From: Eledone cirrhosa
Lineage: Eukaryota
DNA: 64,000 nt
Direction: 5' to 3'
NCBI GenBank assembly: GCA_964016885.1
Contig: OZ024760.1
Span: forward strand, 17,732,001 to 17,796,000
The stretch's first letter is position 1. Every line of letters starts with the position of its first letter. A program made the position numbers and the translations under genes. The notes beneath the pieces were generated by a model. The model was not told the DNA's origin. It searched no databases and saw only the letters and a program-made list of their open reading frames with translations. Of the stretch, positions 1 through 64,000 are shown piece after piece.

Positions 1-140
1 CAGATAGAATGACAGTCGTTAGAACGTCAGATAGAATGACAGTCGTTAGAACGTCAAATAGAATGACAGTCGTTAGAACGTCAGATAGAATGACAGTCGT
101 TAGAACGTCAGATAGAGTGACAATCGTTAGAACGTCGGAT
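1..140 (+). repeat. 27-bp tandem repeat (5 copies) at a SINE head
   Basis: CAGATAGAATGACAGTCGTTAGAACGT x5, running into SINE body sequence. Confidence 0.9.
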
Positions 141-699
141 AAAATGCTTTAATGGTATTCGTTCCGGCTCTCTGCCCTCTGAGCCCAAAACCTTTCGAGG
201 TCGATAAAAAAAGTACCAGTATAGTACTGGGGTCGATTCTTCCTCGGTATCTCTTTCTCATTTCCTCTCTCTAACTTTCCATCTTTCTCTGGAAGAATTC
301 TGCTGTACTCAGGCATGGGGAGGGATGGTTTTCACCAGGCTTAAAAAGGCCCAAAGAATGTCATATGTCAATACGGCGCCCCTTCGACTCTATCAGGAGT
401 TACGGGACAATACCATAGTACCACTTAACTCATCGGAGAGTGATCTCCAACATACACTGGATATGTCTCAATCTTTTCAGCATTGATTTTCCCTCCTGCC
501 GTGCAAGACTTAACAGTTACCATATCCAGTGCATGTCAGAGATCACCTTCCTACCAGTTAAGTAGCGCCATGTCGTCTGAAAATACTAAATGTCATAATT
601 TCTTTTCATCGAAGTTTGAAAGGATGAGTATTGACGTCAATTCTTATCCTTTTCCATTTTTTAGAGGGTTCTAAACCCCACTATCAGGCTAACATTTCT

Positions 700-2680
700 T
701 TAGTCAAAAATACGACGAAAGCTTCAACTTCTACTAAATTTCTTTTCATCTCTTTTAACAAATGGTCAACTTTCCAGTTCTTTCGATGTTTCGAACGCTA
801 CAAAACAAGATTGTGTCATGGCCACAGTTCTTTTCAGTCTTGTGCCATCCTTATGGTGACCTCGATTCATGTGTACGATTTCAATCCCTTGCCAGCGCTT
901 TAAAGCAAATCCCTCGTCCAAATAGCAATTATTTATGATCTTTTGCTTGCAGGTGAACTTGCACTTGTTGCAACATCTATCAAAGAAGCATGGGAACTTG
1001 TTAATTGATTCTCTATCGTGAATAAAGTTTCCGCTTTCACCATTAAAAAAACTGAAACCGTCTACTATCCAAAGCCCACTCACCCATCAAGCAAATCAGA
1101 AGTACAAAGCATAAACAACCAGTTCGCCAGTTCCCTATCATTCCCATCCATAACAGCTTTCGCTTTCACCATTAAAAAGACTAAAGCTCACCCACCCCTC
1201 AAGCAATTCAAAGGTTTAAAGCAAGTGTGTGCAACATATTCCATTGGCTGGCCACCTTTGAACACTGGAACAACTATTAGGACCATTAATATTTATTAAG
1301 CACTATTCCAAAGATTCACCACAACTTCTTTCCATAACATGGAACTGGGAAATTATAACACACATAACTCTATCAAAACAACTATTAGGGCCATTAATAT
1401 TTATTAAGCACTATTCCAAAGATTCACCACAACTTCTTTCCATAACATGGAACTGGGAAATTATAACACATAACCCTATCAATGAAGCCCTTTAGTTTAG
1501 GTCAACTAACAGAAAATTGTATTACAGTTACGAAAAAAATTCTAAATAAGCCTATAAATAAACCTATTAAAAACGGTCATCGCGGGCCACTCTGACTGGT
1601 CTGGTGAGCCGGATTGTGGCCCACGGGCCGCCTGTTGCACACCCCTGGTTAAAAGCATCAACAACCAGTTCATCAATTCCCTATCACTCCCATCCATAAC
1701 GAAATATGTAGACATTAACATACCTGGGGAGCAGAGTGAACTCAAGTGTCACTCTTAATGATAAAATAGGTAATTGTTTAGCCGAAGCTAGAACTGCTTT
1801 AAGAAAACTTCGTCATTGTCTGTGGGATGAACGGAAACTCTCTCTCTCAGCTCTACATAATCCCTGCCTCTCTGGGTCAAGTAATGCCCGGCCCTTCTGG
1901 TCTTGCCTGAATTGTCTCTCAACAGCTGTTGGTCGCTGTAGAGCCAACCTTCAGAGATAGGAACATGCCACCGATGATGATTCCAACTGCCAATGTATGT
2001 AATTACAAACTATGGAGCACCTTCTAGTTTGCCCCAATCTTGAAGATTCATACACATTTAACGACCTTGAAGCCTTAACACCCCAAGCAAGGTTCTGTGC
2101 GGAACCCTGGATGGTTGTGGTGTAGCGACTCGAAAGGAAGGAGGTTGGGAAAAATAAATTAATGTTTACCAAGTTGTAGTCCTTTCCACTCTCATGTATA
2201 TATCGGAAACATGGACTCCATATCGATCACATATTATACAGCTTGATGTTTTTCATAAGCAAAGTCTTCGGACCATTTGTGGACACAGCTTAAAGGACAG
2301 AATTTCAAATATTGACCTGTTCCCTAATTGTAAAACTACTTGCATTGGATCACCCCCGCCTTTTTTTTTTGCAATCCAAATTAAGGACTTCCTTTCCTTC
2401 TTCTTCTTTGCCCACTTCTTCCTGAGAGGGTCGTGGGGGCAGAGTCCTCAAACAATCCTTCCAGCGGATCCTATTAGAAGCAACCATCTCCAACTAATCC
2501 CCAAGCGTAACCAGCCAAGCTCATGGACATTATCCAACCATATTAAGGACAGCATTTTAAATATTGACCTGCTCTATAAATGTAAAATTTAGGGTATTAA
2601 ATCCATTCTTTTGGACTCCAAATCAAGATGGATTAATATTGGTCAAGTTCTCAGAATGAGGGACAATAGACCAGGGCCTT
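700..2680 (+). mobile_element. Decayed RTE-clade LINE reverse transcriptase with nested insertions
   Basis: Fragments VSNATKQDCVMATVLFSL, LALVATSIKEAWELVN, YLGSRVNSSVTLNDKIGNCLAEARTALRKLRHCLW, INVYQVVVLSTLMYISETWTPYRSHIIQLDVFHKQSLRTI; frameshifts and stops present. Confidence 0.8.
1269..1482. repeat. ~108-bp direct duplication
   Basis: AACAACTATTAGG...AACACATAAC twice. Confidence 0.9.
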
Positions 2681-4239
2681 TCAGAGAGAAGATCCATCTA
2701 AAAGAAAACTGACAGGGTTTCCGCTTTTACATGTCGGTATGAATGTGTTTGAGGGTCTATCTGCCCGTGGGGATTTCTTTTTTTTTTTTTTTTTTTCATT
2801 GAAGTGGGGGATATTGGAAGTGATGTAGTCTATACAGAAATAGTCAATCATACCCCCACCGCCAATCTTAACCCCCCTCCCACCAAACTTACCCCCCACA
2901 CCAATATTACCCCACCGCCACCACTACAACGACTAATACAATCATTCATCGATTAAAAATCAATCGCCGTTAATCGAACTGATTAAATGAAATTATTTAT
3001 AAGGTTTTGTTCATCCTTCTCAAATCTTAGTTTTTCTCGCCCTCATATCTTTCAGTCACCCCCTCTCTTACAACTTTCACTCTCTCACTCACTCTCTCTC
3101 ATATCTTCACTCCCTCTCTCACTATCTCTCTCATATCTTCACTCCCGTTCTCACATCTTTCACTCTCTTTCTCACATATTTCACTCTCTCTCTCATATTT
3201 TTTACTCCCTCTCTCACATCTTTGAACGTCTTCTGTATATGCAGCATTCTGCTTCTCTTTGACCTTCTTTCTCTCTCTCATATATAAATCTTTCCATCCC
3301 TAACTCGCTCTAGTCCTATATATCTTTGTATCTCGCTCTCTCTCTCTCTCCATATTTCTCTGTCTTTCTATCCCTATTTGTTTCTTACTCCATTCTATAC
3401 ACCCTCTACATTCTCTGATCACAGATCACACATAATACTACTACTACTACTACTACTAATTTACTTTCACACACATCCATGAACACGTACATACTTGCAC
3501 ACAAATAAAGACATACATAGACAGGTACGCACTTGTACATACGCACTTACAGAAAGACATCGACAGGTACACACTTACACACATACATACAGACACACGT
3601 AGACAGGTACACACTTACACACACACTTACACACACACACACACACACACATACAGACACATGTAGACACGTACGCACATGAATTTTGTGTGTGTTTAGC
3701 TTTTCATCGCCTCAGCATGACGTATGATGATCGCCCAATGGCTTCAGGCGTTTGAGAAAGTGGAACGGGTGTACGCATGGACCCACCCGTTAAGGACTTC
3801 TTTAGTCTGACGTGAGAAATTTTTTTCAATCGTTCGCATTGATTTTGTCTGCATTAATCCTTTTAACACTTAACTTCATCTACTTTACGTTGGCCAACTC
3901 CCATAACAGAGAGTGAGAGATGGAGATAAAGATTGAGACAGAGAGAGAGAGTGTGTGTATATGGGTGTGTGATAGAGAGAGAGAGATAGAGATAGAAGAG
4001 AGAGAGATAGAAAAACAGAGCTGCTTAAGGTAAATCGGTGTCAGAGAAATATATACGGATCAAGCAGTAGTGAGAGAGAGAGAGAGAGAAAGATTGACTG
4101 AGAAAGATTGATAGATAGATAGCGAGAGACGGAGAGGGAAGGGAGGAGGAAAAGCGGAGCTGCTTAGAGTAAATCGGTGTCAGAGGAAGATCTACGGATC
4201 AAGCTGTGTCCGCCATGTTGGGTGTGAGTTATTAGTCAC

Positions 4240-4327
4240 TATAAAAGCGAGCAGTTAGGATAGCGAGGCGACCATTCTTTACTTACCGTAGTAGGAAACC
4301 GGTCCACTTCGGTTGTACACTAGAGGG
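4240..4327 (+). promoter_or_regulatory. Candidate rhodopsin core promoter (TATAAAA 4240-4246, Inr-like CATTCT ~4273) and non-coding exon 1 ending at 4327
   Basis: TATA box ~30 nt before an Inr-like site, then a strong donor G|gtaagt at 4328. The spliced junction GGTTGTACACTAGAGGG|GTGAAT resembles, from memory only, the 5' leader of the published octopus rhodopsin cDNA. Confidence 0.75.
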
Positions 4328-4419
4328 GTAAGTAATTATTCATTCATTCGCATCTTCGATTCTCTTATCCATATATTGTTTATTAATATTTTTACTTAAG
4401 AAAAAAAAAAAAAATTTTT

Positions 4420-6765
<2,346 letters not shown>

Positions 6766-8253
6766 CATTTAATCTTCAAGATGTCATTAGAAATGCCTGA
6801 GAAAATGCTCCACCAGTTTTACTTGTTATATTTATCTGCACATAATAATAAAACTATTATTATTATTTAGCAGTATTATTATAAAGGCAGTGGATTGGCA
6901 GAATCGGTAGAGCACCGGACACCCTGCTTTGCAGCATATAATAACGTTCGCCTTACATTTTGAGTTCAAATCCCCGCCGAGGTTAGCTTTGCCTTTCATC
7001 CTTACGGGTTTGATCAAATAAAGTACCAGTAACGAACTGGGATCGATTTAATCGACTTTCACCTGCCTAAACTTGTTGGCCTTGTGCCTAAATCAGAAAC
7101 CATTATCATTATTACTATTATGTTCATCATTATTAAGAGTTACTTCATATTAAAGAAAAGAAAAATAATGTATAAAAATGAAACACTAGTAAAATCGTGT
7201 ATTTAATATGGCGGCCAATTTATAAATATATGTCTTATATATTGCCACTGTTGTTGTTGTATTCAGTCCCTGTTTGTTTTAGCTTCTCCGTTCACATTCT
7301 ATTCTTATGTAACTTTTATGTAAAATATTTCAATAACAATCTCACAACACAAACCCAAAATAGTAGACAGATGATGACACTACTACTACTACTACTGCTT
7401 CTGCTGTTGTTGTTACTACGACTACAAGCGTTTTAAGGCCTTTTACCTGCAAACAGAGATAAGCCTCGCAGACCTGTTGATACGTGGTCGTTTCTGAGGC
7501 CATATTTTACAACCAGATGACTTTTCCTGATACCAAAGTTGTCTCTTACGACAATCAAGGATATGGTGTATCGATTCTAAACACATGTCTACCTAATAAT
7601 AGTAATTATTATTAGTGGATTGGCAGAATCAGTAGAGCGTCGGACACCCTGCTTTGTAGCAAGTAGTTACAGCTCTTTACGTTCTGCTTATCTCATAGTG
7701 ATTTCCTAAATAGGCTACAAATGGCGGAGATGGGAGGGGGTCACATAGTCAACTATATTGACCCCATTTCTTGATTGATACCTACTTCATTGACCTTAGA
7801 ATGATGAAAAGTGGAACGGAATTCGAACATAACGGGACGCAACTAAATACCACAAGGTATTTTGTCGTCCAACGTTCTATCGATCTTGTATATTCCTCGA
7901 TCTCCTCCCTCAACAAGTCTGACATAGTAGAAACATATAGAAATGGTCAGTGACTTTAGTGTTACAAGGACTTTATAGGAATTCACAGAAATAGCTATCA
8001 CCAGATAGTAGGTAGAACTACCCTCTACATACCACCTTGGTAGCGAGCCTAGGTAGTGAACTTGGGTAGCAAACTATGCCATGGTGATTACCACATTAAT
8101 AACACCATTTGTAGAAATTTGCGAAGAATATATTTATTATATAGTAATCATGGGAGTACTCAATGCATGGGGAGAAGCAAAGTGAACATAGAGCTATGTA
8201 AAATGTGTGTTCAGCAAGTCTTTTTCACATAGCTCTCTCTCTCTCTTTGTGTA

Positions 8254-8287
<34 letters not shown>

Positions 8288-8749
8288 GGGTGTCTCCCAA
8301 AAATGTATACACACTTTGATTACCTGCACAGGCAATGCATATACACTTTTGGGAACACTTTGTATATATATATAATTCAAACGATTGCAGTTGAGAAAAA
8401 GCATAACATTATATAAGCAAAATTATTCGCAAACACATCGAAACATGATCGAAACATGATTAGCCAGTAAATAGGGATTTATTTGTTGTTGAAAAAAAAA
8501 AAGTGCTAGAAAATGCGTCACAAATTCATATATTCAATTGTCATGCGCAGTAAGCATGATATTATCAGTGACGTGCAAAAACGCGCGGGTTTTATGTCTT
8601 CAGTATCTTATTTTACGTATAACTGAAGCTTAATGGAAGGAAGTGTATTCTGTTAATGGTATTCTAGTGATAGTAAATAGATGACATGTTAACACTCACA
8701 TATGTATGTATGTATATACGTATGTACGTATATATGTAAAAACTAATGT

Positions 8750-8895
8750 GAAGGCGCATGGCTTGGTGGTTAGAGCATTGGGCTTGCAATCGAAAGGTTG
8801 TGAGTTCAATTCTCAGACCGGGTGATGTGTTGTTTCCTTGAGAAAGACACTTTATTACACGTTGTTCCAGTTTACTCAGCTGTAGAAATGAGATG
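8750..8895 (+). mobile_element. Second tRNA-derived SINE family (also 38700-38845-, 46350-46560+, 54845-54985+)
   Basis: tRNA-like head TGGCTTGGTGGTTAGAGC...GAGTTCAATTC, followed by a CCTTGAG(C/A)AAGACACTT body. Confidence 0.75.
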
Positions 8896-9096
8896 ATAGG
8901 ACTGGAGTCCCTATCATTAAATCACCCAAGACACCTCCAACGAGATATACCTTGGAGGAGGCCAGCTACACCTGCATAGGTGTGAGCTGTCACAAACGCA
9001 CACAATCATGTATTTAGTTTTATCTACTCAATTCTACTAAAAACAAATGACATGACATAAAACAAGTGCAACCACGCAACATTCAATTCTTCTCAT

Positions 9097-9177
<81 letters not shown>

Positions 9178-9316
9178 CAATAGTCGTTGTTTGAGACGTT
9201 TATGTCTTTTTCATTCGCAATTTCTCCTATTAATATATTTCTCAGATATTAACGGTACGAGAGGGTAGGTTTCTTTGAAAGAGAGGCGATTGAACAGACC
9301 TTTATTCCCAGGAATC

Positions 9317-9360
<44 letters not shown>

Positions 9361-10990
9361 AACTTTCGGCTCGATACCACTAAAACTGAGAGGGTAACTT
9401 GAATAAATGGATTTCTAATCCCAAATTGTTCCCCTATAAAAGACTGCCCTGTTATGTCACTGCACAAATACTTAGGAAAGTACAGCCTGTCTAAGGTCCT
9501 TGTTGAGACCCGAGAGAATGACTAGAAGATGCTGTATTTATCACATTTACTGTGCAAACCATACATAATAGTAATTACTTCTACATTTGGCAGAAAACCA
9601 ACAATTCGTGGGGAGGGGAAAGTCGATTATGTTAATCTTTATTTTATTGAGCTTGGAAGGATAAATGGCAAAGTTGGCTGGATTTGAATAATAATTGTTT
9701 CTACTTTTGGCACAAGGCCAGCAATTACCCAGTGCATTACTGGTACTTTATTTTATCGACACTCGTAAGAATGAAAGGCAAAGCTAACCTCGGCGAGATT
9801 TTGACCTCAGTACGTAAAGGCCCGCAATTCTATGCCACAAAACTTGTTGTCCGTCGCTCTATCGATTACTGCCAATTCACAGTCATAATGACAATAATTA
9901 ATAATAATAATAACAGTTTCTACTTTTGGCACAAGGCTAGCAGTTATCAGTACATTACTGGTACTTTATTTTATCGACCCCGTAAGGATGAAAGGCAAAG
10001 TTAACCTCGAATAATAATAACTTCGAATCATAAATTGCTCTCCTTCAAAAGACTGCCATGTTGGGTACTGCACATATTCTCAAGAAAGTACTTTCTGTTT
10101 AAAGTCCTCCATCGAGGACATGACAGAATAATAAAAGTAATCATGATAATAATTGTTTCTACTTTAGGCACAAGGCCAGCAATTACCCAGTGCATTACTG
10201 GTACTTAGTTTGTAACATTGGCACAAGGTTACAAATTTGGTGGTGGCGGCGGCGGTGGTGGTGTGATGGTAATGGAGGGAAGGGGTCGAGTCGATTAATT
10301 CGAGCAGAGCAGAGCAGAGCAGGCCAACACTACTTGGCTGCTACTTTATATTATATAGTAAAGTGTGGAGCTATTTATCACCCGCGGCTATGTTAAAAAT
10401 TAAACCGATTTTCTACAGCTGCGTCCTTTAAGTTCAAGGTTAACCAAGGTATACCTGGATGTGAGAGGAGTACAAACCTTCAGGAAAATAGGTTAACGCT
10501 CATATTTAATCAATCACCGTACAGTCTATCTATCTATTTATCTATCTATCTGGACCTTATGGCAAATAAAGAAATATATCTTTCTGTATGCATTATAGTG
10601 GAAGAACTATCTATCTGTATATAAATATTGTAGTGAAATATCTATCTATCTATCTATATAGTGGAAGATCTATTATCCATCTATCTATCTATCTATATAG
10701 TGGAAGATCTATTATCCATCTATCGATCTATCTATTATAGTGGAAGATCTATCCCCTTTTCTTGTGCGCCCTTGTGGCTAATAAAGAAATATATCTATTT
10801 GCCTATGTATTATAGTAGAATAACTAACAGCAGATTGGGTATAGTGTGGTGCTGTAGCACATTATATAACTGGCACTTATACTGTCGACCCTGAATATTG
10901 CAGTTATGAAACTCAAATGTTTGAGTTTCCCTGTAATTTGAACTGCAATCTAATCTAGTCTGCCACTGTTTTACTCTCTTCTACTTCAAC

Positions 10991-11057
<67 letters not shown>

Positions 11058-11399
11058 ATAATAATGTGTTAAACAAGAAAAGAAAAAAAAATATAAAGAA
11101 GAGGCATTTTAGGGTAAGAATCGCGTAATTAATTAGCCTGGCTTTCCCGATATAATAACCGGATAATTCCGATGTTAATCGGACAGTTCCGATAATTGTC
11201 GGGCAATTCCTGCACTAAATAACACCGTCCTCGCAACCAACCCCGATAACAAATATGCCTCGACCTGATTCTAGTTTCCTCCTTACGTAGGAGAAGAATA
11301 AATGCGAAATATTAAATACAAGTGGATTTTAAAATGGGATTTCAGTGAAACAAACTCAAGACTTAATATGATAGCTAAACATTTTTTTTTACGGTTTGG

Positions 11400-11980
11400 G
11401 AATTTTATTAAAATAGTAATAATTTTAAAAATTACTTCTGTAAAATTTACAATATTATATAAAATATATAAATTTATTTTATTTTGAAAATTTATTAATA
11501 TAGTAATAATTTTAAAAGATACTTCTGTGAAATTTACACTATTATATAAAACATAAATTTATTAACATAGTAATAATTTTAAAAGTTATTTCTAAAGTTT
11601 AGAATAAATTATATTAAATTACAATAAAACATTTCAATTTATTTTATTTTGAAATTTTTTTAACATAGTAATAATTTTAATAGTTACTTCCATAAAACTT
11701 TGATAGGTTTTGGCCAGTATTGGCCCAGGCCATGTCTAACTTAATAGCACCACCTGGCAAAAATTTGTCTTATTTCGAAAATTTGAAAATTATTTGATTT
11801 TGATGGGAAAATTAAGTTAGATATGGCCTGGGCCAATACTGGCCAAAAGTTATCAAAGTTATATGGAAGTAACTATTAAGATTATTACTATGTTAATAAA
11901 ATTTCAAAATAAAATAAAATAAATTTATGTTTTATATAATATTGTAAATTTTCCAGATATAACTTTAAAATCATTACTAT

Positions 11981-11990
<10 letters not shown>
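11400..11990. mobile_element. Fold-back element with internally repetitive arms
   Basis: TTTTGGCCAGTATTGGCCCAGGCCAT / ATGGCCTGGGCCAATACTGGCCAAAA arms; outer AT-rich subrepeats. Confidence 0.7.
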
Positions 11991-12040
<50 letters not shown>

Positions 12041-13968
12041 TGAATTGTGACAGTTTTTCACAACAAAAGCAAATAAATCTGAAATTTTTAAACTTATCAA
12101 TTTCTTCGTAAATTTATATTATATTATATCATATTGTATTATATTATATTATATTGTTTGAGGGCTATTATAATATATATGTATATTTCAAAACAATTTT
12201 TGGGTACTGATGGTTCTCACTTTTTCTTGATCATTATTTAACTTCTCATTATTTACGAAAAACCTCTTCAATCTAATTTCTAACACAATTTACTTTTTAT
12301 AAAGCAAGTAATATATATATATACGAGTGTATCATACTTGGTTTCTGCGAAAATAATATAGGAAAGAGATTTAGAAAAAAATACTAAAAGTTTGAAGAAT
12401 CATTATATGCCAATACCTTCGTATATTTAAACTGTTAGTGAGGTGATGTTGTGGCATTCATGTTTGATTTCTTCACTACTTAGAATAGTTACAGGCCTAT
12501 CAACTCTCTCGGCCCGATGGGGAGATCTTCCCGTTTTGGCTCATTTCACCCCCGTCTCCCTGTTTTTGTGAAAATGAGTATAGCTTTCATTATGTAAAAT
12601 CTCCTCATTTTTGGGGCACTTTTTTTTCATGTTGGAGTTTTAGAGGTCTGTAGTTATTACAATGAATAACCGTAAACCAAAATTCAATAAAACACGAATT
12701 TGTTACGACACTCTTCCTTATCTCAGATCTAAGCAAAATAATTCGTCGCTTTCATTATTAAAAAAAAAAAATCAACAAAACAGTCAACAATGGAATTTAT
12801 CATATGTTCTGAGTTCAAATCCCGCCGAGGTTAACTTTGCCTTTCATTCTTACGGGGTCGATAAAATAAAGCACCAGTAATGCACTGGGATATTTGCTGG
12901 TCTTGTGCCAAAACTAGAAACAGTTATTATATGCTTTTAATAAAAAATGTATGAGGCATGAAATGATTTCCAATCTAGATTCGAAACGGCATCCATTTTG
13001 AAGGATATCGTAGGAAAAATGGGAATGTTTTGGTTTATGTATTTGTTTTTCTTCGTTTCGTTGTGAAAGTTTTCCTACTAAGAGAATATAGATTAAGGGG
13101 GAGATAAAAGAGATTTTTCACAGTTCAATAGATATATTCCATTGTGATTATTTTCTTATCTTAGAAGCAACTGATTAAAAAAGAAAATCTATTCCACTTT
13201 CCTACCGCGGTCCTGACACAGATTTAGCTTATTAAGCTAATGGCATTATCTACTTAATAGGGTGGAGAGAAGAGCCGATTAAATATTAATAATATTGAGA
13301 TAGAGTAATTGTAAGCTTAATTAGTAATTAAAAATAAGTATGATATAAATTCTCCACCAAAATTTATCGATAGATATTGATTTCCTGACCTCTCTCAATC
13401 TAATACAGCAGTAAGACCCTCCTTTAAACCCTGCTCATCTACCACTTGCAATTGATTGCTAATCACTACGTACTGATATCGATTTCTCAAGGCTTTCCCT
13501 CATCTCAGTCACGTGAACAACACGTTGGTTTATTATCTCATTTTACACACCTAATTATTAGCTAATTATTTCATTATAATAATTACTTAATTATAATAAA
13601 TACCATATATTATAATAATTACGATATTTTATTCATCATTGCAAAATTCTTAAACTTTTTTTCTCCGTTACATATTTTTCTCGTTCATTTAATCATTTAT
13701 TTTTTCATTTCAATAAATTACTATAAATAAATTAATTTAACAAAAATATATACAATCAAGGATATATAGTATTTATATATTTTTTTTTATCTAAAAAATA
13801 CATACATACAAACACACATATATATATGTATTTGAAACTTATATAAGGTGAAACATTTGTTCTCGGTATGGTGAACTAACTGTTGTGGAACTGCTTATAT
13901 ATATATATATATATATAAAATATTAAAATACAAATATTAATAAAATAGATGTTCTTTTGATCAATTAA

Positions 13969-14021
13969 ATTTTATTATACATATTTCAGAGGTACAACAG
14001 TACGTCCTCATCAGACAAAAT
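13969..14021 (-). ncRNA. Minimal type I hammerhead ribozyme
   Basis: Minus strand: ATTTTGT-CTGATGA-GGACGTAC tgtt GTACCTCT-GAAA-TATGTA-TA-ATAAAAT. Confidence 0.7.
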
Positions 14022-14792
14022 ATAATGATGCATGACATACCCTGAGATGTTAAACGTACTGTTGTACCTCTGAAATATGTATAATAAAATTTAATTGATC
14101 AAAAGAACATCTATTTTATTAATATTTGTATTTTAATATTAATAACTATGGAAACATTTTTCTGTAGAGTGCTTCCAATCTACTGTAAAACTTATTCTTT
14201 GATGTACTCATTAAATCTTGTTTAACTCTTTAATATATATATATATATGTGTGTGTGGTGTGTGTGTGGTATGTATTTGAAACATATATATAAGCTTCAA
14301 TAGGGCGAGGATCTGTAGTGGCTGAGAATAGTCAACTACCCCATGATGGCAGGGAAAGTTCTGTACCAGAATAATTCAACGTAACAGGTGTGACAACTGC
14401 TATGTCATTGTGTCATAATACATGTAGTCTTTAAAACAGTATTTTTATACCATATATTTAAAAATATATTCAAAAGAATTTTTCATACATATTAGCATAA
14501 CATACAGTTAAAAGATTTTAGGTTCATTTTTCGCAAATCTTGTTACTAAACTTTACTTGTTGGCATTTTGACAGCTATATATGGACGTTCATACGAATTT
14601 CACTTTATATTTTTTACATCTTAAAACTTAATTTTAGTCTTGTGCGGCGCATCTTGTTACACCTCTTGTCACATCAGTGTGCCGCGGCACACGATTTAGG
14701 AACCGTTGCTTTAAAACAACGAAAGTCAAATCGGATAATGTAGTATTTTGGTATACCCAAGGATGCGATGGCTATGACTGGCATGACTTTAA

Positions 14793-15003
14793 CCCTTTAG
14801 CATTCAAAACGGCCAGAATTCTCTCACCTCTTTCTCTTCAAACTGGCTATAACCAACCATTCATACTTATATTAAGGTATTGTTCTCAAAATAAATAATA
14901 TCAAAATTTCATAGATTCGATATTACGTGAGATAATTATGTGAAATAAAGTATTTACTGTGAAAATACAATAATATATATAGAGTAATGTAAATGCTAAA
15001 GGG
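14793..15003. mobile_element. piggyBac-like MITE (TTAA|CCCTTTAGCATT...AATGCTAAAGGG|TTAA)
   Basis: 12-bp TIRs beginning CCC, flanked by a TTAA duplication. Confidence 0.8.
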
Positions 15004-15099
15004 TTAATCATAGGTCTTCTCGATCAAGGTTTACCTGGGGCTAAACAACGCTATAATCTGCTGGAAGGTATTATGTAAATATTAAATAACATGTTTGAA

Positions 15100-15335
15100 G
15101 ATTGCTATGTCACTATGACATATATATGACGCTCTCTAGGTCACAAAGTCGTGGTCATAATATATGCGACATTCGCTATGTCACTGTGTCATAGTCACAA
15201 CACATGTGACGTTCTCTAGGTCACAATGTCGCCGTCATAACACATGTGACGTTCTCTAGGTCACAAACTCGTAGTCATAATACATGCGACATTCGGTAGG
15301 TCACAATGTCATAGACATAACACATTTGATGTCCG
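15100..15335. repeat. Diverged 40-bp tandem repeat (~6 copies)
   Basis: GACGTTCTCTAGGTCACAATGTCG..GTCATAACACATGT-like units. Confidence 0.85.
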
Positions 15336-15482
15336 CCATGGTGCTATACCATACTACATGGGATGTCACTGAGTTGTATTCATGATATATGACAATTAAC
15401 CACACGACAATATCCTAAGAAATATGTCCGCTGTGTATTAAGTGTAAATATTTGGTCTAATTCAGTGATTTTTCTTTCTTAA

Positions 15483-15690
15483 CCCTTTAGCATTTACATT
15501 ACTGTATGTTTACTATTGTATTTGCATGGTAAAGGCTTTACCTCACATAATATCGAATCTATGAGATTTTGATATTATATATTTTGAGAATAATACCTTA
15601 ACATAAGTATGAGAAGCCAGTTATTGCCGGTTTGAACAGAAAGAGGTGAGAGAATTCTGGCCGGATACGACCAGTTTAAGTGCTAAAAGG
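15483..15690. mobile_element. piggyBac-like MITE, opposite orientation to 14793-15003
   Basis: Same TIRs and TTAA flanks; internal sequence is the reverse complement of the first copy. Confidence 0.8.
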
Positions 15691-16519
15691 TTAACATTGT
15701 TCTCCTTGCCCCTAAAGCCATCTCTGGTTATGGGAAAGAAAACCCCCCCATTTTAAAGAATTCCTATTTAAATTTTATTTCAAATGGTAGAATTCCTGCG
15801 ATAATTAATTTTCATTATTTGGCAGTATCGGTAGAGGTTCGGACGCCATGCTTTGACGCATAGAGTTACGGCCCTTGCCATTCTGAGTTCAAATCCCGCC
15901 GAGGTTAACTTTGCCATTCATCCTTACGGGGTCGATAAAATAAAGTACCAGTAATGTACTGGGTAATTTTCTGGCCTTGTGCCAATAGTAGAAACAATTA
16001 TACTGACAAAAAAAAAAGAAGGACAATACTAGAAATCCCATACGTTATAAAATACAAAGGATAGGTTGGGGTCTCAATATGTAAACTAAACGACTAATTC
16101 TGGTTTAAAAAAAAAAAAAATCAATGAAGACGACCTAGAAAAAATTACAGATTTTCCACCCCACCCTCGCTTATTCCACCCCCTATTATTTGGGATCCAT
16201 TTGTCTGTCTGTCGGGGTCAAACCATGTTAATTGGGTATAGGTAAAAATGAAGTTTACAACCACTTATTTTATGGCCTCCCTAAAACAACAACACAAAAA
16301 AGAACAAGAACGAAACGAAAAAAAAATAGTTAAAAAAATAAAGAACGAAAGAAAAAGAATAAGAGAGAAAGACAGAGAGAGATAGAGGGAGTGAGAGAGA
16401 GGGAGAGAGAGAAGGTAAGAGAGAGAAGGTAAGAGAGAGAAGGTAAGAGAGAGAAGGTAAGAGAGAGAAAGAGAGAGAAGGAGTGAGATAGTGAGAGAAA
16501 GAAAGAGAAAGAAAGAGAG

Positions 16520-16564
<45 letters not shown>

Positions 16565-16757
16565 GAGAAGGAGTGAGAGAGAATCAGATACGGAAGGTGT
16601 AAATAAGAGGAACCAATGAAGATTTATGACAAAAGAGCTGAGAGTAACTTTCTCGAATGGCAGCTGTCTTTGATGTAGATAAACTATTTAACTGTATTAC
16701 TGTATTAGGTTCTTTTTGGTAAGGAGGATTAGGCGGGCGTTGTCTACAAGAACTTAC

Positions 16758-17092
16758 TAGTGGTGGTGGTGGTGGTGGTGGTTGTGGTTGTGGTGTTGGT
16801 GGTTGTAGTAGTGTTGGTAGTAGTGGTGGTGGTGTGATAGTAGTGGTTTTGGTGGTAGTGGTTGTGGTGTTGGTGGTGGTAATAGTGGTAATAGTGGTGG
16901 TGGTGGTAGTAGTAGTAATAGTAGTAGTAATGGCGCTTGTGGTAGTAGTGGTGGTAGTAGTAGTACTAGTAGTAGTAGCAATGGTGCTGGTGGTAGTAAT
17001 AAAAGTAGTAGTACTAGCAGTAGTAGTAGTGGTGGTGGTAGCAGCAATAGTAGCAGTAGTAACAACAGTGGTAGTAATAATAGTAATAGTAA
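16758..17092. repeat. (GTG/GTA)n trinucleotide region
   Basis: Direct reading; similar (CAC/CAT)n tract at 54035-54348. Confidence 0.9.
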
Positions 17093-17567
17093 GAGGATGA
17101 TGAGCGGGAACACGTATTACAGTTTGAAATGACTTTTTATTTTATTTTAGCAGATTAACGCATTCTGTCACTCTAGACTCAGTCACTCTCTATTCATTCT
17201 CTCGTTCTACTACTACTACTCTCTCTTTCCCCATTGCTCCTTCTCCTTTCTCTCCCTTTATAGCCCTTCCTTTCCTCACTACTCATTTACCTATAATTTA
17301 TTCTTCATGAACATATATATATATATGTATGTGTGTGTATGTATGTATTAAATATCGGATGCTTAAATCTATTTAGCAGATTAAAAGAAGACCTTAGTTA
17401 ACCAAATCAAAAGGATTAAAGCTAGGCATTAAATTATCCATGTCCGACACAGTTATGTTTCTGATATAACTCTACTGGCAAAGCCAAATTTGCATCTTCG
17501 TCAGAAGCAGGCTGCAGACCAACTGTCGGACTGAATATAGTCCATACTGGCCCTCAGGGAAGAGGGT

Positions 17568-17762
17568 GCAGTTATGAGGTGAAGGAGCAGTCACTCTGCT
17601 ACTCAATTGGACACACTGGAAGAGGAAGACTAAGGTTAACGTATGTTGATGCCCTAAGGACAGACACTGGTCTGTTGGAGACGCAGGACGTGGCAGCGAT
17701 AATGAGGGACAGAGACCGCTGGAGAGAACTCGTCCATGGATCTCGGGAACTTTACCCGCCCT
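17568..17762 (+). mobile_element. RTE-like LINE 3' end (other copies on - at 37110-37255 and 57490-57640)
   Basis: GRGRLRLTYVDALRTDTGL...MRDRDRWRELV; three homologous copies. Confidence 0.75.
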
Positions 17763-18324
17763 ATATATATATATATATAAAATTACAAAATATGAAGAAA
17801 TAATAGACAAAAATATACCTATTTTTTCTTCAAAGTCCTGACTGCAGTTTCGCCGATCCATGTGCAACGTTTCATACACCATCGCTGTGAGGTTGACACG
17901 GCTTATCAAGAAACCCCTCAGAAAAAAGGACTATTTCTTGGCGCGTTTGTAGCAAGTGAGAATATCTCGAGAGGCGGAGGGAGGAATTAGCACTTGATAC
18001 AGTAGTCACAGATGGATAGTAAGGTGGACAGTGAGCGAATAACATATTTGCTAGAAAAAGCAGTCAGTGCGCTCCTCGATTAACTCGACCATTTATGTAA
18101 ATTCAGGGTCACCCATAAAAGTTATGGACGCGATAAAATATAGTAATTCACTGAATCACAAACACGATAGATTGGCCATATCAGTAGAGTGCCGAACAAC
18201 ATACTTTATGGCATAGAGTTACGCCCCTTTACGATCTGAGTTCAAATCCTGCCGAGGTTAGCTTTGCCTTTCATCCTTACGGATGATATTTGGTATTGCT
18301 TCTCTCAATACAGTAATATATCTT

Positions 18325-18700
18325 AGTATATAATATATTGCAAGACACCAGGGTATATAATATACAGTAAGATACCAGAGTATATAATATATTGCAAGAC
18401 ACCAGGGTATATAATATACAGTAAGACACCAGAGTATATAATATATAGTAAGACACCAGAGTATATAATATATAGTAAGACACCAGGGTATATAATATAC
18501 AGTAAGACACCAGGGTATATAATATACAGTAAGACACCAGAGTATATAATATATAGTAAGACACCAGGGTATATAATATACAGTATGACACCAGGGTATA
18601 TCATATACAGTAAGATACCAGGGTATATAATATATTGCAAGACACCAGAGTATATAGTATACAGTAAGATATCAGTGTATATTATATACAGTAACATATC
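18325..18700. repeat. 27-bp minisatellite (~13 copies)
   Basis: Unit TATATAATATACAGTAAGACACCAG(G/A)G. Confidence 0.95.
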
Positions 18701-18895
18701 GGAGTATTCAGGGTAGATTCCAGGCAGTAAAGGACAAGGTTGGCCCATTGAATTACTGGTACGATTCCTTTTTACCAACTGAATGGACACAGTGTGATGT
18801 TGAATGCTCTAACTATCAAGTCAATGGCCTTCATATACATACCAAACATACATACATACACACATATACATACATAAGATACATACATATATACT

Positions 18896-18961
<66 letters not shown>

Positions 18962-19055
18962 ATAGATATCACTTACACCAACATCAATAATCCTATCCCT
19001 GTTGAGCTTCGGATCCAATTAAAAGCTTTGATCTGGTTGTTAACATTCTCATCGT

Positions 19056-19121
<66 letters not shown>

Positions 19122-19343
19122 GCGGTGCTGTGACCGGGAAGACCACTAATCGTGGGAGTACTCAATGCATAGGGGGCCTCAGAGTGGGTGTATGTATGTA
19201 TGTATGTATGTATGTATGTATGTATGTATGTATGTATATAAAGAAAGTAAGGTAAGATACCAGGTGGACCATAATGCACCAGAGTACTCGATCTACCTGT
19301 CGAAACGGCCGGAGCTCTACCGTCGGGGTCCTGACTCTTTTCC

Positions 19344-19377
<34 letters not shown>

Positions 19378-19392
19378 TATGTAGATAGCAAG

Positions 19393-19438
<46 letters not shown>

Positions 19439-19569
19439 ATATATATATGTAGATAGCAAGTTATATATATATATATATATAGGTAGCGAGTTTGCTTGTT
19501 GAGTCAAACAACGCCGTACGTTAAAACTATCCATAGTAACTGGATTACCTAAAACGATGACTTGTTATC

Positions 19570-19640
<71 letters not shown>

Positions 19641-19740
19641 GACGGAATTAGCATGGGTTTCACTGCTAGTACCGGTTGCATCTCAACCTACTTAATAGGT
19701 AATGTTAAGTAAACATTCGGAGTAGACACATAGTTATTCG

Positions 19741-19805
<65 letters not shown>

Positions 19806-21068
19806 AAAGAATGAAGTACACACAACCTCTAGTTGGATTACCTTAAACGATACCTTGTTATCCTATATATATAATGGTTTTAGGTTCAAATGTGCTGCGT
19901 AGCACCTTAGGCAAATGCCTTCTATTATGTAGCATCTCATCAGGAGGTTAGACATAATGCTTCAATGAATGCTCGGTTTGAGAAAGTTCCGCAATATCAG
20001 CAGGTATTGCGTAAGTTCAGTTGACAAGCAAACTGAAGTGTGGAAACAATTGTAGAAGGTTATGCAATAAAATACAAATTTCACCGTCCATTGTCTTCGT
20101 TGATAAATAAGCTCTATATTTGGATTACAAAAATCACTCGGACCAAACCCACGGATCTATAACTAGGATAAATGGATAAGAAATTTTCATTTGGACATTT
20201 TTACCATCACCTCCATATATCTCCGGAAGTACCATCTAATTCATTGAGGGCTGAAGTAAATTAGGGAGGCGTGAACCTTATTTATTTACACGAAAACTTA
20301 CCAACTTCCCAGCTTTGTATGTATCCTTGTCAGTGTTTAAATTTGTGTCTGTGTGTCTAGTTATGTTAGGTAACTTAACGGTTCGACCAAATATATATAT
20401 ATACATATTGTTTCCGAAGGAAAGGTAAAGGAAAGGAGAGTGCTCTTTGTAGGTTACAGAGCTATTTAGTTATCTAATAAACAACATAAGACAAGTATTC
20501 CATTTAAGCGTCGTCTGTCTTCGTGAAACCTTTGGTAAATTGAATAATTGTCTTATGTTGTTTATTACATACTATATATATATATATAAAGATCGATAAG
20601 ACTGGGGTCGACATGATAGACTAAATCAAGGAGGTGCTTCAGCATGGCCTTAGTCTAATGACTGAAACCAGAAAAAGTATTCTAATAATGATTTCTACTA
20701 TAGGCACAAGGCCGGCAATTTGGCGAGAGGGGAGAATCGATTAAATCAATCCCAGTGCATTACTGGTACTTTATTTTATCGACCCCGTAAGGATGAACGG
20801 CAAAGCTAACCTATGACGCAAAATAATAGGCACAGTCTATTGGATCAACTATAGGTCGTACCTATCAGTCTATTCAATAGACAGGCACCCCACCCTCTTA
20901 CCTTTACAAATATTATTTCAACGCTTCATTTAAGGAAATCAATATAAAATTAACCTTCATTTTATATTGATTGATTTTTTTGATTTTTTACAAATTGCTC
21001 TCGGTAAACACGTGCACACGAATACACATACATACACTAAGACGCTCTCACAACACACACACACGTGA

Positions 21069-21113
<45 letters not shown>

Positions 21114-21194
21114 TGTGTGTGTGTGAGTGTGTGTATATATACACAAACTCATACACACATATGCATGTGTGTATATATATATGTGTGTGTGTAT

Positions 21195-21239
<45 letters not shown>

Positions 21240-21331
21240 ATATATACAGACAAACTCATACACACATATGCATGTGTGTATATATATATATATATGTGTG
21301 TGTGTGTATTATATATATATGTGTGTGTGTG

Positions 21332-21368
<37 letters not shown>

Positions 21369-21393
21369 AATACATAAACTCATACACACACAC

Positions 21394-21456
<63 letters not shown>

Positions 21457-21619
21457 CACAAACTCATACACATATATAAAGGCATTTGTAGAGCAAGGTG
21501 AATCGTGACGACAAATGTGCGATACATAAGCGATAAATAACTATGGACGAGTCCACATGGACGGTTATGGGAGGGAAACGATAGTGTGTGCGTGTGGTTG
21601 TAATATATATATATATATA

Positions 21620-21651
<32 letters not shown>

Positions 21652-21722
21652 AATTAAGAAAAGGGAAACGTGAAAACAAGGATATGTCTATATATAGATG
21701 TATGTGTGTATGTGTGTGTATG

Positions 21723-21859
<137 letters not shown>

Positions 21860-21905
21860 GCATACTATATATATATATAAACATATATAACGATATTTTG
21901 TTATC

Positions 21906-21958
<53 letters not shown>

Positions 21959-22131
21959 TCTATCTATATATATATATAGAAATATATATAAATAATTGTT
22001 TCTACTTTTTGGCACAAGGCCAGCAATTACCCAGTGCATTACTGGTATAAATAATACATACTTATATATATATATAAATACATACACACACACATATATA
22101 TATACACACACACATATACATATATATACTC

Positions 22132-22171
<40 letters not shown>

Positions 22172-22374
22172 AAAGGGGGGAAGAGGGAGGGCTGTAGGTA
22201 GGGAGATGGTTTGCTGGATAAGATAAGCATATCATCCGTTAATTAAAGGAATATGTCATTGCTAGCTTATTAAGCCGTGTCGTTAGCGGATTTAGCAATC
22301 GTTAATAGTATTCTATGTGCTATAGCCGTCGGCCACTGATTAATCGAACAAAAAACTGAAGCCAGCCAACAGCC

Positions 22375-24603
22375 TCATACTGACCAATTGACCTGTTAGA
22401 AATAGCAGCTAAATCTCCCTCAAATTGCGACCTACAACTGGCCTTCAGTCTCATACTGACTAATTTACCTGTTAGAAATAGCAGCTAAATCTCCCTCTAA
22501 TCACAGCTGGTTCTTGGCGTCATACTGACCAATTGACCTGTTAGAAATAGCAGCTAAATCTCCCTCAAATTGCGACCTACAACTGGCCTTCAGTCTCATA
22601 CTGACTAATTTACCTGTTAGAAATAGCAGCTAAATCTCCCTCTAATCAAAGCTGGTTCTTGGCGTCATACTGACCAATTGACCTGTTAGAAATAGCAGCT
22701 AAATCTCCCTCAAATTGCGACCTACAACTGGCCTTCAGTCTCATACTGACTAATTTACCTGTTAGAAATAGCAGCTAAATCTCCCTCTAATCACAGCTGG
22801 TTCTTGGCGTCATACTGACCAATTGACCTGTTAGAAATAGCAGCTAAATCTCCCTCAAATTGCGACCTACAACTGGCCTTCAGTCTCATACTGACTAATT
22901 TACCTGTTAGAAATAGCAGCTAAATCTCCCTCTAATCAAAGCTGGTTCTTGGCGTCATACTGACCAATTGACCTGTTAGAAATAGCAGCTAAATCTCCCT
23001 CAAATTGCGACCTACAACTGGCCTTCAGTCTCATACTGACTAATTTACCTGTTAGAAATAGCAGCTAAATCTCCCTCTAATCACAGCTGGTTCTTGGCGT
23101 CATACTGACCAATTGACCTGTTAGAAATAGCAGCTAAATCTCCCTCAAATTGCGACCTACAACTGGCCTTCAGTCTCATACTGACTAATTTACCTGTTAG
23201 AAATAGCAGCTAAATCTCCCTCTAATCAAAGCTGGTTCTTGGCGTCATACTGACCAATTGACCTGTTAGAAATAGCAGCTAAATCTCCCTCAAATTGCGA
23301 CCTACAACTGGCCTTCAGTCTCATACTGACTAATTTACCTGTTAGAAATAGCAGCTAAATCTCCCTCTAATCAAAGCTGGTTCTTGGCGTCATACTGACC
23401 AATTGACCTGTTAGAAATAGCAGCTAAATCTCCCTCAAATTGCGACCTACAACTGGCCTTCAGTCTCATACTGACTAATTTACCTGTTAGAAATAGCAGC
23501 TAAATCTCCCTCTAATCACAGCTGGTTCTTGGCGTCATACTAACCAGTTGACCTGTTAGAAATAGCAGCTAAATCTCCCTCTAATCACAGCTGGTTCTTG
23601 GCGTCATACTGACCAGTTGACCTGTTAGAAATAGCAGCTAAATCTCCCTCTAATCACAGCTGGTTCTTGGCGTCATACTAACCAGTTGACCTGTTAGAAA
23701 TAGCAGCTAAATCTCCCTCTAATCACAGCTGGTTCTTGGCGTCATACTGACCAGTTGACCTGTTAGAAATAGCAGCTAAATCTCCCTCTAATCACAGCTG
23801 GTTCTTGGCGTCATACTGACCAGTTGACCTGTTAGAAATAGCAGCTAAATCTCCCTCTAATCACAGCTGGTTCTCGGCGTCATACTGACCAATTGACCTG
23901 TTAGAAATAGCAGCTAAATCTCCCTCTAATCAAAGCTGGTTCTTGGCGTCATACTGACCAATTGACCTGTTAGAAATAGCAGCTAAATCTCCCTCTAATC
24001 ACAGCTGGTTCTTGGCGTCATACTGACCAATTGACCTGTTAGAAATAGCAGCTAAATCTCCCTCTAATCACAGCTGGTTCTTGGCGTCATACTGACCAGT
24101 TGACCTGTTAGAAATAGCAGCTAAATCTCCCTCTAATCACAGCTGGTTCTTAGTCTCATACTGACCAATTGACCTACTAGAAATAGCAGCTATATCTCCC
24201 TCAAATCACAGCTGATCCTTGGCCTCATATTGACCAATTGACCTGTTAGAAACAGCAGCCAAATCTCCCTCAAATTGCGACCTACAATTGGTTGTTGGTC
24301 TCATATTGACCAATTGACCTGTTAGAAATAGCAGCTAAATCTCCCTCAAATCACAACTGGTTCTTGGCCTTATATTGACCAATTAACCTGTTAAAAGTAG
24401 CAGCTAAATCTCACTCAAATTACGACATACAACTGGCATATTGACCAATTGACCTGTTAGAAATAGCAGCTAAACCTCCCTCAAATCACAACTGATCCTC
24501 GGTCTCATACTGACCAGTTGAACTGTTAAAAATAGCAGCTAAATCTCCCTCAAATCACAACTGGTTCTTGGCCTCATACTGACCAATTGACCTGTTAGAA
24601 ATA
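22375..24603. repeat. Higher-order minisatellite: (76+69 bp) x8, then ~9-10 69-bp monomers, then degenerate units
   Basis: Core TCATACTGAC(C/T)AATT(G/T)ACCTGTTAGAAATAGCAGCTAAATCTCCCTC recurs at 22375, 22451, 22520, 22596... (145-bp dimer). Confidence 0.97.
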
Positions 24604-24807
24604 GGAAATAGTGTGAGTGAGAGAGAAAGATAAAGTGCGCGCGCGCGTGTGTGTGTGTGTTGAGTGGGATGGAATACGTGAGCGAGTGTTTGTTTGAGAG
24701 GGAGGACTAGGAACTAGAGAGAAAGATATATATATATATATAGAGAGAGAGAGGTGGTGGTGTGTGTCTACTTTTCATCAAAATATTTTGTACTAAATGA
24801 TTTGGTC

Positions 24808-24870
<63 letters not shown>

Positions 24871-25253
24871 GATAGAGAGGTGGTGGTGGTGTGTCTTAGT
24901 GTGTGATAAGACTGACCTCTTTGAAATTACAGGTGCATCTAATTTTTACCAGATCAACGCAGAAAGCGAACTCACGATCTTAAGACTGTGAGACAAACAC
25001 CTTAAACATTAAATAAGGTTCCTTCATAGAAGAAAAACATTAACAATATTAGCGAGGGAGAATACCGTAGGGGAGGGGAGCTATCTACATACTAAACACA
25101 CGCGTTATCTCCCTTTATAAACGCCATGATTTAACAATAATCTCACACGTGCCGTCATATTGTATCCTTGGTATCAATTTTTCCTTTTCTCCCTTTTTAT
25201 TTCTTCCGTCTTCTACCATCAGATGAAGTTTGTCGCACGAAACTATATACATA

Positions 25254-25286
<33 letters not shown>

Positions 25287-25429
25287 GTATGTGTGTGTGT
25301 GTGTAAAAGGTAAAAAGATATATATATATTTATGTGTGTGTGTGTGTGTGTGTAAAAGGTAAACAAATAACAACACAATCGGTACAGTACATGGAAGGGA
25401 TATATTAGGTTAACGCTTATATATATATT

Positions 25430-25464
<35 letters not shown>

Positions 25465-25470
25465 TCATGC

Positions 25471-25546
<76 letters not shown>

Positions 25547-25894
25547 ATGTATGTGTATATGTGTGTGTCCCTATGTATTTACGTCCCGTGACTTAGCGGT
25601 TCGACAAAAAAGAGATTGAAAAAAATAGACATAGGAGTTGAAAAAACAAAACATGAGCACTGGTATGGATATAACCGGCTTTACCTACCAATCTCTCCCC
25701 CACAACCCCCCCCCCCTTGTACCTAAATCAGAAACCCTTAATGACTCGTGTGAATGGGCCCGCCCTGAGCATGTGGCTGTAGTATGGCAGGAGGAAAACT
25801 GGAAGAGAGCGATTCCCAGCATTTTGTTGAAAGATGGGTGAGAGAAATGGTCATTTATACTGTCCTGTACCGTCCTTAAAGTTACACTTATTAA

Positions 25895-26115
25895 AGGCCG
25901 TGGATTGGCAGTATCGGTAGAGGGTCGGACGCCATGCTTTGCAGTATAGAGTTACGGCCCTTTGTGATCTGAGTTCAAATTCCGCCGAGGTTAACTTTGC
26001 CTTTCATACTAACGGGGGTCGATAAAATAAAGTACCAGTCACGCACCGGGGTCGATTTAATCGACTTTCTCCTCCTCCAAAATTGCTGACCTTGTGCCTA
26101 TGTAAGAAAGAGTTA
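25895..26115 (+). mobile_element. tRNA-derived SINE with Nin-like core (representative; about 20 copies or fragments, e.g. 6886-7105+, 9700-10010-, 12805-12930+, 15818-16000+, 20690-20810-, 30112-30303+, 36795-36925-, 39455-39630-, 39649-39835+, 40843-41058+, 41424-41710+, 47011-47400+, 48050-48430+, 54350-54480-, 57100-57295+)
   Basis: A-box TGGCAGTATCGG, B-box GAGTTCAAATCC, core GCCTTTCATCCTTACGGGGTCGATAAAATAAAGTACCAG, (ATT)n tail. Confidence 0.85.
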
Positions 26116-26398
26116 TTATTATTATTATTATTATTATTAAGCTTGAAATCTGGAAGTCAAGCGACGTTAATGACACCTGCACACTGACTGACCGCAGTTC
26201 TGTCATTGACGGCCTCTTCTGTGTCTGCTGGCGTTGTTGTTGTTGTTCTTATTACATAAGGATGGTGGTGGTGGTGGTGTTGATGGTGGCGTGTATGGTG
26301 GTGTTGGTGTTAGGTGGTGGGGGAGACGAAGAAGAAAACTAAATGTAATTTTAGTCTGTAGCGTTGTACAGAATCACTTAATCCTATCAAGGAATGAC

Positions 26399-26433
<35 letters not shown>

Positions 26434-26576
26434 CTTATTTATCAATCTATCTATCTAATCACCTACCTATACACACACACACGTGTGTGTGTGTATATAT
26501 ATATAACTATATATATATAACTATAACTCTCTCTCTCTCTCTATATATATATATAGTTATATATTATATATATAAT

Positions 26577-26634
<58 letters not shown>

Positions 26635-26681
26635 CTTATTTATCAATCTATCTATCTAATCACCTACCTATACACACACAC

Positions 26682-26725
<44 letters not shown>

Positions 26726-26773
26726 CTCTCTCTCTCTATATATATATATATAGTTATATATTATATATATAAT

Positions 26774-26804
<31 letters not shown>

Positions 26805-26884
26805 GTTATATATTATATATATAGTTATATATTATATATATAGCTATATATTATATATATAGCTATATATTATATATATAGCTA

Positions 26885-26949
<65 letters not shown>

Positions 26950-27323
26950 TATACTCACACATATATATGTATGCCACTGGCAGTTCTACAATAAAAGTGA
27001 AGTGGGGGGAAAGGTTTTTCTTTTTCTCTTTACCATCTGGATGTCATTCTCTCTCTCTGCTTCTCTCTTCTGTCTATCCATCTCTCTCTCTCCCTCCCTC
27101 TGTTGTTTATTCTTTTTTTTCTTCAAATTTTTGTTTGTCAAAATTAGGGTCCGCCCTCAAGGCCGAAGTGTCTTCGGCGCCGGGAAATAGGGTAACCAGA
27201 ATATATCTATGTCTACGTTCTTTGTTGCAATTATCTATAAAAGTCTTTTTTTGTTTCTCATTTCAGGTGAATTCATTGTACTCCTTGAGTAACGCAAACG
27301 TTGTCATCTTAAAACAGGCAAAA

Positions 27324-27508
27324 ATGGTCGAATCAACCACATTAGTTAACCAGACATGGTGGTATAATCCAACCGTGGACATCCATCCTCATTGGGCTAA
27401 GTTTGATCCTATCCCAGATGCTGTCTACTATTCTGTTGGTATCTTCATTGGTGTTGTTGGTATTATTGGAATCGGCGGTAATGGCATTGTCATTTACCTT
27501 TTCTCAAA
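27324..27508 (+). CDS. RHO: Rhodopsin coding exon 1 (exon begins at 27267 with 5' UTR)
   Basis: Acceptor tttcag|G at 27266/27267; AAAATGG start; donor AA|gtaagt at 27509 (phase 2). Confidence 0.97.
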
Positions 27509-28563
27509 GTAAGTATTAACTCCCTTTGAAAAAAAAAACAAAAAAAAAACATCGAAAATTTCCCCTCCCCGCCACGGTTCTATGATGCAAAACTTTGTTT
27601 TAAAGTATATTTATCTATTTATTATTTATCTGGCGCTAGGAGCATAACTTAACAAATGTTATCAAGAGAGAAAGGATATTTTAAAACTACCAGTTTGAGA
27701 GAAAGATTGGACATTTTAAAACTACAAGTTTGAGAGAAAGATTGGACATTTTAAAACTACAAGTTTGAGAGAAAGATTGGACATTTTAAAACTACAAGTT
27801 TGAGAGAAAGATTGGACATTTTAAAACTACAAGTTTGAGAGAAAGATTGGACATTTTAAAACTACAAGTTTGAGAGAAAGATTGGACATTTTAAAACTAC
27901 AAGTTTGAGAGAAAGATTGGACATTTTAAAACTACAAGTTTGAGAGAAAGATTGGACATTTTAAAACTACAAGTTTGAGAGAAAGATTGGACATTTTAAA
28001 ACTACAAGTTTGAGAGAAAGATTGGACATTTTAAAACTACAAGTTTGAGAGAAAGATTGGACATTTTAAAACTACAAGTTTGAGAGAGAAAGATAGGACA
28101 TTTTAAAACTACCAGTTTGCGAGAGAGAGGACATTTTAAAACTACCAGTTTGCGAGAGAGAGGACATTTTAAAACTACCAGTTTGCGAAAGAGAGGACAT
28201 TTTAAAACTACCAGTTTGCGAGAGAGAGGTCATTTTAAAACTACCAGTTTGAGAGAGAGAGAAAGGACATTTTAAAACTACCAGTTTGCGAGAGAGGACA
28301 TATTATAACTACCAGTTTGAAAGGGAGAGAGAGGACATTTTAAAACTGGTCTCTAAAAAAAACTACCAGTTTGCTCTATAATCATCCTTATATTTTAGCT
28401 TTCTTGCGTTTCTCACTCTCTCTCTTGGTTTTGTTTCTTAATTATTCGAGGTATCAAATACCTTTCTCAGTTTGCCATGGCTTACCAGCTCTACACAGAT
28501 GTTTAAACTGATTAAATAAATAAATAACGAAGAATGTTCTTTGGTATATATATAATATATATA

Positions 28564-28594
<31 letters not shown>

Positions 28595-31500
28595 ATCCCA
28601 GGTTCAATCGGGGGTAACCACAGTAAGTAAGGTGCTCAATACATATAGTATATTCCATTTTCTTACAAAAAAAAATGTGTGAAACGCAGCAAGGCGCGGG
28701 TAATTCGGCTAGTGTATGTATATATATATATATATATATATGTAAATTTTACAAAATTATTTATATTTACTTCCTGTTTCCTTTCAGAACGAAATCTCTA
28801 CAGACCCCGGCTAACATGTTTATCATCAACCTCGCTATGTCTGACTTAAGTTTCTCAGCTATTAATGGATTTCCGCTTAAAACGATATCAGCGTTTATGA
28901 AAAAGTGGATTTTCGGTAAAGTTGGTAAGTATATATAAATAAATATATTCATATTTTCAAAGTGAATTTTTTGTCAACCAAACTCTTAATTCTTTTTGTT
29001 AATTACGAAGAATACTTATGAAATATATATATATATATGTAGGCCTAGGCATGGTTCTGGATTCAGTCCAACTTTGTAACACCTTGGACGGGTGTCTTCT
29101 ACTATAACATCTGTAAACTTTCATCTACCTAGGTGCCAAATAGTGACATACAATTTGGAACATACATATCTCTAGATAGAACTGCCACTTCTCCGAATTG
29201 AGAGATCACAGCTCCGATATTATGGACTTGTGGTTAGAATGTCTCAGGAAAGAATCACTGGACATATTTGTAGCTCAGAGATCAGAAAGTCACTTCAGGT
29301 AGAGCCACTACTTCTCAAAATTGAGAGATCACAGCTCCGATATTATGGACTTGTGGTTAGAATGTCTCAGGAAAGAATCGCTTGACAGATTTGTAGCTTG
29401 GAGATCAGACAATGACTCCAGGTAGAGCCACTACTTCTCTGAATTGAGAGATTACAGCTCCGATATCATGAGCATGTGGTTAGAATGTTTCAGGAAAGAA
29501 TTACTGGATAGATTTTACGGGCAAAGCCAACTGGTAGGAGACCCAGGGGTAGACGAATAACTTCCATGAGCTTGGCTGGTCTCGCTTGGGGATCCAGCTG
29601 GATCAGTTGGAGCCAGTTGCTTCTGACAGGACCTGCTGGAAGGAGTGTTTGAGGACTCTGTCCCCAAGACCCTCTCAGGAATAAGTGGGCGAAGAAGACG
29701 AGAAGATACAATAATTTTTATATATTAAGATAATGTATATAACATCTTAACTATAAGAAATGAGTGCGGGACTGCGTCCAGAATATTTTTTTTATCCCGT
29801 TTGTATATTACATAATTTATGAACATATATTTCCGTCGCTAATTTTCTCCTAATGCAGTTTATATATAATATCGTCTTTTTTTAATGTATCATGGATTAC
29901 TTTACTGATTACAGAAGAGAGTATAACACAAACTCTCTTCAATTTGTGTGGATATTGTCAATTACGAATTTATTTGACATATCATATCTACATGCATGTA
30001 TATTTGCGTATAATATCAATATACACACTACACATGACAGCAGAAAACCACACGAAGGGTATTTTTTCTGCTAGTAATAGTTAATATATTTTTTGTTATA
30101 TACTTTCTGTATGGTGGTTTGGCAGTATCGGTAGAGGGTCTGACACCATGCTTTGCAGCAAAAGAGTTACGGCCCTTTATGGTCTGAGTTCAAATCCCGC
30201 CGAGGTTAACTTTGCCTTTCCTGCTTACGAGGTCGATAAAATAAAGCACCAGTAATACACAGGGATAATTGCTGGCCTTGTGCTAAAAGTAGAAACACTT
30301 ATTAATTCAGTCCCCTCCTCCTTTTAATCTCTTCAACATTCCTTTCCATGTATCACACATTATCTTATTTAAAATATCTTAATTAAAATATACATCTAAT
30401 TTTTAAAATTTTCTTATTTAAAAATATCTTATTTTTAAATATATATTTTCCATATAATTAATTCAGCCCTCGTATCCTTTAAATCTCCAATCGTTGAAAT
30501 CCTTCAGCATTCCTTTCCATGTATCAAACGTTATCTTATATTCATCTTATTTTAAAATATTCTTTTTCTCTCTATTTCTAGCTTGTCAACTTTATGGTTT
30601 GCTGGGCGGTATCTTCGGATTCATGTCAATCAACACCATGGCTATGATTTCCATTGATCGTTACAATGTAATCGGTAGACCTATGGCGGCATCCAAGAAA
30701 ATGTCGCATAGAAGGGCTTTCCTTATGATTATCTTTGTGTGGATGTGGTCCATTGTTTGGGCAGTCGGACCAGTCTTCAACTGGGGTGCATACGTCCCTG
30801 AAGGAATCCTCACATCTTGCTCTTTTGATTATCTCTCTACCGATTCCAGTACCAGATCTTTCATCTTGTGCATGTACTTCTGCGGTTTCATGTTACCCAT
30901 AATTATCATCGCCTTCTGTTACTTCAACATTGTCATGTCTGTATCCAACCACGAAAAAGAGATGGCCGCCATGGCAAAGAGGTTGAACGCCAAAGAATTG
31001 CGTAAGGCACAGGCTGGCCAGAGCGCTGAAATGAAATTGGCCAAAATTTCAATGGTGATTATTACCCAATTCATGCTCTCCTGGTCTCCATACGCCATCA
31101 TTGCTCTTCTTGCACAGTTTGGCCCTGCTGAATGGGTTACTCCATATGCAGCTGAATTGCCTGTACTGTTTGCTAAAGCTTCAGCTATCCACAACCCGAT
31201 TGTCTACTCTGTCTCTCATCCTAAATTCAGAGAGGCCATCCAAAACACATTCCCCTGGTTGCTGACTTGTTGTCAATTCAATGAGAAAGAATGCGAAGAT
31301 GCTAACGATGCCGAGGAAGAGGTCGTAGCATCCGAGGGCGGCGGCGGTGAATCCGCTGATGCTGCACAAATGAAAGAGATGATGGCTATGATGCAGAAAA
31401 TGCAGGCACAACAAGCTGCCTACCAACCACCACCACCACCCCAGGGCTACCCACCCCAGGGCTACCCACCACAGGGCTACCCACCACAGGGCGCATACCC

Positions 31501-31630
31501 ACCACAGGCCGCATACCCACCCCAAGGCTACCCACCCCAAGGTTACCCACCCCAAGGAGCACCACCCCAAGTAGAGGCCCCACAAGGAGCACCACCGCAA
31601 GGAGTCGACAACCAAGCTTACCAAGCTTGA
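27324..31630 (+). CDS. RHO: Rhodopsin (rhabdomeric Gq-coupled opsin), 3 coding exons 27324-27508, 28788-28924, 30582-31630; 456 aa
   Basis: Spliced ORF MVESTTLVNQTWWYNPTVDIHPHW...DNQAYQA*. GT-AG introns with compatible phases (185+137+1049=1371 nt). DRY motif, C109/C187, E181, retinal-binding K306 in FAKASAIHNPIVY, r-opsin HPKFR motif and the cephalopod PPQGY tail are all present. Confidence 0.99.
27679..28372. repeat. 35-bp minisatellite (~20 copies) in a rhodopsin intron
   Basis: Unit TTTTAAAACTACAAGTTTGAGAGAAAGATTGGACA; homogeneous 5' part, divergent 3' part. Confidence 0.97.
28788..28924 (+). CDS. RHO: Rhodopsin coding exon 2
   Basis: ctttcag|A ACG AAA TCT (TKSLQTPANMFIINLAMSDL...WIFGKV); donor G|gtaagt at 28925 (phase 1). 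Confidence 0.98.
29150..29705 (+). mobile_element. RTE-like LINE 3' end with a triplicated ~125-bp segment, in a rhodopsin intron
   Basis: IERSQLRYYGLVVRMSQERI-type motif three times, then PTGRRPRGR; related piece on - at ~2395-2525. Confidence 0.75.
30582..31630 (+). CDS. RHO: Rhodopsin coding exon 3 (TM3 to C-terminus)
   Basis: tttctag|CT TGT CAA; encodes TM3-TM7, K306 and the proline-rich tail; ends TGA. Confidence 0.99.
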
Positions 31631-32235
31631 GTGGCGCGACATTGAAGAATCACTTAGAATTCTGTTGTAGAAACTGCAAAAAAAGTGTTATCACTGGAAA
31701 GACTCTTCTTGAACAAGGCAGAAAAAAAAAAAAAAAAAACCTGTTCAACGTTTTTTTTTGTGCTCTTTTATAAAATTTTTTTCTTCAAATTTTTATTTTA
31801 AATATTGAAGCAAAATGGTTTATCGGAATAGAGTTAAAGTATTTTCTATTTGTTGTTTATTTCGAAAGAGATGGAAAAAAAAAAAAAAGGTTTTGTTTCA
31901 TATTTTTTCTCTCTCAAGAAAAAAAAAGAAAAAACTGGAAAACCAAAGATTCGCGATTGGTGTAAATAGCAGAGCAATGGGTCGCATCATTGTCCTCTCA
32001 TCTGCACGAATGACGTCAATACCATCTGCTTAGAGAGTTAGCAATTCGTTGCTAATTAAAGTTTGGTTTCCTATGAGTTTGCATGTAAATACTGTCCAAA
32101 TATTAACGGCTACGACTTGTGCATATTAATACTCAATTCTAGCCACCCAACCTCTTCTATCTCCTCCCACCCCCACCTCAATGATTCGAAATGAAAAAAA
32201 AGAAAAAATAAACCAAAAAAAAACAACAACTTAGT

Positions 32236-32241
32236 AATAAA
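32236..32241 (+). terminator. Candidate polyadenylation signal of rhodopsin
   Basis: First AATAAA I find after the stop codon (~600 nt downstream); further AATAAA at ~32705 and ~32755. Confidence 0.35.
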
Positions 32242-33892
32242 TTTCGTTTGGTTAGCAAAGCAATCCATATATATACATACATATATATATATATATGTGT
32301 GTATATACTATATATCTATCTATATATATATACTATATATTGTTTCCAAATATATATATATACTATATATATATATCGAGTTTTCTTACTCTATTTTGTG
32401 TTTTATAAATATTTTTTCTTTTTTTTCGAAACTTAAGTATATTTCTATCCTTTTTTTTCTTCTTCATAATTAACATTTTTCATAGGTTTATTTTTTCAAA
32501 TTTTTCTTGCCAAGAATAGAATAATAATTAACTAAATAAATTAATTATTAAATATTTAAATATATTAAAAAACATTTTTAACATACCAACACTTACAAAA
32601 TTTAATGAATATTTTTTTTATTTAGTTTGTCTATTTCGTATTTTAAATCTAATTTTAGTGATCAATACTTTTCAACGTTAAATCTATTCCAATATTAATA
32701 TTTCAATAAAGAAATCGATTTTAGTATATCTTTTCTTTTTCTTCTTTTTATTTGAATAAATTAACCGAAAATATAACCACTTATTATGAATCCCCATTGT
32801 ACTTATATGCCAATCCAAACCTTTTTTTTTTTTTTTCAAAAATTGTCTTCCCCAAGCGAAAATATTTCAGTCTTTGAAAGTCCCACCTTCATTATTCTAA
32901 AATAAAATAACCAATTATTGAATTTTAAAAAACATGTCTCTTATTTATTTTTTTCTTCCATATCTATCTATCAACTTATCTATCTATATATATATATATT
33001 TGAAAATATCACTTTCAAATATCTACAACTGCGTCAAGCCAAGGAATTTCTTTTTATTTCTAATATATCAATATCTAATTCTCTAATTACCTGTTATTGT
33101 TTTAGATTTATGCTTTAAGATTTATCCGCTCCAAAGTTTTTTCTTCTACTAATTAATATTAATTAATTATCTGACTAACACCGGGAGATTTATTATTCCT
33201 TTTGTTTCGGACAGCAAATAACATTTTAACCGAAAATAGAAATACCATAACGGTACCAAATCTTTTTCTTCCCAATACCAAACTAACAAAGAAACAACAA
33301 CAACATATAAAGATATAATTATCTTACAAATGAGACAATATCAATCATTTGTTTTTATATACAACCTTCCTTTTTTTGTTTCCAATTTAAATTTCTTAAT
33401 GTTTTATAAATCGATATTGTCTCTCTCTTTTTTTGTTATCTATCTATCCAACTATCTATCCAAACTACATATCTACCTACCTACTTACCTATCTATCTAT
33501 CAATTTATCTATCTAACTAACTATTTATCTACCTATCTATCAATTTTACTAACTATTTATTTATCTATCTATCTACCTATCTATCTATCTATCTATATGT
33601 CTATTTTCTTAATCTAACCTATCTATCTATATGTCTATTTTCTTATCCATCTATCTATCTATCTATCTATCTATCCATCCATCCATCAATCTATCGTTTT
33701 CCTGTTGTCTCCATTTCCTTTTCTTTCTTTCTTTTTTCCTTTCTTTCATGTATCCTCTTTATACTTTTTTTGCTTTTTAATTTTGATTTTAAATATATCA
33801 ATGTGAATTTAAAAGACATAGTAAATATTATGTGCTGGCGTGTAACAGATTGCATGCCTGCGTGAGTGCGTGTGTGTGTGTATTCATGTGTA

Positions 33893-33921
<29 letters not shown>

Positions 33922-33923
<2 letters not shown>

Positions 33924-34133
33924 GGAAAATGTTTAACTCCGACGGCAGAGCTCAAGCCGTTTCGACGGCTATTTCTGAACTTAATCTTAATTCAAGTCCA
34001 GAAATAGCCGTCGAAACGGCTTGAGCTCTGCTGTCGGGGTTTAACATTTTCCTATTACCCACTCTACTACCCTAAGTATTGAGTACTCTGGTGCGTTATG
34101 GTCCATCTGGTTCCTTACCACACTTCCTTCGTT
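33922..34133. mobile_element. Truncated, inverted copy of the 37304-38590 family (others at 43551-43757, 44289-44448, 52668-52872; variants 19240-19345, 43062-43125)
   Basis: Shared tail ...CCTATTACCCACTCTACTACC...CCTTCGTT plus a palindrome centred in hammerhead stem II; (TA)n at one or both ends. Confidence 0.75.
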
Positions 34134-34330
34134 ATATATATATATATATATATATATATGCTTATACATGCATATATCGATATGAAAGATGTTGCACAGT
34201 GGAGTGTATATACTACATATATTATTAATATTTAAATTTGCAATGTTTACCTGTACAAATATTTCGAATAGCCAAAATTTCTGTAAATATATATACGGCG
34301 AGACTACTACTACTACTACTACTTTTACGG

Positions 34331-34363
<33 letters not shown>

Positions 34364-34987
34364 TATTATCAGGCCTCAAACGAAAAGTTAACCTGTTTAC
34401 ATTTAAATGTGTTCTGAGATTTGAAACGAATTAATATGAGTTTAAGTAACAGAAAATATAAAATTATGTGATCTGATAAATACTAGACAAGGTCATCCAA
34501 CGGCAACACAGGAACAAGAAGAGATTCAAATCAAATTTGTTTCTTATATGTTAAATTTAACCTTAAAGATTGCAATTTTAATTCAAACTTCCTGGCTAAA
34601 TGAGACCGCTTACGGAATGAATGATAAAAAAAATGAATTAAGATTAAGACAGAGAAATTATAGTGTGAAGGATATTCCATAGAAAATGTAAGAATATAGT
34701 CAGAAAAGAAAGAGAACAAATTTGGAAGTCATTAAATATAAGCTAAACAAATTATTACTACAATGGAATATAACGTGAGGCTTGTATGGAAGACCAGAAG
34801 GGTTTAAAAAAAACCATGATCGAACAATAACGGAATATATTAAGAAGCAAGTTAGGTGTTTTAACCTATCATATACAAGCAAGCCCCATCTCTGTCCCTC
34901 CAAAGTACTATAAAGACTTTAAAGAAATTTACATAGAAAAAAATAAAGAACATTTAAAAAAACACCTCTGCTAGTTATATATACATA

Positions 34988-35041
<54 letters not shown>

Positions 35042-35124
35042 AGTAGATGTTTTTATATATATATATATATCTAGTAGATGTTTTTATATATATATATATA
35101 TATATATATCTATATCTAGTAGAT

Positions 35125-35166
<42 letters not shown>

Positions 35167-35175
35167 AGTAGATGT

Positions 35176-35233
<58 letters not shown>

Positions 35234-35242
35234 AGTAGATGT

Positions 35243-35421
<179 letters not shown>

Positions 35422-35449
35422 TATATGTATATATATATGTATGTATATG

Positions 35450-35482
<33 letters not shown>

Positions 35483-35493
35483 GTATGTATATG

Positions 35494-35526
<33 letters not shown>

Positions 35527-37069
35527 GTATGTATATGTATATATATATATATGTATATATATATATGTGTATGTATATATATATATATAGTGTGTGTATT
35601 TATGTATGTATATAAATATTGTCCACGATAAGATCAATGGATCGAAGTTCTTTACATATAGACCTCAGGGGTTTCTACCCCATTTTCGTTACAATCGCTG
35701 TATTACATTTGCAAATTTCTGGAAATACATTTTTACAGCACCAACTTAACGACTTCTTTTTAAATATTTTCTTGCTTTCTTGAATTTTTCTAAATGTGTT
35801 TTCTTTGGCTATTGGCATATGTGTATATGTATGTGTGTATGCGTACGTGTGTGTATGTATGTGTGTGTGTTTATTTGTATGTGTGTGTATGCATGTATAT
35901 GTCTGAGTATGTATGCATGCATGTACGTGCGTATGTCTATCAGCCTATATACGTATGTATGTGTCCATGAATGTGAATACGTATGTGTGTATTCATGTAT
36001 GTATGTGTATGTCTGTATGTATGTGTATGTGTCTCTGTGTATGTATGGATGCATCTACGTGTGTATATCTGTCTGTGTCTATATACGTATGTATGTCTAT
36101 GTATGTATGTATGTATGTATGTATGTATGTATGTATGTATGTGTCTATAAATGTGTATACGTATGGGCGTATGCATGTATGTGTTTGTATGTATGTGTGT
36201 GTATGTATGTGTGTCTATGTGTGTGTGACTACATATGTATGTCTATATGTGTGTATCTGTATGTATGTGTCTGTATGTATGTGTCTGTATGTATGTGTCT
36301 GTATGTATGTGTCTGTATGTATGTGTCTATGTGTGAGTGTATGTATGTGTATGTATGCATTGTTATTACTGTTTAATCCAGCCTCAAGCCCATGGTGTGG
36401 CTACCCAAGACATTTTAAAACAATTTAAGACACTGGTTGTTACTTAACATACTTCCTTGATACGAAGTATTTCAACTTGGTACGTAAGATCTTACGAAGG
36501 TCTGAGCTCTTACAAGGAACAATTGCTACACACCACAGAACAAAGTTACGTGGGAAAACACAAACAGATACTATACAAGTATTATACAGAATTCCCAAGA
36601 AACATAGGTGATTCATTATAGAAGCAACACTTACATCGCAATACAACACCAAGATTAATATACAGGCTGCAGTACAAGGCTAACCAAACAAACATCATAC
36701 AGACGTCTTGACTTATGACGTTGAAATCGAACGGTGAATTTTCAGGAGCCAACTTCCAGTAAGAAAGCAATTACATTAGTGGAAGAAGAAAGAACAGCAT
36801 AAAATGTTACTTCAGTACATTACTGGTACTTTATTTTATCGACCCCGTAAGGATGATTTGCAAAGTTAACCTCAGCAGAATTTGAACTCAGACCGTAAAG
36901 AACCGTAACTTTATGCTGCAAAGCATAAAAGTGACAGTAAAAATAGACCAACAACACTCTACGTACTAATGATGAGACTGTGAAAGTCTAAAAACGTCGA
37001 TTGAATTATGAATTTAGGAACTTTGCAGTTAATTACATAATACATATAATACACACACACATACGTATT

Positions 37070-37112
<43 letters not shown>

Positions 37113-37317
37113 AGGGTAAAATTCCCGAGATCCATGGACGAGTTCTTTCCAGCGGTCTCTGTCCCTCATCATCGATGCCATATCCTGCGTCTCCAAGAGA
37201 CCTGTGTCTGTCCTTAGGGTATCAACATGTCAACCTCGGTCTCCCTCTTCTAGTGTATATACATCTATTTATATATTTGCATATATATAACTATATATAT
37301 ATATAGGAACCAGTAAG

Positions 37318-37411
37318 ACCCCGACAGCTGAGCTCAAGCCGTTTCGACGGCTAATTCTGGACTAAATGAAAATTTATCCTGGTATTTAAATAGCCGATCT
37401 TCTCAAGGGGT
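37318..37411 (-). ncRNA. Inverted second copy of the U3-A8 type I hammerhead
   Basis: Reverse complement of 38404-38497, within the left arm of the long inverted repeat. Confidence 0.75.
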
Positions 37412-38403
37412 AATTCCATATATGGTCAAAGTGATTGTCAAAAATCAGTAGTAATTCTGTGGTTGCAAATTAGTAGGGGAGATGGTGACTAAACCTGCCA
37501 GTAGGAGAAAGAGGGGAGGGGGTGGAGTAGACCCAATCAAGCGTTGGTAGTGCCAGCTACAGCTGGGCATGAGGTCAAAGAAGATACAGGGGAGGGGGAG
37601 GGGGAGGAAGTCGGAACGGTAGGTAGAACAATGGGGGGTAGAAATAGGTAGAACAATGGGGGGTAGAAATAGGTAGAAATAGAAAGGGGAGAAATTTTAT
37701 TTCTCCGTATTCTACCTTTATTTCGTACGAACTTTCATGTAGCTTGTTTTAGATCTTTTAGAGTTAGCATTAGTATATATTTTTCCCGGGACTCAGAATT
37801 ATTATCTCGTACAAGTTCACTTTGCTGCACTGGGTCGTTGCTGGCCCGGGATGGAAACCTTTATTGTTTATTTCGTGGTAGTCTCTTTAGTATTTTGGCC
37901 CCTTTTGTTGACCCGTCACCGTATCATTTACGTACTTATACCTCTTAAAAGGGTCCTTGCCTTATCCGTCACACCTAGTTCTCTTACTTATTTCCTTATT
38001 TATTTATTTATTTATTTATTTACTTCTTTCTTTCTTTCTTTATTTTATTCTCGCCTAACAATAGCCTGACACCTAGGTCGTTGAATTTAATTTACTTTAC
38101 TTTTTCTTTTTTTTTTCTTTTTCTTTACACTTATTTGCTTTTCTTCACTCTCAGTATTTTTTCTTTCCTATTTCTACCCCCCATTGTTCTACCTACCGTT
38201 CCGACTTCCTCCCCCTCCCCCTCCCCTGTATCTTCTTTGACCTCATGCCCAGCTGTAGCTGGCACTACCAACGCTTGATTGGGTCTACTCCACCCCCTCC
38301 CCTCTTTCTCCTACTGGCAGGTTTAGTCACCATCTCCCCTACTAATTTGCAACCACAGAATTACTACTGATTTTTGACAATCACTTTGACCATATATGGA
38401 ATT

Positions 38404-38497
38404 ACCCCTTGAGAAGATCGGCTATTTAAATACCAGGATAAATTTTCATTTAGTCCAGAATTAGCCGTCGAAACGGCTTGAGCTCAGCTGTCGGGGT
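38404..38497 (+). ncRNA. Type I hammerhead ribozyme, U3-A8 variant core
   Basis: Stem I ACCCC/GGGGT; core TTGAGAA; stem II GA(T)CGGCTA/TAGCCGTC; GAAA; stem III ACGGCT/AGCTGT; GTC cleavage triplet ending at 38492. Confidence 0.75.
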
Positions 38498-38588
38498 CTT
38501 ACTGGTTCCTATTACCCACTCTACTACCTCAAGTATTGAGTACTTTGGTGCGTTATGGTCCACCTGGTTCCTTACCACATTTCCTTCG

Positions 38589-38630
<42 letters not shown>

Positions 38631-38843
38631 GAACGATCGACTTTCGTCAAATCGGACCGAGGGAACAATGTTTCCGTTGGTCTTTCCAATTGCTAATACT
38701 CTCTATCGGTCGCAACTCCAGGTAGAAGGAGCAACGTGAAATAAAGTGTCTTGCTCAAGGACATAACGCATCGCCTGGTCCAGGAATCGAACTCACAATC
38801 TTACGATTGCGAATCCAATTCTCTAACCACTCAGCCACACGCC

Positions 38844-38921
<78 letters not shown>

Positions 38922-39151
38922 TTGAAAAAAAGGAAAAGAATCACTTCACTTGTAATTCTAAATAATTTGATTTAATTCTATAATATTATGAGTTGGTAGA
39001 TCTAGTAAGTTCTTTGTTAACTTCGGTAGGAAGAATTTTAAAGATTCATGGTTTACTTTCTTGGAGAACTTTCTTGCAATAATCGGTGGTGATTGTCAAA
39101 CTGAGATCAGGTTGTGTTGTAATGTGTGTGACTCTATATATAAGAGTGATT

Positions 39152-39199
<48 letters not shown>

Positions 39200-40242
39200 A
39201 ATACGAAGGAGTGCTGTAAAGTTCCTCGCTTGATCGTTACTACAGAGGCCTTTTGAAGGCCAACATTCCGAATTCTTTTTACAGGGCTTAGAAATACCGA
39301 AGGACCGCTGCAAAAAGTGTGTGAATCTGAAAGGGGAATATTTCCTTATTTATATTCCGTAAACCAACCACTAACATGCCCTTAATACCAGTATAGAGGA
39401 GACAAGCTCTATCAAATTTCAGATGTCATATTACGCGGTTTCTGCATAATAATGGTTCCTTATATAGGCACAAAGCCAACGATTTTAGGGGGGGGGGGTC
39501 GATTATATCGACCCCAGTACAATACTAGTACTTTATTTTACTGACCCTGTAAGGATGAAATGCAAAGTTAACCTCGGCGGGATTTGAACTTAGAACCTAA
39601 AGGGCCTAAAGCACCGCAGAGCAGTTTCTGCATAATAATAAGCAATACTTGGCAGTATCGGTAGAGGGTCGGACGCTACGCTTTGCAGCATAGAGTTACG
39701 GTTCTTTACGGTCTGAGTTCAAATCCCGCCGAGGTTAACTTTGAAAATCATCCTTATGGGGTCGATAAAATAAAGTACCAGTAATGTACTGAAATAATTG
39801 CTGGCCTTGTGCCAAAAATAGAAACAATTATTATTATCCGTAGCGACTACGACTCCATTTGTGTAATAATCTTTACCAACCAGACCCATACCCGGGACTA
39901 ACAGATAAATTTGTTTAAAAACGGTAGAATGTTATCACACCTAACAAACCGAAATCTCTGCAAACCTCGTTAGCCTTATCCAAACCTGCCCTGAACCATG
40001 TGAAATTACAAATACTTATCAAAGGCTTAAAACATAACCTACTTTTAAAATGTTTAATACGAAAGTAAGATCCCAAAGAAATAAAGCAAGGAGACTCAAA
40101 TATCATATTTAACCAACAATGAAAAGTCCCAACAAAACTAAATGTTAGTTTTGAAGTTAAATTAGATAAATATATGTTTAAATATAAAATTACTAACTAG
40201 AAATATCTTAAATCAATTCAAGTAAAGGTTAACCAAATTTAA

Positions 40243-40436
40243 CCCTTTAGCATTTACATTACTCTATATATACTATTGTATTTTTGTGGTAAAGGTTTTA
40301 TCTCACATAATATCGAATCTATGAGATTTTGATTTTATTTATTTTGAGAACAATAGTTTAACATCAGTGTGAGTGGCCAGTTACGGCCGGTTTGAACAGT
40401 AAAAGGTGAGAGAATTCTGGTTTAAATGCTAAAGGG
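40243..40436. mobile_element. piggyBac-like MITE
   Basis: TTAA|CCCTTTAGCATTTA...TAAATGCTAAAGGG|TTAA. Confidence 0.8.
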
Positions 40437-42596
40437 TTAAAGGCTTTTAAACAGATTTGTATAAACGAAATAAATATTGAAATATATTCTAAACTTTTAA
40501 ACTGTACAAATATATAGAATCTAAATAAATTCATTAAAAAAAATGTATACACGAAACAAACATTATTTAAATGAACCAAAATTAAAAATTATCCTAAATA
40601 TTTGAACCAAATTATCAATAAATAGATTAATTAAATAAATAAAACAAATGAAATTTTAAAATGAGTCAAAATTAATAATGAAATCCACTCATCTTAATTT
40701 CTCCGTGCTTCTCTTCAACTGACCGAAACTAAACTGACTTTTGGCGGAAGTAGAATCAGACTGCCCACTTCCGTCTTTGACAAAAGAGTTTACCTGATGC
40801 TTTAGAGACAATCAAGCTACCGAGTTAGCCACACGCTAGAAAGGGCGGTGAATTGGCAGAATCGGTAGAGCGTCGGACAACTTGCTCCGCGACACAGAAT
40901 CACGGCCTTTTACGTTCTGAGTTCAAGTCTTATCGAGGTTAGTTTTGCCTTTCATCCTTACGGGACCGATAAAATAAAGTACCAGTAATGCACTGGGTCG
41001 ATTTAATCGACTTTCCCCGCCCCTAAAATTATTGGCCGTGTGCAACTCAGAAACCAATATATAATTTCTGAGAGTAAAAATTTTTGATATCTTTCTAGTC
41101 TATTGGGAAGTCCTCTTCTGTGTATATACACCGGGTGTTCCCTCAAAATGTATACATTTTTGGGGAGACCCTCTGTGTGTATATATAACAATCAAAGAGT
41201 GTTTAAGAACATTTAATTACTAACGATCATTTCATCCAAGCACTTGCAATTGGATAATATTTAATATTACCCACATTTTATATATATAAAATGAGAAAAT
41301 ATATAAATACCACCATATTACTTGGACAGTCGGCTTCCTAATGATTTCTCCGAAATGAAACAGTTCTAGTCCTGTAGAAGCCTTTCTACATTATATATTT
41401 CTATATTATATATATATATATTAGTCGGACGCCATGCTTTGACGCATAGAGTTACGGCCGTTGCCATTCTGAGTTCAAATCCCGCCGAGATTAACTTTGC
41501 TTTTCATCTTTACGGGGGTCGATAAAATAAAGTACCAGTAATGCACTGGGTAATTGCTGACCTTGTGCCAAAAGTAGAAACAATTGTTATTATTATGAGT
41601 TCAAATCCCGCCGAGGTTGACCTTTGCCTTTCATCCTTACGGGGTCGATAAAATAAAATACCAGTAATGCACTGGGTATTTGCTGGCCTTGTGCCTAAAG
41701 TAGAAAGAATTATTATTATTATTATTAATGAGCGCTCGGAGGCCATATTGAGTTGATTTAGGTTTATTTAAAACTCCGTTTCACATATTTCACTGAAGAC
41801 TATTAATCATGATAGCCTGAGCTCATATATATATATATATATGTATATATATACATACATACACACATGTTCGGTGTCGTGGTAGCCATCATCAACAGTA
41901 AATTTTGTTGCTGTTCACCCAGACTTATGTTGTTCTTTTTTTTTTCTTAAATATAGGTTGGCCGGAAGTATTTATAAAACAATCTCCGCTCCACTCTCAA
42001 CTCTGCTATCATCTTCTCACAAAGCTTTTTATTAATACATAACATCTACAGATTTATTTAGTTATATATATATATATATTTATTTTTATAAACCACCAGT
42101 AGGAAAATGTAGAAGAGAAAGGAGAGGAAAGGAGGTGGGAAAAGTAAACATTCGTTGAATAGGCTTTGAACGTCTGCTTTGAAAGGACAAAGGACAGCCA
42201 TACCAGAAGATATCCAGCCCTTTCCCTTTAATCACAATAGCAGTAAATTAAAACATGGGGTTTATCCTTTGTGTCCCCTGCTCCACACTTTCTCTTATTT
42301 CATGTCTTAAACATAATATGTACAACAGTGTCGTCATCCCCCCCCCCCCCCCCCCCCCACACACACACAACGGTAAACGCTCTAAATTAGGGCAAAAGGG
42401 ACTGTATATATATATTGGTATATTGGTTATAAACATTGGTCCGCAAACCAAAGATGTGGGTTCGTGTCCATTGTACGTCAACACTCAGCCTTTTTATTTT
42501 CCATTCAGAGAGATTTTTTAAAAATCCCAACTAACAGGCTAATTTTATTTAGTCAAATACGGCGTATATGCATGTAACTACACACACACACACACT

Positions 42597-42668
<72 letters not shown>

Positions 42669-42862
42669 GTATAGGATTATCCAAGATGTAGTAATGGTTA
42701 ATTACTACACTGGATATGGTTGACGTACGGTAAGAGGTTACTCTACGAGTTATGGAAGAATTGTTGAAGAAACTTAGTTCCTGATCCTTCAGTATTCCGG
42801 AGTGTATATAAAGAATGAATAATAACAGGTAGACATCATAAAAAGGTAATTTTTTTCCGTGT

Positions 42863-42972
42863 GCTTACAAGTGTTTCCACGGTGGTACTGCAGCCTAGTT
42901 ATGCTACGTGCAAATTCACAAGTACTTGCAGAACTCAAATATCCAATGCTGTGACCACTGTTTCCTCAGAGC
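42863..42972 (-). ncRNA. Degenerate type I hammerhead with long stem II
   Basis: GCT-CTGAGGA-AACAGTGGT...ACCACCGTG-GAAA-CACTT-GTA-AGC. Stem I is only 3 bp and stem II has mismatches. Confidence 0.4.
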
Positions 42973-43156
42973 CGAATGGAAACACTTGTAAGCACACGGA
43001 ATAAATTACCTTTTTATGATGTCTACCTGTTATTATTCATTCTTTATATATATATTTATATATAGGAAAAGAGTCAGGACCCCGATGGCTGAGCCCCGGC
43101 CGTTTCGACAGCTGCTAGATCTGAACTAAGCCCCCAGTATTATAGACCGGCGGGAA

Positions 43157-43251
<95 letters not shown>

Positions 43252-43468
43252 AGTGAGGTTTTTTTTACAAATTGAAAAATAACCGAGGTGTCCTACACGA
43301 GTGAAAGTATAAAGAAAAAGAGATGAAATCGAAAATGCAAATGGAGTCTTATTTTCTTAAAAAATATAGATATTTATTTGGTTCCTTTACCGGTTTCGCA
43401 GTTCTTCTGCTTTTCAAAAGTAGAGTTGAGATGGAGGGTCTGTGGCTTTTCTCACATCTGTGGTTTTT

Positions 43469-43552
<84 letters not shown>

Positions 43553-43753
43553 ACGAAGGAAATGTGGTAAGGAACCAGGTGGACCATAACGCACCAAAGT
43601 ACTCAATACTTGAGGTAGTAGAGTGGGTAATAGGAACCAGTAAGACCCCGACAGCTGAGCTCAAGCCGTTTCGACGGCTAATTCTGGACTGAACTTGAGT
43701 CCAGAATTAGCCGTCGAAACGGCTTGAGCTCAGCTGTCGGGGTCTTACTGGTT

Positions 43754-43788
<35 letters not shown>

Positions 43789-43899
43789 CTCCAGTTCCTC
43801 AGTGAATTAACAACCCAACAAGGAACTGGGCATATCAGAGTATTGACAATATTATACACCTAAACAACATATGTACTTGTCTATACCATACTAATTCAA

Positions 43900-43954
43900 A
43901 CTGCCTGAAGAGGTCACAGCCAAAGATGGCTGTCACTGAAATATATATAGCAGT
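43900..43954 (+). ncRNA. Minimal type I hammerhead ribozyme
   Basis: ACTGC-CTGAAGA-GGTCACAGCCA aaga TGGCTGTCACT-GAAA-TATATA-TA-GCAGT, followed directly by AATAAA. Confidence 0.75.
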
Positions 43955-43998
43955 AATAAACGAAGCTAAATTTTAATCATTTGACTTTTATTTTACTT

Positions 43999-44081
<83 letters not shown>

Positions 44082-44256
44082 TCATATTTTATTTGTTTGA
44101 CCCGAATTACTTGGTTGTTTCTATGGCGGTGCGGATAATGGTTTAACCATCATCTCAGTGTGTTTGGCCTTTTAACTTATGTTGTTGCTCTGGTTCACTA
44201 GCTTCTATGGAACGCTTGCCACACATCTCTGAATACGATTCTCGCTAATTTATATT

Positions 44257-44291
<35 letters not shown>

Positions 44292-44444
44292 CGAAGGAAA
44301 TGTGGTAAGGAACCAGGTGGACCATAACGCACCAAAGTACTCAATACTTAGGGTAGTAGAGTGGGTAATAGGTACAAGTAAGACCCCGAGGGCTGAATTA
44401 GCCGTCGAAACGGCTTGAGCTCAGCCGTCGGGGTCTTACTTGTT

Positions 44445-44487
<43 letters not shown>

Positions 44488-44489
44488 TC

Positions 44490-44725
44490 TTTAACCTGTT
44501 CCAGCCATCCAGCTGAGGCCATGCTGGGGCACCACACTTCTTGCTACACGTTCTATCGCCAGCCTGTGTTGGCTGGCCATTGGTGAAAGAGGGAGTTCGT
44601 TGCTGTTGCTGTGGGCTCATCTGGAATCCTGGATAACAGAACGTCAACATGTTTCTTGAAAACATCCACGTCCATACCATATGCAGATCTCTCAAATTTC
44701 TTGGCGGCTTGTTGAAATTCATTTT
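44490..44725 (-). mobile_element. CR1-type LINE 3' end
   Basis: FNKPPRNLRDL / DVFKKHVDVLLSRIPDEP fragments; tail GGTGCCCCAGCATGGCC. Confidence 0.65.
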
Positions 44726-45184
44726 ACTCTAGCGTTGCGCCGGCAACCACATACATTTTATGGTAGATATGAAACTAGAGCCAGTAGAATACGTAATCCT
44801 CCCTACATATTTCGGAATAGAATATTATGTCCTGAAATAAAAAAGTAACCTCGACATATCACCTGTTTTATATGTTGTTTGCGATTCCACCTTTTCGTTA
44901 GATTTTATTCATATAGACACATGTCATAGCTCAAACTAATTTAACTAATTACAAGGCTTGTTTTTCCTTCTTTTTATTGAGCAATCTCTAAGAAAAAAAA
45001 AATACTTCGTGTTCAAATGAAGTGAGATGTGTACTGCGAAACACGTGTGCGTTTTACTACACACGCTCACACATTCTCTCTTTCTCTCTCACACACATAC
45101 ACACGTACGTATTTATTTCCAGAAACCAGTAAAATAATAAAGAAAGACAGAAAATATAAATAAATACATGATACATATTAGAAG

Positions 45185-45229
<45 letters not shown>

Positions 45230-45611
45230 TATAGATATATATGAAGAGGGGAGGAATGAACAGTTATGTAAGTAAGTCACCTTAAAATATGTTAAATGAA
45301 GAAGTATTTAATGTAAACCATGTGTGAATGTTTCAACTTTTATTCGCAATGATAATATGGGGGGAAAAAATAATAATATATTCATGCATCCCTGCATATG
45401 TGAGAATGGAATCTTGATTCCAAATATATCTTCAGGTTCTGGCGTATTTCCAGCTGAGAAATCTCCAAGCCCTTATATTCTTCTATTATATAACCCTTAA
45501 ATAGTGCTACCATTTTTCACAGGTTTTAATCCTCGCCTTGAAAATTACTGTCCTCCTCAAACCAACACAGTTCACCTTATATACAAACAGCGAGAATTCT
45601 TTTCAGGTGTA

Positions 45612-45661
<50 letters not shown>

Positions 45662-46723
45662 CGCACATATATATATAGAGAGAGAGATAGATAGATATAC
45701 GTACATATATATATATATATATGTACGTATATCTATCTATCTCTCTCTATATATATATGTACGTATATATATATACATATATATATACACACACATACAC
45801 CTGAAAAGAATATATATATATATATATACTTACACATATATATATACACACATACATATTTATACACTCACATGCACATGCATGCAAAAAGACATATATA
45901 TAGATATATACATACATATACATGTGTATATATATATCATCACCGTTTAACGTCTATTTTTCCACGCTACCATGGGTTTATATACATATATACATACATA
46001 TATATACAGATATATATATACACATATATATATACATACATATATATATACACAAATATATATACACATATATATATATACATACATATATACACAAATA
46101 TATATAGAGACATATGGATACATATATATATATAATATACATATATATATACTTATATATATATATATATATATATACATAAATATATATACATACATAT
46201 ATATATATATACATACATATATATACATATACATATATATACATACATATATATACATATCATACATATACATATCATACATATACATATATATATATAT
46301 ATACATATATGATATATATATATATATACATATATATGATCATTCTTAATGGCGTGTTGTGTCCTTGAGCAAGACACTTCATTTCACTTTGATCCAATCC
46401 ACTCAGCAGGAGAACAATATAAGCTGTACCTCTAATTCAAAGTGTTAGTCTTGTCACACACAATATTCTGCTGAATCTCCCTGAGAACTACGTTAAATGT
46501 GTACGTACGTGTGGAATGCTGAGCCACTTGCACGTTAATTGCACCAACTAGAACACTCATCGTCGAAACTGACGGAGGTTCGACATGTATGTATATATGT
46601 ACATATGTATGCATTAGTGTATGTGTTTATGTATGTGTGTATATACATATGCCTATATATATATATATATATATGTATATATGTGTGTGTGTGTGTGTAT
46701 ATATATATTTATATATGTCACGT

Positions 46724-46762
<39 letters not shown>

Positions 46763-47411
46763 GTGACATTAATGGGTTACGAACAAAAAAGAAATGGTAT
46801 ATTCAGCACCATGGGTGATATATAAATAATTTACTTAAATTCAGTCAACCAGAACCAAAACTGGCAAAAATGCAGGGTTTTCATTGGTGGTCACGCTTGA
46901 GAATTCGGCCAATGAAATAACGAATATTTGAAATGAAACACGTGGTTGGACAACGGGAAATAATTCAAGACATTTTTTTTTCACGGTTCCATAACAGAAT
47001 TGTTATTATTTTACTGCGGTGGATTGGCAGTATCGGTAGAGGGTCGGACGCCATGTTTTACAGCATAGTTACGTCCCTTTATGATCTGAGTTCAATTCCC
47101 GCCGAGGTTGACTTTGCCTTTCATCCTTACGGGGTCGATAAAATAAAATACCAGTAATGCACTGGGTAATTGCTGGCCTTGTGCCTAAAGTAGAAACAAT
47201 TATTTTACTGCGGTGGATTGGCAGTATCGGTAGAGGGTCGGACGCCATGTTTTACAGCATAGTTACGTCCCTTTATGATCTGAGTTCAATTCCCGCCGAG
47301 GTTAACTTTGCCTTTCATCCTTACGGGGTCGATAAAATAAAGTACCAGTAACGTATTGGGATAATTACTGGCCTTATGCCAAAAAAAAGAAACAATTATT
47401 ATTTGCTGACC

Positions 47412-47985
47412 AGAATGAATATATGCAATTGTTTATAACTTTACCTAACTTGGCCTATTAATCCGTATGGTGAGCAAATGGGGTCCCGTGGGCTGGCCTC
47501 CCCACAGCCTCGGTGGACAGGATGGAGAAGGCGTTTCTCTGGAGGATGGTAAGGGAGAAGCGCTGGAAGAGCCATTCCAACTCGCGAGGCTCACACCTGC
47601 GGCTGGCCAGCTCGGCGCCTATGGTGGTGAGTAGAGAGGTAGCCCTAGGACCAAGGACACCAGAAGTTTCCACTGCTACAGGTGGTCAACTCGGCGCCTA
47701 TAGTGGTAAGTAGAGAGGTAGCCCTAGGACCAAGGACACCAGAAGTTTCCACTGCTACAGGTGGTCAACTCGGCGCCTATAGTGGTAAGTAGAGAGGTGG
47801 CCCTAGGACCAAGGACACCAGAAGTTTCCAGAGAAGACACCAGAAGTCTCCAAGGGCACGACCGCGAATCTGTCGGAGAGTGACCGGTACTTGGAGGCCA
47901 GCACGTGGGACCCCATTTGCCCACCATACGGATTAATAGGCAAAGTTAGGCAAAGTTATAAACGATTGTATGTATTCATTCTGTA
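47412..47985 (-). mobile_element. CRE-like non-LTR fragment (restriction-like endonuclease C-terminus) with inverted terminal duplication
   Basis: ETSGVLGPRATSLLTTIGAELASRRCEPRELEWLFQRFSLTILQRNAFSIL; ~85-bp inverted repeat at the ends; internal tandem duplication. Confidence 0.65.
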
Positions 47986-48897
47986 AATAATTACATAGTA
48001 TCTCACTTTCCAACAGAATTGTTTAGAACACTGAACAACATTCCTCGTGCTATATCTTCCAACCTTTTACGTTCTGAGTTCAAATCTCGCCGAGGTCAAC
48101 TTTGCCTTCAGTGTCGATAAAATAAGTACCAGGCTATGGTAGGGGTCAATATAATCAACTTTACACTTTCCACCCCACATAAATTGTTGGACGTAGGCTT
48201 AAATTAGAAAACAGCAGAAGTATCGATAGACCGTCGGGCCCCATGCTTCACAGCATGGAGTTATCTTCCTTGACATTGAGTTCAAATCCCACCGAGGTTA
48301 ACTTTGCCTTTCCCCCTTTCAGGGTCGATAAAATAAAGTACCACTCACGTACTGGGGGAAGGGTCGATATAATCAACGTTAACCTTTGCCCCATATACAT
48401 TGTTGGTCGTGGACCTCAATTAGAAATGTTATTGTTTTAATACATACATGTATCAAGGGCTCCTGAGTCCAGTAAGACAACCTCTCTGGTGCTAGTGGCA
48501 CGAATAAAGCCACCCAGTCCACGCTGTAAAGTGGTGCTGATGTGAGGAAGGGCATCCAACCAGTGTATTAATGCCAAAACAATTATGATGATGATGATGG
48601 TGTGTGAGTGAACTCGCTTGACCCTATTAAAATCACATCGGCGCGAGTTCGTGTAATATCACGTCAACGCGGGATTTCGCGAGATATTGTTCCCCCACAT
48701 TGAAAGGAAGCGTTTCGTTTATTATTTTATTTCATGTCAAGAATTTCTAAACCAGAACTGCAGAACGAAGGTTCTAGTTGGACATAAATATTATTGTTTC
48801 TTGAAACTCAGTTTCATTCAATTATATATGCATATATATATATATATGTTTATATATATATATATATACATACATATACATACATAAATGTATATTT

Positions 48898-48933
<36 letters not shown>

Positions 48934-48971
48934 GTTTATATACATACATATACATACATAAATGTATATTT

Positions 48972-49005
<34 letters not shown>

Positions 49006-49055
49006 GTTTATATATATATATATATACATACATATACATACATAAATGTATATTT

Positions 49056-49087
<32 letters not shown>

Positions 49088-49131
49088 GTTTATATATATA
49101 TATATATATACATATACATACATAAATGTAT

Positions 49132-49203
<72 letters not shown>

Positions 49204-49719
49204 TCACATATATATATATATACACACACATATACATACATATGTACACATCATGCATGTGTGTGTGTGTAAAGATTTATTTATAGAGAAGCGTGTCTAC
49301 ATGTTAACTCATATCTGCGGGGGCTTCCGATTCTAGAGTCAGGTTCGATCATTAATCGATCGGTCCTCGAGCTGATCGACAGTGAAACATATGTAATATT
49401 TATATAGTAGACTACTGGTGAATTGTATCAGTAGTAGTAGCACTCAGACCATAGGACGAGTTTGGTAGAAGTAGTTCCACAACAGTTAGTTGACCATTTC
49501 CGAGAACAATTTGTTTCCCCTAAGACGGATTATCAGCTGGGTTTAAGCAAAGAATCGGTGCTTTCACCCTTCAGGGAGTCTTTTGAAAGCAGTGATTCTT
49601 TGCTTAAACTTTAATCTGTTCTTATAATAAATATTTTCTCTACGGTTCTTATATATATATTCTATATATATAATCCTTATCGAGCCCTCTTCGGATTTTA
49701 GTCTTCACATTTATTATTA

Positions 49720-49990
49720 CTATATTTATATATATATATATTATATATATATATATATTATATATTTATATATATATATTATATATATATATATATATTA
49801 TATATATAATATATATATATATAATATATATATATATATATTATATATATAATATATATATATATAATATATATATATATATATTATATATATATATATT
49901 ATATATATATATATATTATATATTTATATATATATATATATTATATATATATTATATATATATTATATATTTATATATATATATTATATA

Positions 49991-50035
<45 letters not shown>

Positions 50036-50137
50036 ATATATATTATATATATATATATATATTATATATTTATATATATATATTATATATTTATATATAT
50101 ATATTATATATATATATATATTATATATATATATAAT

Positions 50138-50169
<32 letters not shown>

Positions 50170-50525
50170 ATATATATTATATATATATATATTATATATA
50201 TATATATTATATATTATATATATATATATTATATATATATATATTATATATATATATATTATATATATTATATATATATATTATATATTATATATATTAT
50301 ATATATATATTATATATTATATATATTATATATATATATATATTATATATTATATATTATATATATATATTATATATATATATATATATATAATATATAT
50401 ATAATATATATATATATATAAATATATAATATATATATATATATAATATATATATATATATAATATATATATATATATATTATATATATATATATTATAT
50501 ATATAATATATATATATAATATATA

Positions 50526-50596
<71 letters not shown>

Positions 50597-50600
50597 ATTA
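49720..50600. repeat. ~880-bp tract of A/T only, (TA)n with periodic TT/AA slips
   Basis: No G or C seen over this interval. Confidence 0.95.
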
Positions 50601-50725
50601 TATCAATAATTTTAATAAATGATACTCCAGATAAATATTGTTGAGTGCTTCTAATCGGTTGTAAAATTAACTTTGTTGAATAATCAACAAACCAAATAAT
50701 TCATTGTTTATACATATATATATAC

Positions 50726-50784
<59 letters not shown>

Positions 50785-50992
50785 TGTATGTATATATGTG
50801 TGTACGTATGTATGTATGTATGTATGTATGTATGTATGTATGTATGTATGTATGTATGTATGTATGTATGTGTTTGTGAGTTCTGCCCTAATGTGGAGAC
50901 ATTATTGAAGAAATTCTCATTTGCCTTCCAGTCTCCTCAGTCGTTTCTTTTCACTAGATAATGTCCACTGGCCACTGTCCACTCGATACAAA

Positions 50993-51069
<77 letters not shown>

Positions 51070-51478
51070 CAATCAACCAATCTGTAAAATAACAGTGTCT
51101 CAAAACTATAAAAAATCGATCGTTCTTTAATAATTCCCGATCAGTTTCAGTTAAAACTAACAGGAATATTCCATCACAATCGAACTCACAGAAAAAAAAA
51201 ATGTTCTTTCTCTCCCATTTGTTTTTGTTCTTGTTATTGTTGATGTTGTCATTCTTTTTATTCTTCCTCTCATAACTTTATATTTTATTTTATCAATTTT
51301 TTTTTAATCCATTTCAGATTCTTGTTTGGTTTTTCGTTTTTTTATATTTAATTTTGATTTTGAATATTTTTTGTGTGTGGGGGGGATTTACATTTTTTTC
51401 TGTTTTACGATTTTTTTTTCAAATTATTATTATTATTATTTTTTTTTTTTTTCAAAAAAAAACGATATTTTTTATGGT

Positions 51479-62208
<10,730 letters not shown>

Positions 62209-62799
62209 TGCAGCAGACAACTTTAAAGTGCAGCAACAGAAAAGGTTTTTATATATAAAAATTACGGCCTTTTCAGACTTCGGTGTAAAGGCGTTTTACG
62301 TTAAAAAAATCTTCACTAACGCGCATTATTGCTGCTGTTGTTGTTGTTATTTTTTTTTTGAAATTTTTCTGCGCGTCTTACTTTAGTTTGTTTTGTTGTT
62401 TTTTGTTGTTGTTTTTTTTTTGTCTTTTGTTGTTATTCCAGTTGTTATGGTTTCTATTTTACTGCTTTTTCTCTTCTTTCGTTTTTGTTTTTTTGTTTGT
62501 TTGTGGTTTTCTTTTCTCCCCTTCTTATTATCACTCAAATGACTCAGCGAAAAATGTCCTGCATTCTTGTGTTAGTAAAAATACCCTAAATATAACAGGA
62601 AAAAAAAAACTATATATATAAATATGAATATGTATAAATATATATAAATATAAATAAATATACGAAGGAGCTGTCAATTTGTTTACTAATGGATCGATTC
62701 ATCTAGAACAACAAAAGCTGTTCTATTCTCTTGTGTACTGGGTATGTTCACTATAAATCTACGTCAACATCGTAACCTTGTTTAGATTTCATAATAGGT

Positions 62800-63735
62800 A
62801 GGGTCTATAGAAGTGGTTGATAGCTTCCGATACCTAGGTGACCAGATTAGCAAGGGAGGAAGGTGCTCCGAGGCCATAGTATCTAGAATAAGGACGGGTT
62901 GGAAGAAGTTTAGGGAGCTGATTCCTCTGTTGACAAAGGGTTTCTGTACACAATGCAGATCTTGGGTACACAAGAGATGTAGTGGGTTAGCATGGCAAAC
63001 TAACAGGTAGGGAAAACTACGTATGCAGTAGATGTACAGGGACATTTGACAGTAGAAGTCGCAGTGATAGACACATTTTTCAAATGCAGGTGGGTTCTAT
63101 AGAAGTGGTTGATAGTTCCCGGTACCTAGGTGATCAGATTAGCAAGGGAGGGGGGGGGGGGTGCTCCGAGGCCATAGTATCTAGAATAAGGACGAGTTAG
63201 AAGAACTTTAGGGAGTTGCTTCCTCTGTAGACAAAGAAGGGTTTCTCCCTACGAACAAAAGGCCAGTTATATGATGCCTGTGTGAGATGCGCGATGCTGC
63301 ATGGTAATGAGACATGGGCAGCAACTGTGAAAGATATGCGACGGCTGGAGAGAAATGAAGCAAGCATGCTGCGTTGGATGTGCATTGTCAATGTGTATGA
63401 ACGACCAAGCATAGATAAGTTGAGAGAGAAACTGTATAAGAGGGATAGGCTGTAATGTGCAAGAGAGAAGATTGCGTTGGTATGGACATGTGATGTGCAT
63501 GGAGGATGACCACTGGGTAAAGAGGTGCTAAGAAATCCCAGTAGAAGGAAGACGCAGTAGAGGAAGACCACGAAAAACATGGGCGGAGGTGGTGAGAGCA
63601 GACCTCAGATCGCTGAAGCTCATGGAGGAGATGACGAAGGACCGTGACGACTGGAGAGATGCTGTGCTAAATAGGACCTGTCCCACCTTTGCGAGCATGG
63701 AAAAGCGGACGTAAAATGATGATGATGATGATGAT
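62800..63735 (+). mobile_element. RTE-clade LINE 3' fragment with (GAT)n tail and partial 5' duplication
   Basis: VVDSFRYLGDQIS...RIRTGWKKFRELIPLL, LYDACVRCAMLHGNETWA, LRWYGHV, GRRSRGRPRKTW. Confidence 0.9.
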
Positions 63736-63872
63736 GAATAGATATCCACATCGTAACTGCCAGTTATATATTGAGCCAAACCTGAGCTTAACACTCAGTT
63801 TTCAATGCTGTCCAGTGGCAAGAAACTCTCAAGAGAGTTGGACAGCAGAAGTATACACACACACACATATAT

Positions 63873-63943
<71 letters not shown>

Positions 63944-64000
63944 TATATATAATATATATAGATATATAATATATATATATATAATATATATAATATATAT

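What the first reader, a model, noticed from the sequence alone, without database searches (positions are those of the whole stretch)
37304..38590. Penelope-like inverted-repeat element carrying two hammerheads with a U3-A8 covariant core
Seen: both ~345-bp inverted arms contain a complete type I hammerhead fold in which the canonical CUGAnGA core reads UUGAGAA. Stem III pairing is largely kept among the truncated copies (ACGGCT/AGCTGT, ACGGCT/AGCCGT, ACGG/CCGT) and its loop holds a GAGCTC palindrome. Established: C3-G8 is a tertiary pair, U3-A8 is a compensatory swap, and Penelope-like elements carry type I hammerheads in often-inverted pLTRs. Inference: an unannotated cephalopod PLE or retrozyme family that searches for the canonical core would miss.
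Basis: partly seen in the sequence, partly recalled or inferred. Interest (0 to 1): 0.75.

Follow-up and report, generated by a model that had tools for sequence, protein, structure and literature searches.

The report
Penelope retroelement with a drifting hammerhead
This mirror-image repeat is a recent, shortened insertion of an active Penelope-type jumping gene in an octopus-type genome; its predicted self-cutting RNA has a known swap in its core, and the family's copies suggest the RNA is sometimes cut in the cell and that the element kept jumping while that core pair was mismatched.

Summary
In detail: two identical 346-nt inverted arms each hold a type I hammerhead fold with a U3-A8 core. 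It is a 5'-truncated, two-armed insertion into (TA)n of a young, autonomous Penelope-like element (3,543-nt unit, 719-aa telomerase-like RT plus GIY-YIG, Hydra-clade motifs), not a retrozyme. U3-A8 hammerheads and opposed pairs in such elements are already in print (PMC4209133), and this scan noted the two-ended architecture before on other DNA of this genome.

New here: (1) the 3-8 pair does not covary. Genome-wide counts are U3-A8 5,248, C3·A8 1,577, U3·G8 67, C3-G8 14, and an ORF tree puts C3·A8 on the lineage's trunk between older and younger U3 copies. (2) Insertion ends pile up at the predicted cut site, about threefold over a neighbouring position. (3) Most short arms stop about 40 nt upstream, a likely transcription start, but long arms read through it (1 of 32 stop), which fits a circular or multimeric template. 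Cleavage itself is untested and no RNA data were available.

The parts
37292..37305 (.). left (TA)n target; no target duplication can be resolved
   Evidence: sequence
37303..37648 (-). inverted arm, 346 nt, ending outward at the short 3' end (about 20 nt after the cut site, no tail)
37318..37411 (-). left type I hammerhead fold, U3 at 37406, predicted cut after C37323
37649..37695 (.). junction: 25-nt slippage repeat of the arm's end plus short purine-rich filler
   Evidence: (D16)
37696..38590 (+). direct arm: last 895 nt of the element's unit (3' UTR/pLTR), about 98% identical to ORF-bearing tandem copies
38404..38497 (+). right type I hammerhead fold: core UUGAGAA 38409-38415 (U3-A8), long stem II, 6-bp stem III with palindromic loop, predicted cut after C38492
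38448..38459 (+). hotspot where short arms of the family begin (mode A38452); inferred transcription start inside stem II
38513..38590 (+). 78-nt tail between the two fixed 3' ends, present on one arm only
38590..38627 (.). right (TA)n target
   Evidence: sequence

Best explanation
This is a recent 5'-truncated insertion of an autonomous, Hydra-like Penelope element, likely made when the element's enzyme cut a (TA)n repeat and copied its RNA from both DNA ends, and its U3-A8 hammerhead is predicted to be a slow self-cutter that likely makes a unit-length circular template. Shown: arms, fold, family, ORF, two fixed 3' ends, distribution of 5' ends, history of positions 3 and 8. Inferred: (a) copying starts at two sites 20 and about 98 nt downstream of the cut site, one per arm; (b) both arms here cross the cut site, so their template was uncut or re-ligated; (c) transcription starts near A38452, and priming on the 5' copy of the start sites gives the very common mini-insertions; (d) a minority of RNAs are cut after C17 and give arms that run off at +1; (e) cut unit-length RNA is ligated into a circle that gives longer-than-unit arms and tandem arrays; (f) only weak activity is needed, so the 3-8 pair drifted through U·G, U-A and C·A.
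For: Family and ORF: 2,239 exact motif matches, control 0; 3,543-nt tandem units with 784-795-aa open frames; model pLDDT 92.5, best PDB match telomerase RT; the endonuclease aligns to a homolog's Pfam GIY-YIG stretch. Two-ended copying: 101 of 106 classified arm pairs have one short and one tailed end (115 pairs seen, 9 unclassified); both window arms share T38327, seen in 2 of 82 other copies; matches the two start sites and both-strand extension shown in vitro for another PLE (PMC11167929). Fold under selection: stem II pair changes on both sides between subfamilies (G-C 42/A-U 10; U-A 16/G-C 8; U-A 43/A-U 7 of 63 rows), 56 such cells against 30 in shuffles; position 7 takes all four bases. 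Cut footprint: 432 matches for a break at +1 against 99 at +6; 22 of 30 and 29 of 30 sampled were true ends; both arms end at +1 with 1-3 extra bases in 8 of 22, against 0 of 29 at +6. Template: 14 of 17 fresh arms that reach -34 stop at -43 to -34, 1 of 32 long arms stop there on the second pass.
Against: No cleavage assay and no RNA reads. Positions 3 and 8 are independent (C3-G8 14 seen, 20 expected; p 0.23), and in one hammerhead all CUGA-region single and double mutants except the G-C swap had low activity (PMC9901934). HHR mutants did not affect insertion in vitro and no RNA-seq ends were seen at the cut site in the anole element (PMC11167929). Stems I and III are almost invariant, so they say little; RNAalifold did not recover the hammerhead and chose a rival pairing; a hairpin that hides GAAA dominates predictions in three of the older subfamilies. 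The +1 excess rests on one control position, +1 is a G-run that attracts microhomology joins (5 of the 40 truncated cases read), the 0 of 29 was read by eye, and no step at +1 is visible in read depth. An extra cap G was not enriched at the -40 ends (7 of 22). 0 of 39 long arms ended at +1 (1 of the earlier sample did). Long multimeric transcripts would also read through.
Confidence: 0.62

Rival explanations
1. Same element and same two-ended insertion, but cleavage plays no part in transposition: the hammerhead is decayed or incidental, kept as a fold for protein binding or as promoter sequence, and long arms come from linear multimeric transcripts of tandem arrays.
For: C3·A8 held over six successive well-supported trunk branches and 1,577 copies; no 3-8 covariation; insertion in vitro does not need the HHR (PMC11167929); Naiads thrive without canonical HHRs (PMC8557442); every insertion crossing C17 used an intact template.
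Against: Excess of ends at +1 and the both-arms-blunt signature; G10.1-C11.1, U16.1, C17 and stems I/III stay conserved across subfamilies that differ by about 25% in the UTR (core letters were fixed by my patterns and do not count); only 1 of 32 long arms stops at the presumed start, few for short linear multimers.
Confidence: 0.28
2. The inverted arm arises by fold-back of one cDNA on itself (or later inverted duplication), not by a second priming event.
For: Arms are identical and short arms often share their 5' end within a few bases; the junction shows slippage.
Against: The inverted arm ends at a fixed site of its own, 101 of 106 pairs are one short plus one tailed end, either arm can be the longer, and arms overlap unequally (346 against 895 nt here).
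Confidence: 0.08
3. A non-coding retrozyme family.
For: The window copy itself has no ORF, and most copies are short and non-coding.
Against: The sequence is the 3' end of a coding 3.5-kb unit at about 98% identity; no short monomer arrays were seen at this locus.
Confidence: 0.02

Closest known systems
Hydra clade of C-terminal EN+ Penelope-like elements, including Hydra-1_Obim of Octopus bimaculoides (Craig et al. 2021, PMC8557442; sections 3, 11, 12, passages, and supplement Files S1/S2 plus excerpts read)
   Same: Single RT + C-terminal GIY-YIG ORF, DKT, CxCX5C linker, CxxC and CxH, no CCHH, (TA)n targets, type I hammerhead at the 3' end, tandem and inverted structures with a tail.
   Different: Unit 3.54 kb (theirs generally under 3 kb); RWR for RWK; all 26 Hydra rows of File S2 have C3-G8, short stem II and a 3-4 bp stem III, while this one has U3-A8 or C3·A8, a 54-nt stem II arm and a 6-bp stem III. 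Hydra-1_Obim is another family (different N-terminus and a CUGAAGA core, by eye).
U3-A8 hammerheads of Cercyon PLEs in Schistosoma mansoni (Cervera and de la Pena 2014, PMC4209133; parts 1-2 of 4 read, supplement not seen)
   Same: U3-A8 core in a PLE pLTR, opposed pairs on opposite strands, long helix II, palindromic helix III region.
   Different: Theirs are minimal motifs without a real helix III that need dimers; the parts read report no C3·A8 subfamily and no genomic cut-site ends.
PAc, Poseidon PLE of Anolis carolinensis (Frangieh et al. 2024, PMC11167929; parts 1-2 of 4 read)
   Same: Two RT start sites that define the tail, both strands cut and extended, insertion from uncut RNA, protein-assisted HHR.
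   Different: Other clade, canonical C3-G8, ORF starts inside the HHR, 30-40 nt tail; no reads ended at its cut site.
Natural hammerhead core variants (Perreault et al. 2011, PMC3088659; passages and one part of the main section read)
   Same: U3-A8 noted as a natural covariation, active in vitro.
   Different: Isolated examples; the passages read list no mismatched 3·8 families.

Membership tests
EN+ Penelope-like element | Telomerase-like RT | tested here: met
   YRDD at 348; model's best PDB match is TERT, E 8.8e-09. Pfam and PDB sequence searches found no RT.
EN+ Penelope-like element | GIY-YIG endonuclease in the same ORF | tested here: met
   VIY...YIG at 591-608, aligned to the Pfam PF01541 stretch of homolog P0004.
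EN+ Penelope-like element | Tandem or inverted pLTR structure with a tail at one end | tested here: met
EN+ Penelope-like element | Retrotransposition activity | not testable with these tools
   The 150 best RT matches are 98-100% identical, many in full open frames, which suggests recent activity.
Hydra clade | DKT, CxCX5C linker, CxxC and CxH, no CCHH, C-terminal EN | tested here: met
   DKT 117, CNCPDRSIC 572, CNLC 670, CKH 698; one Cys between the GIY and YIG strands.
Hydra clade | RWK motif | tested here: inconclusive
   RWR at 37, a conservative change.
Hydra clade | Insertion into (TA)n | tested here: met
Hydra clade | Canonical (C3-G8) hammerhead and length generally under 3 kb | tested here: not met
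   U3-A8 or C3·A8 core; 3,543-nt unit. Filed as a Hydra-like variant.
Hydra clade | RT groups with Hydra references in a tree | not tested
   Reference proteins were seen only as supplement text; compared by eye.
Type I hammerhead ribozyme | Three helices round the core, open helix I, NUH cut site, G10.1-C11.1 | tested here: met
Type I hammerhead ribozyme | Watson-Crick 3-8 pair | tested here: inconclusive
   Met in this copy (U3-A8); not met in 1,577 C3·A8 relatives.
Type I hammerhead ribozyme | Self-cleavage after position 17 | not testable with these tools
   Indirect only: excess of insertion ends at +1.
Metazoan non-LTR retrozyme | Short non-coding monomer in tandem | tested here: not met
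   The unit is 3.5 kb and coding.

The most novel reading that the evidence does not exclude
The genome holds a fossil record that a Penelope hammerhead cuts in vivo and feeds a circular template for two-ended reverse transcription, and that it kept doing so through thousands of insertions with a C3·A8 mismatch that cripples isolated hammerheads, which would mean the element's protein or a dimer through the palindromic stem III rescues the core.
Probability: 0.22. Interest if true: 0.75.

Novelty: new variant of a known kind. Interest (0 to 1): 0.47.

Why it matters
What hammerheads do in endonuclease-bearing Penelope elements is stated as unclear (PMC8557442), and the one reconstituted element inserted without needing its ribozyme (PMC11167929). 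This family has intact young copies, a dated series of natural core states (U·G, U-A, C·A, U-A) and insertion ends that mark the predicted cut. It offers a direct test of whether cleavage and circles matter for transposition and of how much core mismatch a natural hammerhead tolerates. The U3-A8 swap alone is not news.

Tried and rejected
Rfam scan: no hammerhead family hit. DNA search of the own genome returned nothing because common words are skipped; patterns were used. Pfam and PDB sequence or profile searches did not name the RT. RNA evidence: no RNA holder listed; the contig runs laid are of unrecorded kind and were used only for copy depth and variant share. RNAalifold failed to give the hammerhead. 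A-to-I editing as a rescue of C3·A8 was considered: G8 is not more common beside C3 (14 of 1,591) than beside U3 (67 of 5,315), so no support. A cap-derived G at the -40 ends was not enriched. A pairing between the stem II and stem I internal loops is possible in the youngest subfamily but is not kept in older ones (by eye). Units of one 5-unit array differ by 0-1 substitutions per kb against 3-31 between insertions; this fits a circle but also later local duplication, so it was not counted. One search's pattern missed two subfamilies it was meant to cover. Two papers that bear on 3-8 exchanges and PLE hammerhead dimers (PMC1986816, PMC5785218) were not held and were not read. Searches for a printed C3·A8 PLE family or genomic cut-site ends showed none in listings or passages read; subscription papers, Repbase, Dfam and the supplements of PMC4209133 and PMC11167929 were not seen.

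Full report
Observation. The arms 37303-37648 and 38167-38512 are 346 nt and fully complementary. Each folds as a type I hammerhead with core UUGAGAA and a predicted cut after C38492 or C37323. The strict descriptor gave 2 hits in the window and 0 in 6 shuffled windows. The fold is the minimum-energy structure, though no more stable than shuffles. Rfam has no hit. Stem III with its loop is a near-palindrome that can form an intermolecular duplex (-26.9 kcal/mol against -5.2 for the hairpin).

What it belongs to. A 19-letter core pattern has 2,239 matches in the genome, control 0, often as opposed pairs or at 3,543-nt spacing. Of 18 stretches fetched, several hold open frames of 784-795 aa, and window 37696-38590 is about 98% identical to the 3' end of the unit. 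The 719-aa protein has RWR, DKT, YRDD, CxCX5C, a GIY-YIG-type motif, CxxC and CxH. These are the marks of the Hydra clade in PMC8557442. Its model (pLDDT 92.5) matches telomerase RT best. The 150 best RT matches in the genome are 98-100% identical. In 464 kb not chosen for the motif (window included) there were 30 arms, 4 with a whole core, roughly 100,000-200,000 arms genome-wide by extrapolation. The window's rhodopsin gene marks the host as a cephalopod (identification from my knowledge of the protein).

How this copy was made. The family has two fixed 3' ends, about 20 and 98 nt after the cut site. Of 115 opposed pairs, 101 have one of each kind, 5 have two alike and 9 could not be classed. 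Here the left arm has the short end and the right arm the 78-nt tail. Both arms carry a variant found in 2 of 82 other copies, so one source fed both. This matches two internal start sites and extension of both strands in the anole PLE (PMC11167929). Earlier notes of this scan reached the same reading on other DNA; I tested it here. Both arms cross C17, so the template was intact or re-ligated there (inference).

Is the fold selected? In 63 real copies from eight subfamilies and a sister family, stem II changes on both sides at three pairs, and cells with such changes number 56 against 30 in shuffles (0 of 500 as high). The rows are related, so this is a few events. Stems I and III hardly vary. 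RNAalifold chose another pairing. A hairpin that hides GAAA competes: the hammerhead dominates predictions in the youngest subfamily (stem probabilities 0.73-0.76) but not in subfamilies B, D and E (5-10 copies each).

The 3-8 pair. One pattern with the four combinations gave U3-A8 5,248, C3·A8 1,577, U3·G8 67 and C3-G8 14, of which about 10 are family members. Independence predicts 20 C3-G8 (p 0.23). Contigs of another run show C3 at 27% of depth. A small subfamily is U3·G8 (G8 in 22 of 24, A8 in none); an old one is U3-A8 (40 of 43). A tree of the ORF 3' end for 45 copies (rows with under 290 aligned nt, and young rows under 900, left out; midpoint root beside the three most divergent copies, two of which were found with a G8 pattern) is a ladder: U3, then C3·A8 over six starred trunk branches, then U3 again. 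C3 as one clade is rejected (AU p 3e-05). So the lineage amplified with a mismatch. In PMC9901934 (passages) such mutants, and U3-A8 by implication, had low activity in one hammerhead; PMC3088659 calls U3-A8 active in vitro. A sister family with the same architecture has G8.

Signs of cutting. A pattern for arms that break exactly after C17 has 432 matches, a control 5 nt downstream 99. In the first 30 loci of each, 22 and 29 were true 5' ends, about 317 against 96. In 8 of the 22 both arms stop at +1 with 1-3 extra bases between them; none of the 29 controls showed this at +6 (by eye; p 5e-4), and in 12 of the 30 controls the partner arm stops within or at the end of the C-run that marks the cut. 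Of 20 further hand-picked hits with an older tail type, 18 were true ends, and in one the partner arm carries C3·A8; that tail is shared by C3 and U3 copies, so cutting by C3·A8 is not shown. Caveats: one control position, a G-run that draws microhomology joins, and no step in depth at +1.

The main 5' boundary is elsewhere. In unselected stretches 14 of 22 arms begin 34-43 nt before the cut, mode A38452, and depth rises about 15-fold across 38440-38470. The site resembles an initiator element (motif recalled), and PLE starts lie in the pLTR (PMC6765202), but no cap G excess was found. Long arms ignore it: of 40 stretches upstream of long open frames, 39 aligned; 19 ran past -913, 12 ended at -162 to -755, 1 at -43, none at the cut, 7 downstream. 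That is 1 of 32 against 14 of 17 (p 1e-8). A stall at the fold would act on both passes. A linear RNA primed near its 5' end explains the short arms; a circle, as proposed in PMC4209133, or a long multimer explains the long ones. These loci were chosen for long frames.

Comparison and verdict. U3-A8 in PLE hammerheads and opposed pairs are in print, as are Hydra elements in octopus and many active Penelope families in Octopus vulgaris (PMC13282606, passages). The element works like a Hydra-clade PLE and meets its protein and target features, but not the canonical core or usual length, and I did not place it in a tree with references. It is a new variant of a known kind. The finding as posed is modest; the drift of the core pair and the record of ends make an open question testable. 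Interest 0.47.

Noticed in passing
window 26844-31630 (+): Exons of a cephalopod rhodopsin gene with the proline-rich tail, about 5.7 kb before the element (named from my knowledge).
   Followed up: no
window 53854-60761 (-): Exons of a short-chain dehydrogenase, retinol-dehydrogenase-like by its motifs, facing the rhodopsin gene (named from my knowledge).
   Followed up: no
window 43905-43949 (+) and 14014-13976 (-): Two small canonical C3-G8 hammerhead folds with palindromic helix III, from other families.
   Followed up: no
window 19231-19357, 33910-34143, 43051-43113, 43542-43769, 44280-44460, 52669-52876: Six mini-insertions of the same family, from several subfamilies, all lacking the 5' half of the hammerhead.
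   Followed up: yes
L111, L114, L120, L143, L248 (each near the matched hammerhead): A sister family with the same long stem II and GAGCTC-type loop but G8 (C3-G8 or U3·G8); no related ORF found in the flanks held.
   Followed up: partly
L032-L033-L048 (G000:C1:91.47-91.50 Mb): One insertion whose arm holds five or more near-identical head-to-tail units opposite a tail-less arm.
   Followed up: partly
L248:2045-3049; hits at C440 spaced about 26.4 kb: An RT-like frame with YVDD of another element next to the sister hammerhead, inside what looks like a 26-kb tandem repeat.
   Followed up: no
window 36813-36900, 39515-39840, 40853-41722: Several copies of another short interspersed repeat in both orientations.
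   Followed up: no
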